64,000 bases of DNA, from positions 23,689 through 87,688 of the forward strand of contig JBEKYR010000031.1 in NCBI GenBank assembly GCA_049510745.1. The letters are read 5' to 3'. Positions 1-64,000 of this stretch are shown here, piece by piece. The stretch is from Verrucomicrobiota bacterium. GTDB lineage: Bacteria; Verrucomicrobiota; Verrucomicrobiia; Limisphaerales; Palsa-1400. Below the pieces are notes generated by a model. That model worked only from the letters and a program-made list of their open reading frames with translations. It searched no databases and was not told the origin of the DNA. The translations under genes were made by a program, and so were the position numbers. Positions within the stretch are counted from its first letter, which is position 1, and every line of letters begins with the position of its first letter.

Positions 1-73
1 GGCCGGCGGCTGCGGTGAGAGATTTCACCCGGAGCGACTTGTGTTGCTCCGGGTTTTTTGTTTAGCTTCGGCC

Positions 74-2380
74 ATGCGCCTGAGTTTTATCCGATCACCG
101 GCTTTTTTTAGCGCGGCTCCCGTCATTCTTGGCGTGTGCGCCCTCGAGTTGGCCCACCTCGTGGCCTTCCAACGCATGGAATGGATGACCTACGACTGGC
201 GCGCCCGCCTGGCCCACAGTTATGCCGGGGCCGCGGCTCAGAATGCGACCAACCTGGGGTTGATCGAAGTCAGCGACACCACCATCGCGGCCGTGAACAG
301 CGGGGAATTCGGCTTCACCTTCGGCCTCTACTGGCCCCGCGAAGTTTATTCCCGCGGCTTGCATGAACTTTCCCGCGACGGTGTCAAATGCGTCGCCTTC
401 GATGTGCTCTTCGCCGAACAGCGCTTCGATCATCCCGATGTGCCGCTGCGGGACGGGACGAAGGTCAGTTCCGACGAGTACTTTGCGCGTCAATTAAAAG
501 AATCCGGCAACGTCATCCTGGCGGCCGACCAGGATTTGATGCCGCATCGGCTCTTTGCCACCAACGCCTGGTGCGTCGCCAACATTTCCGTCAGCCGCGA
601 TGCCGACGGCGTCTTGCGCCGCGACCGGGCCTACGAGGACATTCGCGTCTGGGACCCGCTCATCCAAAACGTGGCCAAGTCCTACGACTTCAACCTCCGC
701 CGGACGAGGATCGAGCCGAACAAAATCATTTTTGTGCGCCAGCGGGGCGGGGAAACGGTGGAGTTCCCCACCGATGGCACGGGCAGCATCGAGACCACTA
801 ATATCCTCAGTTCGATTCCCCCCGGCTTTCCGCGCAAGATCATTCCCTACCGCCTTTACCGCGCCTGGAGCATGGGCATCCGCATGGCCTCCAGGGAACT
901 CCAGCTCGATTTGGACCACGTCGATTTCGAGCCGGGACGGATTATCCTGCACGGCGTGAACGGGATCACCCGCACGATTCCAGTCGATAACGACGGCTAT
1001 TTTTACGTCGATTGGGCCATGACCCCAAACGATCCGCGCCTGACGCGGGGCGCCTTCGAGGAATTGCTGGCCGCGCCGATCGAACGCGCCAATGGCAACA
1101 CCGTGACCAATTTTTGGAAGGACAAGCTCGTGCTGGTCGGTTCGACCGCCACCGGCAATGATCTGGCCGACGTCGGCGCCACCCCGCTGGAGAGCCACAC
1201 CTTCCTTGTCACCAAACATTTGAACGTGGCCAACTCCGTCATCACCGGCCGCTTCATTCACACCACCCCGCTCGTTGTCAGCCTCTTGCTCATCCTCCTG
1301 GTCGGCGTGGCCTCGGCCTGGATCACCTGGGGCGTGGCCAAAGCGGCCCACGGCAGTTTGCTCATGCTCGCGTTTGCCGCCGTCTATGTCATCGCCACCT
1401 TGATCCTCTTCGAGGAGTTCCGCCTCTGGGTGCCGATAATCCTGCCTATGGTTTGCGCCGGTTTCGTCACTCATCTTTCCGCCGTCACCTTCCGCGTGCG
1501 CGTCGAGCAATCGGAAAGAAAACGGGTCAAGCAGCTTTTCTCCCGCCTGGTTTCCCCCGACGTCGTCAATGAAGTCCTCAATGCTCCCTCGCTCAAGGTG
1601 GGCGGCATCCGGCGCGAGATGACCATCTATTTTGCCGACGTCCGCGGCTTCACCGAATTGACCGATGAAACCCAGGCCCACGCCGCCGAATACATCCAGC
1701 AGCACAACCTGAGCGCGGACCAGGCCGAAGATTACTACGACGCCCAGGCCCGCGAAACCCTCAACACCGTCAGCACTTACCTCGGTACCATCGCCGACTG
1801 CGTCAAACAGCACAAAGGAACCCTCGACAAGTACATCGGCGACTGCGTCATGGCTTTTTGGGGCGCCCCACTGCCCAATCCCCGCCACGCCGTGGACGCG
1901 GTGCGGTCGGCCATTGACGCGCAACTGGCGCTCTATGCGTTGAATATGGAACGCCAGGCGCGCAACAAACAGATCGCGGAGGAAAACGCCGCGCGCGTCA
2001 AGCTGGGGCAGCCGCCGCTTCCCTACCTGCCGGTCCTTTTCATGGGCAGCGGGATCAACACCGGCACCGCCATCGCGGGATTGATGGGTTCCGACGCCCA
2101 CATCGTCAACTATACTGTTTTTGGCCGCGAGGTCAACCTGGCCAGCCGCCTGGAGGGCGTTTCCGGCCACGCCCGCATCATCATCGGCGAGGCCACCCAC
2201 GCCGCCCTCAAACGGGACGATCCCAAGCTGGCGGAAGCCTGCATCGAACTGGAACCCCAGAAGGTCAAGGGCTTTCGCACCGCCGTCCGGATTTTCGAGG
2301 TGTTGTGGCAGCCCGTTTCCGGCGCCCCGCTGCCCCCCGGCAGCACGGAGTACCGCGAGCGCAAGGCCGCTTCCCACTGA
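74..2380 (+). CDS. CHASE2-domain membrane class III adenylate cyclase
   Basis: CHASE2 motifs (WPR, FDVLFAE, DADGVLRR, LVGSTA), three TM helices, then cyclase motifs FADVRGFT, DKYIGDCVMAFWGAP, GINTG and VNLASRLEG. The Lys in DKYIGD suggests ATP specificity. Start placed at ATG 74 rather than GTG 41. Confidence 0.9.
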   Translation: MRLSFIRSPAFFSAAPVILGVCALELAHLVAFQRMEWMTYDWRARLAHSYAGAAAQNATNLGLIEVSDTTIAAVNSGEFGFTFGLYWPREVYSRGLHELSRDGVKCVAFDVLFAEQRFDHPDVPLRDGTKVSSDEYFARQLKESGNVILAADQDLMPHRLFATNAWCVANISVSRDADGVLRRDRAYEDIRVWDPLIQNVAKSYDFNLRRTRIEPNKIIFVRQRGGETVEFPTDGTGSIETTNILSSIPPGFPRKIIPYRLYRAWSMGIRMASRELQLDLDHVDFEPGRIILHGVNGITRTIPVDNDGYFYVDWAMTPNDPRLTRGAFEELLAAPIERANGNTVTNFWKDKLVLVGSTATGNDLADVGATPLESHTFLVTKHLNVANSVITGRFIHTTPLVVSLLLILLVGVASAWITWGVAKAAHGSLLMLAFAAVYVIATLILFEEFRLWVPIILPMVCAGFVTHLSAVTFRVRVEQSERKRVKQLFSRLVSPDVVNEVLNAPSLKVGGIRREMTIYFADVRGFTELTDETQAHAAEYIQQHNLSADQAEDYYDAQARETLNTVSTYLGTIADCVKQHKGTLDKYIGDCVMAFWGAPLPNPRHAVDAVRSAIDAQLALYALNMERQARNKQIAEENAARVKLGQPPLPYLPVLFMGSGINTGTAIAGLMGSDAHIVNYTVFGREVNLASRLEGVSGHARIIIGEATHAALKRDDPKLAEACIELEPQKVKGFRTAVRIFEVLWQPVSGAPLPPGSTEYRERKAASH

Positions 2381-2491
2381 ACTGGTTCTTTGCCATGGCC
2401 TTGGCCGCCCTCGGTGTCGTGGAAATGATTGCCGCCAAATCCATTCCGATGCCCTGACCGAAAACGCCGGGAAAACTGCCAAAGAAATCCA

Positions 2492-2558
2492 TTGACAAGC
2501 CTCGGCGGAAAGCACTATTAGAAGCGTGCCGCACCTCGCGCGGGCACAAGCTGTAGTA
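2492..2558 (+). promoter_or_regulatory. sigma70-like promoter with two degenerate NrdR-box-like sites
   Basis: Perfect TTGACA at 2492. CACTATTAGAAGCG (2513) and CACAAGCTGTAGTA (2545) start 32 bp apart and resemble the NrdR box CACwAyATrTAGTG. They lie directly upstream of an nrdA-like gene. Confidence 0.5.
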
Positions 2559-2588
2559 GCCTGCCTCGCCCTGATGCGGGCGAGGCCG

Positions 2589-4838
2589 ATGAGTGATTTG
2601 CCGCAAGAACAATTACACATTCAAGGGCTTGATCCCTTGGAAGGGAGAACTTTTCGCGTCCGAAAACGCGATGGCCGGACCGAGGAATTCAACGAGGCGC
2701 GAATTCTTCTCGCTCTGGAATGCGCCTTCAAGGCCCACCACGGCCTCAGCCCTGAGAAACATTTGCCGGATGCGGTGCAAGCCGCGGTCAAGAAATGCGC
2801 CGACCATGTGGTCGAACGCGTCTTGAGCCGCGCGGTCAAGGGCGAGGAGTTGGAAGTCGAGCGCATCCAGGACGCGGCCGAGGACCAACTGATGACCGAG
2901 GGCCACCTGGAGGTGGCGCGCCGCTACATCCTCTACCGGGAAGAACGCCGCCGGACGCGGGTCGAGCGCGAATTGCGCGCCGTGTTCCAGGAATCAAAGC
3001 CGCCGCCGCCTGTCCCCAAAACCCCGACCGCCGCGCCGCCGGAAGAGCGTCCGCGAGCGGGGGGCCTTTCGGCGCAAGAATGGCTGCGCAGCATTTACGG
3101 CCAAGCCCTGCCCAAGCCACGGCCCGGTGAAACACTCCAAGAGGTTCATCGCCGCCATTTCGACTGCTGCCTCAACGAAGGAGAGTATCTGCGCCTGGTG
3201 GACGCCGAGTTGCTGGAGTTTGACTCCGCACGCCTCGCCCGCGGCCTGCGCCTGGAACGGGACCAAACCTTCACGGCGGCGGGATTGGAGGCGCTGCACG
3301 ACCTTTACCTGCCCCGCGAAAATGGCCGCCGCCTCCAAACACCGCAGCATTTCTGGATGAAGATCGCCATGGGGCTGGCCTTGAACGAAGGCGCGGCGCG
3401 GGAAACGCGCGCCCTGGAGTTTTACGAAGTTCTCTCCACCTTCCGTTTCGTTCCCTCGGATTTGATCTTGCGCCACGCCGGCTCGCCCCATCCGCAACTG
3501 AGCGCCTGCCACGGGGCCGCCTCCGCCTCTGATCTCGAACACGTCACGCTCCAACCCGGCGGCCCGGCCTGCTCCTGGCTGGAGCCTTGGCACCGTGATG
3601 TTTTGGCTTTCCTGGCGCGGCCCCAACCCGGCGGCGCTCCGTCGGACCCGCAATTGAACAAAGGGCTGTGGGTGCCGGACCTGTTCATGAAACGGCTCCG
3701 CCAGCAGGGCTCCTGGACGATCTTCGATCCCGGCGAGGCCGACGGCCTGCGCCGCTGCCAGGGCGCGGAATTTGAGGCGCGGTACCTCGAATACGAGCAA
3801 CAAGCCGCGCGGGGCGGCCTGCGCTTTTCCCGGCGGATAAACGCAGCGGACTTGTGGCGCCAGGTCCTGGTGTCGCTCCTGCAAACCGGCCAGCCCTGGC
3901 TCGGCTTCAAGGACGCTGTCAATACTCGTTCCACGCGGGACCACCGCGGCCCGGTTTGCGGCGCGGGCGTGGATGGCGACGTTTTGCCCAAGACCTTCCC
4001 CTACGAAGGGACCGCCTGCCCGTTGGGAGCGATCAACCTCGCCGCCCATCTGACGGATCGGGGCGTTGGTCTCGATGTGACGCAATTGCGGGCCACCGTC
4101 ACCGCGGCGGTTCGCATGCTCGATAACGCCGTCGATTTGAGCGCCTACCCGGCGGAGCCGCTTCGCGCCGCCAGCCGGGAACAGCGGCCCATCGGCCTGG
4201 GTGTGGCGGGCTTTGCCGATGCCCTCGACCGCCTCCAACTCCAGCCGGCCAGCGCGGCCGCCGCCGACTTTGCCGACTGGAGCATGGAATTGGTCTCTTA
4301 CTTTGCCATCCTGGCCTCGGCGGAACTGGCCGCCGAACGCGGCCCCTGTCCCGGCTATGCCGCCTCCAAGTGGAGCCGCGGCCTCCTGCCCCTCGACACC
4401 CTGGCGCTGCTGTCAAGCAGACGCGGCCTGCCCGTGGATGTCAACGCCGCCGCCGCCCAGGATTGGGAACCCGTCCGCGCCATGATTCGGCGGCATGGGA
4501 TGCGCCACTGCGCCACCACCGCCGTCGCCTCCTGCCACGGCCCCGCCCGTGTCGCCGGCCTGGCTCCCTTCCCGGACGCCGGAGCGACCGACCCTTTCTG
4601 GCTGATCGAGTGCGCGGCGCGGCGTCAGAAATGGATCGACCTGGGCCACACCCTCGACCTGCCCGCGCCGGAACGGGACCTGGCGAAAATCTCGCGCCTC
4701 TACACGCAGGCCTGGGAAAAAGGGCTGAAAACCATCCATCAGTTGCTTCCCGCCGCGCAACTTCAGGAACATCCGGGCGTGGCCGGGGTCCCGGCGGCGA
4801 TCCAGCCGCCGCCGGAAATGGCCGCCGCCCCGGTTTGA
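2589..4838 (+). CDS. Ribonucleotide reductase alpha-subunit (NrdA) paralogue with ATP cone, predicted catalytically inactive
   Basis: ATP cone (VRKRDGRTEEF...VERIQD...YILYR) and NrdA segments TPQHFWMKIAMGLA, PQLSAC, WVPDLFMKR, RPIGLG and RRQKWID. The SNLCxE loop, the YY pair and the C-terminal CxxC are absent. Confidence 0.85.
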   Translation: MSDLPQEQLHIQGLDPLEGRTFRVRKRDGRTEEFNEARILLALECAFKAHHGLSPEKHLPDAVQAAVKKCADHVVERVLSRAVKGEELEVERIQDAAEDQLMTEGHLEVARRYILYREERRRTRVERELRAVFQESKPPPPVPKTPTAAPPEERPRAGGLSAQEWLRSIYGQALPKPRPGETLQEVHRRHFDCCLNEGEYLRLVDAELLEFDSARLARGLRLERDQTFTAAGLEALHDLYLPRENGRRLQTPQHFWMKIAMGLALNEGAARETRALEFYEVLSTFRFVPSDLILRHAGSPHPQLSACHGAASASDLEHVTLQPGGPACSWLEPWHRDVLAFLARPQPGGAPSDPQLNKGLWVPDLFMKRLRQQGSWTIFDPGEADGLRRCQGAEFEARYLEYEQQAARGGLRFSRRINAADLWRQVLVSLLQTGQPWLGFKDAVNTRSTRDHRGPVCGAGVDGDVLPKTFPYEGTACPLGAINLAAHLTDRGVGLDVTQLRATVTAAVRMLDNAVDLSAYPAEPLRAASREQRPIGLGVAGFADALDRLQLQPASAAAADFADWSMELVSYFAILASAELAAERGPCPGYAASKWSRGLLPLDTLALLSSRRGLPVDVNAAAAQDWEPVRAMIRRHGMRHCATTAVASCHGPARVAGLAPFPDAGATDPFWLIECAARRQKWIDLGHTLDLPAPERDLAKISRLYTQAWEKGLKTIHQLLPAAQLQEHPGVAGVPAAIQPPPEMAAAPV

Positions 4839-4903
4839 TGTTAGGTTCCTGAAACGGTTACGAAAGCTCTTCGTTGACCGGGCCCGGCCGAGGCTCCAGC
4901 GGG

Positions 4904-7274
4904 TCAGCGCACCTGGAGGCGGTAGAACTGGGCGCCCAGGGCTGGATTGGGGTTGACAAAACAGTTCGTCCCGCCCTCAAGGGTGCATGTGCCGATGACC
5001 TGCCAGTTCAACAAATCAGCGGAAGACTCGATGTTCACCGGCAGGTTGGTAAGACCGGTGATCCCGAAACCGAATTGGCCGGCGTTCAGACTGGGTGGCT
5101 GTAACATCGGCGCTGCTGAACTGGCCGGAAATCCTTTCCGGATGGTGTTGTTGAAAGTGTCCGTCACATAGAGGTTGCCCGCGCTGTCCACCGCCACGCC
5201 GTAAGGGTTATTAAACCCCGCGTTGCTCCCCGTCCCGTCCGCGCTGGCACTCCAGCCCGGCCATCCCGCCAGCGTCGTCACCACCCAATTCGTTCCGACC
5301 GGCGTCACTTCCCGGATCGTGGAGTTCCAGGAGTCCGTCACATAGACGTTGCCCGCCAAGTCCACCGTCAAGTAAGACGGGTTGGAAAACTGCGCGGCGC
5401 TGTTCGTCCCGTCCGCGCTGCCAGAAGTTCCCGCCAGTCCGGCCAGAGTGGTCACCTCCCAACTCGCGCCGACCGGCGTCACTTTCCGGATCGTGTTGTT
5501 GCCCGAGTCCGCCACATAGACGTTGCCCGCGCTGTCCAGCGCCACGTCGCCAGGACCATTAAACCGCGCGGCGCTCCCCGTGCCGTCATTCGTACCAGTA
5601 CTGCCCGCCAGTCCGGCCAGGGTCGTCACCACGCCCGCCGACGTCACTTTCCGGATCGTCGAGTTGTTATAATCTGCCACATAGACGTTGCCATTGGTGT
5701 CCACCGCCACGCCGGTAGGATAACTAAACCGCGCGTTGCTCCCCGTCCCGTTCTGGCTGCCCGTAACACCAGCCAGTCCGGCCAGGGTCGTCACCACGCC
5801 CGCCGACGTCACTTTCCGGATCGTCGAGTTGTTACAATCTGCCACATAGACGTTGCCCGCGTTGTCCACCGCCACGCCGGCAGGCTCATTAAACAGTGAC
5901 ACCCGCCAGTCCGGCCAAGGTCGTCACCATGCCCGCCGGCGTCACTTTCCGGAGGGTCGAGTTTAGCTCCTCCGCCACATAAAGGTTGCCATTGGTGTCC
6001 ACCGCCACACCGTCCGGCAAGTTAAACCGCGCGGCGCTCCCCGGCCCGTCCGCGCTGCCAGGACAGCCCGCCAGTCCCGCTAGCGTCGTCACCACGCCCG
6101 CCGACGTCACTTCCCGGATCGTGTTGTTGATCGTGTCCGCCACATAGACGGTGCCATTGGTGTCCACCGCCACGCCTTGAGGCCAGTAAAACTGCGCCGC
6201 GCTCCCCGTGCCGTCATTCGTACCAGTACTGCCCGCCAGTCCGGCCAGGGTCGTCACCACGCCCGCCGGCGTCACTTTCCGGATCGTCGAGTTGGCATAA
6301 TCTGCCACATAGACGTTGCTCGCGTTGTCCACCGCCACGCTACTAGGATAATCAAACCGGGCGGCGCTCCCAGTACCGTTCTGGCTGCCAGTAACACCCG
6401 CCAGGCCGGCCAGGGTCGTCACCACCCAATTCATTCCGTCGGGCGTCATTTTCCGGATCGTGCTGTTCTGGTGGTCCGCCACATAGAGGTTGCCCGCGCT
6501 GTCCACCGCCATGCCGGCAGGATAATGAAACCGCGCGGCGCTCCCGGTCCCGTCCGCGCTGCCGGCACTGCCCGCCAGCCCGGCCAGGGTCGTCACCACG
6601 CCCGCCGGCGTCACTTCCCGGATTGTGTCGTTGTCCCTGTCCGCCACATAGAGGTTGCCCGCGCTGTCCACCGCCACACCCCGAGGATAATTAAACCGCG
6701 CGGCGCTCCCCGTGCCGTCATTCGTGCCAGAACTGCCCGCCAGTCCGGCCAGGGTCGTCACCACGCCCGCCGGCGTCACTTTCCGGATCGTGTTGTTGCC
6801 GCCGTCCGTCACATAGACGTTGCCATTGGCGTCCACCGCCACGCGGCCAGGATCATTAAACCGCGCGTTGCTCCCCGTCCCATCCGCGCTGCCGGCAACG
6901 CCCGCCAGTCCGGCCAGGGTCGTCACCACCCAATTCGTTCCGACTGGCCTCACTTTCCGGATCGTGTTGTTCTGGTCGTCCCCCACATAGAGGTTGCCCG
7001 CGCTGTCCACCGCCACCCCCATAGGCTGCGCGAACCGCGCGGCGCTGTTCGTCCCGTCCGCGCTGCCAGAGCCGCTGTCCCCGGCCAGGGTGGTGAAGGT
7101 GTAGGGAGTGGCGTAATTGGCCTGGCCAAAGGCGGCCAGGGGCAGGACGGCCAGCCAGAGCAGGGCGCCCGGCAAATTCCCGGCCAGCCGCCGGAAAAGA
7201 CTATCGGGTTTCGTCATGTATCCAGTGCCGGACCAGCGTCCGGCGCGATTTGAAGGGACAACGTTCTTTTTCAT
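4904..7274 (-). pseudogene. Secreted NHL-repeat beta-propeller protein split by a frameshifting deletion at about 5894
   Basis: ORFs 5889-7274 (signal peptide plus NHL repeats FNxPxGVAVDxxGNxYVAD) and 4904-5893 (NHL repeats plus ...QFYRLQVR) are colinear. About 32 nt of one repeat unit is missing at the junction. Could be an assembly error. Confidence 0.8.
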
Positions 7275-7355
7275 TGTTTGTGATCTTTTGTTTTGAATTG
7301 GTCCTCCGACCAGGACGCGCTTCGGGCCTCCTTGGCCCCGCTGTGGGGTCTGCCA

Positions 7356-7475
7356 AAAGAGGACTTCTTCGCGGTCATCAGCCGGTTTCATAGGCGAAGG
7401 CGTTGGTGCCTTCACTCATACATGCGCATTCGGGCGGGAAAAAGTATGGAGGCATTTCAGAAATCTTTTTCGCCA
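7356..7475. repeat. Diverged ~120-bp copy of the kinase promoter and 5' end (other copy 10856-10975)
   Basis: Both sites share aaagaggacttcttc...gccggtttcatagg...ttggtgccttcactcatacatgcg...aaaagtatgga...ttcgcca and both encode MKPADDREEVLF. Confidence 0.9.
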
Positions 7476-7525
7476 GTCCACTTCCTGCAAATCAGCGAGG
7501 GGCGTCCGGCCTCACTGAAATCAGG

Positions 7526-10500
7526 TCACCGGGTCCCTGCCTTTTCGGCATCTGCGATCTCCGCCCATGACGGAGCGCGCCAGAAATGAACCACCCCATC
7601 GCGCCCGCCGGTCGCCAGGATTTTGTCATCGGGCGAGAATTGGACGAAATACTGAGGAACATCGGTTTTAAAAGTGAGGATTTCACGGTCGGTCTCCAGG
7701 TCCCAAAGTTTTACCGCCGGATCGTCACTGCCGCTGGCCAAGGTCCGCCCATCGCTGGAAAAGGCCAGTTGTATGACACCTGTCTTGTGTCCGGTTAGAG
7801 TTGCCACTTCCTTTTTCGCGTTAAGGTCGCAAACTTCGATGCTGCCGTCCCAACTCCCCGCGGCGAACAGGCCACGGCTGGAGAAAGCCAGGGCGGCAAC
7901 GGGATCCCTGAAACCAGCCACGGTCCAAATCACCTGCCGCTTCTGCAAATCCCACAGTTTGGCCGTCAGGTCATAATGCCCCGAGGCGAGCAGCTTGCTG
8001 TCCGGCGAGAACAACAGACACCGGGCCGTTGTTACCGGAAGCTCGAACAGAGCTTTACCGGTGAGAAGGTCATTCACGACAATTCGGCCAGGGTGCGAGG
8101 TCGCAACCAGTTTGCCATCGGGCGAAAGGGCGGAATCAAAGATTCTGCTTACAGGAGTGGCGACCGTCGTGGACGCGAGCAGCGATTGCGTTGAAAGGTC
8201 CCACTGTCGAAGCAGCGTCAATGATTCGTCGCGTGTGATTAGACTTTTGCCATCAGCCGAAAAGACCACCGGGTAACCCTCCATGTCCCGGCCAGCCTGG
8301 ACTTGTCCAGTGGATGTCTCCCAAAGCCTGACGCCGCCGCCAACAGTGGTGGCCGCCAGGCGTTTTCCGTCTGGGGAAAAAACCGGCAATCCAACGTGGT
8401 CGAATCGATCCATGGCGATATTGGTAATGGTATTTTGTTCTCTTGAGGCCGAAGGATTCCAAAGCATGACTGTATCGTCCAAACTGCCGCTGGCCAGCGA
8501 CCTGCCATCGGGTGAAAACGTCACAGCCCAAACCTCTTTCCCATGTCCACGCAGACTTCCCAGCATCTGGCAGCTTGGGATCTCCCACAGAGTAATATCA
8601 TGGGTCTTGTTCCCGGTTGCCAGAAGCCGGCCGTCCGGAGAAAAGGCGACGCTAAGAATTGCAGCGATGGCTTTTGATAGAATCGCCGGCCTTTGCTTGG
8701 TCAACTCCCACAGCCCCGTAACCCCGGAACCGGCGCCCCAGGCCAGGAAGCGTCCATCCGGCGAAAACGCCAAAGAAAGGACGTTTTCGCTGGAATAGGA
8801 ATTGAATGGCTTTAAGTCTTCGAGACGCCACAGTTTGATCAATCCGCCCCCGTTGGCGGTCGCGAGGATTTTGCCGTCGGGAGAAAACGCAACCCGGCCC
8901 CCCGGCTCGGGCAAGACGGACATCATCCGGCCGGCAGCGTAGTTCCACAGTTGCACGGGACCGTCTGTTTCACCATAGATGTTACCACCCGTCGCGATGG
9001 CCAGAAGACCGCCTGAAATGGCCAGGTAGGCTGCGTGGTTTGTCGTAGTGATGGTGAGAACGATCTGATGCGTCCGGGCATCCCATAATCGAACCAAGCC
9101 GTCCGCACCCCCGCTGGCAAATAACTTTCCATCGGGCGAGAAAGCCACGGACATAACCTCGGCGGAATGGCCGGCGCAATTGGCGATGAGTTCGCCGGTT
9201 ATCGCATTCCAAAGTCTCACCGTGTGATCCGAACTGCCGGAGGCCAGCATCGTTCCGTCCGGTGAATAGGCGACGCAATTGACGTAATTCGAGTGGCCAA
9301 CCAACGTCTTAAGCTGCTCGCCCCGGCTCTTGCCCCACAGGTAACGCCATTCGAAGCCGCGCAGGTCTTCCTGCCCGGGTTCAGGTTGATGTTGCGCGAG
9401 CATCCGGCGAGCGAGGCCAAAGTTTCCATCCTCCAAGGCGAGGTTCGCCGCGATCAGGTCCGAGGCGTAGGCGTTTCGCCGGGTGGCAGCTTCCCGCGCG
9501 TCGGCAAGCTGGCGCAAGCGGCTTTGCTCCCGCTCGGCCTCCAGGGTCTGTTGATGGGCTTTCTTCTCCTGAACGAACATCCAGGTAGAAACGCCCAAGC
9601 CGAGGATGAGCGCCGCAGTCACGGCACTGGCAGCAATGAAGGCCAGCTTGTTGCGCCGCACCATTTTCTGAAACAGATACATCTTGCCCGGCGGCCGGGC
9701 CAGCACAGGCTCGTTGCCGATGTGCCGCTCAAGGTCCGCAGCCAACCCGCTGGCCGTCTCGTAACGCCGTGTTCGATCCTTCTCCAGACACTTCATCACG
9801 ATCCAATCCAAGTCCCCGCGCACCAGATTCAGCAGCTTGGGCGCATCGGTCTGACGGCGCTTGGCCGTGGTCGTCAACTCGCCTTCGCCCAGGGTGGTCA
9901 GGCGGGTGCTCGGCCGTCGCGGTTCCTCTTCGCGGATGGTCCGGCGCATCTCTTCAATCCCCTTGGCCAGCAATTCCTTTGCGTCAAACGGCGTCTTGCC
10001 TGTCAACAACTCGTAGAGCAACACCCCAAGGCTGTAGATGTCGCTGCGGGTGTCGATGTCCAGCCCGGCCATCTCGGCTTGTTCCGGACTCATGTACGCC
10101 GGCGTGCCGATCATTTGCTCCAGCGCCGTGTAAATGGTTTTCTCGGTCAACCGCTGCTCCGTCGCCTTGGCCACCCCAAAATCAATCACTTTCGGCACCG
10201 CGACGCCATCGTGTATGGCCACCAGAATGTTCGACGGTTTGATATCCCGATGAATCACTCCCTTCTGATGCGCGTGCTGGACGGCATGGCAAATCTGGAC
10301 GAACAAATCCAACCGCTCCCCGGTGGAGAGGTTGTTCTGGTCGCAGTAATCGGTGATTTTAATCCCCTGCACCAGTTCCATCACAAAGAACGGACGGCCT
10401 TTGTCCGTGGCGCCCGCGTCGAACACCTTGGCGATATTGGGATGGTCCATCAGCGCCAGGGCCTGCCGTTCGGCCTCGAAACGAGCCAACACTTGTTTGC

Positions 10501-10891
10501 TGTCCATCCCCGGCCGGATGACCTTGAGGGCCACCCGCCGTTTGACCGGCTCCTCCTGCTCGGCCAGATAGACGACACCGCAGCCGCCTTCGCCAATTTG
10601 CTGGAGGAGACAATAGCGGCCAATCTTGTCGCCCGGCTTCTCGGCGAGAGGGTCCGAAGGGGTGGCGGTTTGCCCCGGCAATGGAATGGCCAGTTCTTTC
10701 AAGAAGTCGCCCGCCGGCGGTTCGAGGAATGGGTCGGGACTCTCATGGGCCTTAAGAAGCGCTGCGAGCCTGGCGCGAAGCGCCGCGTTCTCCGCGCAGG
10801 CCCGGTCAAGGTAGTTTTCGCGCTCCGGGCCACTCGTCCGTTGCAGCGCCTCGCGAAAGAGGACTTCTTCCCTGTCGTCAGCCGGTTTCAT
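7526..10891 (-). CDS. Hanks-type Ser/Thr protein kinase with TM helix and C-terminal WD40 repeats
   Basis: IGEGGCGVVY, VALK, HRDIKPSN, DFG and GTPAYMSPEQ; hydrophobic helix; many GH...FSPDG...W repeats. Alternative GTG start at 10915. Confidence 0.95.
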   Translation of the reverse strand: MKPADDREEVLFREALQRTSGPERENYLDRACAENAALRARLAALLKAHESPDPFLEPPAGDFLKELAIPLPGQTATPSDPLAEKPGDKIGRYCLLQQIGEGGCGVVYLAEQEEPVKRRVALKVIRPGMDSKQVLARFEAERQALALMDHPNIAKVFDAGATDKGRPFFVMELVQGIKITDYCDQNNLSTGERLDLFVQICHAVQHAHQKGVIHRDIKPSNILVAIHDGVAVPKVIDFGVAKATEQRLTEKTIYTALEQMIGTPAYMSPEQAEMAGLDIDTRSDIYSLGVLLYELLTGKTPFDAKELLAKGIEEMRRTIREEEPRRPSTRLTTLGEGELTTTAKRRQTDAPKLLNLVRGDLDWIVMKCLEKDRTRRYETASGLAADLERHIGNEPVLARPPGKMYLFQKMVRRNKLAFIAASAVTAALILGLGVSTWMFVQEKKAHQQTLEAEREQSRLRQLADAREAATRRNAYASDLIAANLALEDGNFGLARRMLAQHQPEPGQEDLRGFEWRYLWGKSRGEQLKTLVGHSNYVNCVAYSPDGTMLASGSSDHTVRLWNAITGELIANCAGHSAEVMSVAFSPDGKLFASGGADGLVRLWDARTHQIVLTITTTNHAAYLAISGGLLAIATGGNIYGETDGPVQLWNYAAGRMMSVLPEPGGRVAFSPDGKILATANGGGLIKLWRLEDLKPFNSYSSENVLSLAFSPDGRFLAWGAGSGVTGLWELTKQRPAILSKAIAAILSVAFSPDGRLLATGNKTHDITLWEIPSCQMLGSLRGHGKEVWAVTFSPDGRSLASGSLDDTVMLWNPSASREQNTITNIAMDRFDHVGLPVFSPDGKRLAATTVGGGVRLWETSTGQVQAGRDMEGYPVVFSADGKSLITRDESLTLLRQWDLSTQSLLASTTVATPVSRIFDSALSPDGKLVATSHPGRIVVNDLLTGKALFELPVTTARCLLFSPDSKLLASGHYDLTAKLWDLQKRQVIWTVAGFRDPVAALAFSSRGLFAAGSWDGSIEVCDLNAKKEVATLTGHKTGVIQLAFSSDGRTLASGSDDPAVKLWDLETDREILTFKTDVPQYFVQFSPDDKILATGGRDGVVHFWRAPSWAEIADAEKAGTR

Positions 10892-10975
10892 AGGCCAAGG
10901 TGTTGGTGCCTTCACTCATACATGCGTCATTTAGGCGGAAAAAGTATGGATGATTTTCACGCATTCCTTTCGCCA
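10856..10975. repeat. Kinase promoter and 5' end, likely source copy of the 7356-7475 repeat; probable ECF-dependent promoter on the minus strand
   Basis: Minus strand reads TCCATAC...GACGCATGTA between the ECF gene and the kinase start; the TCCATAC and GCATGTA blocks are conserved in the second copy. Confidence 0.75.
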
Positions 10976-11019
10976 CTGGCCCCGCTTCAACCAGCGCCGG
11001 GGCGGGAGGCTAACCGACT

Positions 11020-11583
11020 TCAACCACCCGCGCGCATCGCCACCGCCAGCCAGGCCCGGGCGTAGGCCCACCATTCCTTCGCCGTCGGTACGGCGATGCC
11101 CAGCACCGAGGCCGCCTCTTCGAACGTCATCCCCGCGAAGTAGCGCAGCTTCACCAATTCAGCCTGACGCGGATGGATGGCGGCAAACTGCTCCAGGACC
11201 TCATCGACCGCCAGCAGTCTCTCGTCGTCGTCCGCTACGAGAGGAATCTCTGCCTCATCCAGTTCGACGCGGTCCGCTCCACCACCGCGCTTCAGGGCCG
11301 TCCGCCGCCGCGCGCGCTCGACCAGAATCCGGCGCATCGCTTCGGCCGCCGCGGCGAAGAAATGGGCGCGATTCTTCCACGCCGGCTGGGCATCAGCGCC
11401 CAGCCGCAACCAGGCCTCGTGAACGAGCGCGGTGGGTTGCAGGGTTTGGCCGGGCGCCTCCTGGGCCATCTTGTGGGCGGCGAGTCTGCGCAACTCTTCA
11501 TAGACCAGCGGAAACAGTTCCCCGGCAGGCGGCGGTTCGCCTCCCTCCATGTGCTCCTCACTTTTGGGAACGTCAATCCTCAT
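11020..11583 (-). CDS. ECF sigma factor, TIGR02999-like (kinase-associated)
   Basis: LVYEELRRLA, TLQPTALVHEAWLRL, HFFAAAAEAMRRILVERAR, KRGGG and LRYFAGMT; directly upstream of a Ser/Thr kinase. Confidence 0.93.
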   Translation of the reverse strand: MRIDVPKSEEHMEGGEPPPAGELFPLVYEELRRLAAHKMAQEAPGQTLQPTALVHEAWLRLGADAQPAWKNRAHFFAAAAEAMRRILVERARRRTALKRGGGADRVELDEAEIPLVADDDERLLAVDEVLEQFAAIHPRQAELVKLRYFAGMTFEEAASVLGIAVPTAKEWWAYARAWLAVAMRAGG

Positions 11584-11795
11584 GGCATCGGTGCTGGCAT
11601 TCCTTTTCCAAGAGCTTGAACTGCGGGCGAGGCGTTGGCTGAACTGGGTCAGCGTCTCGTGTCCGTAGCGGCAGCCTGTGTATAAGACCGCCTAAAACTT
11701 GTCAAGATATAAAGAATAATCATTTATAATTGGCAGTGCGCCTGCGCCCTCTTGGCCGCCATGCGTCCGACCGCGAAAATGTTGGCGTTTTTTTC

Positions 11796-11824
11796 TTGAT
11801 CTTTTCGCGCGAAGAGCCGATACT
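11796..11824 (+). promoter_or_regulatory. sigma70-like promoter for the 6S RNA precursor
   Basis: TTGATC-N17-GATACT about 60 nt upstream of the 6S-like rod. Confidence 0.5.
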
Positions 11825-11884
11825 CGTGGTAGAAAACGCACCGGAGAGCGTGCGGCCGTTCTTTTACAAATAACATGGGAATTT

Positions 11885-12061
11885 ACCCTGCCATGTTCGT
11901 GATTAAAAACACAGTCCTTGAACCGTAAATCAGTCCAAAGTGAGCCTTAACCTCGGTTGTGGCCGACAGGCCTTGACTGGACGTCGAAAGCGATCGACTC
12001 GGCTCTATCTGTTCCTAGTGACGTTCACAGGAACCGTTTTTACACGGCATTACGGCGGGGT
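11885..12061 (+). ncRNA. ssrS: 6S RNA (SsrS)
   Basis: About 177-nt rod: accctgcc pairs with ggcggggt, atgttcgtg with cacggcat, taaaaac with gttttta, and tccttgaac with gttcacagga, followed by an A-rich bulge and then poly-T. Lies upstream of ygfA and rny, the usual ssrS neighbours. Confidence 0.8.
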
Positions 12062-12118
12062 TTTTTTGCCCGCTCCTTCGCGCTTGGTGCCCTGTCCTTT
12101 TTCTGCTATTTTCTTTTC

Positions 12119-13489
12119 GTGACAGGAAAAGATTTGTTTTCCGCCGCCGACGCCGCCCCGGCCGGGGACGAGGTCAGGGCCTTCGCCGCCCAGCCGCTGG
12201 CCGCCCGCATGCGCCCGCGCCATCTGGACGAGTTCGCCGGCCAGCGGCACTTCCTGGCCCCGGGACAATTGCTGCGCCGCGCCATCGAGGCGGACCGCAT
12301 TCAGTCCCTCATTTTTTATGGGCCGCCCGGAACGGGCAAGACCTCGCTGGCCCAGATCATTGCCCGCCAGACCCGCGCCAAGTTCGAGCGCCTCAGCGGC
12401 GTTGACTCCAACGTGGCCGACATGCGCCGCGTCCTGGCCGCGGCCTCCAACCGCCTGGAAAACACCGGCCAATCGACCATTCTGTTCATCGACGAAATTC
12501 ACCGGTTCAACAAGGCGCAGCAGGACGTGTTGCTGCCGGAGGTCGAGAGCGGCATCGTGCGCTTGATCGGGGCCACGACGCACAATCCGTTTTTCTTCGT
12601 CAATTCGCCCCTGGTTTCGCGCTCGCAGATCTTCGAACTGACCCCGCTGTCGGAAGAGGACCTGCTCCAATTGCTGCGCCGCGCCCTGGCCGACGCCGAG
12701 CGCGGCTTGGGCCGGATGAACATCCGGGCCGATGACGACGCTCTGCGCCACCTGGCCAAAGTGGCCGACGGCGACGCGCGCAAGGCGCTCAATTCCATCG
12801 AGATCGCCGCCTTAACCACCCCGCCCGACAGCGCCGGCCAAATCCACCTCGACCTTGCCGCGGCCGAACAGTGCATTCAGAAAAAGGCGATTGTCTATGA
12901 CGCGGACGGCGACGCGCATTACGACACGATTTCGGCCTTCATCAAGTCGATGCGCGGGAGCGACCCGGATGCGGCGTTATACTGGCTGGCCAAGATGATC
13001 CACGCGGGCGAAGACCCGCGCTTTATCACCCGGCGCCTCTTGATTTGCGCCGCCGAGGACGTCGGCCTGGCGGACCCGATGGCCCTGGTCCTGGCGAGCG
13101 CCGCGCATCAGGCGGCTGAGTTTGTCGGCTGGCCCGAAGCGCGCATTCCGATTGCGGAAGCAGTCCTTTACATTGCCACCGCCCACAAAAGCAACAGCGC
13201 CTGTCTGGCCATCGACGCCGCGCTGGAGGATGTCCGCTCCGGCCGGACTCTGCCCGTTCCGCAACGGCTGCGCGACGCCAATTACGCCGGCGCCCAACGG
13301 CTGGGGCACGGGGCCGATTACCAATACGCCCACGATTTTCCCGGCCATTTCGTGCCCCAGGATTATCTGGGGGCGGCCCGGACGTATTACGAACCGACCG
13401 ATCAAGGCTCGGAAAAGAAGATCAAGGAACGGCTGGAAAAATGGCGCGAACAGCTCGAGGCCGCGCGCCGCCAGCCGCCCGCGCCATGA
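12119..13489 (+). CDS. rarA: Replication-associated recombination protein A (AAA+ ATPase RarA/MgsA)
   Basis: PLAARMRP, GPPGTGKTS, FIDEIHRFNKAQQD, HYDTISAFIKSMRGSD and YQYAHD. Start placed at GTG 12119. Confidence 0.95.
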   Translation: MTGKDLFSAADAAPAGDEVRAFAAQPLAARMRPRHLDEFAGQRHFLAPGQLLRRAIEADRIQSLIFYGPPGTGKTSLAQIIARQTRAKFERLSGVDSNVADMRRVLAAASNRLENTGQSTILFIDEIHRFNKAQQDVLLPEVESGIVRLIGATTHNPFFFVNSPLVSRSQIFELTPLSEEDLLQLLRRALADAERGLGRMNIRADDDALRHLAKVADGDARKALNSIEIAALTTPPDSAGQIHLDLAAAEQCIQKKAIVYDADGDAHYDTISAFIKSMRGSDPDAALYWLAKMIHAGEDPRFITRRLLICAAEDVGLADPMALVLASAAHQAAEFVGWPEARIPIAEAVLYIATAHKSNSACLAIDAALEDVRSGRTLPVPQRLRDANYAGAQRLGHGADYQYAHDFPGHFVPQDYLGAARTYYEPTDQGSEKKIKERLEKWREQLEAARRQPPAP

Positions 13490-14073
13490 ATTCCAAAGCC
13501 GATCTCCGCCGCAGCCTGCGCGCCGCCATCGACCGCCTGGGCGCGGCCGAACGCGCCGCCGCCTCCGCCCAGGCCCGGAACCTCTTGCGCCGCCAACCCG
13601 TTTGGACCAGCGCGCAAGCCATCCTCTTTTATGCCCCGATCGCGGGCGAAATCGATTTGACTCTCTTGCTGGAGGAAGCGGTCGCGGCGGGCAAGGCGGT
13701 GGCCCTGCCGGGTTTTGTGGCCCGCACGGGAACCTACGACGCCTTTCAAATCTCTCACCTCGGACGCGATTGTGTTCCCGGCAAGCTCGGCATCTCCGAA
13801 CCGTCCCCGTCCTGCCCGGCTTTTCCGCTGAACCGGCTGGACTTGGCGCTGGTGCCCGGGTTAGGATTTGACTTGTCCGGCCACCGCCTGGGCCGGGGCA
13901 GGGGATTCTATGATCGCCTGCTGGCGGGCCTGGCGGGGACCAAATGCGGGGTCGCCTTCGATCCGCAGATTGTGGCGCGGGTTCCGGCGGAGACACACGA
14001 TATTCGCATGAATTTTATACTGACACCGACGCGGTGGCTGGCGGTTTCCGGGCCGGGGGCGGAGCAGCCATGA
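13486..14073 (+). CDS. ygfA: 5-formyltetrahydrofolate cyclo-ligase
   Basis: KADLRR, GISEP, LVPGLGFD, RLGRGRGFYDRLL and ETHDIRM; ATGA overlap with rarA. Confidence 0.93.
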   Translation: MNSKADLRRSLRAAIDRLGAAERAAASAQARNLLRRQPVWTSAQAILFYAPIAGEIDLTLLLEEAVAAGKAVALPGFVARTGTYDAFQISHLGRDCVPGKLGISEPSPSCPAFPLNRLDLALVPGLGFDLSGHRLGRGRGFYDRLLAGLAGTKCGVAFDPQIVARVPAETHDIRMNFILTPTRWLAVSGPGAEQP

Positions 14074-15626
14074 ATTCGACCCTTATTGCCGGCGCGGCCC
14101 TCTTTGTCCTTGGCATTCCCTTCGGGTTTTTGCTTTTCCTTTGGCGGGAGCGGTACCGGCGCGCGCGCGACGAACTGGCGGGCAACTCGATCCTGGACAA
14201 AGCGCGGCGCGAAGCGGAATCCATCACGCGCGACGCCCGGCTGGCGGCCAATGAAGAGGCCCTCGAGTTGCGCTCCGAAACCGAACTGCTCGTCGCCGCC
14301 CGCCACAAGGAAATCGCCGCCGCCGAACAACGCCTCAGCACCCGCGAGGAACTGGTCAACGGCCAGTTGGAAAACCTCGTCACCGAGGAAAAATCGCTCC
14401 GCGCGGAAAAGGAGGAACTGCGCGGCAAATCGGCCGAAATCGACCAGGCGCGCCAGGACGCCCTCCAACTGGTCGCCCAGCGCCGTGCCGAACTGGCCGC
14501 CGTCTCCAAGATGAGCGAGAGCGATCTGCGCGCCGCCTTCCTCAAGCAGGTGGAACAGGAAAGCTTGCGCGACGCCATGCAACTCTCCCAGCACATCCAG
14601 GAGGAGGCCCGGCTCCAGGCCGAAGAAAAAGCCCGCCGCATCATCAGCCTGGCCATTCAGCGCTACGCCGGCCAGCACAGCTTCGAAACCTCCACCGCCA
14701 CCGTCAACATCAAGGGCGAGGAGATGAAGGGCCGCATCATCGGCCGCGAAGGCCGCAACATCCGCGCTTTCGAGGCCGCCACCGGCGTCACCGTCCTGAT
14801 CGATGACACCCCGGGCGCGGTCGTCCTCTCCGGCTTTGATCCGGTGCGGCGCGAAATCGCCCGCGAGGCCATGGAACGCCTTATTCTTGACGGCCGCATC
14901 CATCCCGCCCGCATTGAGGAAATCGTCGGCAAGGTCTCCCAGGAAATGGACGCCGTCATCCTGCGCGCCGGCGAGGAAGCCGTCATGAAACTGGGCCTGG
15001 CCCCCATGCACCCTGAATTGATCAAGCTCCTCGGCCGCCTCCATTTCCGCCACAGCTTCGCCCAGAATATCCTCCAGCATTCCGTTGAAGTCGCCCAGTT
15101 GACCGCCCTGATGGCCGCTGAATTGGGCATCGACGTCGCCGCCGCCAAACGCGCCGGCCTGTTGCACGACATCGGCAAGGCGGTCAACCACGAGATCGAG
15201 GGCGCCCACGCTTTGGTCGGCGCCGACATTGTCAAGCGTTACGGGGAATCCGAGGAGGTCGCCAACGGCGTGGCCTCCCATCATGGCGAGGCGCCGCAGA
15301 CCGGTTTGCTCGGTGTTCTCGTCAGCGCCGCCGACGCGATCAGCGCCTCCCGGCCCGGAGCGCGCTCGGAAACGGTCATGACTTACATCAGGCGGGTGGA
15401 GGACCTCGAACGCATCGGCCTGTCCTTCCCCGGGGTGGAAAAATGTTTTGCGCTGCAAGCGGGCCGGGAATTGCGCGTCCTGGTCACGCCCGGCCAGGTG
15501 ACCGATGAGCAGGCCTATTTCCTGGCCCGCGGCATCGCCCGCAAGATCGAGGAGGAACTTCAGTATCCGGGCCAGATTCGCGTCACCATCGTCCGCGAAA
15601 CCCGTTGCGTCGAGTTCGCCAAGTAA
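14070..15626 (+). CDS. rny: Ribonuclease Y
   Basis: N-terminal TM and coiled coil, KH domain (MKGRIIGREGRNIRAFE), HD motif LLHDIGK, ADAISASRPGAR and QYPGQIRVTIVRE. Confidence 0.97.
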   Translation: MNSTLIAGAALFVLGIPFGFLLFLWRERYRRARDELAGNSILDKARREAESITRDARLAANEEALELRSETELLVAARHKEIAAAEQRLSTREELVNGQLENLVTEEKSLRAEKEELRGKSAEIDQARQDALQLVAQRRAELAAVSKMSESDLRAAFLKQVEQESLRDAMQLSQHIQEEARLQAEEKARRIISLAIQRYAGQHSFETSTATVNIKGEEMKGRIIGREGRNIRAFEAATGVTVLIDDTPGAVVLSGFDPVRREIAREAMERLILDGRIHPARIEEIVGKVSQEMDAVILRAGEEAVMKLGLAPMHPELIKLLGRLHFRHSFAQNILQHSVEVAQLTALMAAELGIDVAAAKRAGLLHDIGKAVNHEIEGAHALVGADIVKRYGESEEVANGVASHHGEAPQTGLLGVLVSAADAISASRPGARSETVMTYIRRVEDLERIGLSFPGVEKCFALQAGRELRVLVTPGQVTDEQAYFLARGIARKIEEELQYPGQIRVTIVRETRCVEFAK

Positions 15627-15632
15627 CTGCGC

Positions 15633-15797
15633 CTACCGGCCCTGGTTAATCGTCGAAGGCAGCGGCCCTTCCCAACTCTGCGGCTGGTTCCACGGCGTCT
15701 GCGGAATGTCGTCCGCGTCGTCCGTGGCGCAGCCGCCCAGCAATCCGGCCGCCGTCCCCAACAACAGGGCGCATAAAACTGTGCGGAGCATTTTCAT
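15633..15797 (-). CDS. Small lipoprotein
   Basis: Signal peptide with lipobox LGGC, then PWNQPQSWEG. Start overlaps the stop of the upstream gene. Confidence 0.7.
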   Translation of the reverse strand: MKMLRTVLCALLLGTAAGLLGGCATDDADDIPQTPWNQPQSWEGPLPSTINQGR

Positions 15798-16549
15798 CAA
15801 TAGAGCACTTCGTCGCCTTCCATCACTTCGCCTCTTTTCCAATCCGGCAGGATGTTGGCCACGCTGCGGTCTTTTTGCACACTGGAAATTCGCACCTTGC
15901 CGATGAGCCTCCCGCCCCGGTTGACCATCATCTCGCCCCGTTCCTTGGCTCCCTGCTCATCGCCGATGTCCAGCACCACAAAATCATATTTCGGATCCAC
16001 CGCCAGAATCTTGCCCCTCAATCCGGTCGGCAGCGGCACCGGGCCGCTGGAACCAAAAAGTTGTTTCCACCGCTTGTCCAGATCGTTGTAGGAGGCGAGC
16101 AGCAACTTGTTTTCCTTGCTGACCGCGTCGCGCGCCTTCTTGGTTTTGTCCAACTCCTCAATCAGCCCTTTGATCTGGCCGGGTTCGAGCGGGATCTGCG
16201 CCCATTGTTCAAGCTTTTGCTGGGCGGTGTCGCGATCGGCGCGGGTCTTTTCCAAGTCAGCCGTCAACTGGGTGTTGCGCTTGTCCAATTCCGCGGCTTT
16301 GGCGTTGGCGCCGTCCAGCTCGGTTTTGGTCTGGGCCAGGTCTTTCTTGGTGGTGTCCAATTCCGCCTTGGTCTTCTTCAGATTGGCTTCAGCGGTCAGG
16401 CGCGTCTTGTTTTCGGCGGTGTACTTATTGTTCCAGTCGTCGCGGGCGGCCCGGGTGGTGACGATGATGTCTTGAACTTTCACGAAGCTCACCGCGCCGG
16501 CGGCCAACCCGGCGACAATCGCTATGATCAGGCAGATTCGAAGCAACAT
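15797..16549 (-). CDS. Membrane-anchored coiled-coil protein with C-terminal beta domain, function unknown
   Basis: N-terminal hydrophobic helix, long heptad region, C-terminal GKILAVDPKYDFVVLDIG...GDEVLY; AAGGA RBS. Confidence 0.85.
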   Translation of the reverse strand: MLLRICLIIAIVAGLAAGAVSFVKVQDIIVTTRAARDDWNNKYTAENKTRLTAEANLKKTKAELDTTKKDLAQTKTELDGANAKAAELDKRNTQLTADLEKTRADRDTAQQKLEQWAQIPLEPGQIKGLIEELDKTKKARDAVSKENKLLLASYNDLDKRWKQLFGSSGPVPLPTGLRGKILAVDPKYDFVVLDIGDEQGAKERGEMMVNRGGRLIGKVRISSVQKDRSVANILPDWKRGEVMEGDEVLY

Positions 16550-16577
16550 TGAATTAATCCTTTTTAACTTTCATTAA

Positions 16578-16606
16578 ACAGTACCCAGAACCCGCCCCCG
16601 TGTCAA
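16578..16606 (-). promoter_or_regulatory. sigma70 promoter for the coiled-coil/lipoprotein pair
   Basis: TTGACA-N17-TACTGT on the minus strand. Confidence 0.65.
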
Positions 16607-16691
16607 CGCCCTCTTTTTTGATTGATTATTGGGCGGAGATGTGCCTGAATCTGTTCCCGGAGAAAAACCCTTGTCCAAAGGAGACGAGATT

Positions 16692-19600
16692 ATGCATGCA
16701 AAAAGACCTTTTGCCGGCAATCACGGCGATTTCTTGGCGCAACCCGTGCTTGTTTTCCTGGCTGCCGGAGCGCTGTTGCTGGCGGCGGCTGTTCCCAGCG
16801 GCATCGCCCAGACTGCGGCCCAGTTGATTTCCACCCGTTCCACCGCCTTTCCGCTGCCCGCCGGGGGCAACGGCGACTCGGTGGACCCGCAAATCAGCCC
16901 GGATGGGCGGTTTGTGCTCTTCAACAGCACGGCGGTGAATCTGGTCCCGAACACCGGCGGGCAGTTGTGTTCCCAAGTCTTCCTGCGCGACCGCTCCAGC
17001 AATTCGACCACCCTGGTCAGCGTCAATCTTAACGGCTTCGGCGGCAACGGCAACTCGACCTATGGCGGGATGTCGCCGGACGGCCGCTACGTGGTCTTCA
17101 CCAGCGATGCCAGCGATTTGGTGCCCGCGGACACCAATGGATTCAGTGACGTTTTCGTGCGGGACTTGGTCGCCGGGACGACGGTCCTGGCGAGCGTCTC
17201 CACCGGCGGCGTGCAGGGGAACGGTCCGTCCAGCCAGCCTGTTATGACCCCGGACGGCCGTTATGTGGCGTTCATCAGCACTTCAAGCGACCTTGCCAGC
17301 GGAAGCCATGACAATCCTGACATCTTCGTGCGCGATCTGGTGGCGCAGGCAACGGCCGCCATGAGCACTGTGGCGACTGGCTCCCCGACCGGCGCGGCCA
17401 TTTCCAGCCTTTCGATCACCACGAACGGGAGATATGTGGCGTTTTTCAGCACGGCCCTGAATTTGGTTTCCGGCGTGACGCAAGCCGGCGGCGAAGTGTA
17501 CGTCCGCGACTTTGTCGGGGGCCGCATCATTTGGGCGAGCAGCAATGCCACCACCACGGCACACGCGATTTTGGGAGGCACCACTCCGGCCTCCGAACAC
17601 CCCGTCATCAGCGACGACGGGACGTGGGTGGCCTTCAAGACCGGCTCAAATAGTGCGGCGGGCGGCTCGGCCGTCATTTTTCAATATAACTCCGTCACGG
17701 CGGCGCTCACGACGGTTTTTACCAACGGGATTTACGCGACGTACGGCGACGATGTTTATGGGCCGGAAATGACGCCGGACGGGCGTTTCATTGCCTTCAC
17801 GTCGCGAGAACAGGGAACCGCCACCAACGGCAGCATCCGCCTCTGGGATTCCCAATCCGCCACCAATGTGCTGGTCAGCACCAATCTGAGCGGCGTTTAT
17901 TCGGCCAACACAATGGCCCAGGCGCCGGCACTCACTCCGGATGGGCGTTATGTCGTGTTCCTGAGCAACGCCGGGGATTTGACCGCCAACTCGGTTTCCA
18001 ACGGCTCGCACATTTTCCTCTCTGACACTCAGGGGGGAACCGTGACGTTGCAGGATGTGGATTCCAACGGGGTCGGCTCGACCGATTTCACGGGCACCAT
18101 GCCAACTCTCAGCACCAACGGCCAGTTTATCGCCTTTTCCGGACCGGACGGCGCTCTGGTGCCCGCGGATTTTAACGGCGCGAACGACGTCTTCGTGCGG
18201 GACGCCGCCGGCGGCACGACGCAATTAATTTCGCAACGCAACCTGTCCCTGCCAATGCGGTCGGGCGACAGACTTAGTTCGGAAGGCCCGTTTTCCATCA
18301 GCGCGGACGGACGCTGGGTGGCCTTCGCCAGTTATGCGAATGATTTGGTTCCGAATGACACCAACAACGCGCGCGATGTTTTTGTCTGCGACCGCTGGAG
18401 CAGCAGCAACTTCCTGGTCAGCGTCGGGCAAAATGGCGGTTCCGCGCTGGGAGGGGACTCGATGACGCCGGTCATCAGCACCAACGGGCGATATGTCGCG
18501 TTCGTCAGCGCGGCGACCAATCTGACGGCGGGCAACGTGTTTACCAATCCCGGCGTTTACAATGTTTTTCGCACAGACCTCCAGACGCAGACAACGGTCC
18601 TGGTGAGCGTGAGCACCGACGGGGTGCAATCGGGGACCAACGATTCCACCAGCCCGGTGATGAGCCAGGACGGCCGGTATGTGGCCTTTCTCAGCAAGGC
18701 GCGCAATCTGGCGCCGGGGCAGACGGGACTGGGGTCGAGCACGTTTTTGTACGATTTCAACGGGGGAACGTCCCTCGTCCTGCCTGGAAGCGCAACAAAC
18801 GCAACCTTTCCTCCGACGATGAGCGCCGACGGACGTTATATTGCTTATCCCGGTACGACTAACTTGTACACCCAAGTGCTCGTTTGGGACACGCAGCAGG
18901 GGAAGAACATCTACTCCAACACCGCCAGTTCCGCGGCGATCAGTCCCGATGGGTCGCGCTTGCTCTACCAGAACGGCGCAACTCTCAAGGTCCAGGACTT
19001 GGTCCACGGCACCAACATGCTCACGGCCACGGGCGCGCAAACAATCCGAACTCCCGGCGTCTGGAGCGGCAACGGGCGGTTTGTCGCCCTGGTCACTTCC
19101 TCGGCCATTTCAGCATTGGATGGCAATAATACCAATGACGTTTACCTCGCCGATCTGCTGACTCCCACGCAGATTTTGGTCAGCGTCAATTCGAGTCTGA
19201 CGGGCAGCGGCAATGCCGCCTCTGATTGGCCGGCGGTCAGTTGGGACGGGCGGTTCGTGGCCTTCCGCAGCTTTGCCACCAACCTTGTCCCCGGCCACAC
19301 CATCGCGCCAGACTTGTATCTCTACGACAGAGTCACCGGCACGAACAGCCTTCTGGCGCTTGAGCAACCGGCGTCCGACTGGACAATGCGGCCGTCCAAA
19401 CCGGTGTTCAGCGTGGATGGGAGTTCCGCCGCCTTTCAAAGCTACGGCTCCGGACTCAGTTTCGGCCATCTCAGCCGCTTGCAGGATGTGTTTGCCGCTG
19501 TGCTGCCTCCCGCCGCCAATGCGGACACCGACGGCGACGGCATCCCGGACTGGTGGATGATCCAGTACTTTGGGCATATCACCGGCCAGGCCGGCGACCA

Positions 19601-19916
19601 GTCGCTCGCCCAGGACGATCCCAACGGCACCGGCATGACAACCCTCCAGGATTTTATTGCCGGCATGAACCCGACTGATCCCAAATCGGTCTTTCAAGCC
19701 TCAGTTGTGCCGCCGGCCTCATCGGGCGGGGACGTGACGCTCGTTTGGTCCGTGGTGGCAGGCCGGACCTACTCTGTGCAATACAAGAACAACTTGGAAG
19801 ATCCCGTCTGGCACGCTTTGCGCGGCACTCCCGCCATCAACGGCACCCAGGCGCAATTTGCCGTGCCGACTGATCAGACGAGCCGCTATTACAGGATCGT
19901 GGTCGTAGCGCCCTGA
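16692..19916 (+). CDS. Secreted TolB/PD40-like beta-propeller repeat protein with DxDxDG motif and C-terminal ...YYR domain
   Basis: Signal-like helix; repeated SxDGRYVAFxSxAxNLV...DVFVRD units; DTDGDGIPDWW; ends SRYYRIVVVAP. Confidence 0.9.
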   Translation: MHAKRPFAGNHGDFLAQPVLVFLAAGALLLAAAVPSGIAQTAAQLISTRSTAFPLPAGGNGDSVDPQISPDGRFVLFNSTAVNLVPNTGGQLCSQVFLRDRSSNSTTLVSVNLNGFGGNGNSTYGGMSPDGRYVVFTSDASDLVPADTNGFSDVFVRDLVAGTTVLASVSTGGVQGNGPSSQPVMTPDGRYVAFISTSSDLASGSHDNPDIFVRDLVAQATAAMSTVATGSPTGAAISSLSITTNGRYVAFFSTALNLVSGVTQAGGEVYVRDFVGGRIIWASSNATTTAHAILGGTTPASEHPVISDDGTWVAFKTGSNSAAGGSAVIFQYNSVTAALTTVFTNGIYATYGDDVYGPEMTPDGRFIAFTSREQGTATNGSIRLWDSQSATNVLVSTNLSGVYSANTMAQAPALTPDGRYVVFLSNAGDLTANSVSNGSHIFLSDTQGGTVTLQDVDSNGVGSTDFTGTMPTLSTNGQFIAFSGPDGALVPADFNGANDVFVRDAAGGTTQLISQRNLSLPMRSGDRLSSEGPFSISADGRWVAFASYANDLVPNDTNNARDVFVCDRWSSSNFLVSVGQNGGSALGGDSMTPVISTNGRYVAFVSAATNLTAGNVFTNPGVYNVFRTDLQTQTTVLVSVSTDGVQSGTNDSTSPVMSQDGRYVAFLSKARNLAPGQTGLGSSTFLYDFNGGTSLVLPGSATNATFPPTMSADGRYIAYPGTTNLYTQVLVWDTQQGKNIYSNTASSAAISPDGSRLLYQNGATLKVQDLVHGTNMLTATGAQTIRTPGVWSGNGRFVALVTSSAISALDGNNTNDVYLADLLTPTQILVSVNSSLTGSGNAASDWPAVSWDGRFVAFRSFATNLVPGHTIAPDLYLYDRVTGTNSLLALEQPASDWTMRPSKPVFSVDGSSAAFQSYGSGLSFGHLSRLQDVFAAVLPPAANADTDGDGIPDWWMIQYFGHITGQAGDQSLAQDDPNGTGMTTLQDFIAGMNPTDPKSVFQASVVPPASSGGDVTLVWSVVAGRTYSVQYKNNLEDPVWHALRGTPAINGTQAQFAVPTDQTSRYYRIVVVAP

Positions 19917-19939
19917 GAGCGCGTTTTAAAAAAACGCTC

Positions 19940-20728
19940 TTACCAATAAAAGTAAGGAGCGCTGCCTGTCCTGTTCTGCATGTCTTTGAAATTCCGCCAC
20001 TCAACATGGCCGTCGAGCATGGCGACATTGCCGCCGAGAGGGACGGTTCCGTTCAAATGCGGACTGAGGTGACCTTGCACCTGGCCGTATGCGTTCACGT
20101 ACCCGCCGGGGATGTTCACCCAATTGTAGGTGAGCATCACGGCATAAACAGAGGAGTTTCCCGTATTGTTCAGGTTCGCATCAGCCACCAGCGCGCGCGA
20201 GGCCGGTTTGACCGGAAGGAGCTGAGTGTAACCAATATAGGGGGGCGCTCGCTGTGTGGTTAAAGTGAGATTCATGTTCGTGGCGAAAGAGCCTCCAAAA
20301 CTTGCGGTGCCGTACAGGGTGCTGGCATAACCGAGGACACTAAAGTTGGGGCCGTCATAATTAAACAGGCGCAGATTGTCCTGCTCTGTAAAACGCGGAG
20401 CAGTCCCCGGACAATACAAGTCATTCCACTTGACACCGGTATTTGTGACAAAGGAAACGATAGACCCCGTAGTGTCCCATGCCCAATTTCCGAGACTATT
20501 GTAGGGTAGGTTGTCCTGGTTTTCGTTGCCAAAGATTTGCAGGGCCAAGTCGTACTGCTGCAAATTGGCGGCGCACTGCGCGATGATGGTTTTCCCGGCG
20601 CCACGGCCCAGCGACGGCAACGCCATGACCGCCAGCAGCGCCACAGCGGCCAGGAGGGCCAGAAGATCAACCCGCGTGAAACCGGAATCATCCGGCTGCG
20701 GACCGTTCAGTTTTTCAGCCGTTTTCAC
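19940..20728 (-). CDS. Prepilin-type N-terminal cleavage / H-X9-DG (DUF1559-like) pseudopilin, copy 2
   Basis: G|FTRVDLL plus hydrophobic helix, CAANLQQ, YCP and HLNGTVPLGGNVAMLDGHVEW; GTG start with GGAGAG RBS. Confidence 0.85.
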   Translation of the reverse strand: MKTAEKLNGPQPDDSGFTRVDLLALLAAVALLAVMALPSLGRGAGKTIIAQCAANLQQYDLALQIFGNENQDNLPYNSLGNWAWDTTGSIVSFVTNTGVKWNDLYCPGTAPRFTEQDNLRLFNYDGPNFSVLGYASTLYGTASFGGSFATNMNLTLTTQRAPPYIGYTQLLPVKPASRALVADANLNNTGNSSVYAVMLTYNWVNIPGGYVNAYGQVQGHLSPHLNGTVPLGGNVAMLDGHVEWRNFKDMQNRTGSAPYFYW

Positions 20729-20823
20729 TTCTCTCCTCGAGAGAGCTTTGTTCCCAGGAACATACAAATACTGCCCCCGCCAAAGCAAGCCGATTCCGCC
20801 AGCCGATTCCGCCAGATTGCCTT

Positions 20824-21609
20824 TTACCAATAGAAGTAAGGAGAACTGCTTGTCCTGGGCAGCATGGCTTTGAAATTTCGCCACTCAACATGGCCGTCGA
20901 GCATGCCGATATTGCCGCCGAGAGGGACGGTTCCGTTCAAATGCGGGCTGAGGTGGTCTTGTTCCTGGCCGTATGCGTTCACGTACCCACCGTCGATGTT
21001 CACCCAATTGTAGGTGAGCATCACGGCATAAATAGAGGAGCTTCCCGAATTGTTCAGGTTCGCATCAGCCACCAGCGCGCGCGAGGCCGGTTTGACTGGA
21101 AAGGGCTGGGTGGCGCCAAAATAGGTGGGTGCTCGCTGTGCGGTTAAAGTGATATTCATGTTCGTGGCGAAAGGGCCTGCAAAACTTGCGCTGCCGTACA
21201 GGGTGCCGGCATAACCGAGGACTCTAAAGGAGGAGGGGTCATAATTAAATAGGCGCAGATTGTCCTGCTCGGTAAAACGCGAAGAAGTCCCCGGACAATA
21301 CAATTCATTCCACTTGACACCGGTATTTGTGATAAAGGAAACGACAGCCGGAACCATGTCCCATGGCCATCCGCTATCATTGTAGGGTAGGTTGTCCTGG
21401 TTTTCGTTGCCATAGATTTGCAGGGCCAGGTCGTACTGCTGCAAATTGGCGGCGCACTGCGCGATGATGGTCTTCCCGGCGCCGCGGCCCAGCGACGGCA
21501 ACGCCATGACCGCCAGCAGCGCCACAGCGGCCAGGAGGGCCAGAAGATCAACCCGCGTGAAACCGGAATCATCCGGCTGCGGACAGTTCAGTTTTTCAGC
21601 CGTTTTCAC
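20824..21609 (-). CDS. Prepilin-type N-terminal cleavage / H-X9-DG (DUF1559-like) pseudopilin, copy 1
   Basis: Tandem paralogue of 19940-20728 with the same motifs; TTGCAT-N18-TATAGT upstream. Confidence 0.85.
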   Translation of the reverse strand: MKTAEKLNCPQPDDSGFTRVDLLALLAAVALLAVMALPSLGRGAGKTIIAQCAANLQQYDLALQIYGNENQDNLPYNDSGWPWDMVPAVVSFITNTGVKWNELYCPGTSSRFTEQDNLRLFNYDPSSFRVLGYAGTLYGSASFAGPFATNMNITLTAQRAPTYFGATQPFPVKPASRALVADANLNNSGSSSIYAVMLTYNWVNIDGGYVNAYGQEQDHLSPHLNGTVPLGGNIGMLDGHVEWRNFKAMLPRTSSSPYFYW

Positions 21610-21700
21610 TTCTCTCCTTAAGAAAGCTTTGTTGCTATGACTATACAGATGCCGCCCCCGCCAATGCAAGCAGATTCCGCAACCTTGTATTACCCGTTTC

Positions 21701-23116
21701 TCACGGCATTCGACCGCGGATACAGACAAAGTAGGCCAGCAACAGGACCGCCAGCAGGCCGGTCAGCCAGCCGATTTGCCGCCCCCGCCCGGCGCACACC
21801 CGCACCAGCGGGTCGGCGATCATTCCCAGCGCCAACCCGTCGGCGATGGAATACGAGAGCGGGATGCCAATCAACGTCAGGAAGGCCGGAATGGATGCCG
21901 CCGGGTCGTGCCACTCAATCTTGGCCGCGTTGCCCATCATCATGGCCCCGACAATCACCAGCGCCGGCGCGGTCAGCGGCGGATAGCTTCCCATCATCAA
22001 AACCAGCGGACTGAAGAAAAGCGCCAGCAAAAACAAGCCGGCCACCACCAAGCCCGTCAACCCGGTGCGTCCTCCCTGTTCCACCCCAGCCGCGCTTTCG
22101 ATGAAACTGGTCACGGTGCTGGTGCCCAGCGCCGCGCCCGCCACGGTGCCGGCGGCGTCGGAAATCATCGCCTGCTTGGCCCGCGGCAGCTTGTTATCCA
22201 CCATGAACCCGGCCTCTTCGCAAACCCCGATAAGCGTGCCGATGCCGTCGAACGTCAGCATAAACAGGAAGACCGCGATAAACGGCAGCATGGCCGGGGC
22301 CAGCGCGTGGACGCAATCCAGTTTCATCCAAGTCGGACCCAGGGGCGGCGGCGCGGCCACCACGCCTTGGGCGAATTGAAACCGCGCCGCCAGCATCGAA
22401 CCGGCCACGGCGGGCGACGCGGCCCACGCCCGCGGCAAAAGCGGCAGCGCGGCCTTGCACGCCGCGGCCAGCGCCGTCGCGCCGGCGATTCCCCACAAGA
22501 TGGCCCCGCGCGTCCGCCGCGCCTGGAGCACCGCAGTCAATAATAGCGCGGCGAAGAATACCAGCAGATCGGGCGAGCCGAAATGGGCGTTGAGCTTTAC
22601 GGCCGTGCCGGGGTCCTTGACAATCACCCCGGCGTTTTGCAGCCCGATGAACGCGATGAATATCCCGATGCCGGCCGCGGCGGCGTTCTTGAGGCTGGGC
22701 GTCACGGCGTTGAAAATCATTTCGCGGATTCCGAGCAGCGACAGGACAAGGAACAGCATGCCGGAGAAAAACACCGCTCCCAGCGCCACCTGCCAGGCAT
22801 TATGGAATCCGGCGGCGGCGGCCGCGGGAATGGCCGAGAACACGAAGAAAAAGTTTTCGCCCATCCCCGGCGCCTGGGCGATGGGATAGCGCGAGTAAAG
22901 CGCCATGATCACGGTGGCCAGCGCGGCCGAAAGGCAAGTCGCCGTCATGACCGCCCCAAAATCCATCCCTGTCGGCTGGCCGAACATTTTCCCGGACAGG
23001 ACCGCCGGTTGCACGACGACGATGTAGGCCATGGTGAGAAAGGTGGTAATTCCCGCCATGATTTCGGTGCGGACCGTGGTTTGGTTTTCGCTCAGCTTGA
23101 AAAAACGTTCGAGCAT
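21701..23116 (-). CDS. NCS2/AzgA family purine permease
   Basis: EIMAGITTFLTMAYI, APGMGENFFF, GTSTVTSFIESAAGVEQGGRTGLT and many TM helices. Confidence 0.93.
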   Translation of the reverse strand: MLERFFKLSENQTTVRTEIMAGITTFLTMAYIVVVQPAVLSGKMFGQPTGMDFGAVMTATCLSAALATVIMALYSRYPIAQAPGMGENFFFVFSAIPAAAAAGFHNAWQVALGAVFFSGMLFLVLSLLGIREMIFNAVTPSLKNAAAAGIGIFIAFIGLQNAGVIVKDPGTAVKLNAHFGSPDLLVFFAALLLTAVLQARRTRGAILWGIAGATALAAACKAALPLLPRAWAASPAVAGSMLAARFQFAQGVVAAPPPLGPTWMKLDCVHALAPAMLPFIAVFLFMLTFDGIGTLIGVCEEAGFMVDNKLPRAKQAMISDAAGTVAGAALGTSTVTSFIESAAGVEQGGRTGLTGLVVAGLFLLALFFSPLVLMMGSYPPLTAPALVIVGAMMMGNAAKIEWHDPAASIPAFLTLIGIPLSYSIADGLALGMIADPLVRVCAGRGRQIGWLTGLLAVLLLAYFVCIRGRMP

Positions 23117-23147
23117 ATCGCCTCTAAAGGAAACCAGGCGAAAAGCC

Positions 23148-23516
23148 CTATGCAGGGCCTTTTGGTCCAAGAGGAATCTTCCAGGTGTAAAGTCTCGACA
23201 GCTTTAATCGTCGTTCTTCGTCTTTCTCTCCGAGAACTTGGCTGTGCGCCCGATTGGCCGGAATTGGCCCATGCGCAACGGACAAGCCTTCCACTGAACG
23301 CACTGCACCCACACCGAGTGCGATGACTCCGTTGTCGTCAGGGCGTCGGGCGCGCTGTCTTGTTTCTTCGGCGCTCGCATATCGGTCCCAATCCACCGAC
23401 ATCCCTCCCTCGTGGTCGCGAAAAACGCCGGGGATGAGAGCGCCTTCGAGACAATATGTCCGATGAACGCGCATAAACACCGCCGCGCTGTCGGGAATAT
23501 TTTCCTGGGGCCACAT
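23148..23516 (-). CDS. Small hypothetical protein, putative ADP-ribosyltransferase-fold (Tse2/RES-like) toxin
   Basis: Motif order FMRVH ... GMSVDW ... PANRAHS (Arg, Ser, His). Starts 5 nt after an AbrB-domain gene. The ORF is well supported; the function is inferred. Confidence 0.55.
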   Translation of the reverse strand: MWPQENIPDSAAVFMRVHRTYCLEGALIPGVFRDHEGGMSVDWDRYASAEETRQRARRPDDNGVIALGVGAVRSVEGLSVAHGPIPANRAHSQVLGEKDEERRLKLSRLYTWKIPLGPKGPA

Positions 23517-23521
23517 GCCGG

Positions 23522-24067
23522 TTACGTGGCCAACCAGACAACCAGACGACGAGTGGCCTCGGGCGTCGTCACATTTCCCTTCATGAACGAGGCGCCGTAG
23601 TCATCGCCGTAGAAACTCACGGGTTTGCCGGCGTCGGGCGAGACGTTCAGCAGCAATTCGAACCGCGGCAGTTTCCAGTGAAGATCGATGCTTCCATCCG
23701 GCCCCGGCAGGATTTTCGGGGCGGGCAAATCTTTTCCAAACTGGCGCGCGGAAGATTCGGCCAAGGCTGCGAGGAAGTTGCGGGCGCGCTCCCATGTGGC
23801 CTCCGCGTACTTGCCCGATCCGTTCTCATCCCAATCATCCTCCAATTGCAGAATCCACCGGGACGCTTCGATGACCTCCTGGATGTTCTTTTGCCCCGTG
23901 CCATTCGGCACGGATTCAGGGCCGTTCTTTTCGGGCGTCAGCGTCACCACAACACCTTCGATGGAAATCTTAAACGTGTCGCCCGGCTTGATGGCCAGCT
24001 CCTGGCGCACGTCCTCGGGCAACGCGATTCGTCCCGTCTGATCGATCGGCACAAGGACATCTTTCAT
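23522..24067 (-). CDS. AbrB/MazE/SpoVT DNA-binding domain fused to an uncharacterised domain, putative antitoxin
   Basis: IDQTGRIALPEDVRQELAIKPGD is a typical AbrB motif; second domain has LEDDWDENG...PKILPGPDGSIDLHW. Confidence 0.75.
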   Translation of the reverse strand: MKDVLVPIDQTGRIALPEDVRQELAIKPGDTFKISIEGVVVTLTPEKNGPESVPNGTGQKNIQEVIEASRWILQLEDDWDENGSGKYAEATWERARNFLAALAESSARQFGKDLPAPKILPGPDGSIDLHWKLPRFELLLNVSPDAGKPVSFYGDDYGASFMKGNVTTPEATRRLVVWLAT

Positions 24068-24161
24068 GCGAGAAAACCATACCATGACCACAGCCCAATG
24101 GGAAGAGCCGCATGGCACTTGCCCCGCTTGCATCGCGGCTTTCGTCCACTAATATCCTCCC

Positions 24162-26435
24162 ATGGCGCAGCAGATACTTTCCCCGCAAGGCGCGGATGCC
24201 GGTCCGCGGCCGTTCATCCCGCCCGAAGCGCGCCTGCGCGAATTCACCCCCCGCGCCATCATCCTCGGCGCCCTTCTGGGCATGGTCTTCGGCGCCTCCT
24301 CGCTTTATCTGGTGCTCAAAGTCGGCATGACCGTCAGCGCTTCCATTCCGGTGGCCGTCATCTCGCTGACGCTCTTCCGCCTCTGGGCCAGGATGGGCGG
24401 CAAGGACGCCACCATCCTCGAAGACAACATCGTCCAGACCGCCGGCTCGGCGGGGGAATCGATTGCTTTTGGCATCGGCGTGACCATGCCGGCCATTATG
24501 ATCCTGGGGTTCGATCTCGAAATGACACGGCCCATGGTCGTCGGTTTGCTCGGCGGTCTGCTCGGCATTCTCCTGATGATCCCGTTGCGGCGGGCGCTGA
24601 TCGTGCAGCAGCACGGAATTCTGAAATACCCCGAAGGCACCGCCTGCGCCGAAGTTCTCAAAGCCGGCGCCAACGAGGAATCGCGCGCCGCCTCGCAGCA
24701 CGCCCCCGGCGCGCAAATCGCCCGGCCCAGTGGCGCCGCCGTTTTCGCCGGGTTCGGCGTCGGGCTGGTGTATAAAACGGTCATGTCGGCCTTCAAAGCA
24801 TGGAAGGATACGCCGGAAAAAATCTTTGGCGCCCCCTTCACCGGCGGCTCGATTTCGGCGGATATTTCCCCGGAACTCCTGGGGGTCGGTTACATCATCG
24901 GCACGCGCATCTCCTGCATCATGGCGGCGGGCGGCATCCTGTCCTATCTGGTGTTGATTCCGCTGATCAAGTTTTTCGGCGCCAACGCCGCCGGGATCGT
25001 CGCCCCCGGCCATAGCCTGATTCGGGACATGGCGCCGGACGACGTGCGCGCCGCCTATGTCCTTTACATCGGGGCCGGGGCGGTGGCGGCGGGCGGGATC
25101 ATCAGCCTGGCGCGCTCCATGCCCTTGATCTGGCGCGGGATTCGCGCCGGCTTGTCCGACTTCGGCGCCGCCGCCGCCCAGACGCGGGCCGTCGCGGCCC
25201 GGACGGAACAGGACCTTTCGATGAAAGTGGTCGCCGCCGGTTGTTTGGCGTTGGTGGTGGCGATCTGGGCGGTTCCGGCCCTGAACATGAATACACTGGG
25301 GGCGATTCTCATTGTTTTGTTTGGCTTCTTGTTTGTCACCGTCTCGTCCAGGCTCACGGGGGAAATCGGCTCGTCGTCCAACCCGATCTCCGGCATGACC
25401 GTTGCCACGCTGCTGCTTACCTGCCTCATCTTCCTGCTGGTGGGCTGGACGGGCGTCCAATACTACGTGACCGCGCTTTCGGTGGGCGGCATCGTGTGCG
25501 TGGCGGCCTCCAACGGCGGCGCGACCTCGCAGGATTTGAAAACGGGATTTCTCCTCGGCGCGACACCCCGCTACCAGCAAATCGCCATCTTGATCGGTGC
25601 GGCGCTCTCAGCGATTGCCTTGAGTCCGATCCTCATCGGCCTCAACGCCGCCGGCACGGTCTATGTTCCCATCGACAAGGCGGCTCCCGGCTTGCACGCC
25701 CCGGCCAGCGCCGCCCTCGCCGGTCCCGAACGGCTCGCCGGCCCTCAAGCCAGGGACGACTCCAAAGCTTACCGCGCCTGGCAAAAGACCGACGACGACG
25801 GCGGCCGCCAGGGCCGATACCTGGTGGATGACAGCGGCGCGGCGGTTTATTACGTCGATCCGGGCATTAACGGCACCTTCAAAACGCGCCCCGACGGCAC
25901 GGAAGTCAGGAAGTATTCGGCCCCCAAGGCCGTGCTGGTCTCCTATATCATCAAAGGCATCCTCAATGGGCAACTGCCCTGGGCGCTGGTGCTCCTGGGC
26001 GTCATGCTCTCGATTATTCTCGAAATGTCCGGCATCCCGTCGCTGGCCTTTGCCGTCGGGGTCTATCTGCCGCTCTCCTCCTCCACGCCGCTGATGATCG
26101 GAGGAATGGTGCGCTGGCTGGTGGACTGGGGACAGCGCCGGCAATTGAGCCATCTCGCTCTGACCGAAGAGCAACTCTCCGCCGAGAGCGACCGCAGCCC
26201 CGGCGTCCTGCTGGCCAGCGGCTACATCGCGGGCGGGGCGATTGCGGGAATCGTGATTGCGTTCATGGCCGGCGTCTGGAGCGCCGCCGACGGGGCCATC
26301 ACCCGCTGGGCCGAAGCGCGCAACCCGTTCTACGCCGGGCCAAACGCCGATCTACTGGCCCTGATTCCGTTCGCGGCGCTGGCGGCCTGCCTCTATCTCG
26401 TCGGCCGCGGACGCCGGGTGGCTCAAGGCGAATGA
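24162..26435 (+). CDS. OPT family oligopeptide transporter
   Basis: [55 protein letters not shown] and GVYLPL. Confidence 0.95.
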
Positions 26436-26448
26436 GGACAGACGGGCT

Positions 26449-26793
26449 TCAGGATTCGACCAGCACTTTGGGCCTCTTCTCCGCGATCTCGAGCAGGCGA
26501 AGCGCCGAACCGGAGGGCTTGCGGACTCCCTGTTCCCATTTGGCCGCCGTGTTCCTTGTCACGTAGAATAATTCCGCGAAGACGGGCTGGCTGACGTTCA
26601 GCCGCTTGCGAATCGACCGGATTCGCGCCGGGGTGAAGACACCGGGTTTTCTCGGCCGTGGCCAAGAGCGCGTGCGTAATGTCAGCTTCTTCCCTTGGGC
26701 GTGGGCCAGCGCCTCCTCGGCGCCCGATTTCAACTCGGCGAATTCCTCGTCAGTCAGGTGATGTCTCTTTTTTGACTTCTTCATAAATGGCAT
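26449..26793 (-). CDS. higA: Xre/HTH_3 antitoxin (HigA-like)
   Basis: IRSIRKRLNVSQPVFA...WEQGVRKPSGSALRLL; overlaps the upstream toxin gene. Alternative start 26784. Confidence 0.85.
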   Translation of the reverse strand: MPFMKKSKKRHHLTDEEFAELKSGAEEALAHAQGKKLTLRTRSWPRPRKPGVFTPARIRSIRKRLNVSQPVFAELFYVTRNTAAKWEQGVRKPSGSALRLLEIAEKRPKVLVES

Positions 26794-27100
26794 GCGCGAT
26801 TTGTTTCAGTTGCTGTTTTTGCCCGGCGTCCAAGTCCGCTTCCTCGTTTTTCGGATACAGGTAAACGAAGTAGATGCGTGACGCCGGCTTGACATGCAGA
26901 TAGATGATTCTGCACCCGCCGCGTTTGCCACGACCAGGCAGCCCCATCCGAATCTTCCGAAAGCCGCCCGTGCCTTGAATAACGTTGCCCGCTTCTGGAT
27001 TCTGGCAAAGGAGCGTCTCCAACTTCCAGAGATTCGGCTCTGCGCGCAGATGTTGGACACGCTCGGTAAACCGCGTGCTTTCGATGAATAATAAATTCAT
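26750..27100 (-). CDS. higB: RelE/HigB-family mRNase toxin
   Basis: FIESTRF, NPEAGNVIQGTGGFRKIR, GKRGGCRIIY and YPKNEEADL; toxin-first order. Confidence 0.88.
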   Translation of the reverse strand: MNLLFIESTRFTERVQHLRAEPNLWKLETLLCQNPEAGNVIQGTGGFRKIRMGLPGRGKRGGCRIIYLHVKPASRIYFVYLYPKNEEADLDAGQKQQLKQIAHAIYEEVKKETSPD

Positions 27101-27101
27101 C

Positions 27102-27136
27102 TATATGACTATGTCCTATATTTGTCTCGCTGGCAA
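27102..27136 (-). promoter_or_regulatory. higBA promoter with overlapping operator
   Basis: TTGCCA-N17-CATAGT, then 7 nt to ATG. Imperfect palindrome TATAGGAC-ata-GTCATATA covers the -10. Confidence 0.65.
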
Positions 27137-27180
27137 GAAGTTTTTGAGCGCACGGCGCACGCTTCCCGGTCTGCTTCGGC

Positions 27181-28317
27181 CTACACCGCCGCTTCCTGTC
27201 GCGCCCAGGCGTCGGCTTCCAGGATTTGCTCCAAACGGGGATGGGCCGTCACCGTGTGGCGTTCCATGACCCGCGCCACCGTCTGGCTGATTTGCGGAAA
27301 ATTGCGGCGGCCCCGGATGAAATCGCCGACCGCCACCTCGTTGGCGGCGTTGAGCACGGCGGGAAGCGTGCCGCCAATTTCCCCCGCCTTCCGCGCCAGG
27401 CCCAGCGCCGGGAATCGGTCCCCGTCCGGCTCCTCGAACGTCAATTGCCCCAGCTTGGCCAGGTTGGTTTGCACCCGCTCGCTCGCCACCCGCGCCGGAT
27501 AGGTCAGCGCGTATTGAATCGGCAGGCACATGTCCGGCGTGGACAATTGCGCCAGCATCGAGCCATCGACAAATTCCACCATCGAATGCACGATGCTTTG
27601 CGGATGCACCACCACCCGCACCCGCCCGATCTCCACGTCAAAGAGCCAGCGCGCCTCGATCATTTCCAATCCCTTGTTAAAGAGCGTCGCCGAGTCGATC
27701 GTGATCTTCCGCCCCATCACCCACGATGGATGCCGCAGCGCCCGCTCCACCGTCAGGCTGGCAAATTCCTCCTTCGGCGTCTCCCGAAACGGCCCGCCCG
27801 ACGCCGTCAGCCACAGGGCGCGGACCGACTCGGCGTCCTTGCCGTCCAGGCATTGGAAAATGGCCGAATGTTCGCTGTCCACCGCCAGCACCCGCACGCC
27901 GTTTTTGCGCGCCTCGCGCATGACGATTTCGCCCGCCATGACCAGGATTTCCTTGGACGCCACCGCGATGTCCTTGCCGGCGCGAATGGCCGCCAGGGCC
28001 GGCCGCAACCCGGCGGTGCCGACAATCGCAATCAAAACGATGTCCGCCGCCGGCAGCGTCGCCAGCTTGACCAAGCCTTCCCCGCCGGAAAACACCCGCA
28101 CCGCCGTGCCCAGCGTCTTTTCCAATTCGCGCGCCTTTCCGGGATCGGACACCGAGACGGCTTCGGGCCGGTGTTTGAGGGTTTGCTTGAGGAGCAACTC
28201 GGCGTTATTGCCGGCCGCCAGGCCGACCAAGCGGATTTGGTCCGGCAAATCCTCGGCCACCTTGATCGTGCTGGTGCCGATCGAGCCGGTGCATCCAAGA
28301 AGGACGACTCTTTTCAT
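27181..28317 (-). CDS. dxr: 1-deoxy-D-xylulose-5-phosphate reductoisomerase
   Basis: LLGCTGSIG, VDSEHSAIFQCL, LTASGGPFR, HPSWVMGRKITIDSATLFNKGLE and NAANEVAV. Confidence 0.97.
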   Translation of the reverse strand: MKRVVLLGCTGSIGTSTIKVAEDLPDQIRLVGLAAGNNAELLLKQTLKHRPEAVSVSDPGKARELEKTLGTAVRVFSGGEGLVKLATLPAADIVLIAIVGTAGLRPALAAIRAGKDIAVASKEILVMAGEIVMREARKNGVRVLAVDSEHSAIFQCLDGKDAESVRALWLTASGGPFRETPKEEFASLTVERALRHPSWVMGRKITIDSATLFNKGLEMIEARWLFDVEIGRVRVVVHPQSIVHSMVEFVDGSMLAQLSTPDMCLPIQYALTYPARVASERVQTNLAKLGQLTFEEPDGDRFPALGLARKAGEIGGTLPAVLNAANEVAVGDFIRGRRNFPQISQTVARVMERHTVTAHPRLEQILEADAWARQEAAV

Positions 28318-28383
28318 GGAGCGCCAGTTATAGAGCGGCGGGCGGGCGTTCCGCGAGCCTTTTTGCGCGAAAAAAACAGTTAC

Positions 28384-28501
28384 AGCCACAGATGAACACA
28401 GATAGACACAGATCAGAAGGAGTTGCGGAAAAAACAGGAGTCACCCAACGAGGGATGGCCTTTTCAAAAAAATCTGTGTTTATCTGTGTTCATCTGTGGC
28501 T
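28384..28501. repeat. Palindromic miniature element: 30-bp inverted arms built from a 10-mer
   Basis: agccacagatgaacacagatagacacagat (28384-28413) versus atctgtgtttatctgtgttcatctgtggct (28472-28501); one mismatch, 58-nt spacer. Confidence 0.9.
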
Positions 28502-28537
28502 CAAATTTCAAATATCTTTGGCTAGGGTTATGCGGTA

Positions 28538-31500
28538 TCAGGGCGAGCTGATGCGGTAAAAGCGCCCGGGGCTGGTCGTCTGCAAGGGTTCGCTGAAATT
28601 GAACGAACCGTTGGTGAGGGTGTTGGTTGCCACTGGAAACCAGACGGGATCGGCCAGATTTGTGCAGGCTTCCACCACGACGGAAATGTTAGTCGCCCAG
28701 GAGATGATGAAACCAAACGCGTTGCTTTGCACGCCAAAGCTGGGGCCGTTGTTGAGAATCAGCGGGCTCGGAAGGAACCATAACGCGGTCGGACGACCGG
28801 CAAAAGTATTGCTCCAGCCAGTCGTGCCCGGCAAATAATAGACGGTCGCTTTGTTGTCAGACCCGAACACCGATGAACCAAAGGTGGGAGCGTTGCCACT
28901 GAAGAAGACGCTAGTCAGGCCGGTGCATTCATAGAACGCATCCGCTCCAATGTTGGTAACGCTGCCGGGAATCGTAATGCTGGTCAGGCTGCTGAGGCTC
29001 TCGAACGCGTCCGCCGTGATGCTGGTGACGCCGTTGGCGATGGTGGATTCTGTCAGCTTGGTGCAGCCGTCGAACACAGTCCCGAAGTCGGTAATGTTGC
29101 CTGGTATGGTGACGCTGCTCAGATTGGTGCATAAATAGAACGCTAAAGCTCCAAGGTTTGTGACGCCGCCAGGGATGGCGACGCTGGTCAGGCCGTAGCA
29201 TTTATAGAACGCATCCGCCCCGATACTCTTGACGCTGGCGGGAATGATGACGCTGGTCAAGCGGTAGCACTCATAGAACATGTCCGCTCCGATGCTGGTG
29301 ACGCCATCGGCCATCGTGACGCTGGTCAGATTCGTGCATAATTCGAACGCAGCGGACCCGATGTTGGTGACGTTGGTGGGAACCACGACGCTGGTCATGC
29401 CGGTGCAACCATAGAACGCATCCGCTCCGAGACTGGTGACGCTGGCGGAAATGGCGACGCTGGTCAGGCCGGTGCAGCCTTGGAACGTACTCGCCCCGAT
29501 GCTGGTGACGCCGTTGGCCATCGTGACGTTGGTCAGATTGGTGCAAAATTCGAACGCAGCGGAACCAATGTTGGTGACGCTGGCGGGAATCGCGACGCTG
29601 GTCATGCCGGTGCAGCCTTGGAACGCACTCGCCCCGATGCTGGTGACGCCGTTGGCCATCGTGACGTTGGTCAGATTGGTGCAGAATTCGAACGCAGCGG
29701 AACCAATGTTGGTGACGCTGGCGGGAATCGCCATGCTCGTCAGGCCGTAGCACTCATAAAACGCATCCCCCCCGATGCCGGTGACGCTGGCGGGAATAGT
29801 TACGCTGGTCAAGGAAGAGCAATCTTGGAACGCATACTGCACGATGCTGGTGACGCCGTTGGCGATGGTGGCATTTGTTAGCTTAGGGCATTCCCCGAAC
29901 ACGCTCTCGAAGTCGCTGATATTGCCGGGAATGGTGACGCTAGTCAGGCTTGTGCAAAACTCGAACGCACCGCTTCCGATGCTTGTGACGCTGGCGGGAA
30001 TGGCGACACTGGTCAGGTTGGTGCAAAACTCGAACGCCGCGGACCCAATGCTGGTGACGCTGGTTGGAATCGTGACGCTGGTCAGGCCGTAACATTCATA
30101 GAACATATTCGGCCCGATGCTGGTGACGCCGTCGGAGAATGTGACGCTGGTCAGATTGGTGCATAATTCGAACGCAGCGGACCCAATGTTGGTGACGCCG
30201 GCGGGAATCGTGATGCCCGTCAGGCCGTAACATTCCTCAAACATATTCGGCCCGATGCTGGTGACGCCGTTGGAGAATGTGACGCTGGTCAGGTTGGTGC
30301 ATAATTCGAACGCAGCGGACCCAATGTTGGTGACGCCGGCGGGAATCGTGATGCTCGTCAGGCCGTAACATTCCTCAAACATATTCGGCCCGATGCTGGT
30401 GACGCCGTTGGAGAATGTGACGCTGGTCAGGTTGGTGCATAATTCGAACGCAGCGGACCCAATGTTGGTGACGCTGGCGGGAATCGTGATGCTCGTCAGG
30501 CCGTAACATTCCTCAAACATATTCGGCCCGATGCTGGTGGCGCCATTGGAGATGGTGACGCTGGTCAGGCCGGTACATAATTCGAAAGCAGCGGCCCCAA
30601 CGTTGGTGACGCTGGCGGGAATCGCGACGCTGGTTAGGCCGGAGCACCCATAGAACGCATCCGCTCCGATGCTCGTGACGCTTCCTGGGATCGTGACGCT
30701 GGTTAGGCCGGAGCACCCATAGAACGCATCCGCTCCGATGCTCGTGACGCTTCCTGGGATCGTGACGCTGGTCAGGCCGGAGCACTCGTAGAACGCATCC
30801 GCCCCGACGCTGCTGACGGACAGACCGTTGATGGTGGCTGGCAAGGCCACAATTCCGCCAGAGCCGGAGAAACCGATGATGGTGATGGCGCCTGCATTTG
30901 TTACATAATATAATTGCCCTTGCACCCCTGCCTCCACGGCCGGAACACCCGCAAACGTGGAACTCCAGCCGGTGGTGCCAGGGAAATAATAGACCGTCGC
31001 CTCGTTGTCATTGGTGAATATAAATGAACCGACGGCGGGAGCGTTACCCAGGAAATAAACGCTCGTCAAGCTGGTGCAGTAATCGAACGCATAACCCTCG
31101 ATACTGGTGACGCTGGCGGGAATCGTGACGCTGGCAAGGTTGCTGCATAAATCGAACGCCGAATCCCCAATGTTGGTGACGCTGCCGGGAATCGTGATGC
31201 TGGTCAGGCGGGCGCAGTAAAAAAACTCCTCTTCTGGGATGCTCGTGACACCGTAGCCGATCGTAACGTTGGTCAGGTTGACGCACGACGCGAAAGCTAA
31301 AGTCCCAAGGTCTGTGACGCTGCCGGGGATGGTGACGCTGGTCAGTGATTCGCACTCATAGAACGCATACTGCCCAATGCTGGTGACGCCCATGGGAATC
31401 GTCACGCTTGTCAGGCCGTTCTCGATGGCGAACGCCTCCACCCCGATGCTGGTGACGCTGGCGCCAATCGTGAGGTTGGTCAGGTCGCAATAGTAGAATG

Positions 31501-31915
31501 CATAATCCCCGATGCTGGTGACGCTGGCGGGAATCGTGACGCTGCCCAAGAGGTAGCAGAAATAGAATGCATCCGCCCCGATGCTGGTGAGGCCGTCAGC
31601 GAAGTTGGCGTTAGTCAGGCCGGTGCATTTATAGAACGCATCCGCTCCAATGTTGGTAACGCAGCCGGGAATCGTAACGCTGGTCAGGTTGGTGAGTTCA
31701 TAGAAGGCGTTGGTTCCAATGTTGGTGACCGTCAGGCCGTCGATGTTGGTGGGAACGGTCACTGGGCCGCCAGGCCCGGAGTAACCGGTGATAGTAATGC
31801 TAACGCCGTCGGGGTTGGTCGTGTAAGTGAATTGGGCTTGCACCGCGGCGGGCAGCGCCAGCAGCGCCGCACCCAGCAACCGCACAGCAGTAGCGATATT
31901 CTGCCTTATCTTCAT
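28538..31915 (-). CDS. BspA-type (LRR_5) leucine-rich-repeat surface protein
   Basis: Signal peptide ending AVQA; dozens of 23-aa repeats LTSVTIPxSVTSIGxxAFxxC; ends GRFYRISSP. Confidence 0.93.
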   Translation of the reverse strand: MKIRQNIATAVRLLGAALLALPAAVQAQFTYTTNPDGVSITITGYSGPGGPVTVPTNIDGLTVTNIGTNAFYELTNLTSVTIPGCVTNIGADAFYKCTGLTNANFADGLTSIGADAFYFCYLLGSVTIPASVTSIGDYAFYYCDLTNLTIGASVTSIGVEAFAIENGLTSVTIPMGVTSIGQYAFYECESLTSVTIPGSVTDLGTLAFASCVNLTNVTIGYGVTSIPEEEFFYCARLTSITIPGSVTNIGDSAFDLCSNLASVTIPASVTSIEGYAFDYCTSLTSVYFLGNAPAVGSFIFTNDNEATVYYFPGTTGWSSTFAGVPAVEAGVQGQLYYVTNAGAITIIGFSGSGGIVALPATINGLSVSSVGADAFYECSGLTSVTIPGSVTSIGADAFYGCSGLTSVTIPGSVTSIGADAFYGCSGLTSVAIPASVTNVGAAAFELCTGLTSVTISNGATSIGPNMFEECYGLTSITIPASVTNIGSAAFELCTNLTSVTFSNGVTSIGPNMFEECYGLTSITIPAGVTNIGSAAFELCTNLTSVTFSNGVTSIGPNMFEECYGLTGITIPAGVTNIGSAAFELCTNLTSVTFSDGVTSIGPNMFYECYGLTSVTIPTSVTSIGSAAFEFCTNLTSVAIPASVTSIGSGAFEFCTSLTSVTIPGNISDFESVFGECPKLTNATIANGVTSIVQYAFQDCSSLTSVTIPASVTGIGGDAFYECYGLTSMAIPASVTNIGSAAFEFCTNLTNVTMANGVTSIGASAFQGCTGMTSVAIPASVTNIGSAAFEFCTNLTNVTMANGVTSIGASTFQGCTGLTSVAISASVTSLGADAFYGCTGMTSVVVPTNVTNIGSAAFELCTNLTSVTMADGVTSIGADMFYECYRLTSVIIPASVKSIGADAFYKCYGLTSVAIPGGVTNLGALAFYLCTNLSSVTIPGNITDFGTVFDGCTKLTESTIANGVTSITADAFESLSSLTSITIPGSVTNIGADAFYECTGLTSVFFSGNAPTFGSSVFGSDNKATVYYLPGTTGWSNTFAGRPTALWFLPSPLILNNGPSFGVQSNAFGFIISWATNISVVVEACTNLADPVWFPVATNTLTNGSFNFSEPLQTTSPGRFYRISSP
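29460..30780. repeat. Intragenic near-perfect tandem repeats (138-bp and 69-bp units)
   Basis: ggccgtaacattc recurs at 30085, 30223, 30361 and 30499 (138-bp period); 69-bp units near 30630-30780; another 138-bp pair near 29460-29740. Confidence 0.9.
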
Positions 31916-32570
31916 AGGTTTTTTAGGCTTGATGATGTGTACCACGAAGTGGCTTTGCATTTTGCCCCCGTTGCCATTGGCAGCGCGTGAGCCACAAGCA
32001 GTTGCGCGGGCGCCCAAGAGAGTGTACAACGTCGAAACCCAAACGCCATGCGCCAGGCTGATAAAAGCACTTGCCGAATTATTCTCATGTCGTCACAACT
32101 GAAACCGTCGCGAACCGAGACGGTAGCCACACGATTTTGAAAATCGTGCAAACCCGCCTTTTGTCAAATTGTATTTGGAGCGGCCGCTGGATGAGGGGGC
32201 GCTCAGACCCCTTGGAATGTATCGCTTTTCACTTGCCCCCGCAGGAGGTGGCCGGGCGGGCCGTAAGACCGGGTCCCGCCTCCTGCGGCTGGCAAGGCTC
32301 CAAATCTGCGTTCGGGTCGCTTCCGAGCGTTGCCCTCCACTGGAGCAAAGGGAATGTTTCCCGTTTCCGTTTCCATGAGGATCCCATAGGAGCGGGAAAT
32401 GGGAAACGCCGAGCAGCAACGATGCCAAAAAACGCTTGCAAGATAAATGATGGGATTTCAGTGGGTTCCCTCAGCCAGAGCGAAAGAATTCGGGCATAAT
32501 TCCCTCAAAAAACGTGCGCACGCTCAGAACCGCGAAATACGCAGCGCGGCCCGCCGCAACCAAGAATCAA

Positions 32571-32653
32571 TTGGCCACAAGAGAACGCAAAGATCGCAAA
32601 GAAGAAAAGAACATAAGCTCTTATCTCTGGGCTCTCTGCGTTCTTTGCGGCAA
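32571..32653. repeat. Degenerate palindromic miniature element
   Basis: gccacaagagaacgcaaagatcgcaaag ... ctctgggctctctgcgttctttgcggc form imperfect inverted arms with a short internal period. Confidence 0.65.
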
Positions 32654-32792
32654 AAAACCTTGTCAGGAAAAGAAAACTTTTCAGGATAGCAGGGCGACAC
32701 ACACGAACGGATTGGGTTTTTCGCGAGGGTATGAGTATTTCGTGGTTGACCCGGTTTTCTATACGATTATGTATTAAGTGTAATCGAACGGC

Positions 32793-33290
32793 ATGATTAA
32801 ACTGCGCACACGGCTCTCCGCCGAGGAATGCAGGGCGCGGCTGGCTTCCGCCACGGACTTGGGCGGGCTGGCGCTCTCCTGGAACAGCCCCGCCGAGGCC
32901 CCGCAGATCCTCGGTGACTTTCGCGGCGCGGCCTTCCGCCTGCACACGGGCCGTTACTACACCAATTCATTCGCGCCCTTCTTTTACGGGCATTTGTCGC
33001 CTTCCGACAACGGCACGGTGATCGAGGGCGAGTTCAAGATGCACCCCTTCGCGCGGATTTCTACGGTTTTTTGGTTTTCCTTTGTCGCCATCTTTGCCGC
33101 CGGCGGCCTGATTGTGCCGATGGGCAAACAACCGGGGACGAGCCTGGGACCCGGCACGTTGTTTCTGGCCCTGGGTTGTTTTATGGTGCTGGGGATGGCC
33201 CTTGTCATCTTTGGCCGGTGGCTCGGACGCGGCGAGCAAAAGACAATCCTCGATTTCCTCAAAACTTCCCTCGAAGCCTCTCAAATCTGA
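32793..33290 (+). CDS. Hypothetical membrane protein (2 TM)
   Basis: 165-aa ORF with an N-terminal alpha/beta region (YTNSFAPFFYG) and two hydrophobic helices. Confidence 0.8.
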   Translation: MIKLRTRLSAEECRARLASATDLGGLALSWNSPAEAPQILGDFRGAAFRLHTGRYYTNSFAPFFYGHLSPSDNGTVIEGEFKMHPFARISTVFWFSFVAIFAAGGLIVPMGKQPGTSLGPGTLFLALGCFMVLGMALVIFGRWLGRGEQKTILDFLKTSLEASQI

Positions 33291-33484
33291 GAATTTAAGA
33301 TTTCGTCATTCGTCATTTTCCCCGGTGGATCGGGGCGCGGCCTCCCGAAGCCCTCATGGGTGACTGTTTTGCCGAGATGCGCCCGCTGGACTCCCCTATG
33401 CGGTCTCCCGGTTGCATTTTCTAAAGTTTTTTTTCGGAATGGGCGAATATCATATAAAGACGTTGCGTCCAATAGACCGACACC

Positions 33485-34639
33485 ATGAGTCGAAACGAGC
33501 CTAGCGTGAACTGTATCCGGCCTTCGAGGTCGCTCCTCTTCTTGCTCACGTCCATGGGGCTGGTTTTCGTGGGGCTGGTCGATCCTCTTTCCGCGCGCGC
33601 CGCATCCGTGACCGTTCCGCCCAAGGCCGGGGGTGAAGGGATTCAAAAGGCCCTGGACCACCTGCGAAAAGGGGGGGAAGTTCTGCTGCGGCCCGGCACT
33701 TACCTTATCCGCCAGCCGATCCTCCTGCGGCGCCCTCACCAGACGCTGCGCGGCGCCGGTCCCGCCACCGTTTTGCTGTTGGCCGACCAGGCCAATTGCC
33801 CGGTGGTCATCCTGGGCAACCCGCTCGATAAAGGGAATGGGCCGACCACCGGCCTCCGGCTGTCCGATCTGCTCATTGACGGGAACCGGACCAACCAGCA
33901 AAAGGAACTCTGGCGCACCGCCATCGACGGCGGCGCGATCAATAATAACGGCATTGACATCTGGGACGCCGACGGCGTGACGGTCGAGCACGTGGTGTGC
34001 TGCCGTTGCCGCTCCGGCGGGATGGTGACTTCGGCCCGCACGCGCCGGTTGACGGTGCGCGACTTGACGGCCTTCGACAATCAATTTGACGGCCTGGCTT
34101 GCTATCTGACTGAGGACAGCCATTTCAGCCAATTGTCCCTGCACGACAACCGGGCGGCGGGGATTTCCCTGGACCTGGATTTCAACCACAATGTCATCGA
34201 GGGCGCCGTGCTGACCGGCAACGACCTGGGCGTCTTCATGCGGCAGTCCCGCAACAACACCTTTGCGCGGCTGACGATTGAGCGAAGCCGCCGTCATGGG
34301 GTGTTCATGGCCCAAACCGCCGTGAAGGCGCCCGCCGGCTGGCGGCTTTGCCCCGGCACCGAATGCACCGGCAACAGCTTCGACAAGCTCTTGATCACCC
34401 ATTGCGGCGGGATGGCTTTTCTGGTCAACGACGCCTCCTGCAAGAACAATGTAATTGACAGCGGCCAGTTTTTCGACAACGCCCAGGGCGGATTATCCCA
34501 GGCCCCCACCAACCCCGTGACGGTCCGCGTCCTGGTCGAGCAACCGGCGCCGGCGTCCGCCGATCCTTCCTTGGCCCCGGTGGCGCCTCCGTCCCGGAAA
34601 GACACCGTCACCGACCCCGCCGACCTCGAAGCCATGTAG
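33485..34639 (+). CDS. Secreted right-handed parallel beta-helix (pectate-lyase-like) protein
   Basis: Signal-like helix, IQKALD...LRPGTY...LRGAG, IDGNRTNQ and repeated N..GI/DG strands. Confidence 0.8.
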   Translation: MSRNEPSVNCIRPSRSLLFLLTSMGLVFVGLVDPLSARAASVTVPPKAGGEGIQKALDHLRKGGEVLLRPGTYLIRQPILLRRPHQTLRGAGPATVLLLADQANCPVVILGNPLDKGNGPTTGLRLSDLLIDGNRTNQQKELWRTAIDGGAINNNGIDIWDADGVTVEHVVCCRCRSGGMVTSARTRRLTVRDLTAFDNQFDGLACYLTEDSHFSQLSLHDNRAAGISLDLDFNHNVIEGAVLTGNDLGVFMRQSRNNTFARLTIERSRRHGVFMAQTAVKAPAGWRLCPGTECTGNSFDKLLITHCGGMAFLVNDASCKNNVIDSGQFFDNAQGGLSQAPTNPVTVRVLVEQPAPASADPSLAPVAPPSRKDTVTDPADLEAM

Positions 34640-34742
34640 CCGCCGCGGCGCGTCCGCCGCGCTGCGCGCCGTTCTGTTCAAGGATTATGGGGCAACTGCG
34701 TTGCCTTGAGCCTGACCGATCTTCAGCAGCAGGAGATAGCGA

Positions 34743-37700
34743 TCAAGGGTGGACCATCAGACGATAGAACCGGGAGCCGGTTTTCTTGGGGGAATCGGTC
34801 ACGCTCATCGGGCGATTCGTGGGCGTCCCGGGCACGTCCTGCAAAGGCGTCCAGCAGCCATTGCGCAGGTCGTCGCAGTACTCAAGGCGATAGTCGAGAT
34901 TGGGCTGGGCGTTGAAACCCAAAACGACGCTGGCGGGACTGAATTGAATTGAATTCAACCAGGGCCGAGAGCCTCCTGGCACCGCCTCGCACAGCCAGCA
35001 CACAGCGTCAGCCATGATGAGCGGCGATTGGGGGCCTTTCAGGAGCGCATTGGAAATATAAACAATCCTGCCGTTGGCCGCCGGTCCTTGATGAAACTCG
35101 ATGCAACAGGCCGCGTCGCCGACGAGGCTGCCATTGCTGAACATCGAAATCCAAGGCACGTAATGGTCCGTCGCCGACACCTGCGTCGGGTCGATCAAGC
35201 CAAATGCCCCCACCTGAGATTGAGGGAATGGAAAAGACCGGCTCACGTTCGGCATCGTCACCTGGTTGGTGTCGATCTGGAAAACCGCGTTCGTCGGCGC
35301 GGCGTCATAATGAACCCAAGGCAGCCCCAGGGAGCACAACAACCCATTGGTTCCTTCCACCGGACCTGTGTCCTGGCCCGCGTCGCAGGCAAAGTAGAAC
35401 GGAGACGGCGACGGGGACATGACCACCAGCGTGCCGCCACCCTGCAAATAATTGAGCAACGCGGCCTTGCCGTCGCCGTTGGTGTTGACGTTGGCGTAGT
35501 AATCGTCGTCCCCCATGTAAAAGGCCAGCGGGAAGAGAGTCGCGTTGAACGCATTGGTGTCCGCGTACTGGGTGGGCGAAAGTGATGTCCACCAGCACGC
35601 CAGGCCGTTGGTGCCGGCAAAATCCAGGGCCGGCCCACGGTAATCAAATGTTTGCCCGGCTGGAAGCAAGGCGATCCGGCCCGCCGGAGACTGACTGAAG
35701 AAATCCTGCAAGGCCGCCTGGGCCAGCCGGGCCTGTTCATCCTTGACAAAAGACGCCGCCGCACTGGAAAGCCCCGGCTGGACCCACTGCCAGGAGGTGG
35801 AATTATTTGTGCAGGCGGTGACGCCCATGACCAGGGAACCTTGTGGGTCCACCGCCACCACCCCATGCCCCGCAGGCAGCAGCGCGTAGTCCAAAAGAAC
35901 CATTCGATTGAACATGGTGGGCCATCCCCGCCAAGCCATCACCGGGGCGCCACTCAATGACAGATTGCTGCTGTTATTGGTGAACGGCGAATCCAGAATC
36001 AGTTCAGGTTCCTGACCCCCAGGCGCATCCTCGGGCGGAGAATACGCCACAAAGATGGCATAGGCCGAAGGGGCGGCCAACGCCGTGACGTTCGTGGCGG
36101 CGTAAAGACGCTGCTGGTAGGGCACCCCATGAATCCAGTGCAGCCCCGGAACAATCCCGGCGAACGAATGAAAATCCGTCCAATCCTGCGGCAACAGGCA
36201 GGTGCCGGCCAAAGGCAGCGTCACAAAGGATCCATTGGTCATCGGTTGCACGGCCGATTCGGCATAAACCAGCGAGGCATCAGGCAAAAAGGGCGGCGTA
36301 TTTCCGGCGGGTGAACCAATGGTTATGGTGTCGCCATTCGCCACCCCGAAAAGATACAACGAACTGGGGGATTGGACTGGCCGGGACACGCCGGCGGAGC
36401 CTAGCGCCAGGCCATTCCGCGTGACCGTGTTGGTGTGTATGTTGACGAACGGATACGAGAAGCTCACGTCAAAGGAGTTGGTCGAGGATGACACGATGGT
36501 GAACGAACAGGCCCCGTTGCCGCTGGTGCGGTAGTTGGTTATGTCCGCCGTCGTCCCGCCCTTGTTAAAGGCGATGCAAGCGGCGTCACCGGCCACCACC
36601 CGCAAAGTCGAGTTGCCGACCGGCTCCATCAGCGCCAGCGGTTCGGTGAACCCATAGTCATAGCGGCCACCCCGCCCGGGACCTGAGTCGGGGACCAGTC
36701 CATAACCCTCCGTCAGCCCGTCACTGGAAACAGTGAAGTCAGCCAGCGACGGTTCGTAATCGGCGCGATAGAGAGTGGGCCAGCGCTGCAACATGCCCCG
36801 CAAATAAAACCGCATTCGTTCATCGCCCGTCTGGACATAAACCTGGACCAGGATATCCAACATCCAGCTCATCTCGTTGGCGCACCCCAGTCCCGCCCAA
36901 TCCCGGCCACTGTTAGGCTCGGCCAGGAACGCGCTGTCCACCGGCCCATCCCAGAAATCCGAGTCCATGGCCCAGACACTCAGATAACGCCACACCTGGT
37001 TTCGGGCCAGGCTCAGAGCCTGGGCCGCACTGTTGCTGCGAACCGGGTCAGTCTTAAAAGTGAAGTAGTAATCGAGGAGAAAAGACGCGCCCAAGGTCGC
37101 CCCAATTGCGAAAGGGGAAGAGGGAACATCGTGAATCTCGCCGCGGGTCCAGACAAAATGCCTGGCCCAATTGAAAAGACCGTCGATGGCCGCCAGGTAA
37201 TTGGTGTCGTTTGTGCCGCGAGCCAGGTCATATCGGTAAAGCTCCACCAGGACGCGCGCCGTGAACCAGCCCTCTGAATTATGGAGGGTCGTCGCGTTGG
37301 TGCCCCCATAATTGGTCAACCAAGCCCCTTCCAGCGGTTTGCTCCAGTACAGGCAGGCGTCGTTGCCGACGTTAAAGTGCTGCGCATACTTGTTGAGCAA
37401 CGTGCCAAGCTGGCTCCTGACCGTGCCAAGAGAAGTGCCCTCCAGCACCCAGGCATCGACCGGCATTTCACGATGGCCCTTGAACCCGGCCAGCGCCACC
37501 GTCCCGTCCGCAAAATAATCCGGGTCGTTGACGCTGCCGTACAACTCCGTTCCAACGGGAGTGATGAAATCGTTCAGGCGGGCCACGCCGGGAATCCAGG
37601 CCAGATCATTCATGGCCGGTACCCGCGGCAACGCATTGGTGTAGCGGCTGAAAAGCCGCTCCTGAAATCGCTCGTTCGGATCTTCGGTGCCCGGCATATT

Positions 37701-38531
37701 CGTGTCGATTATCAGGCTGCACGAGGCGGAGATGCTTTGGTTGGTGGCCGGATACGTCTGGTTGCCAAAACGGGAACCCCCGCAGGGATACGCCAGGGCG
37801 ATGAAGTTGGAGGACGTTCCCGCGCCCCAACAATAGACTGTGGCGATCTGGCTCTCGCTCTGGGCCCAAGTCGTGCGCGATGCCTGGAAATCGTACCCGG
37901 CATAGAGGCTCTGCGAGGGGTCCCATAGGCCGATCACGGGAATGGAATGACCCGCCAGCGGGCAGATATAGCCCCAGTTGCGGTTCCAACTGCAGGAGAT
38001 TTCAGGTGTGTTGTTGTGCGGGTCTATCAGCAGGGGAAAAATGTCCGCCGCCGGCGTGGCGTTCAGCCACCCGCGCTGGTGCCATACTTGGGCCGTTGGC
38101 ATCGAGCAAACCAGGAAATGAAACGGCGCCGGTTGGTTGCTCGGGAAAAGGGCGTTCCATTTCGTCTGGTTGAAGGAGACGAAGGTGAGCTGGAAACTTA
38201 TGACCGGTTCCAGGGCCGAATTCGTGGGGAGACTCAAGGTGACGAAGTCGTTTGTGGCAAACACGACGGCTTCCGAATCCTTTGCCCGAAGCTGCGACAG
38301 CGTGACGCCATTGGCATTGGACGTTACATTGTCGGCCACCAAGGCGCCGTTGGCCGCCAGACTATTGGTCACATGCGCGTTGCCGGCCACCACTTCGAAC
38401 CCGTTACCATCCACATGTCCGATGGAGTACATGGAGGTTTGGGCCTGGCAGCAATACCAGGCGAGCGAAAGACAGCAACCCCCTGCCAGGCCCCGGATTG
38501 CGACCAGGCTGCGCAAACACGTTCTCGTCAT
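34743..38531 (-). CDS. Large secreted protein, possibly carbohydrate-active, with C-terminal ...FYR domain
   Basis: 1262-aa ORF with signal peptide, aromatic-rich helical core suggesting an (alpha/alpha) toroid, GATase-like segment LLNYLQGGGTLVV, and end SRFYRLMVHP; co-oriented with a GH gene. Confidence 0.7.
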   Translation of the reverse strand: MTRTCLRSLVAIRGLAGGCCLSLAWYCCQAQTSMYSIGHVDGNGFEVVAGNAHVTNSLAANGALVADNVTSNANGVTLSQLRAKDSEAVVFATNDFVTLSLPTNSALEPVISFQLTFVSFNQTKWNALFPSNQPAPFHFLVCSMPTAQVWHQRGWLNATPAADIFPLLIDPHNNTPEISCSWNRNWGYICPLAGHSIPVIGLWDPSQSLYAGYDFQASRTTWAQSESQIATVYCWGAGTSSNFIALAYPCGGSRFGNQTYPATNQSISASCSLIIDTNMPGTEDPNERFQERLFSRYTNALPRVPAMNDLAWIPGVARLNDFITPVGTELYGSVNDPDYFADGTVALAGFKGHREMPVDAWVLEGTSLGTVRSQLGTLLNKYAQHFNVGNDACLYWSKPLEGAWLTNYGGTNATTLHNSEGWFTARVLVELYRYDLARGTNDTNYLAAIDGLFNWARHFVWTRGEIHDVPSSPFAIGATLGASFLLDYYFTFKTDPVRSNSAAQALSLARNQVWRYLSVWAMDSDFWDGPVDSAFLAEPNSGRDWAGLGCANEMSWMLDILVQVYVQTGDERMRFYLRGMLQRWPTLYRADYEPSLADFTVSSDGLTEGYGLVPDSGPGRGGRYDYGFTEPLALMEPVGNSTLRVVAGDAACIAFNKGGTTADITNYRTSGNGACSFTIVSSSTNSFDVSFSYPFVNIHTNTVTRNGLALGSAGVSRPVQSPSSLYLFGVANGDTITIGSPAGNTPPFLPDASLVYAESAVQPMTNGSFVTLPLAGTCLLPQDWTDFHSFAGIVPGLHWIHGVPYQQRLYAATNVTALAAPSAYAIFVAYSPPEDAPGGQEPELILDSPFTNNSSNLSLSGAPVMAWRGWPTMFNRMVLLDYALLPAGHGVVAVDPQGSLVMGVTACTNNSTSWQWVQPGLSSAAASFVKDEQARLAQAALQDFFSQSPAGRIALLPAGQTFDYRGPALDFAGTNGLACWWTSLSPTQYADTNAFNATLFPLAFYMGDDDYYANVNTNGDGKAALLNYLQGGGTLVVMSPSPSPFYFACDAGQDTGPVEGTNGLLCSLGLPWVHYDAAPTNAVFQIDTNQVTMPNVSRSFPFPQSQVGAFGLIDPTQVSATDHYVPWISMFSNGSLVGDAACCIEFHQGPAANGRIVYISNALLKGPQSPLIMADAVCWLCEAVPGGSRPWLNSIQFSPASVVLGFNAQPNLDYRLEYCDDLRNGCWTPLQDVPGTPTNRPMSVTDSPKKTGSRFYRLMVHP

Positions 38532-38609
38532 AAATCCGCTTTCAGCGTTTTATATCGGCTCCTTCAGGCCAGGACTTTAACAATTTTCATACTCGGCCCA
38601 TTGCAACGA

Positions 38610-39911
38610 TCAATTGGTTGCCTTGGGCTGAAGAGGAATTTCCAAAGGCACCGGCTGTTTGTCCCTCAAACGCCGGGCGGCATCTCCGACGAGCCTCAAA
38701 TACCAGTCGCTTGGCCGGCCATCGTAGCCGACAAAATGTCCTTGCGTGGGTGGAGAACTGGTCACTTTAAAAATGGCCGTGCCTTCGTCCACCTCGTCAA
38801 ACATCGCCACATACACGGTGTCCGCACCCAGTTTCGACAACTCATGGAACTGCTCCCAGAGGAACTGGCCGCCGCGACGAGCGATCAGGCTCCTTCCCGG
38901 CGTCAGCCGCTGTAGATTATCCCAACTGAAGCCTGGATAGACCACCGGGATCCAGAGCATTCCCAGTCGTTTGCATTCGCGCTGATCTTCGGCCCAATAA
39001 TAAGTGGCTGCATGTTTCACGCCGGATTCATCTCGGACATAATTGCCCACATTCCAAGGGCAGTAGGCGCCGAACCTCCGGTAAAATTTCTGCCAGGCCG
39101 GGTCGGGATTGCGCCGCCAGTTCCAATCGCCGCCGCCGAGAAGGAAGGCTGAATAACGGCCCGAGGTTTGGAAAAAGTCAATCAGGCGGTTGGCCAGTTC
39201 AGCGCTCATGTGGTTATTATCGTTCTCATAATAAAAGCCCCAGATTTGCACCGCTGGCCGGCCGCCTTCATGCAGGTAACGTGGATCTTCCACAACTTTT
39301 TCGTCCACCATTTTCTTCCAATCCGCAGTGAGCACATCGAAGACCTTTCCCTCTGGCAGGCCGGCGATGTCATAGGAAAGCGCCCAGACCCGGCCCGTCT
39401 CGAGCGCCGCCGCTCGGACATGGTTGAGCACCCGCATACGGGAGGGATACCGGTTCGCAATCGGTCCGCCGGGCAGGTCCACGAGAAAGTGTTGCAGCCA
39501 GGCGCCATCAATGCCGTAATCGCGCATCCACTCGAAATGGCGAAGCACCGTTTGGGCATTATCAGAACTGAACAACTCCGCCTGACTGCCTCCGGGGTAG
39601 GTGAAACCAGGCGCGGGATAACGCTCCGTGGCAGAGTATTCAGTCATGTCAGGCCACAATTCAAACGTCAGGAGATTCGTCGCAATCTGTTGCGAATCGC
39701 GGCTCCAATGAATCCAACCCATATTGGCGGCATCATTTGGGCAGCGGAACCAACCCTGGTAACCACACATTACCTTGCCCCGCACCGACCCGTTATCCAC
39801 TTCGGCGCGGCCCGGCGGATTTGTCGCCGGTGCTCTTTCCTCAGCGTCAATTGACAAAGCGAGGAGCAGAAACGCGAGCAAGCAATACGGCATGAAACGG
39901 GCAAATCTCAT
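38610..39911 (-). CDS. Glycoside hydrolase, GH71/GH99-like
   Basis: Signal peptide; GKVMCGYQGWF, WPDMTEY, HFEWMRDYGIDG, PGFSWDNL and YVAMFDEVDEGTAIFK. Confidence 0.8.
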   Translation of the reverse strand: MRFARFMPYCLLAFLLLALSIDAEERAPATNPPGRAEVDNGSVRGKVMCGYQGWFRCPNDAANMGWIHWSRDSQQIATNLLTFELWPDMTEYSATERYPAPGFTYPGGSQAELFSSDNAQTVLRHFEWMRDYGIDGAWLQHFLVDLPGGPIANRYPSRMRVLNHVRAAALETGRVWALSYDIAGLPEGKVFDVLTADWKKMVDEKVVEDPRYLHEGGRPAVQIWGFYYENDNNHMSAELANRLIDFFQTSGRYSAFLLGGGDWNWRRNPDPAWQKFYRRFGAYCPWNVGNYVRDESGVKHAATYYWAEDQRECKRLGMLWIPVVYPGFSWDNLQRLTPGRSLIARRGGQFLWEQFHELSKLGADTVYVAMFDEVDEGTAIFKVTSSPPTQGHFVGYDGRPSDWYLRLVGDAARRLRDKQPVPLEIPLQPKATN

Positions 39912-40074
39912 CAGAGCGCCTGAAAAGGGTTCTCACTTTTCACGGTTTATATGAATGAACTCTTATTTGAAACGCTTCCAGATTTCTTTTCAATCGTTGT
40001 CTTTGCCTTCCTCCTTCTTCCTTCTTCCTCTTCCCGCTCTTGACATCTTCCCGCCCCGCCCAAATCTTTGCCCT

Positions 40075-43000
40075 TTGAACTCGACCCCTCCCACCGCCGA
40101 ACAATTGGAGGCCATCGCCGCCCGGGGCGATGTCCTGGTCGTGGCCGGCGCCGGCGCCGGCAAAACACGCACCTTGGTCGATCGCTGCCTCGCCTGGCTG
40201 CTCGACGACAAGAACCAGGGCGGCGTCGATGAAATTCTCATGGTCACCTTCACAAAGGCGGCCGCCGCCGAGATGCGCCGGCGCTTGCGGGCCGGCCTGG
40301 AAAGCGCCCCGTTGTCCTCGACCCGGCTGGCGGAACAACTGGCCCTGTTGGACACGGCCCATATTTGCACGCTCCACAGCTTTTGTTTCCACCTCGTCTG
40401 CGAGCATTTCTACGAACTGGGACTCGACCCGCAATTGCGGGTCTTGTCCGATGAAGAAACCCAGATGCTGGCCCGCCAGTCGCTCGAGGCGCTGCTGGAG
40501 GAGGTCTATAACTCGGAAACTCCCGCCGACCTGGCCATTCAACAACTCATCCAGGCCCAGGGCGGCGATTGGGACCAGCCGGTGCGCGACCTGATTCGCC
40601 GGTTGCACAATTATTCCCAAACCCTGCGCGATCCGACCGGCTGGTTCGCGGCGCAACACGCCCGCTTCCAATCCGCGCAGCCCGGCGAATGGCGCGCCTG
40701 GCTGATGGAGCATTTGGAAACCTGGCGGCGCTCCTGGCTGCCCGTCCTGCAACGCCAGCCTCCCGCCAACGCCAACGCCGCCCAATGCGCCGCCGCTCTC
40801 GCCGCTTTGCCCCCACAGCCCGCCCGGCCCGATTTCGCCGCCGCCCTCGCCTCGATTGTCCAAGCCGACAAAGTCTGGCCGCGCCCCAGAGGTCCGTGGC
40901 GCGACCCGATCAAGGAAATTTTCGCCGAAGCGGCATTTTTGCTTTCCGTCTGCGCCGAGGGCCGCGTCGATCCGCTGGCGGAGGATTGGGATTGGGTCCG
41001 CCCCTCGATGCTGGCCTTGCTGGACGCCGCGGCGCGCTTCGGCGAGGCCTTTGCCCAGGCCAAACGCCATGACGGCGGGATCGACTACCACGACTTGGAG
41101 CAGTTTGCGCTGCGCCTGCTCCACGACGGCGGCCGCCCCGGCGCCATCGCGGAAAAGTGGCGGAAAAAACTGCGCCTGGTCTTCGTGGACGAGTTCCAAG
41201 ACATCAACGGCGCCCAGGAGGCCATCATCGAGGCCCTCTCCCGGGGCGGCGCCGAGGCCAACCGCTTCCTCGTCGGCGATGTCAAGCAAAGCATTTACCG
41301 CTTCCGCCTGGCAGACCCGGGCATTTTTGCCCGCTGCCAGGCGCAGTGGGCGGCGCCGGGGGCGTCGGCGCGCGTGCTGGGGCTGGCGGAAAATTTCCGC
41401 AGTCACGAGGGCATTCTCAATTTCGTCAACGCCGTCTTCTCCACCCTCATGCGCCAGGAGGTGGGCGGCGTGCCTTACCCCGCTGAAGCCCGCCTCCGTT
41501 TTGGCGCGCCCGCCCTCCGCGCCGCTCTCGCCGCCCGTCCCAATTCCCCACCGCCCGTCGAACTCCACGTCCGTTGCCGCGGCCGCGACGCCGAAGACGA
41601 TGAGGCCGCGCCCGCCGTGGAAAACGCCTCCGACGCCGAAATGGAAGCGCGGATGGTGGGACGCCGGCTCAAAGAGTTGCACGGAACCCCTCTGCTCGAC
41701 CAAAACGAGACGCGCCCGATGCAATGGCGCGACGTGGTCATTTTGCTGCGCTCGCCCCGGAACAAGGTCGAGGCTTATGTCAAGGAATTCCACCGCCTGG
41801 GCATTCCGCTGGCGGCGGCCCGCGGCGGCTTCTATGACAGCCTGGAGGCGCGCGACCTGCTGGCCATTCTCCAACTGCTGGACAATCCGCTGCAGGATTT
41901 GCCCTTGCTGGCCGTCTTGCGCTCGCCTCTCGCCGGCCTGGCCTCCGCGGAATTGGCCCTCATTCGCGCCGCCCGGCCGCAGGGCCGCTTCTGGACCGCG
42001 CTGGTGGACTGGCACCGCGAGGAAGCAAGGAAGAATGATCCGGCCCGCGCCGCGCTACGCGACAAGGCCGGCCGTTTCCTGGCGCGATTCCGCGCCTGGC
42101 GCCGCCAATCCCGCCAGGCGGCCGTTTCGCTTTGCCTGGAAAACATCCTCGACCAGACCCACTACACCGACTGGCTTCTGACCCGAGAGCGCGGCGAACA
42201 AAGGCGCGCCAACGTCGAACGCTTCCTCCAACTGGCCCGGCAGTTTGACGCCGGCCGCGGCGAGAGCCTGCCCCGCTTTCTCAGGTTTCTCCAGGCGCAG
42301 CAGGAAAGCGACGCCGAGGCCGAGCCGCCGCCCGCGCCGGAATCCGACGCCGTGCGGCTGATGAGCATTCATCAGAGCAAGGGACAGGAATTCCCCGTCG
42401 TCGTCGTGGCCGACCTTGGCAAAAAGTTCAACCTCGCCGATTTGCGCGAGCGTGTTATACTTGACGACTCATTCGGGCTTTGCCCGCAAGTCAAGCCGCC
42501 CGGCGCCGCCCGCTTTTACCCCAGCCTGCCCTGGTGGCTGGCCCAGCGCCGCCAAAAACGCGAACTGTTGGGCGAGGAATTGCGCCTGCTGTACGTCGCC
42601 ATGACGCGCGCCGCGCAACGCCTCATCCTGGCCGGCGGCGCCTCGCGCAAGGCCGTGGACGAGCGCTGGCCCGCCCGCGCCGCGCGCGGCCTGGGGCCGT
42701 CGGAAATCCTCAACGGCGCCGATTATCTGGACTGGCTGGGACCCTGGCTCGCCGGCCCGAACAAACTGTCCGATGCGGGCGCCAATGAACTTCTCAGTTG
42801 GAAAATTTACCGCCAAGACGACGGCCCCGCCCCGGCCGCCGCCCCCATTCCCCCGCCGGAACAACCCGACCTTGCCCCGGAAATTCGCGACCGGCTCGAT
42901 TGGTCGTATCCCTTCGCGGCGGAAACCGGGCGGCCGGCCAAGGTCTCCGTTTCCGGGTTGCGCCGCCGCATCGCCGGCGCGGACGAGCAGGAGCCGCCGC

Positions 43001-43590
43001 CTATGTTTAGACTTGACTCTTCGCGCTTCCCCCGCTCCGGGAAGGAAGGCGCGTTGACCGCCGCCCAGATCGGCTCCGCCCACCACGCCTTTTTGGAGCG
43101 GATGTCGCTGGAAGTCGCGCCCACGGCCGCCGGCCTGGCGGAAGAAGCCGCCCGCCTTGGCCGCGAAAATGTTCTGTCGCCGGAACAAATCGCCTGCCTG
43201 GATTTCGACGGTCTGGCGGTCTTTTGGCAATCGGAAGCCGGCGCCCAACTGCGGCGCCAATCGCCCTTCATCCGGCGGGAACTGCCCTTTACCGCGCGCT
43301 TCGCCGCGTCCGATCTGGCGCGTCTGGGCGCGGAGGATTTCGCCGCCGTCGGGGCCGGGGAATTTGTCGTGGTGCAGGGCGTGATCGATCTGGCCGCCCT
43401 TCTGCCGGAGGAAATCTGGCTGCTCGATTTCAAAACGGACCATTTCCCCGCCGGTCAACTCCCCGAAAAAATTAAAATGTACCGGCCGCAATTGGACTTG
43501 TACGCCGAGGCGATCAGCCGGATTCATCGCCGGCCCGTGACGCGCCGATGGTTGCATTTCCTGGCCCACCGCTACACCGTCCTTCTTTGA
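40075..43590 (+). CDS. addA: ATP-dependent helicase/nuclease subunit A (UvrD-like plus PD-(D/E)xK)
   Basis: AGAGAGKT, VTFTKAAAAEM, VDEFQD, VGDVKQSIYRFR, ENFRS, MSIHQSKG, RLLYVAMTRA; nuclease GVID...DFKT...QLDLY. Start placed at TTG 40075. Confidence 0.92.
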   Translation: MNSTPPTAEQLEAIAARGDVLVVAGAGAGKTRTLVDRCLAWLLDDKNQGGVDEILMVTFTKAAAAEMRRRLRAGLESAPLSSTRLAEQLALLDTAHICTLHSFCFHLVCEHFYELGLDPQLRVLSDEETQMLARQSLEALLEEVYNSETPADLAIQQLIQAQGGDWDQPVRDLIRRLHNYSQTLRDPTGWFAAQHARFQSAQPGEWRAWLMEHLETWRRSWLPVLQRQPPANANAAQCAAALAALPPQPARPDFAAALASIVQADKVWPRPRGPWRDPIKEIFAEAAFLLSVCAEGRVDPLAEDWDWVRPSMLALLDAAARFGEAFAQAKRHDGGIDYHDLEQFALRLLHDGGRPGAIAEKWRKKLRLVFVDEFQDINGAQEAIIEALSRGGAEANRFLVGDVKQSIYRFRLADPGIFARCQAQWAAPGASARVLGLAENFRSHEGILNFVNAVFSTLMRQEVGGVPYPAEARLRFGAPALRAALAARPNSPPPVELHVRCRGRDAEDDEAAPAVENASDAEMEARMVGRRLKELHGTPLLDQNETRPMQWRDVVILLRSPRNKVEAYVKEFHRLGIPLAAARGGFYDSLEARDLLAILQLLDNPLQDLPLLAVLRSPLAGLASAELALIRAARPQGRFWTALVDWHREEARKNDPARAALRDKAGRFLARFRAWRRQSRQAAVSLCLENILDQTHYTDWLLTRERGEQRRANVERFLQLARQFDAGRGESLPRFLRFLQAQQESDAEAEPPPAPESDAVRLMSIHQSKGQEFPVVVVADLGKKFNLADLRERVILDDSFGLCPQVKPPGAARFYPSLPWWLAQRRQKRELLGEELRLLYVAMTRAAQRLILAGGASRKAVDERWPARAARGLGPSEILNGADYLDWLGPWLAGPNKLSDAGANELLSWKIYRQDDGPAPAAAPIPPPEQPDLAPEIRDRLDWSYPFAAETGRPAKVSVSGLRRRIAGADEQEPPPMFRLDSSRFPRSGKEGALTAAQIGSAHHAFLERMSLEVAPTAAGLAEEAARLGRENVLSPEQIACLDFDGLAVFWQSEAGAQLRRQSPFIRRELPFTARFAASDLARLGAEDFAAVGAGEFVVVQGVIDLAALLPEEIWLLDFKTDHFPAGQLPEKIKMYRPQLDLYAEAISRIHRRPVTRRWLHFLAHRYTVLL

Positions 43591-43601
43591 GACCGGCCCG
43601 C

Positions 43602-43997
43602 TCAGACGATCCGCGGCGGGACGCCGTCTCTCGGAGCGCCGGCCACCAGCCGCAAGCCCGTCGCCGCCGCCCACAAAAAACCCGCCAGGAAAATGCCGAT
43701 CCCCGCCAGCGGCCAGCGCGCATGCACCCACAATTCCAGCAGCGGGCCCAGCGGATCGTCCGCGGGGGCCGGCTGCATGATGCGGCCCCAGTTGGCGATG
43801 CCCCATTCGATCATCGGAATCCCGGCCGCCACGCTGACGGCCAGGCCGCCGAACGCCAGGGCCATTTGCGCGTAGCCGGCTTTCCGCCCCGCCGCCAGCG
43901 ACCCGGCTCCCGGCAGCGCCAGGTTGGCGCTCAAACAGGCCCACGCTTCCGCCCGCGGCAGCGCGCGGCGCGGACGAAGCGTCAACGAGATTTTCAT
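43602..43997 (-). CDS. Hypothetical membrane protein
   Basis: 131 aa with NLALPGAGSL and hydrophobic helices; last gene of a tight three-gene run. Confidence 0.75.
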   Translation of the reverse strand: MKISLTLRPRRALPRAEAWACLSANLALPGAGSLAAGRKAGYAQMALAFGGLAVSVAAGIPMIEWGIANWGRIMQPAPADDPLGPLLELWVHARWPLAGIGIFLAGFLWAAATGLRLVAGAPRDGVPPRIV

Positions 43998-44003
43998 GGC
44001 GCA

Positions 44004-44396
44004 TTACCGCAAGTTGCGCAGCACGCCGAACAAAACCAGTCCGGCCGCCGCCACCCAGCCATAGACCGGGCGGGCGGCAAGTCCGGGCCGCTGCCGGCGC
44101 GCGCCCAAACGCACCCATTCCCGCACACCCAACCCCAGCCCCGCCGGCAGGAGAACGATCACCAGCGGGTTCAGGCGCCAGGCGGCGGCCAGGTGGCCGT
44201 GCGTCAACTGATGCAGGGCGCGCAGGCCGCCGCAGCCCGGGCATTGCAGGCCGGTCAATTGGTGCAGCGGACAAACAGGATAGAATCCGGCGGTGGCCGG
44301 ATCAAAAAGATACACCACCACCAGGCCGGCGGTCGCGGCCAGCAGCCCCGCGGCCAGGAAAACAGATCGGGCCGATGGCGCCAGTGGTCCTTTCAT
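44004..44396 (-). CDS. DUF2752 family membrane protein
   Basis: CPLHQLTGLQCPGCGGLRALHQLTHG...AWRLNPL. Confidence 0.88.
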   Translation of the reverse strand: MKGPLAPSARSVFLAAGLLAATAGLVVVYLFDPATAGFYPVCPLHQLTGLQCPGCGGLRALHQLTHGHLAAAWRLNPLVIVLLPAGLGLGVREWVRLGARRQRPGLAARPVYGWVAAAGLVLFGVLRNLR

Positions 44397-44401
44397 ACGT
44401 T

Positions 44402-44896
44402 TTACTGCTGCAAAGCGTTCGGAAAATTCTGCATCCATTGCGGAGAGGAGATGGTCACTATCAGGAAAATCACAAACAGGAGAACCGCCAGCGCGCCCAG
44501 AACGATGCCGGCGATGGCAAAGCCCCTGCCGCTCTGTTGCGGGTTTTGTTTCAACTGCGACAGCGCCACCGCTCCGAGGATGATGCTCACGATCCCCACA
44601 AACCCCAGGCAGCAAAGGAAAACGGAAGCGATTCCTGTGACCATCGACCAGACGGCCATTGGGTTGGTGCCAGCCGGGGTTGGTGGCGCGGCCGGATGGC
44701 TCGGCGGCAAGGGCGGCGCCGGCCGGGGAAGCACGGCGGCGAACTCCGGCAAGTCCGCCATGGTCTTCCATTCCGTGGCGCCCTCCGGCTGGACTTTCGT
44801 CTGGGCGTTGACGCGCCCTTCGGCAATCCATTGCCGGAGCTGGTCCGCGGTAATAGGCCCGTACTCCTTCTGGTCCGCTCCGATTATTTTGAACAT
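44402..44896 (-). CDS. GYF_2 (DUF4339) plus DUF4190 membrane protein
   Basis: GADQKEYGP...LRQWIAEGR...W, Pro-rich linker, NPMAVWSMVTGI and GRGFAIAGIVLG. Confidence 0.88.
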   Translation of the reverse strand: MFKIIGADQKEYGPITADQLRQWIAEGRVNAQTKVQPEGATEWKTMADLPEFAAVLPRPAPPLPPSHPAAPPTPAGTNPMAVWSMVTGIASVFLCCLGFVGIVSIILGAVALSQLKQNPQQSGRGFAIAGIVLGALAVLLFVIFLIVTISSPQWMQNFPNALQQ

Positions 44897-44992
44897 CGCC
44901 GCAACATGCCTAATTCGCGGCAATCGCGCAAGCCTCCTCGCCGCGGCTCCGTTGCCGGCCCAAAAAAATCCCCGGGGCTTGATTCGAGGAAC

Positions 44993-45085
44993 ATTGAAAA
45001 TTGAAAACTGAAAATCTGTAAATTGTTATTGAAGGCACGGAGTCCGCGATTGCCAATTACAAATTTTCAATTCCCAATTTTCAAT
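44993..45085. repeat. AT-rich palindromic element built from a 7-mer (TTGAAAA / TTTTCAA)
   Basis: attgaaaattgaaaactgaaaatctgtaaattg ... caattacaaattttcaattcccaattttcaat. Confidence 0.8.
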
Positions 45086-45112
45086 CGCCCTCCAGAATGA
45101 TGCCGCGCCGCC

Positions 45113-46174
45113 CTACCGAACTCCGCTGTCGGCGATTAATTCCTCCAGTTTCGCCCGCGCCTTGCCCGAGTCGATCAACTCCGCGGCCAAGTCCCAGCCT
45201 TCGGCGAGCGAACGGCATTTTTCGGCGACGAACAACGCGGCGGCGCTGTTCAACAAAACAGCGTCGCGCTTGGGGCCGCGGTCCTCGCCGCGCAACAAGC
45301 GCCGCACGATCTCCGCGTTCGCCTGGCGGTCGCCGCCGGCCAATTCCGCCAGGCGCGCGGGTTGAATGGGAAAATGCGCGGGATCGAGGGACGACTCGGC
45401 CAGGCCCCGCGGATGGTAAAACTCCGCCACCGTGTTTGCGCCCAGCGTGGACAGCTCATCGAGGTGCCGCACCGTGTCCCCATCCGGCACCGAGCCGCAC
45501 ACCACCAGGGCGCGCCGCGCGCCCAGCGACCGCAGGACGGTGGCGACGGGAAGGCACAAATGCGGATGCGGCACGCCCACCAGTTGCGCGGCGGGCCGCG
45601 CCGGGTTGAGCAGCGGCCCAAGATAATTAAAAATGGTTTTTTGGCCCCGCTCGCCGCACAACCGCCGCGCCGCCGCGATCTGTTTGAAGGCCGGGTGATA
45701 ATTGGGGGCGAAAAAAAAGGCGAAATCATGCTCGCGCAACGAGCGCGCCGCCCGCTCCGGCGTCAAATCAATTTTTATCCCCAGCGCCTCCAGCACGTCC
45801 GCGCTGCCCGCCTGCGACGTGATGGCGCGGTTGCCGTGCTTGGCCACCGGCGCGCCGGCCGCGGCCGCGACCAGCGCGACGGTGGTCGAGATGTTGAAGG
45901 TGTTGAGACGGTCCCCGCCCGTGCCGCAGACGTCGAGGATTTGCCGCGCGCGGGTCGGCCCGTCCACCGGCGGCTCGATCGCCCTGCCGCGCAATTCCCG
46001 CGCGAACCCGACGATTTCGGCCGTGGTTTCTCCCTTGCGGGCCAGGGCGGCCAGAAAGTCCGCCTTGCTTTTCACGGCGGCCTCGGCGCCGGCCAAGGCC
46101 GCGACGGCAACGGCAATCTGCGCGTCGTCCAGCGGCTCGTGATTCCCCAGTTGTTTGGTCAGCGCATCCAGCAC
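45113..46174 (-). CDS. trpD: Anthranilate phosphoribosyltransferase
   Basis: DVCGTGGD, FNISTT, AKHGNR, GSADVLEALG, FAPNYHPA and LGPLLNPA; GTG start at 46174. Confidence 0.96.
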   Translation of the reverse strand: MLDALTKQLGNHEPLDDAQIAVAVAALAGAEAAVKSKADFLAALARKGETTAEIVGFARELRGRAIEPPVDGPTRARQILDVCGTGGDRLNTFNISTTVALVAAAAGAPVAKHGNRAITSQAGSADVLEALGIKIDLTPERAARSLREHDFAFFFAPNYHPAFKQIAAARRLCGERGQKTIFNYLGPLLNPARPAAQLVGVPHPHLCLPVATVLRSLGARRALVVCGSVPDGDTVRHLDELSTLGANTVAEFYHPRGLAESSLDPAHFPIQPARLAELAGGDRQANAEIVRRLLRGEDRGPKRDAVLLNSAAALFVAEKCRSLAEGWDLAAELIDSGKARAKLEELIADSGVR

Positions 46175-46228
46175 GCGGAAAGTGTAGGAAGAGCGCGGGA
46201 AGTTTGCTAGTGTCCAGTTTTTGAGCGG

Positions 46229-47251
46229 ATGAATGCGGAGATGCTTGCGACAGAGGGCGCCGGGTTGTTCGATCAGGCGGTGAGCCGCGCGGCGGAGTTG
46301 CTGCGCGCCGGCCAACTGGTGGCCTTGCCCACGGAAACCGTCTATGGCCTGGCTGCCAACGCCTGGGATGCCGAGGCGGTCCGGCGGATTTTTGAGGTCA
46401 AGGGCCGTTCTCCGAAAAACCCGATCATCGTCCACGTCGCCAGCCTGGAGATGGCCCGCCGCTGTGTGTCGGACTGGTCCGCGCTGGCCGGGAAATTGGC
46501 GGCGGCCTTTTGGCCGGGGCCGCTGACGCTGGTTTTGCCGCGCGCGAAGGAAATTCCGCCCATCGTGACGGCGGGCGGCGCGACCGTTGGCGTGCGCTGG
46601 CCCAGCCACCCGCTGATGCAGGCGGTCATCCGGGCCTGCGGCTTTCCGCTGGCGGCCCCCAGCGCCAACCGCGCCAACGAACTCTCCCCCACCAACGCCC
46701 GGCACGTCTTCAAGGGCCTTGGCGACCGCATCCCGCTGATTATCGACGGCGGACAGGCGCAGGTCGGCATCGAGTCTTCGGTGCTCGACCTGGTTTCCGC
46801 GCCGCCGCGATTGTTGCGCCCGGGAATGATTCATGCCGAATCGCTGCTGGCGGTGATGGGCCGGACCGGCCTTGAAGTGCCCGCCTTCGATCCGCCGGAC
46901 GGGCCGGTGACAACTCTGCGCAGTCCGGGTCTGCTGCGACAGCATTACGCGCCCAAGGCGCGGCTGGCGCTGTGGCACTGGCGGGACGACGCGGAGTTGG
47001 CGGCGCGGATATCGGCCCGCGGGGTTCCGCGGGCGAAGGTCCACGTAGTGGCGCACAGTCGCATTCCGTTGCGCGAAAAGTTTGGCCGTGTTTCGGTCAT
47101 GCCGCATGACGCGGCGGCCTACGCCCGGGCCATCTACGCCGAACTCCATCAATGCGATGAAGCGGGCGCGGAATTGATCGTGGTCGAGGCGCTGCCGGCC
47201 GGCGAACAGTGGCGCGCGATTGCCGACCGGCTGGCGCGGGCGGCGCACTGA
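46229..47251 (+). CDS. sua5: L-threonylcarbamoyladenylate synthase (Sua5 type)
   Basis: LPTETVYGLAA, KGRSPKNPIIVH, FWPGPLT, AAPSAN and SPG...HYAP. Confidence 0.95.
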   Translation: MNAEMLATEGAGLFDQAVSRAAELLRAGQLVALPTETVYGLAANAWDAEAVRRIFEVKGRSPKNPIIVHVASLEMARRCVSDWSALAGKLAAAFWPGPLTLVLPRAKEIPPIVTAGGATVGVRWPSHPLMQAVIRACGFPLAAPSANRANELSPTNARHVFKGLGDRIPLIIDGGQAQVGIESSVLDLVSAPPRLLRPGMIHAESLLAVMGRTGLEVPAFDPPDGPVTTLRSPGLLRQHYAPKARLALWHWRDDAELAARISARGVPRAKVHVVAHSRIPLREKFGRVSVMPHDAAAYARAIYAELHQCDEAGAELIVVEALPAGEQWRAIADRLARAAH

Positions 47252-47265
47252 CGCCAAGGGTGGCC

Positions 47266-49578
47266 TTACTGCGCGTTCTTTGGGACAACGTCAGGCGATT
47301 GGAGGCGGGGGAACCAGCGATCGGCGTTTTTGGCCAGGCTGATCGCCAGCAGGAGAAGGACCACCACCAGCACGCAGCCCAAGACCGCCTGAAAAATAAT
47401 ATCCCGCTTGTTTTCGCGATGGTGCCGCCGGTGGCGTTTTCTTCGTTTATAGCGGATCGGCCCGCCCGCCGCCACCGAAGCGCCCGTCGCGGCCGCAGCC
47501 GGGGCGGCGGCCGCCTTTGAACCTTCATTGGCCGGCTGGCGAACCACTGGCGGCGCAGGTTTTGGGGCCGGTTCGGGCGACGACTCCACACGCATGACGG
47601 GCGTGGTTGCGCCGGAAGCCTCCCAGGAAACCGGAAGTTTTCCAAACTCACTTCTCTGGTGCGGGCGCTCGTGTCCGGCCGGCACGAGCACCGACCACGT
47701 TGACTGCGCCCGAATTGCCCGCACCGATTCCCGATGCTCGTCGATTCGCTCCGGCGGCACGGCGTCGGCCAGTATCGAAAGCGTCGATTTCACCGTCCAA
47801 CATCCGGCCAGGGTTTTGCGCTGCCGGGTGTATTGCAGCCAGGGGTTCTCAATCGTCCGTTCCTGCACAATGGCGGAAGGCAGGTCCACGCAATGGACTT
47901 CGAAGATATGCGCCACATGGCACGGGTAGGGCAAAGCGAAGGGCGTCCGCCGCGCGCCGGGTTCGGGCAGTTTGAGGACGCCGGCCGCAAAATCGTCCGC
48001 CACTTCCAGCTTGTACCAGCCCGGCTTGGCGTCGGGCGTGAGGAAGTCTCTGATGGCAAAGGTTTCCGCCAGAAAAAACTCGTTCGCGGCGCGGTCGTCA
48101 CGATACTCCATCGGGCCTGTTCGTTGCGCGTCGATAAACCGGTCCATGCATAATTGCAGTCGCCGCCGCGCGATGGCTTCGGCCCCCTGAGTGTCAAATT
48201 CCCGGCGCATTTCCTCGGCCTGGCTGCCCCGCGCCGTCACCACCACGGCCAGGAGCGACACCGCCCCCGCGGTGTCCACCAGGATTGATTCTTCGATCTG
48301 GCAGGCGCTGGCGGAAACGGAAGCAAGCGGCGCTTCCGCCAGACGGGAGGAAGAGCGGGCAACGGGCAACCCCGCGCCGTAATCGGGTATGACCCGGTTG
48401 AGCGAGCCGCCCCCCTGTCCCTTGGCTGTGGCATCGACCCAGCGCGTCTCGCCGCGCGCCTCGTATTCGACGAGGACATGATTGAACAAGCCTGGCATCG
48501 GCAGCAAGCCGGCGAGGGACTTGCGAAACTTCGTGTGGACCAGCACCGGGCGCGCGGCGACCCCAAGCCGGTTGAGCAGGCACGTGAGAAAAAAACCCAG
48601 GTCCACCCCGCTCCCAAACCGCCGGCGGGCCACTATTCCCGGCGCCGTCGGCGTCTGGCCGGCCAGGTCTTCCTCCACCGCCAGGTGGCGGTATTCGTCC
48701 TGCACCAGATGGATGGCTTTTTCGATTTGTTGCAGAACGCCGCCCGGCTCCGCGCTGATTTCTTTGGCGACGGCCTCGATCCCGGCGTCGGCGTCATTTG
48801 CTTTCCAGGCTTCGGCGAACGCGGCGGCCACCGTTTCCCAGTCGGCGCAGTCGGAAACCTGGATCCAAGGATACGCCATGTACCATTCCGGCGTGTTCCC
48901 TTCGGAGCGAAGGACGGGTGGATTCTCCCGCTCCCAAACCCAAGTGGTTTCGCCGTTTGCTTTTCTCTCAACCGGCTGCAAGTCCGGGGACGAGGACTTC
49001 CAACGCATGGGGCGTCCGTCCTGAAACCGCACGGAAAAATGGAACTTCCCCAGAGGCGCGTCTGCCGGGACGGCGAAAAAGCACCCGCACTGCTCCGGGA
49101 GAAGGAGCGGAAATTCCTCGATCGTCTGGCACCATTCCAAAATGTCGCCCGGCCGCACGTCCTCGAGCAGCATCCCCAGCGTGAGGCGGCCGGATGAGAC
49201 CAAACTGTCGGTCTCCCGTTGCGCCGGCCGCAGTTTATCCACCGTCGTGTGATTGAATTCCGATCCGTGCCGATGGATTTTGATCCAATGCAGCGTGAGG
49301 CGCTGCGTCTGCGGCAGGATTTCCAGGCGCCAGTGGGAATAGCGCTCGACCGCCTGGATGGTTTCCAGGCGCAGGGCGACATGGAGGTGCGTCTGGCGCT
49401 TTTCGGCGTGCAGTTGCTGGCTCGACAGCAGGTAAGTGACGTGGGCGGCCTGTTTGGGCTTGAAATCCAGAGGAAATGCGCCGGGCACAACCCAATCGGG
49501 CACAGGTCCGACCTGGAGGCGCTCATGGGCAGCGCCCGGAACATTCCCCTGCTGCGGAGCCGTACTGTCGGAAAGCAT
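47266..49578 (-). CDS. DUF3857 / transglutaminase-like protein with C-terminal TM; catalytic Cys absent
   Basis: PVPDWV, DVRPGDILE, VQDEYR, RRFGSGVD (usually RRFGDCKD), FNHV and WVDAT; basic patch plus TM helix at the C-terminus. Confidence 0.82.
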   Translation of the reverse strand: MLSDSTAPQQGNVPGAAHERLQVGPVPDWVVPGAFPLDFKPKQAAHVTYLLSSQQLHAEKRQTHLHVALRLETIQAVERYSHWRLEILPQTQRLTLHWIKIHRHGSEFNHTTVDKLRPAQRETDSLVSSGRLTLGMLLEDVRPGDILEWCQTIEEFPLLLPEQCGCFFAVPADAPLGKFHFSVRFQDGRPMRWKSSSPDLQPVERKANGETTWVWERENPPVLRSEGNTPEWYMAYPWIQVSDCADWETVAAAFAEAWKANDADAGIEAVAKEISAEPGGVLQQIEKAIHLVQDEYRHLAVEEDLAGQTPTAPGIVARRRFGSGVDLGFFLTCLLNRLGVAARPVLVHTKFRKSLAGLLPMPGLFNHVLVEYEARGETRWVDATAKGQGGGSLNRVIPDYGAGLPVARSSSRLAEAPLASVSASACQIEESILVDTAGAVSLLAVVVTARGSQAEEMRREFDTQGAEAIARRRLQLCMDRFIDAQRTGPMEYRDDRAANEFFLAETFAIRDFLTPDAKPGWYKLEVADDFAAGVLKLPEPGARRTPFALPYPCHVAHIFEVHCVDLPSAIVQERTIENPWLQYTRQRKTLAGCWTVKSTLSILADAVPPERIDEHRESVRAIRAQSTWSVLVPAGHERPHQRSEFGKLPVSWEASGATTPVMRVESSPEPAPKPAPPVVRQPANEGSKAAAAPAAAATGASVAAGGPIRYKRRKRHRRHHRENKRDIIFQAVLGCVLVVVLLLLAISLAKNADRWFPRLQSPDVVPKNAQ

Positions 49579-49621
49579 CCCAACTTGAATACCGCCAAAG
49601 AGTTGGAATTACAAACCAAAA

Positions 49622-50935
49622 CTAATAGATCAACACCATCGCAACGGCGCCCGCGACCGTTTTGACGACATTTTCCGGCTTGCCAGCCTGGGGCAGGTTT
49701 GGTTCGGCCCCTTTGATCTGTTGCAGCAGGCGCAGGGCGTGCCGGGATTTGACGGCGTAATTGACGTTCTGCGGCATGACTCCCGAAGTCTGCAAAACCG
49801 CGAAATCGTTCAATCGCGCCACCACGATGCCCACGACTTGTCCGTTCACGTCGCAGAGCGGGCCGCCGGAATTGCCGGGCTGGACCGGGACGCTGATCTG
49901 ATATTCGGCGGGGTCGTCCTGCATTCCGGCCAGGCTGCTGATCTTGCCATCGGTGTACTTTGGCTCGACGCCCTGCATTTCGATGTTCGGAAAACCGATC
50001 GTAAAAACCTCCTGCCCCAAATCCGCCGACTCCGCCCGCGAAATGGACAGCGGCTGGAAATTGTCGCCCTCCACTTTCAGCGCCGCCAGGTCGTTCTCTT
50101 TGTCCACCTCGATGACTTTGGCCTTGAACACTTGCGAGCGGTACTTGACCTCGATCCGTCCGGCCTCCCGGACCACGTGATGGTTGGTCAGCAAGTAGCC
50201 GTCCTTGGTCACAAAAAACCCCGTGCCGATCCCCCGCAATCGGTCGTGGTTTGGCAGCGACGCGATGGAATGGTCCGGCGGTTTGGGGGCGTCGGGCAGC
50301 GCGAACACAGCCAGGCCCTCTTTCAACATCGCCGGCGGAATCTCGTTCCGTTGGCAAACGTGGCCGGCGTCGTAAGCGTGAAGGGTCCGTTCGTAATTTA
50401 ACCGGTCGATGTAGCTGAAGGTCCCGGACAGTCTGGCCATGACCGTGATCGTGTCGTGATCGCTGAAGCCGGGCGGCAGGTTGCGCAGAAAAACGACCGC
50501 CGGATTGGGCTGATTGGGCGAAAGCTCCAGCAACGCGCCGTCCCGGACGACCTGCAAAATCCTCGCGCCGAAGAACTTCATCCAGCTTGCCTGCGGTTTG
50601 CGCAAGTCGTAGATGACTCCCTCGACCTGCCTGAAATACCCGGTGCTGATCGCCTGGGCCAGGGCTTGCTCCGCTTGCCGCTCGGCCGCCGCCCTGGACT
50701 CGGCGAGTTGCGCCGCCGTGATGCCCCACGAATCCAGGAAGGCCTTCGGCAGCTTGTCGCCGCTCACCGTCGTGCCGCCGCTGGGGTAGAGAATCGCCAC
50801 CCGCCCGCCGCCGGCCACGTGGACGTCCTGGATTTGCGCGTAGGAAACGCCGTCCAGAGTGACGGCGGTGATTCTGTCCGCTGCCAGGGCCGGCAGGACA
50901 AAGAGCGCGCAGAGAAGCCCTGCCAGCAGTTTCAT
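49622..50935 (-). CDS. Secreted trypsin-like (S1C) serine protease
   Basis: Signal peptide; GTGFFV, LTNHHVV, DLAALK and QPGNSGGPL. Confidence 0.92.
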   Translation of the reverse strand: MKLLAGLLCALFVLPALAADRITAVTLDGVSYAQIQDVHVAGGGRVAILYPSGGTTVSGDKLPKAFLDSWGITAAQLAESRAAAERQAEQALAQAISTGYFRQVEGVIYDLRKPQASWMKFFGARILQVVRDGALLELSPNQPNPAVVFLRNLPPGFSDHDTITVMARLSGTFSYIDRLNYERTLHAYDAGHVCQRNEIPPAMLKEGLAVFALPDAPKPPDHSIASLPNHDRLRGIGTGFFVTKDGYLLTNHHVVREAGRIEVKYRSQVFKAKVIEVDKENDLAALKVEGDNFQPLSISRAESADLGQEVFTIGFPNIEMQGVEPKYTDGKISSLAGMQDDPAEYQISVPVQPGNSGGPLCDVNGQVVGIVVARLNDFAVLQTSGVMPQNVNYAVKSRHALRLLQQIKGAEPNLPQAGKPENVVKTVAGAVAMVLIY

Positions 50936-51020
50936 GCCGTCACTATCCCACGAAACCGCCGGTTTTTCAACCCGGCGAATCCAACCCAGGTGTTGCCTAA
51001 GACGGGCGCGAACCATTCAG

Positions 51021-51157
51021 GGGAGGACACGCGCCCACGCGTGTCGTGGCCGGCGCCCTCGCCGGCCACATCTTTGAACCTTATACACTTCCCATGGAAT
51101 TTGGGGATGCCATCGGCGAGGGCGCCGATGGCGACACGCGGGGGCGCGTGTGCTCCC
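51021..51157. repeat. REP/REPIN-like nested palindromic element
   Basis: Two inverted arms of about 48 bp (gggagsacacgcgcccmcgcgtgtcg...ggcgccctcgcc), each with two internal hairpins. Confidence 0.85.
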
Positions 51158-51241
51158 GATCCGCAGCCGTCCTTTCGTTACGCGAGGATCAGGGTCCAAT
51201 CAGTGAATGCGTTGCGATTCCTCCTCTCCGCGTCTTCGCGT

Positions 51242-53680
51242 TCATTCTTCAGACGGTTCCAGAGGAGGGGCGTTCAGCGCCGGCTGGCCGGAGGCGTTGC
51301 GCAAGGCCCAGCTTTGCGCGGACAGGTCCAGCGTCAATGCGCCGTTGTCCCGGCCATACACCACGGGCACGCGGCGCCGCGCGAGCCGGGCTCGCAGGCT
51401 GGCCGGGGCGCGGCGGGTGGCGGGGAATTGCGCGTCCATAATGACGATGAGGCGGGGCTGCAGCAGATCCAGCAACGGCTCGCACAGCGGCTCGTCCCGC
51501 GCCGGCAAACCGGCCACGACCAGTTCGGCCCGCAGGTCCGGATGCCGCCGCATCAGGGCGTCCTGGCCGTCCCGGCCCAGCGCGGGCAGCAGCAGGACCG
51601 AATGGCCATGAAACTCGCGGCGCAAGACCAGCGCGTTGTCATCGGCCTGGGGCAACCGCTCCGCCGCGGCGGGGTGCAACACGCTCCAGCCGGCAATGTT
51701 ATCGCCCTCCCGCGCGGTCCGCCAGCACCCGGTTTGGCGCAGGGTGTCGAGCAATTCGCGATACGCCGCCGAACGCTCCGGCGCCGCGCCGGTGAAAATT
51801 TTTCGCGGCAAAAAATTTGTCAAAATGACTTTCGCCCCGTCGAAATGCGGCCGCAGGCCGACCCCGAGGCAGAAAGCGTCCAGATGATTGACTCCGTGCG
51901 CGCAGAGCAACGGTTTGACGATTCTCGCGGCTTGTTCGGTGTCTCCGCAGTCCAGCAGCAGACTTCCAGCCCGTCCCGGCGCATCCACAAACACGGCGGG
52001 CGCGCCCCGCAGGGGCAGTATGGAAATGCGGACGGTTTGGCGTTCGACCGTCCAATGAACCAGGCAGGCGACTCCGGCCGCCAGCAGGGCGGCGCACGCC
52101 GTCCATTTGTGCCGCGAGCGGAAAATCCAGCCGCTGAAACCCAGAAAGAGCGCCACATAATAGAGACCACAAACGGTCCAGGACGGAGAAGCGACATTGA
52201 AATTGCCGCCCCACCACTGCGCGGCCCAACCGCTGAACCAAATGATGAACTTCATCAGCGCCCACGTGGCGTTGTTGAACAGAACGGCCAGGCTCGGAAG
52301 CCACCCGCCAACCAGCAGACTTCCCATGCCGCTCGCCAGCGCCAGCGCCGTCACCGGCACGACCACGCAGTTGGCCGGGACGCTGACAGGCGTAAACAAG
52401 TGGAAATAATAGGCGGCCAGCGGAATCGATCCAACCCAAGCCGCGACCGAAAGCGCGAAGACATCGATGCCATAGACCGCCCCTTTTTGGAGCAGCGGCG
52501 GCAGGCGCGGCTGTAGTGTGTCGGGGAGGAAGGGGTCGCCTTTGAACAACCAGGCGTGAATTGCCCGCTGCGTCAGCGGCAGGATCAAGGTGATGCAGAT
52601 GACGACGAGGAAGGAAAGCTGAAAGCCGGGTTGAAAGAGTTGGTTGGGGTCCCACAAGAGGATGACAAAGGCCGCCGCGCAGAGGGAATTGAGCACGTTG
52701 CCCGGCCGGCGGCAGGCCCAGCCCAGGATGAGGACGCTGGCCATGATCGCGGCGCGAATCGCCGACGCCGGCCAGCCCGTCAGTCCCACGTAGAACCAGA
52801 GCGCCGGGACAACCACCAGCCCGCAAATCGCGCGGGGGATTCGCACCAGGCGCAACAAGCCAAGGCCAATTCCCGCCAGCAGCCCGATGCGCAGGCCGTC
52901 CACCGCGAATATATGGTACGTGCCCGCGCGCATGAACGGCTCTTCCACGGCGTCAGTCAGCGGCGCCTTCCAATCCAACAGCAATGTCCGCGTCAACCGC
53001 AGCGGCTGGTCCTCGGTTGGGAAACCCAACTCCAGAGTGGCCGTGGCCCACCGGCGAAACCGTTCCGAAAGCGGCCTCGTCCTGGCCGCGCCTTCAGCCA
53101 CCTTCCAGTCGTTCGTGCCGATGGTTTGCAATTGGTAGAACACGCCCTGGCGTCCGTAATAAGCGCGCGCGTCGAACAGGCCGTCGGCCAGAGGACCGCG
53201 CGGCGGGCGGAGGACGCCCCGGACTTCGACGCGCTGGCCTTCGAAGAAGTCGGAGGAGAGCGTGCCTGTGGTGGTGGCGATGACCTTGCCGGACGCCGGT
53301 TGCCACGCGTCGCGGCGAGCGATCTCGGTGACTTCGATCAGCGCGGACGAATGCCACAATTCCCGCCGGTCCAGCTCGAAAACCCGCTGTGCGAGCGGCG
53401 CTCGGATGGTGCCCCGCAGACCCGCTTCACTCACATCGCCGCCCTGCGCCACGCGCAAATCGCGGGGCGCGAGGATCGCGTTCCGCCGGGAGGCGTCGGT
53501 CCATCCTGTCAAGACGACGAGCAGGGCCAGCAGCCAAAGGCGGCCCCGTTCCCGCGCCAGCGCCGCGACCGCCAGGGCAAAGGAGGCCGCGAACAAAGCG
53601 AACAATGGGGGATGGAGCCATTCGCCGGCCAAAATGCCGCCGATGAAAAGCAAGGCCACAGGAAGCAGCGGCTGCTTCAT
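51242..53680 (-). CDS. comEC: ComEC/Rec2 DNA uptake channel with degenerate metallo-beta-lactamase domain
   Basis: OB-like region (GLFDARAYY), competence domain (PASAIRAAIM, PGFQLSF, YFHLF) and C-terminal MBL-like region (LLDCG, DDNALVL). Confidence 0.9.
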   Translation of the reverse strand: MKQPLLPVALLFIGGILAGEWLHPPLFALFAASFALAVAALARERGRLWLLALLVVLTGWTDASRRNAILAPRDLRVAQGGDVSEAGLRGTIRAPLAQRVFELDRRELWHSSALIEVTEIARRDAWQPASGKVIATTTGTLSSDFFEGQRVEVRGVLRPPRGPLADGLFDARAYYGRQGVFYQLQTIGTNDWKVAEGAARTRPLSERFRRWATATLELGFPTEDQPLRLTRTLLLDWKAPLTDAVEEPFMRAGTYHIFAVDGLRIGLLAGIGLGLLRLVRIPRAICGLVVVPALWFYVGLTGWPASAIRAAIMASVLILGWACRRPGNVLNSLCAAAFVILLWDPNQLFQPGFQLSFLVVICITLILPLTQRAIHAWLFKGDPFLPDTLQPRLPPLLQKGAVYGIDVFALSVAAWVGSIPLAAYYFHLFTPVSVPANCVVVPVTALALASGMGSLLVGGWLPSLAVLFNNATWALMKFIIWFSGWAAQWWGGNFNVASPSWTVCGLYYVALFLGFSGWIFRSRHKWTACAALLAAGVACLVHWTVERQTVRISILPLRGAPAVFVDAPGRAGSLLLDCGDTEQAARIVKPLLCAHGVNHLDAFCLGVGLRPHFDGAKVILTNFLPRKIFTGAAPERSAAYRELLDTLRQTGCWRTAREGDNIAGWSVLHPAAAERLPQADDNALVLRREFHGHSVLLLPALGRDGQDALMRRHPDLRAELVVAGLPARDEPLCEPLLDLLQPRLIVIMDAQFPATRRAPASLRARLARRRVPVVYGRDNGALTLDLSAQSWALRNASGQPALNAPPLEPSEE

Positions 53681-53684
53681 AAAC

Positions 53685-54134
53685 TCATTTTGCCTTGAGC
53701 AAGCGGCGGGCGGTCCAGGTCATGAGCAAGCCGGCGCCCGCGCCGCAGGTGTCCAGCAGCACATCCAGGACGGCGGGCTGGCGGGTGGGCACAAACATCT
53801 GGTGAAATTCGTCCGTCGAGGCATAGAGCGCCGAGAACAAAAGCGCGAGCCAAAACTGGCGGAGCGGACTGAAGGAGCGGAAGGCGGCGTCATAACGAGT
53901 CGCCCGCCACGCCAGAAAGCCCAGAGCCGCATATTCGACAAAGTGAGCGGTTTTCCTGATGATAAAATGCCATCGTTCAATCGTTTCCTCCGGCATGTGG
54001 GGATTCAACCAGAGCAAGAACGGCCGGACAAAGCGCGAGGTGTTGTGGGGCGCCCCGAGCGAAGTGGAGGCGCTGAAAATCAAAGCCATCCAGAGCACCA
54101 ACGGAAGCCAGTATTTGCAAATTCGGCCAAGCAC
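53685..54134 (-). CDS. VanZ family membrane protein
   Basis: WMALIFSAS, IRKTAHFVEYAALG, YASTDEFHQMFVPTR and DVLLDT. Confidence 0.92.
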   Translation of the reverse strand: MLGRICKYWLPLVLWMALIFSASTSLGAPHNTSRFVRPFLLWLNPHMPEETIERWHFIIRKTAHFVEYAALGFLAWRATRYDAAFRSFSPLRQFWLALLFSALYASTDEFHQMFVPTRQPAVLDVLLDTCGAGAGLLMTWTARRLLKAK

Positions 54135-54275
54135 GGCTGCAAAAAACAACGGCGCGCCCGCAAAAGCAACCCCGAATCCTGGACTTCATCCCCTCTCCGG
54201 CATGGCTCCGCCTTGCGGAGGGTTCATAGCGGCTTTGCGCCATGGAGGCGACTCCGGCGTGAAGAGGCGTTGCCC

Positions 54276-54473
54276 CTATTCGTTTATTCCCCAGTGCCGC
54301 CATCCCAAGGCGGAGAAAACTGTCGCGGAACTGGCTGGTTGAGGAATCTGCGGCGGCCCCCACGCAACCGCTTGGAGTTGCCGCGGCTTCGTCTCTTCGG
54401 CCCTGGCGGCTTTCCCACCGATCAACTCGGCAGAAAAAACGAGCGCTGTTTTGAGGACCTTCTCTTGCTTCAT
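54276..54473 (-). CDS. Small ORF (65 aa) ending GWRHWGINE, possible leader/regulatory peptide
   Basis: Lies immediately downstream of LysR-type boxes and a plausible -35/-10; no recognisable domain. Confidence 0.45.
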   Translation of the reverse strand: MKQEKVLKTALVFSAELIGGKAARAEETKPRQLQAVAWGPPQIPQPASSATVFSALGWRHWGINE

Positions 54474-54488
54474 AGGCTTGCGCATTCA

Positions 54489-54566
54489 ACTATGAGGCCT
54501 TGGGTCAAAGCTTCCCAATACTTTGTTCGTATGCGCGTGATAGCTTAAATCTATGAGAAGCGCATA
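54489..54566 (-). promoter_or_regulatory. LysR-type binding sites and promoter
   Basis: ATAG-N7-CTAT (54540-54554) and TATG-N7-CATA (54552-54566), both T-N11-A palindromes; minus strand TTGGGA-N18-CATAGT. Confidence 0.6.
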
Positions 54567-54618
54567 AAGCCGTCAGCGGGGCGGCTGCATTCGGGAAAAC
54601 CCATTTCAGCAATGGGTC

Positions 54619-55512
54619 TCAGTCCGTCTGTGCGGTGAGCCTTTTTATGATCTCGATATAATGCTGCAATGCCCGTGAATCATTATCCCGGTTCCACGCA
54701 ATGTAGTAGTCGGTCCTCATCGGCGGGGTCAGTGGCCGGATGGCCACTCCGGGATGGGGCAGCGTTTTGATGTCCTCGCGCGCCAGCGTGACGCCCAAAC
54801 CTTCGGCGACGAAGGTCATCAGCGCGGGTTCCAACTCGGCGTCTTGCAGGATTCTCGGGGTGAAGCCGGCCCGCTGGCAGGTTTGGCAGAGCCACTCGCG
54901 AAAACCCGGATGCGTCTTTTCGGACATGCCCATAAAAAACATCGTTTTCAACTCGCCGAGATTGACCCGGCGTTTCCTGGCCAGCCGATGTTTTACCGGC
55001 AGGACGACGACCGTTCGGTGCCGGGCAATGCTTTCCCATTGCAGACCTTTGGCGGATGCCGGCGGACCCAGCCCCACAAAGCCCAGGTCGATCTTGCGCG
55101 CTTCCAGGGCGCGAAACTGTTCCGCCGGAGGCAGGTCGAAGAGGTTGAGCGCAAGGTGGGGGAAGGCCTGGCGGAAGGCCCCGAGCGTTTTGGGGAGCAG
55201 CTCGAAGTTAAAATTGGACGAATACGCGATGTTCAACTGGCCGGTTTCGCCCCGGCTCAGACGCTGCACCGACACGACGCTTTCCGCGGCCAGCGCCAGG
55301 ACGCGTCTGGCATCAACCAGGAAAGACCGCCCTTCCTCGGTCAAGGCCACCTGGCTCTTGGAACGGTCCAGGAGACGCACCCCGATCTCCTCCTCCAGGT
55401 TATGGATCTGGCGCGTGAGCGAGGGTTGCGCCAAATGCAGCTTGGCGGCGGCCTTGGTGAAATTCAAATCTTCCGCCACCGCCACGAAATACCGCAAGTG
55501 ACGCAGTTCCAT
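54619..55512 (-). CDS. LysR family transcriptional regulator (BenM/CatM/AlsR-like)
   Basis: MELRHLRYFVAVAEDLNFTKAAAKLHLAQPSLTRQI and FVAEGLGV. Confidence 0.96.
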   Translation of the reverse strand: MELRHLRYFVAVAEDLNFTKAAAKLHLAQPSLTRQIHNLEEEIGVRLLDRSKSQVALTEEGRSFLVDARRVLALAAESVVSVQRLSRGETGQLNIAYSSNFNFELLPKTLGAFRQAFPHLALNLFDLPPAEQFRALEARKIDLGFVGLGPPASAKGLQWESIARHRTVVVLPVKHRLARKRRVNLGELKTMFFMGMSEKTHPGFREWLCQTCQRAGFTPRILQDAELEPALMTFVAEGLGVTLAREDIKTLPHPGVAIRPLTPPMRTDYYIAWNRDNDSRALQHYIEIIKRLTAQTD

Positions 55513-55565
55513 GTCGTGGCCGGCAGTTTAGCAAGTTCAATCCAAATTAGCAACCCGGCAATTTG

Positions 55566-55597
55566 GGCCCATCGAAATCCAGGCCCATCGAAATCCA
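55566..55597. repeat. Perfect 16-bp tandem duplication in a divergent promoter region
   Basis: ggcccatcgaaatcca occurs twice. Confidence 0.85.
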
Positions 55598-55639
55598 TTG
55601 CCAAGCGGCGGGATTTCTGGCAGACAGAGCCGCTCTTTT

Positions 55640-57256
55640 ATGCGAACAAGCAGAACGATTGTCATGGGCCTCTTTCTCTGCGGCCTCGCCTGCGCCTTCG
55701 GCCCCCTGGCGCCGGCGGCGGACGGCAGCGACGAGACGGTGGCGGTCCGGTACCATTTTGCCGGGGCCGCACACCTGGCGGCTAACACCAACTTCGCCCT
55801 GGCCAAACGGCTTCTGAGCCTTCCCTCCAGCGTCGAGTTCCGGAACCTCGTGCTGGACAGGCTGGCCGGGGTTTTCTGGCGCGATTTGCAATTTGAAAAG
55901 GCGGGCGATCCCGTGGCCGGCCTGCGTCCGCTGCTGGACGATCTCCTCACCGTGGAGTCGGTCGCCAGTTTCGGCGGCGCGAGCAAAGACCGCATGAGTT
56001 TTGTCCTGGCCGCGCATCTGGACAAGGCGCGGACGCAAGCGTGGCAACAAAGCCTGGGCGCGGCGCTGGGGGGCAAAGGGGAACCGTTTGCCGCGGAGGG
56101 TTTTTCCGGGACACGCTGGAACCGGCCCGGGAAAAATGTTTTTTGGATGCTGCCGGCGCGCGATTGGATCGTGGCCGGCCAGGGGGACGATTTGCAGGCT
56201 GTTCGCACTGATTACCTGCAACAAATCCAGAAGAACGGACGGCCCTGGCCGGCGTTGAAAGAAACCTGGCTCCAGGCGGACGTGAACTGGCCGCGCCTGG
56301 CCGCCTGGGTTCCGCTGGAGTCGTGTCCCTTCAAACTGGCGCGGACGACCCTCGATGTGACGTCCGGCCATGGAAGATTCCATTTGACAGGCTTCATTAC
56401 CTACCCCGGGCCGGTGCTGTGGGAGGCCGCGCCATGGCGGTTTCCCAAGGACATGGTGCATGAGCCGCTGGTGAGCTTCACCGCCGGGCGCGACGTGGCG
56501 CCGTTTCTGAAGCCGGATGCGACCCTGCCGCGGTTGTGCGCCAAGGCGTTTGGCGACCAATTCTGTTGCTGGGCGCAGGGCGAGATGCCCTTTCAAAGTT
56601 ACGCGGCCTGGCCGGTGGCCAACGGCCGCGAGGCGATGAACAAACTCGCCGGGGAATCGCTGCCGGAACTCAATTCCGTGCTGACGCAACCGGGCGAAGC
56701 GAAGTTGACGTGGCAGGCCAATCGTTCGGAAATCGTCTGGGCGAAGTCTTCCATCATGGCGCCCGCCCTCTCGCCGACGCATGAAAAGACCGGAGATTAC
56801 TTGCTGGCGGGATTATTTCCGCTGTCGGAGAGAAACGCGCCCCCGCCGGCCAGTTTGTGGAGACAGTTCGAGAGGCGGGACGATTTGGTCTATTACGATT
56901 GGGAGTTTACAGGCCCGCGCCTGCAACAATGGCGGCTGCTGTGCGAATTGCTGCCCGTCCTGCCGCCGGTTGCCGACGCGTCCGCGTCCGCCGCCGCCGC
57001 CGGGGGCCGGAAGGCGCCGCTGGTGATCGTGGATGGCTGGCTGGCCGGGCTGACCCCCTTCCTGGACAACACGGTGACGGAAATCACCCGGACTTCCCCG
57101 GGCGAATTGAGCGTGGCGCGGACGACGCCGTTTGTCTTGACCAGTTACGAGTTGCTGTGGCTCTCGCACTGGCTGACCGAGACGCCGTCGGGGCCTGTCA
57201 ATTACAATTTGCTGCCCCGGGCGAAAATGTCGGGGCCGGGCCTCCCTTCGCGCTAG
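55640..57256 (+). CDS. Hypothetical secreted protein
   Basis: Long ORF with signal peptide ending APAA, LVYYDWE motif; 7 nt before pdxJ. Confidence 0.8.
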
Positions 57257-57263
57257 CGTTCTC

Positions 57264-58031
57264 ATGCTCAAGCTCGGCGTCAATATCGATCATGTCGCCA
57301 CCGTCCGCGAGGTGCGCTACCGGGGACGCGAGCGGGGCGAACCGGACCCGGTCGAGGCGGCTCTGATCTGCGAATCGGCCGGCGCGCACGGGATCACGGC
57401 CCACCTGCGCGAGGACCGGCGCCATATTCAAGAGCGCGACATTCGCCGCCTGCGCCAGGCGCTCAAGACCCGCCTCAACCTCGAGATGGCCGCCACGGCG
57501 GAAATCGTCGCCTTCGCCCTGGAAATCAAGCCGGACATCGTTTGCCTGGTGCCCGAACGGCGGGCCGAAGTCACCACCGAGGGGGGCCTGGACGCGGCCC
57601 GGCACTGGCTGCCCCTGGCCGAGACGCGCCGGCGGATGAACGAGGCCGGCATCGAGGTCAGCCTGTTTATCACGCCGGACGCGGAGCAAGTCGAGGCCGC
57701 CGGGCGGGTGGGGGCTCAATTCGTCGAATTGCACACCGGGTCGTTCGCGGAGAATTTTCATCGCAAGCGCGAGCGGGCGCGGGAAACGGAACGGTTGATC
57801 GCGGCCGCGCGGCAGGCCCATGAGTTGGGCCTGCGGGTCAACGCCGGTCATGGATTGAACTACCAGAACGTGGGTGCGCTGCGGCCCGTGCCGCATCTGG
57901 TCGAACTGAACATCGGCCACAGCATCGTCAGCCGCGCGCTGATCGTCGGCCTGGCCACCGCCGTCCAGGAGATGCTCCTGGCCATGGAGGCCATAGGCGC
58001 GGGGCAAACTTCAACCGGACCCGAACTTTGA
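57264..58031 (+). CDS. pdxJ: Pyridoxine 5'-phosphate synthase
   Basis: [47 protein letters not shown] and ELNIGHS. Confidence 0.97.
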
Positions 58032-58408
58032 TCCTCGGCACCGGCATTGACCTCATCGAAGTGGAACGCGTGGAGGCGGCGTACCGGAGACACGGAGAGC
58101 GTTTCGCGCAACGGATACTGCGCCCGGGCGAACTGGCCTACTGTCTCTCCCACAAATCGCCCGGCCCGTTTCTGGCGGCGCGCTTTGCCGGCAAGGAAGC
58201 CATCTCGAAGGCCTTCGGCACCGGTATCGGCGCGCAACTGGGATGGCAGGACATGGAGATTTGCCGGAAGGAATCCGGCCAGCCATACGTCGTGCTGCAC
58301 GGCAAAGGGCAAAGCCTGCTGGCGGCGCGCGGGGGGCGGGAGGTGCATATCAGCCTGAGCCACACCGAAAAGCACGCCACCGCCGTCGCCCTTCTCGAAG
58401 GCGCGTGA
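58028..58408 (+). CDS. acpS: Holo-[ACP] synthase
   Basis: [26 protein letters not shown] and ISLSH. Confidence 0.96.
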
Positions 58409-58542
58409 GCGCAAGCGCGATCTGATGGTTCATTTCAAGAGTCGTTTTCCGGGATCGGTTGCTGACGTCCGTGCCTTCGGGGACATCCCCCTCCCCCCTG
58501 TTGTTTTGGGATTTGATTTAGTCTGATTTGGTTTGGTGGATT

Positions 58543-58630
58543 CTCGTCATTGGGTCCTTTACCGCGAAACCATTCGGGGTTCGTCATTGGAGTTCGTCAT
58601 TCGTCACTGGATTTCGTCACTCGTCATTTT
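58543..58630. repeat. Cluster of TTCGTCA(T) heptamer repeats, related to 33300-33318
   Basis: tcgtcatt/tcgtcact recurs several times between converging genes; the same unit follows the 32793 gene. Confidence 0.7.
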
Positions 58631-58692
58631 CTCGGGTCGATCGAGCTTGCCCTCCAGCGACACCGACGACTGGCTGAGATGGGTCCGCTTCT

Positions 58693-60354
58693 TCATTGGC
58701 CGAGCCGGGCGGATGGCTCAGGCGGAAATGGGGCGCGGCCCCGCGTGGCGTCAGGCGGCCCCGCCACCGGCAACTTCTCCCCGGCCAGTTTGGGGAAACG
58801 GCCCGGCTGGCGCGCCAGCACCACGGCCAGGTCATCGAAATAAACCGCCCGCCATCCGTATTCTTTTGACAGCGCCGCCGCGCCGGCCAGGTTTGCGGGC
58901 AACAACGCCAGGTCCGCCCGGTCGATGTCCAGAATCCTTTTGTCCACCGGCTCGCCGTTGTAAAACTTCCAATGTTCCGGGATCAGTTCGCGCGGGTAGC
59001 AGGTTTCCCACCGGCCATCGAGGGACATGGCGCACTCCGGCAGCTCCCACAGGCACATCTCGCCCCAATCGAAGAAGACCAGTAAATTGCCGCGCAATTC
59101 GCGCGCGCGCATGAAAGCGATCGCGCTGACGGGATATTGGCTCCGCGGCGCCTCCATCGTCACCGGATGCTCCTTGTGCAAGGTGAAGGTGGCGGCGCCA
59201 ATGCCGGCCGTGGCGAGCGCCAGGAGAACCGCGGCCGCCCGCCGCGCCGCAGGATGGCGGGCCAGTTGCTCCAGCCGGGCGAAGGATTCGCGATGGCGCG
59301 CCAGGATGTCCGCCAGATGCGGGGGAACAAAGGCGAGCGCGGCAATGGCAAACAACGGCGTATGCCGGGCCGACCGCAGGGCAAACACCGCCAGTCCCGC
59401 GCACACCGCAATTTCCCACAACGCGCGCCTCCGGTGGGTCAACAAGAATGAAACCAGCGCCAGCGCCAGCAGGATGAAAAGCGCCGCATGATCCCAGCTC
59501 AGTCCGGTCGGATGCCATTCTTCCAATTCCGGCCGATGGTGGAGCCAGACCACGCCGCTGATCGTCCATCGAATCAACTCCCACCCGTACGGGTTGACCA
59601 ACAAGGCGGCGGGACAAATCAAACAGGCCGCCCACAACGCCGCGACCGGCCGCGCCGCAACCGCCTCGACCGGCGCCCGGACCGCGAGGGCCGGAAATTT
59701 GTCCCAGAAAAGCTGCGCCGTCAGGGCCGCCGTCGAAGCCAGCAGCAGGGCGATTGCGGCCAGGACGCCGCCGTGGGTGTTGACCCACAAGGCGCACAGC
59801 GCCGGCAGGGCCGGCGCCCAGCGCCATTCTCCCCGCGCCACCCGCCGGAGCAGCCACAATTCAATTGACACTCCGAGCGCGGTGAAAATCTGCGGGCGCG
59901 GGGCAAAGCCGTAGGAAATTTCAACGACCGCGACCGCGCCGACCGCCCACGCGAGGGCGCGCCGCGGCCAGGGCAGATCGTCGCCGCCGAGGCGCAAGGC
60001 GATGCCAAAGGTCAGGAGGCCCACCAGTATCTTGAGCAGCAGAATTCCCGTTCCGCCCGCCAGCCTGTGGGCGGCGCCCAGCGCGGTTTCGGCCAGCCAT
60101 TCGTGATTGATCCACGGCGTGCCGCGCGCCGTCCAGGAGTAAGGCTCGACCGGTTGCAGCCTTCCGGTCATCAGGATGTGTTCGCCCACCAGCGTATGCG
60201 CCCAAAGATCCGGATCGGCGGTGTTCTCGGAAAACTGAGAAACCGCCAGCGCGAGCACAAACGCGCAAAAGAACCATTTCAAAACGGCGGAAGATCGATC
60301 GACCACGGCCCCGCCAGTCCAGCAGATTCCCCGGCCCTTCGCAAGATTCTTCAC
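58693..60354 (-). CDS. Polytopic membrane protein, putative GT-C-fold glycosyltransferase
   Basis: DPDLWAH..G, PWINHEWL, PRPQIFT, LWVNTHGG, NPYG and EW in a multi-TM scaffold, plus a C-terminal soluble domain. Confidence 0.65.
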   Translation of the reverse strand: MKNLAKGRGICWTGGAVVDRSSAVLKWFFCAFVLALAVSQFSENTADPDLWAHTLVGEHILMTGRLQPVEPYSWTARGTPWINHEWLAETALGAAHRLAGGTGILLLKILVGLLTFGIALRLGGDDLPWPRRALAWAVGAVAVVEISYGFAPRPQIFTALGVSIELWLLRRVARGEWRWAPALPALCALWVNTHGGVLAAIALLLASTAALTAQLFWDKFPALAVRAPVEAVAARPVAALWAACLICPAALLVNPYGWELIRWTISGVVWLHHRPELEEWHPTGLSWDHAALFILLALALVSFLLTHRRRALWEIAVCAGLAVFALRSARHTPLFAIAALAFVPPHLADILARHRESFARLEQLARHPAARRAAAVLLALATAGIGAATFTLHKEHPVTMEAPRSQYPVSAIAFMRARELRGNLLVFFDWGEMCLWELPECAMSLDGRWETCYPRELIPEHWKFYNGEPVDKRILDIDRADLALLPANLAGAAALSKEYGWRAVYFDDLAVVLARQPGRFPKLAGEKLPVAGPPDATRGRAPFPPEPSARLGQ

Positions 60355-60373
60355 GCGATCCCCCTGTGAAAAG

Positions 60374-62206
60374 TCACGGTTTTCTGCGCCACACGCCCGC
60401 GCCTTTCATCCGGCCGCTGGAAAACGGCTCGCCCCAGGCGGCCTCCACCGTGTAATTTTGTTTGACCCATTGCAACAGCAGCCACCCGTCTTTTCCCGGC
60501 GCGCCGTAATCGTGGATGCCGTGCTCGCTCAGGTCGAGCGAGATCAGCGCCACATAATCGGGCGGCGCCGTCCGCAGCCGATCCACCAGCGATTGCTCCG
60601 CCCCGCCCGCTCCCACGTCCGGCAACGGCGAGATGTGGCGCGCCAGAAAGTTGATGGAAAGGCCGTCCGGCAGCACCAGCAGCGTCGCCCCCGGCGGCGC
60701 CCCGGCCAATCGTTTCACCACCCAATCCACCAGCGTCCCGGTGGGATCGATCTCCCGGTCAAAGGCGTAAAACCGGTCCGCCCGCGCGCCGACCGGCTGG
60801 GTCTGCCCGGCGCGAATGGCATTGGACTGCGCGGCAATCGCCCCGCAGGCCAGTGTCAAGACGAGCAAACCGCCGGCCGCGGCCACCGCTCGTCCGGCGC
60901 GTCCCGGCCCGGTCCAACGGGGAACCTCGCTGACCATCATGGCAGCGGCCGCCATCCCCGCCAGCGCCGCCTGAAAGAAACCGAAATGATACACGCGCGC
61001 GAAAAGCGCCATGCGCGCCAGCATCGCCGCCGCCAGCAGCAGCAGCAGCCACCGCATAAGGGCGGACGGGTCCATCCGGCCCGTTCGCCGCCAGTCGCTC
61101 CGCAGTCTGACGCCATAAAACACCAGCCCCGCTGCTGTCAACAATGGCAGACATTGCCCGACGTGAAACCAGCCGCCCTCCAGGCGCGCGGAAAACGCCA
61201 GCCCGCCCAGCACGACCACCGCGATGATTCGCACCGCGGACCAGGGCCGGTTGACAAACCAGCCCGCCGCCCACGTGGCGCCGATGACGACGACCGCGCA
61301 CAGCCCCCCTTTCAGTTCCAGCCAGGCGTTGCTCCACGGATGGTCAAAGCCGGCGAAGCGGCTCTGTCCGGCCGCAAAGCCGCCCATCCCGATGGGGTTG
61401 ACCAGCACACGCCACCAAGCGTTGCAGGCGTGGGTGAGCGCCAGGCCGAAAGGTTCGCTCGCGGCAAAGCCGAGCGCGAAGGCCAGCGTCGGCCAGGCCG
61501 CGCCCGCCGCCAGGAGCGCCCATTCCCGCCCGGAAACCGGCTGTCGTTGCATCGCGCGCAAGGCCAGCGCGGCCAGGCCGAGCACCCCGGCCGCCAGCAT
61601 GAATTCCGGTTTCAGCACCGCCGCCAGTCCGCCGCATGTTCCCAAGGCAAAGGCCAGCGGCGCCGACCGGGCGCGGCGCCACGCGGCCGCCGCAAACAGT
61701 GTCAAGAGCATTAACAACAGGCCGTGGGTGCTCTCGTGCGCATAGGGCGCGGCGTAATTGTAATTGCCGACGGACGTCAGATGCGAAAACGAGAACACGG
61801 AAATGAACACCGCGCACGCCGCGAACGCCCCCAGCCGGCCCCAGGCCCGCCGAAACGCGCCGTAAGCCAGCGCCAGGATGGCGCCATAGATCAGCAGGTT
61901 GGCCGCGAACAGGACCGTCAGGCTGGCGCCGAAGGTTTTGAAGAGCAACCCGTTGGCGTAGGCAGACAGCGGCCCGTAGTTCCAAGCCCCCTCGTGGAAC
62001 AGCATCCCGCCCCCCGCGATGCGCCAGGCGGCGTACCACTGCGGCCCGGAATCAATGATAGGGTCCGGCCATTTCCGCCAGGACACCCCCAAAAAATAGG
62101 CCAGCAGCGCGGCCAGGAGCACGCCGCCGCCGGCTTCCGCCAGCCAGGGCGGCCAGGCGTTCGCCGCCGGAGTCCCATCCGCTTTTTGTTCCGGGGAGAT
62201 CGGCAT
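60374..62206 (-). CDS. Polytopic membrane protein, putative GT-C-fold (ArnT/PMT-like) glycosyltransferase
   Basis: DSG in the first loop, NYGPLSAY, PYAHE, LKPE and many TM helices. Confidence 0.65.
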   Translation of the reverse strand: MPISPEQKADGTPAANAWPPWLAEAGGGVLLAALLAYFLGVSWRKWPDPIIDSGPQWYAAWRIAGGGMLFHEGAWNYGPLSAYANGLLFKTFGASLTVLFAANLLIYGAILALAYGAFRRAWGRLGAFAACAVFISVFSFSHLTSVGNYNYAAPYAHESTHGLLLMLLTLFAAAAWRRARSAPLAFALGTCGGLAAVLKPEFMLAAGVLGLAALALRAMQRQPVSGREWALLAAGAAWPTLAFALGFAASEPFGLALTHACNAWWRVLVNPIGMGGFAAGQSRFAGFDHPWSNAWLELKGGLCAVVVIGATWAAGWFVNRPWSAVRIIAVVVLGGLAFSARLEGGWFHVGQCLPLLTAAGLVFYGVRLRSDWRRTGRMDPSALMRWLLLLLAAAMLARMALFARVYHFGFFQAALAGMAAAAMMVSEVPRWTGPGRAGRAVAAAGGLLVLTLACGAIAAQSNAIRAGQTQPVGARADRFYAFDREIDPTGTLVDWVVKRLAGAPPGATLLVLPDGLSINFLARHISPLPDVGAGGAEQSLVDRLRTAPPDYVALISLDLSEHGIHDYGAPGKDGWLLLQWVKQNYTVEAAWGEPFSSGRMKGAGVWRRKP

Positions 62207-62340
62207 ACCTTCGTCGTCCCGCCAGCATACGCGCTTGCCGCCCCGCGGCTCAAGCTCTCTGCGCCCGGCGGCCGGGCCGCTTGCCGATTGCGCTTGCCAA
62301 TCGAATCGAAATTGGAGAAGCCTGTCCGCCGACACTCGAT

Positions 62341-63069
62341 ATGAGCCAGTGGCCCAAACAATTTCCTCCCCTGTCCCCAGAAGATAAGCGCATTTGCGAT
62401 GACTTCATGGAGCATTGGCACGACGTTTATCCGGCGCGGTATTCCATGGCCGATCGTTTCGGCCACCTCTATGTGGCGCGCCATCGGCCGGCCCGCTTCG
62501 CGCGCACCCTGGAGATCGGCGCGGGACTGGGGGAACATCTCAAATACGAAACCTTGAGTGAAGAACAGGAACGCAATTACGTCGGGGTCGAAACCCGCGA
62601 GAACATGGCGCGGCGCTTGCGGCAGGCCTGTCCCCGGATTCAAACCCACCTCGGCGACTGCCAGACGCGGCTGGACTTCCCGGACAATTATTTCGACCGG
62701 ATCATCGCCATCAATGTGCTGGAGCATTTGCCCAACCTCCCGGCCGCCATCCGGGAAATGCACCGGCTGTGCGACAAGGCCGCGGGCCAGTTCTCCATTG
62801 TCATTCCGTGCGAGGGGAGCCTGGCCTACAGCCTGGCGCGTGAGATTTCCGCCAAACGCATCTTCCAGAAACGCTACCACCGGCCCTACCATATTTTCAT
62901 CTCGCGCGAACACATCAACGTCCCGAGGGAGATTCTGGCCGAGTTGGAGCCGTGGTTCGAGCTCACCCAATCCACCTATTTTCCGATTCCCGTCAAACTG
63001 GAGTTCTGCAATCTCTTCATTGGCGCCACCCTCAAACCCAAATCTCCGCCTGACGGCGCTCGCCCGTGA
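62341..63069 (+). CDS. Class I SAM-dependent methyltransferase
   Basis: LEIGAGLG and FPDNYFDRIIAINVLEHL. Confidence 0.9.
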   Translation: MSQWPKQFPPLSPEDKRICDDFMEHWHDVYPARYSMADRFGHLYVARHRPARFARTLEIGAGLGEHLKYETLSEEQERNYVGVETRENMARRLRQACPRIQTHLGDCQTRLDFPDNYFDRIIAINVLEHLPNLPAAIREMHRLCDKAAGQFSIVIPCEGSLAYSLAREISAKRIFQKRYHRPYHIFISREHINVPREILAELEPWFELTQSTYFPIPVKLEFCNLFIGATLKPKSPPDGARP

Positions 63070-63198
63070 ACCTCAAGCAAGCGCGCGGGGTCAGCGAAGC
63101 TCGCGTCGCGGGATCAGTCCTAGTTGGTATTGAATCATTTTGTCTCCTCATTTGTTTTTCAGACGCGCCAGTTTCGCCCAGGCTTGTTGGAACTGGCG

Positions 63199-63462
63199 CA
63201 GACCGCCGTCGCTCAATTGTTGAATGTATGAAGTTGACCCCAATGCTCGCCCAATGCTCGTGCTCGGCCAATGCTCGCCATGTTCTCTGGCCTTTTCTCA
63301 CTGAAGCAAAGCCGAGACAAACTACAATTGTTAAATGTTTAACTACGTCCCCAATTTCTTGACAGACCGCCGTCGCTCAATTGTTGAATGTATGAAGTTG
63401 ACCCCAATGCTTGCCCATGACCCCAATGCTTGACCAATGCTTGACCCAATGCTTGACCATTC
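63199..63462. repeat. Two perfect 49-bp direct repeats, one variant copy and CCAATGCT micro-duplications
   Basis: cagaccgccgtcgctcaattgttgaatgtatgaagttgaccccaatgct at 63199-63247 and 63363-63411; variant at 63325-63355; each perfect copy is trailed by repeated ccaatgct. Confidence 0.92.
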
Positions 63463-63505
63463 CACTTCGCCTACTCTACCCAATCCAGTGAAACAATTCA
63501 GTGGC

Positions 63506-63799
63506 TCAACGTTCCGGTCCGAACCAATTCCAAAGGAAAAGAAGTAAGAATGCTGTTAACCAGCCCATGATTCCGATGGGCATGACCAGTCGTTTGGGAC
63601 AGCGCCTGTAAAAGAACATGACTAGCACCACATTCACTATCACCATTCCCACAATCACATACGGTAAGGCTTTTTCACCGGCAACACGTTCCAACGGCTT
63701 CAACAGATACATGGACAATGCGAAAAAAACCATGCCTGCACCTGAAAAAATCATAAAACGTCCACCTGTACCAACATCGAATGGCTGCTTCTCGTTCAT
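63506..63799 (-). CDS. Small low-GC membrane protein (3 TM)
   Basis: About 97 aa with three hydrophobic helices; AT-richer than its neighbours. Confidence 0.65.
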   Translation of the reverse strand: MNEKQPFDVGTGGRFMIFSGAGMVFFALSMYLLKPLERVAGEKALPYVIVGMVIVNVVLVMFFYRRCPKRLVMPIGIMGWLTAFLLLFLWNWFGPER

Positions 63800-63882
63800 T
63801 TCGTGCAACGGCAGTTTTTGTTGTAATCGCTCATCATATTCCTCAACTGAGACTGCAATCCCTGTATCGTTTGATCAACGAT

Positions 63883-63908
63883 TTGGGGTCAACTTCATAC
63901 ATTCAACA
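63883..63908. repeat. Inverted 26-bp copy of the 63199/63363 repeat core
   Basis: ttggggtcaacttcatacattcaaca is the exact reverse complement of tgttgaatgtatgaagttgaccccaa. Confidence 0.92.
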
Positions 63909-64000
63909 TTTCGCCGATTTTGTTCAGCCGAGCGATGCAGCGTTCCGCGCGTTTTGCTTCAAGTGCATCGGTTTCCACTATGCGCTGATAACGTTTGATC

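Follow-up and report, generated by a model that had tools for sequence, protein, structure and literature searches.

The locus and the lost parts of the enzyme

The window analysed here, a 64,000-nucleotide stretch of a Verrucomicrobiota genome (contig JBEKYR010000031.1), carries on its forward strand an open frame of 749 codons plus stop whose product, P0001, is a ribonucleotide reductase (RNR) alpha homologue, preceded by promoter-like and NrdR-box-like elements (Table 1). Pfam matches of P0001 were limited to three families, the ATP cone (residues 23-121), the all-alpha domain (228-301), and the barrel (325-649), and no DNA-binding domain was found. The nearest relative by sequence was the Pseudomonas aeruginosa NrdA 5im3 (E 2e-116), which was also the top Foldseek match (E 3e-48) of the AF2 model (pLDDT 86), and the 10-stranded RNR barrel fold was retained in this model; a search of the ESM Atlas returned RNR clusters only. 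Among NCBIfam models, 23 were matched and the cut-off was reached for none, including the class II model TIGR02504 (134 bits, cut-off 400), whose NPCxE finger loop is absent from P0001. By descent, P0001 belongs to the NrdAz-type alpha subunits of class I, but it stands outside the active class I or II RNRs.

Table 1 Features of the P0001 locus (positions in the window)
Feature	Position	Strand	Basis
-35-like hexamer TTGACA	2492..2497	+	TTGAC at the equivalent position before 20/20 orthologues
NrdR-box-like site 1, overlapping -10-like TATTAG (2516-2521)	2512..2527	+	C4, A6, G13 in 20/20
NrdR-box-like site 2, 32 bp downstream of site 1	2544..2559	+	nrdJ-trained matrix
ORF, apparently catalytically dead NrdAz-type RNR alpha homologue P0001	2589..4838	+	Frame, Pfam, 5im3 alignment, homologues, AF2 model
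N-terminal ATP cone, intact, predicted two-dATP type, residues 23-124	2655..2960	+	PF03477; 10 residues in 97/97
Pro-rich linker where the second cone was deleted	2985..3068	+	P0107 152-205 absent; pLDDT < 50 at 133-157
All-alpha domain (228-301); PSDLI where intact homologues have SSTPT	3270..3491	+	Pfam, alignment
C307 (C225-equivalent), then 57-aa deletion junction (dimer/specificity-site helices)	3507..3563	+	Segment absent in 97/97
Degenerate finger loop GAGVDGDV	3960..3983	+	N437/C439/E441 to G/D/D by alignment; pLDDT 57-63 at 451-470
C477 (C462-equivalent)	4017..4019	+	Cys in 63/97
AVASCHG for AIAPTAT, then 64-aa deletion junction	4521..4589	+	Alignment
GLKTIHQL for GLKTTYYL, then tail without CxxC	4722..4745	+	YY or terminal CxxC in 0/97

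The original prediction, made from the letters alone, held that the finger loop is degenerate where NrdA has SSNLCTEI, and the alignment with 5im3 bears this out, with GAGVDGDV lying opposite that motif and N437, C439, and E441 replaced by G460, D462, and D464. The nearby PVC cysteine (C457), whose placement at the loop tip would have spoken for an active enzyme, aligns instead with the His that precedes SSN in 18/18 intact homologues and not with the thiyl position. Also as described were AVASCHG, GLKTIHQL (with HQ at the position of the Y730/Y731 dyad), and the missing terminal CxxC. Residue labels such as C225 and Y730/Y731 follow the E. coli numbering. Of N437, C439, E441, and C462, which have been used as a validity test for RNR sequences (10.1101/2021.01.20.427478), P0001 keeps the C462-equivalent only.

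Two long stretches of the intact homologue P0107 have no counterpart in P0001, residues 380-436 (57 aa, after the C225 equivalent) and 776-839 (64 aa, ahead of the final barrel strands), and these are the two large in-frame deletions that had been noticed from the sequence; a third loss, 152-205 (54 aa, the second cone), had been missed, and two pieces of the C-terminal tail are gone as well. Across the 97 members of the dead family, N, C, and E were never found together in the alignment (0/97), nor was the dimer/specificity segment (0/97), and the finger loop was deleted outright in about 41. The second cone and the insert were each retained in 21/97 members. The LSAC and TACPLG cysteines do remain in P0001 (C307 and C477), but the equivalents are kept in only part of the family (C225 in 46/97 and C462 in 63/97), and a C439 equivalent occurs in 30/97. 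Judged by its residues, P0001 could support no RNR chemistry, and the reading as an RNR pseudoenzyme held up, with orthologues existing that share these losses and with dN/dS well below 1.

Relatives, RNR inventory and promoter

The homologue set consisted of the best 120 of 3342 matches (8000 candidates), of which 18 were intact NrdA and six were set aside (the query's own record, three rows that were partial or had divergent ends, and two without a cone), giving with the query a family of 97, so that orthologues sharing the losses were indeed at hand; source names point to Verrucomicrobiota. Within this genome's family, the dead gene was single-copy in 20/31 genomes and 9/10 genera (a second match in G008 was the cone of an NrdD) and missing from the other 11. 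One copy was frameshifted (G022), and most of the cone was gone in G005, P0073, and P0091.

The relation between nrdB absence and dead NrdA was examined in two families, this one and that of G245. In the former, nrdB was detected in 0/31 genomes and in 0/18 near-complete ones, with the search control positive in 8/14. For this genome (94% complete), the earlier observation that no nrdB is adjacent extends to the whole assembly, and neither a second NrdA nor an NrdD was found in it. NrdJ-type matches, full or partial, were present in 29/31 family genomes, with NPCSE in the NrdJ of 21/21 fetched loci, and nrdR was present in 31/31. Only two ATP cones occur in this genome, those of NrdR and of the dead NrdA homologue, and therefore its NrdJ is cone-less; no family genome has a stand-alone cone. 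The functional RNR of this genome could thus be located: it is the cone-less class II NrdJ (on C13). Of 221 genomes sampled from the order, 48 matched the query and 42 had nrdB; the 20 loci fetched comprised 18 NrdA with the catalytic loop, one NrdD, and one full-length dead copy (G245). In the family of G245, nrdB adjoins the intact copy of G255 but is missing from G245 itself and from G247, whose copy is partial and degenerate. A family-profile scan of genome contigs gave mostly intact NrdA, with one dead copy among 79 loci, among the matches listed.

Databases annotate the dead family as active enzyme. The name of PRK06948 (NF005401, 'ribonucleotide reductase-like protein') suggests an atypical RNR, and P0001 matched it weakly (74 bits, cut-off 906); PRK06948 is class II-like, unlike P0001. 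It was rejected as a known dead family, with NPCGE in 11/11 closest relatives of the single degenerate copy found (L205). We found no description of a dead bacterial NrdA family in the literature covered, mainly the main texts of papers outside subscription, and the passages of PMC9531940 and PMC9669993 that were consulted do not mention one.

The surroundings of the gene offered few leads. When 20 neighbourhoods were clustered, no protein neighbour occurred in more than four genomes, shadow frames aside, and none of the 20 loci had a conserved neighbour that would indicate a partner. A 6S RNA lies directly 3' of the dead gene in 4/20 loci from three genera, and 7 kb downstream of it in this genome, which fits a stable chromosomal site. 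PADLOC gave no match, viral contigs had no match to six exact patterns, and the 3206 matching records of a phage collection were all under 60% identity, with the top ten annotated as ordinary nrdA.

The upstream region is better conserved. All 20 orthologues have TTGAC, a spacer of 16-18 bases, and a TATTAG-like hexamer, with a palindrome 49-52 bases from the -35 element; a strict sigma-70 scan did not call the promoter, because TATTAG lacks the final T. We scored NrdR boxes with a matrix trained on 19 nrdJ promoters only, against 1570 promoter-like sites as controls. Site 2 scored above the 95th percentile of controls in 19/20 orthologues and above the 99th in 17/20; in 16/20 no other site in the upstream window scored higher, and C4, A6, and G13 of site 2 are invariant. 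Both boxes have C4 and G13 in 20/20 orthologues and are spaced by 31-32. In several genomes box 1 is a weak site (score -9 to 17), and its conservation is partly confounded with that of the -10 element. According to the accessible part of PMC9110341, NrdR sites consist of two palindromic boxes about three turns apart that overlap the promoter, with a conserved C and G nine bases apart; the two boxes of the dead gene agree with this description, and NrdR binding is predicted. With the same matrix, tandem sites were found before nrdJ, smc, and gyrB and single sites before nrdR. The pair of the dead gene ranked 19th among the top tandem positions listed for the genome, below nrdJ, smc, and gyrB, and appears to be a moderate site. 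A cobalamin riboswitch precedes 10/18 intact nrdA loci of the order, as well as that of G255, and was seen in 0/22 dead loci scanned. Given the boxes and the missing riboswitch, the dead gene seems to be wired like nrdJ and not repressed by B12. Several other intact nrdA loci carry box-like sites instead of the riboswitch.

Selection, the ATP cone and history

Selection on the dead gene was estimated by the Nei-Gojobori method in 14 pairs. Two pairs were saturated, and the other 12 gave dN/dS of 0.13-0.45 (highest bootstrap bound 0.63), values not near the 1 expected of a decaying duplicate in the original prediction and indicative of purifying selection. NrdJ gave 0.06-0.19 in 10 pairs, and in the nine pairs with both values the ratio of the dead gene was 1.3-2.9 times that of NrdJ. 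On the branch of this genome, uncorrected pN/pS was 0.18-0.19 for the cone, with few changes, and the body gave 0.17-0.21; the barrel was still under selection (0.23-0.27) along the branch of G005, which is cone-less. A sequencing error or a pseudogene in this genome was ruled out by the open frame, the orthologues, and a pN/pS of about 0.2.

Within the protein, the emphasis of selection has shifted toward the cone, which was more alike than the body in 624/630 dead pairs vs 6/378 intact pairs (the pairs being non-independent). Ten cone residues are kept in 97/97 members (E91, Q94, E98, L101, G105, R111, Y113, I114, R117, and R124). The accessible text of PMC5794259 gives D73/D76/M80/K89/I92/R95/R102 as cone-cone and dATP contacts in Leeuwenhoekiella blandensis NrdB; by spacing, not superposition, D95/E98/M102/R111/I114/R117/R124 in cone helices 3-4 match these and are kept in 96-97 of the 97 members. 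The cone is thus predicted to be of the two-dATP, self-pairing type, with dATP binding and pairing probable. Hairpin residues E32 (92/97) and E33 (88/97) are fixed at positions that in intact sisters are mostly V and P. In the barrel, nearly all conserved residues are common to intact NrdA, and no family-specific surface or binding motif was found. What speaks for the nucleotide sensor or scaffold that had been proposed from the letters is this pattern of conservation.

In a tree of 82 sequences, the dead copies of this order grouped with a support of 0.997 and genera kept together; the same clade received 94 in IQ-TREE on columns variable among intact rows, a support that long branches may inflate. 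Along the tree, lengths fall from 975 aa (G245) through about 880, 750-800, and about 685 to 580 aa. G245 has lost the chemistry and still has the dimer helices, and these dimer/specificity helices are present in the earlier-branching dead forms G245 and P0150; at the other end, half of the barrel is deleted in one genus (580-640 aa). These comparisons demonstrate, at the level of sequence, that loss was stepwise after the loss of nrdB, with fold, first cone, and promoter kept, and that the dead gene is old, vertically inherited, and under selection.

A profile search of 1.84 billion representatives uncovered further dead NrdAz, of which 16 were read; one of these, P0281, was a fragment with an intact look. 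For seven distant dead forms, two of them named Puniceicoccales, the nearest match at both ends was intact NrdA of the Opitutales/Chthoniobacterales type. A single origin was rejected by an AU test on 26 sequences including four of the seven (delta logL 407 and 392; p-AU 4e-86 and 1e-5, from 2000 replicates, a number below the recommended one), and by the same test the FastTree grouping of all dead forms (0.997) is long-branch attraction. Dead NrdAz, as far as sequences can tell, arose at least twice. Two more distant dead forms grouped weakly (69) with chlamydial/planctomycete NrdA.

Possible roles and what they would mean

That the dead NrdA family is a selected, non-catalytic protein at all is very probable. 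As for its role, we favor, at a probability of roughly 55%, an RNR-alpha pseudoenzyme that serves as a dATP/ATP-switched binding protein (an adaptor) for a putative partner within the NrdR regulon. As the sequences show, an ancestral nrdAB lost nrdB while the cone-less class II NrdJ stayed as the enzyme; the orphan nrdA lost its radical, redox, and substrate-binding residues and then shed, stepwise, the dimer/specificity helices, the second cone, the insert, and the tail, keeping the fold, first cone, and NrdR-box promoter. Today, the dead alpha may be transcribed at the same time as nrdJ once NrdR repression lifts. It would be a monomer, since the alpha2 helices are missing, and would pair cone-to-cone upon dATP binding, as the cones of P. 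aeruginosa NrdA do. The barrel body would offer a surface for a partner that takes part in supplying dNTPs or replicating the chromosome, with binding gated by the cone. The body is probably needed, because no carrier has shed it via a stop and it is constrained even without the cone. Regulon logic is the only basis on which we name partners: a replication or chromosome protein is a tentative candidate, NrdJ under activity control in trans a somewhat more doubtful one, and NrdR in a feedback loop an unlikely one.

The original prediction had also considered a decoy or modulator of the real RNR. A dominant-negative NrdA heterodimer is excluded here, since there is no class I partner (nrdB in 0/31) and the dimer helices are gone (97/97); any modulation would therefore act via class II NrdJ, NrdR, or another protein. 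Several observations count against the adaptor reading itself, namely the 11/31 genomes without the gene, the frameshift in G022, the cone losses, a dN/dS above that of NrdJ, and the lack of a conserved neighbour or of a family-specific barrel motif, and the half-barrel deletion in one genus is difficult to reconcile with a single, unchanging partner surface.

Some of the same evidence could fit a function of the cone only: it would buffer or sense dATP/ATP, and the barrel would be carried along as a folded passenger that slowly loses pieces. The strongest selection does fall on the cone, barrel conservation concerns structural residues, in-frame deletions have cut the body from 975 to 580 aa, and some short proteins with a cone do occur (28 matches among 311 candidates). 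A stop after the cone, however, would drop the barrel in one step and was seen in 0/20 carriers; the short matches vary in length, and the seven of the 28 that were read look like frameshifts or fragments; and selection on the barrel persists in the cone-less G005 lineage. We therefore consider this reading doubtful.

It is less probable still that an orphaned nrdA has been decaying slowly since nrdB was lost, under weak selection against a misfolded product and with no present role. Patchy presence (20/31), a frameshifted copy, cone losses, a dN/dS above that of NrdJ, and repeated origin after nrdB loss would all be expected of slow decay, but frames stay open across synonymous distances up to saturation, dN/dS is far below 1, and promoter and boxes are kept in 20/20 although silencing the promoter would be a cheap way out. 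Moreover, the cone is better conserved than in working enzymes, and the new residues E32 and E33 became fixed. We hold about equally unlikely an anti-phage decoy, in which the dead alpha traps phage NrdB or an anti-RNR phage factor or senses a phage-driven rise in dATP. The host itself lacks an NrdB that a dead alpha could poison, distribution is patchy and evolution faster, and the helices corresponding to those that bind the beta tail in E. coli appear to be kept in most members; yet part of this helix region is deleted in one genus, no effector domain is present, control by NrdR is of a housekeeping kind, PADLOC found nothing, and the 6S RNA in three genera speaks for a stable chromosomal site and not a defence island. 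Finally, a new enzyme that uses the RNR barrel without radical chemistry, or an RNR with an activation route not yet described, is highly improbable, for despite an intact fold (AF2, Foldseek) and C462- and C439-equivalents in 63/97 and 30/97 members, N, C, and E are together in 0/97, about 41/97 lack the finger loop, the pocket has no conserved replacement residues, and the SSTPT and APTAT motifs are lost.

The adaptor that we favor can be set beside several known systems. P. aeruginosa NrdA (5im3), with its double ATP cone, is the best match in sequence and fold, and its functional first cone, as predicted also for that of P0001, is of the two-dATP type and self-pairs via the last helices (accessible parts of PMC5794259, PMC9110341, and PMC9669993). 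P0001 differs in lacking N-C-E, YY, CxxC, the dimer/specificity helices, the second cone, and a beta subunit in the genome, and would be unable to form alpha2 and hence an alpha4 ring. The R1 homologues of betaherpesviruses (HCMV UL45 and MCMV M45), as described in the accessible text of PMC5469499, are RNR large-subunit folds with most catalytic residues gone that are kept for protein binding, and thus a likely parallel of an RNR scaffold repurposed after the loss of chemistry. Whereas these are viral and act on host RIP1 signalling, P0001 is chromosomal, vertically inherited, and bacterial, with a conserved ATP cone and a probable place in the RNR regulon. NrdR, as far as PMC9110341 is accessible, is likewise an ATP-cone nucleotide sensor of the two-nucleotide class without RNR activity, but it binds DNA through a Zn-ribbon domain and has no barrel, while P0001 has no DNA-binding domain and is an apparent NrdR target. 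For human RNR-alpha, which binds ZRANB3, the part of 10.1101/830745 available to us ties a dATP-coupled oligomer state to a non-reductive role in DNA synthesis; by analogy only, and unlike this moonlighting active enzyme, P0001 would keep just the non-catalytic role.

RNR alpha has been treated as a reduction-only protein, and sequences without catalytic residues are filtered from RNR datasets; 286 of 29,401 were removed from one of them (10.1101/2021.01.20.427478). A lineage-wide, selected dead alpha that bears NrdR boxes and, following the loss of nrdB, has more than one origin implies that NrdA has a second, separable function. The family amounts to a set of natural deletions that ranges from 975 to 580 aa and includes forms with the cone and forms lacking it; with its single allosteric site, it makes testable both the roles of NrdA besides catalysis and the restraint of dATP overproduction in cone-less class II RNRs. 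For annotation, the correction is that these genomes depend on the B12-dependent NrdJ. More speculatively, bacteria that replace their class I RNR by a cone-less class II enzyme may repeatedly keep the old alpha as a free-standing, dATP-gated regulator, giving NrdJ in trans the on/off control that it lacks or coupling dATP to replication proteins; if this is true, a hidden non-catalytic role of ordinary NrdA would be exposed, and class II RNR would gain a regulatory subunit.

Genomic setting of the dead nrdA

The gene for the catalytically dead, NrdAz-type RNR alpha homologue (dead nrdA) lies among the features collected below, and the CHASE2 cyclase gene also neighbours it in two compared genomes (G024 and G009). 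Because dead nrdA is followed directly by the 6S RNA in four relatives, the stretch that separates the two here looks like an insertion. Three 6S-like copies were found in this genome (contigs C31, C6, and C5).

Features flanking dead nrdA in the window
Feature	Position	Strand	Remarks
CHASE2 adenylate/guanylate cyclase gene	2-2380	+	directly upstream of dead nrdA
Stretch between dead nrdA and 6S RNA	4900-11600		two NHL-repeat genes, kinase-WD40 gene, ECF sigma factor
6S RNA (RF00013)	11882-12065	+	precedes rarA/mgsA, 5-formyl-THF cyclo-ligase, rny

Altered RNR genes in other genomes

Fourteen additional dead NrdAz-like proteins (P0152, P0155, P0157, P0163, P0179, P0183, P0195, P0201, P0209, P0211, P0219, P0229, P0269, and P0293), many retaining the dimer/specificity helices, represent at least one independent origin and probably two or more. 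At two loci (L051, G008:C25; L161, G231:C16), a fusion gives the class III enzyme NrdD a cone and N-terminus of the NrdAz type that almost match those of the local NrdA, and a cobalamin riboswitch precedes both fusions; promoter and cone were apparently swapped onto NrdD. Separately, a one-off degenerate class II-like RNR adjoins groEL (L205, G259:C38:8058-9686), with the finger loop SPGGE and an internal deletion; NPCGE is kept in all 11 of its closest relatives. Group II intron pieces adjoin nrdJ, the class II gene, at L054 (G007:C1).

NrdR-box-like sites beyond dead nrdA

Downstream of the top-strength tandem NrdR-box-like site of the genome (C2:45165, L196) is a block of three genes, the last of them dCTP deaminase-like (PF22769); a 497-aa protein at this locus had zero matches in Pfam or PADLOC. 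Further tandem sites, at C10:35336 and C2:192887, lie upstream of genes that we take to be smc and gyrB from motifs in their N-termini, and a single site precedes nrdR by about 30 bases in 17 loci scanned. Because these predicted sites precede smc, gyrB, and nrdR, the NrdR regulon may be wider, taking in smc and gyrB, and nrdR is likely autoregulated.
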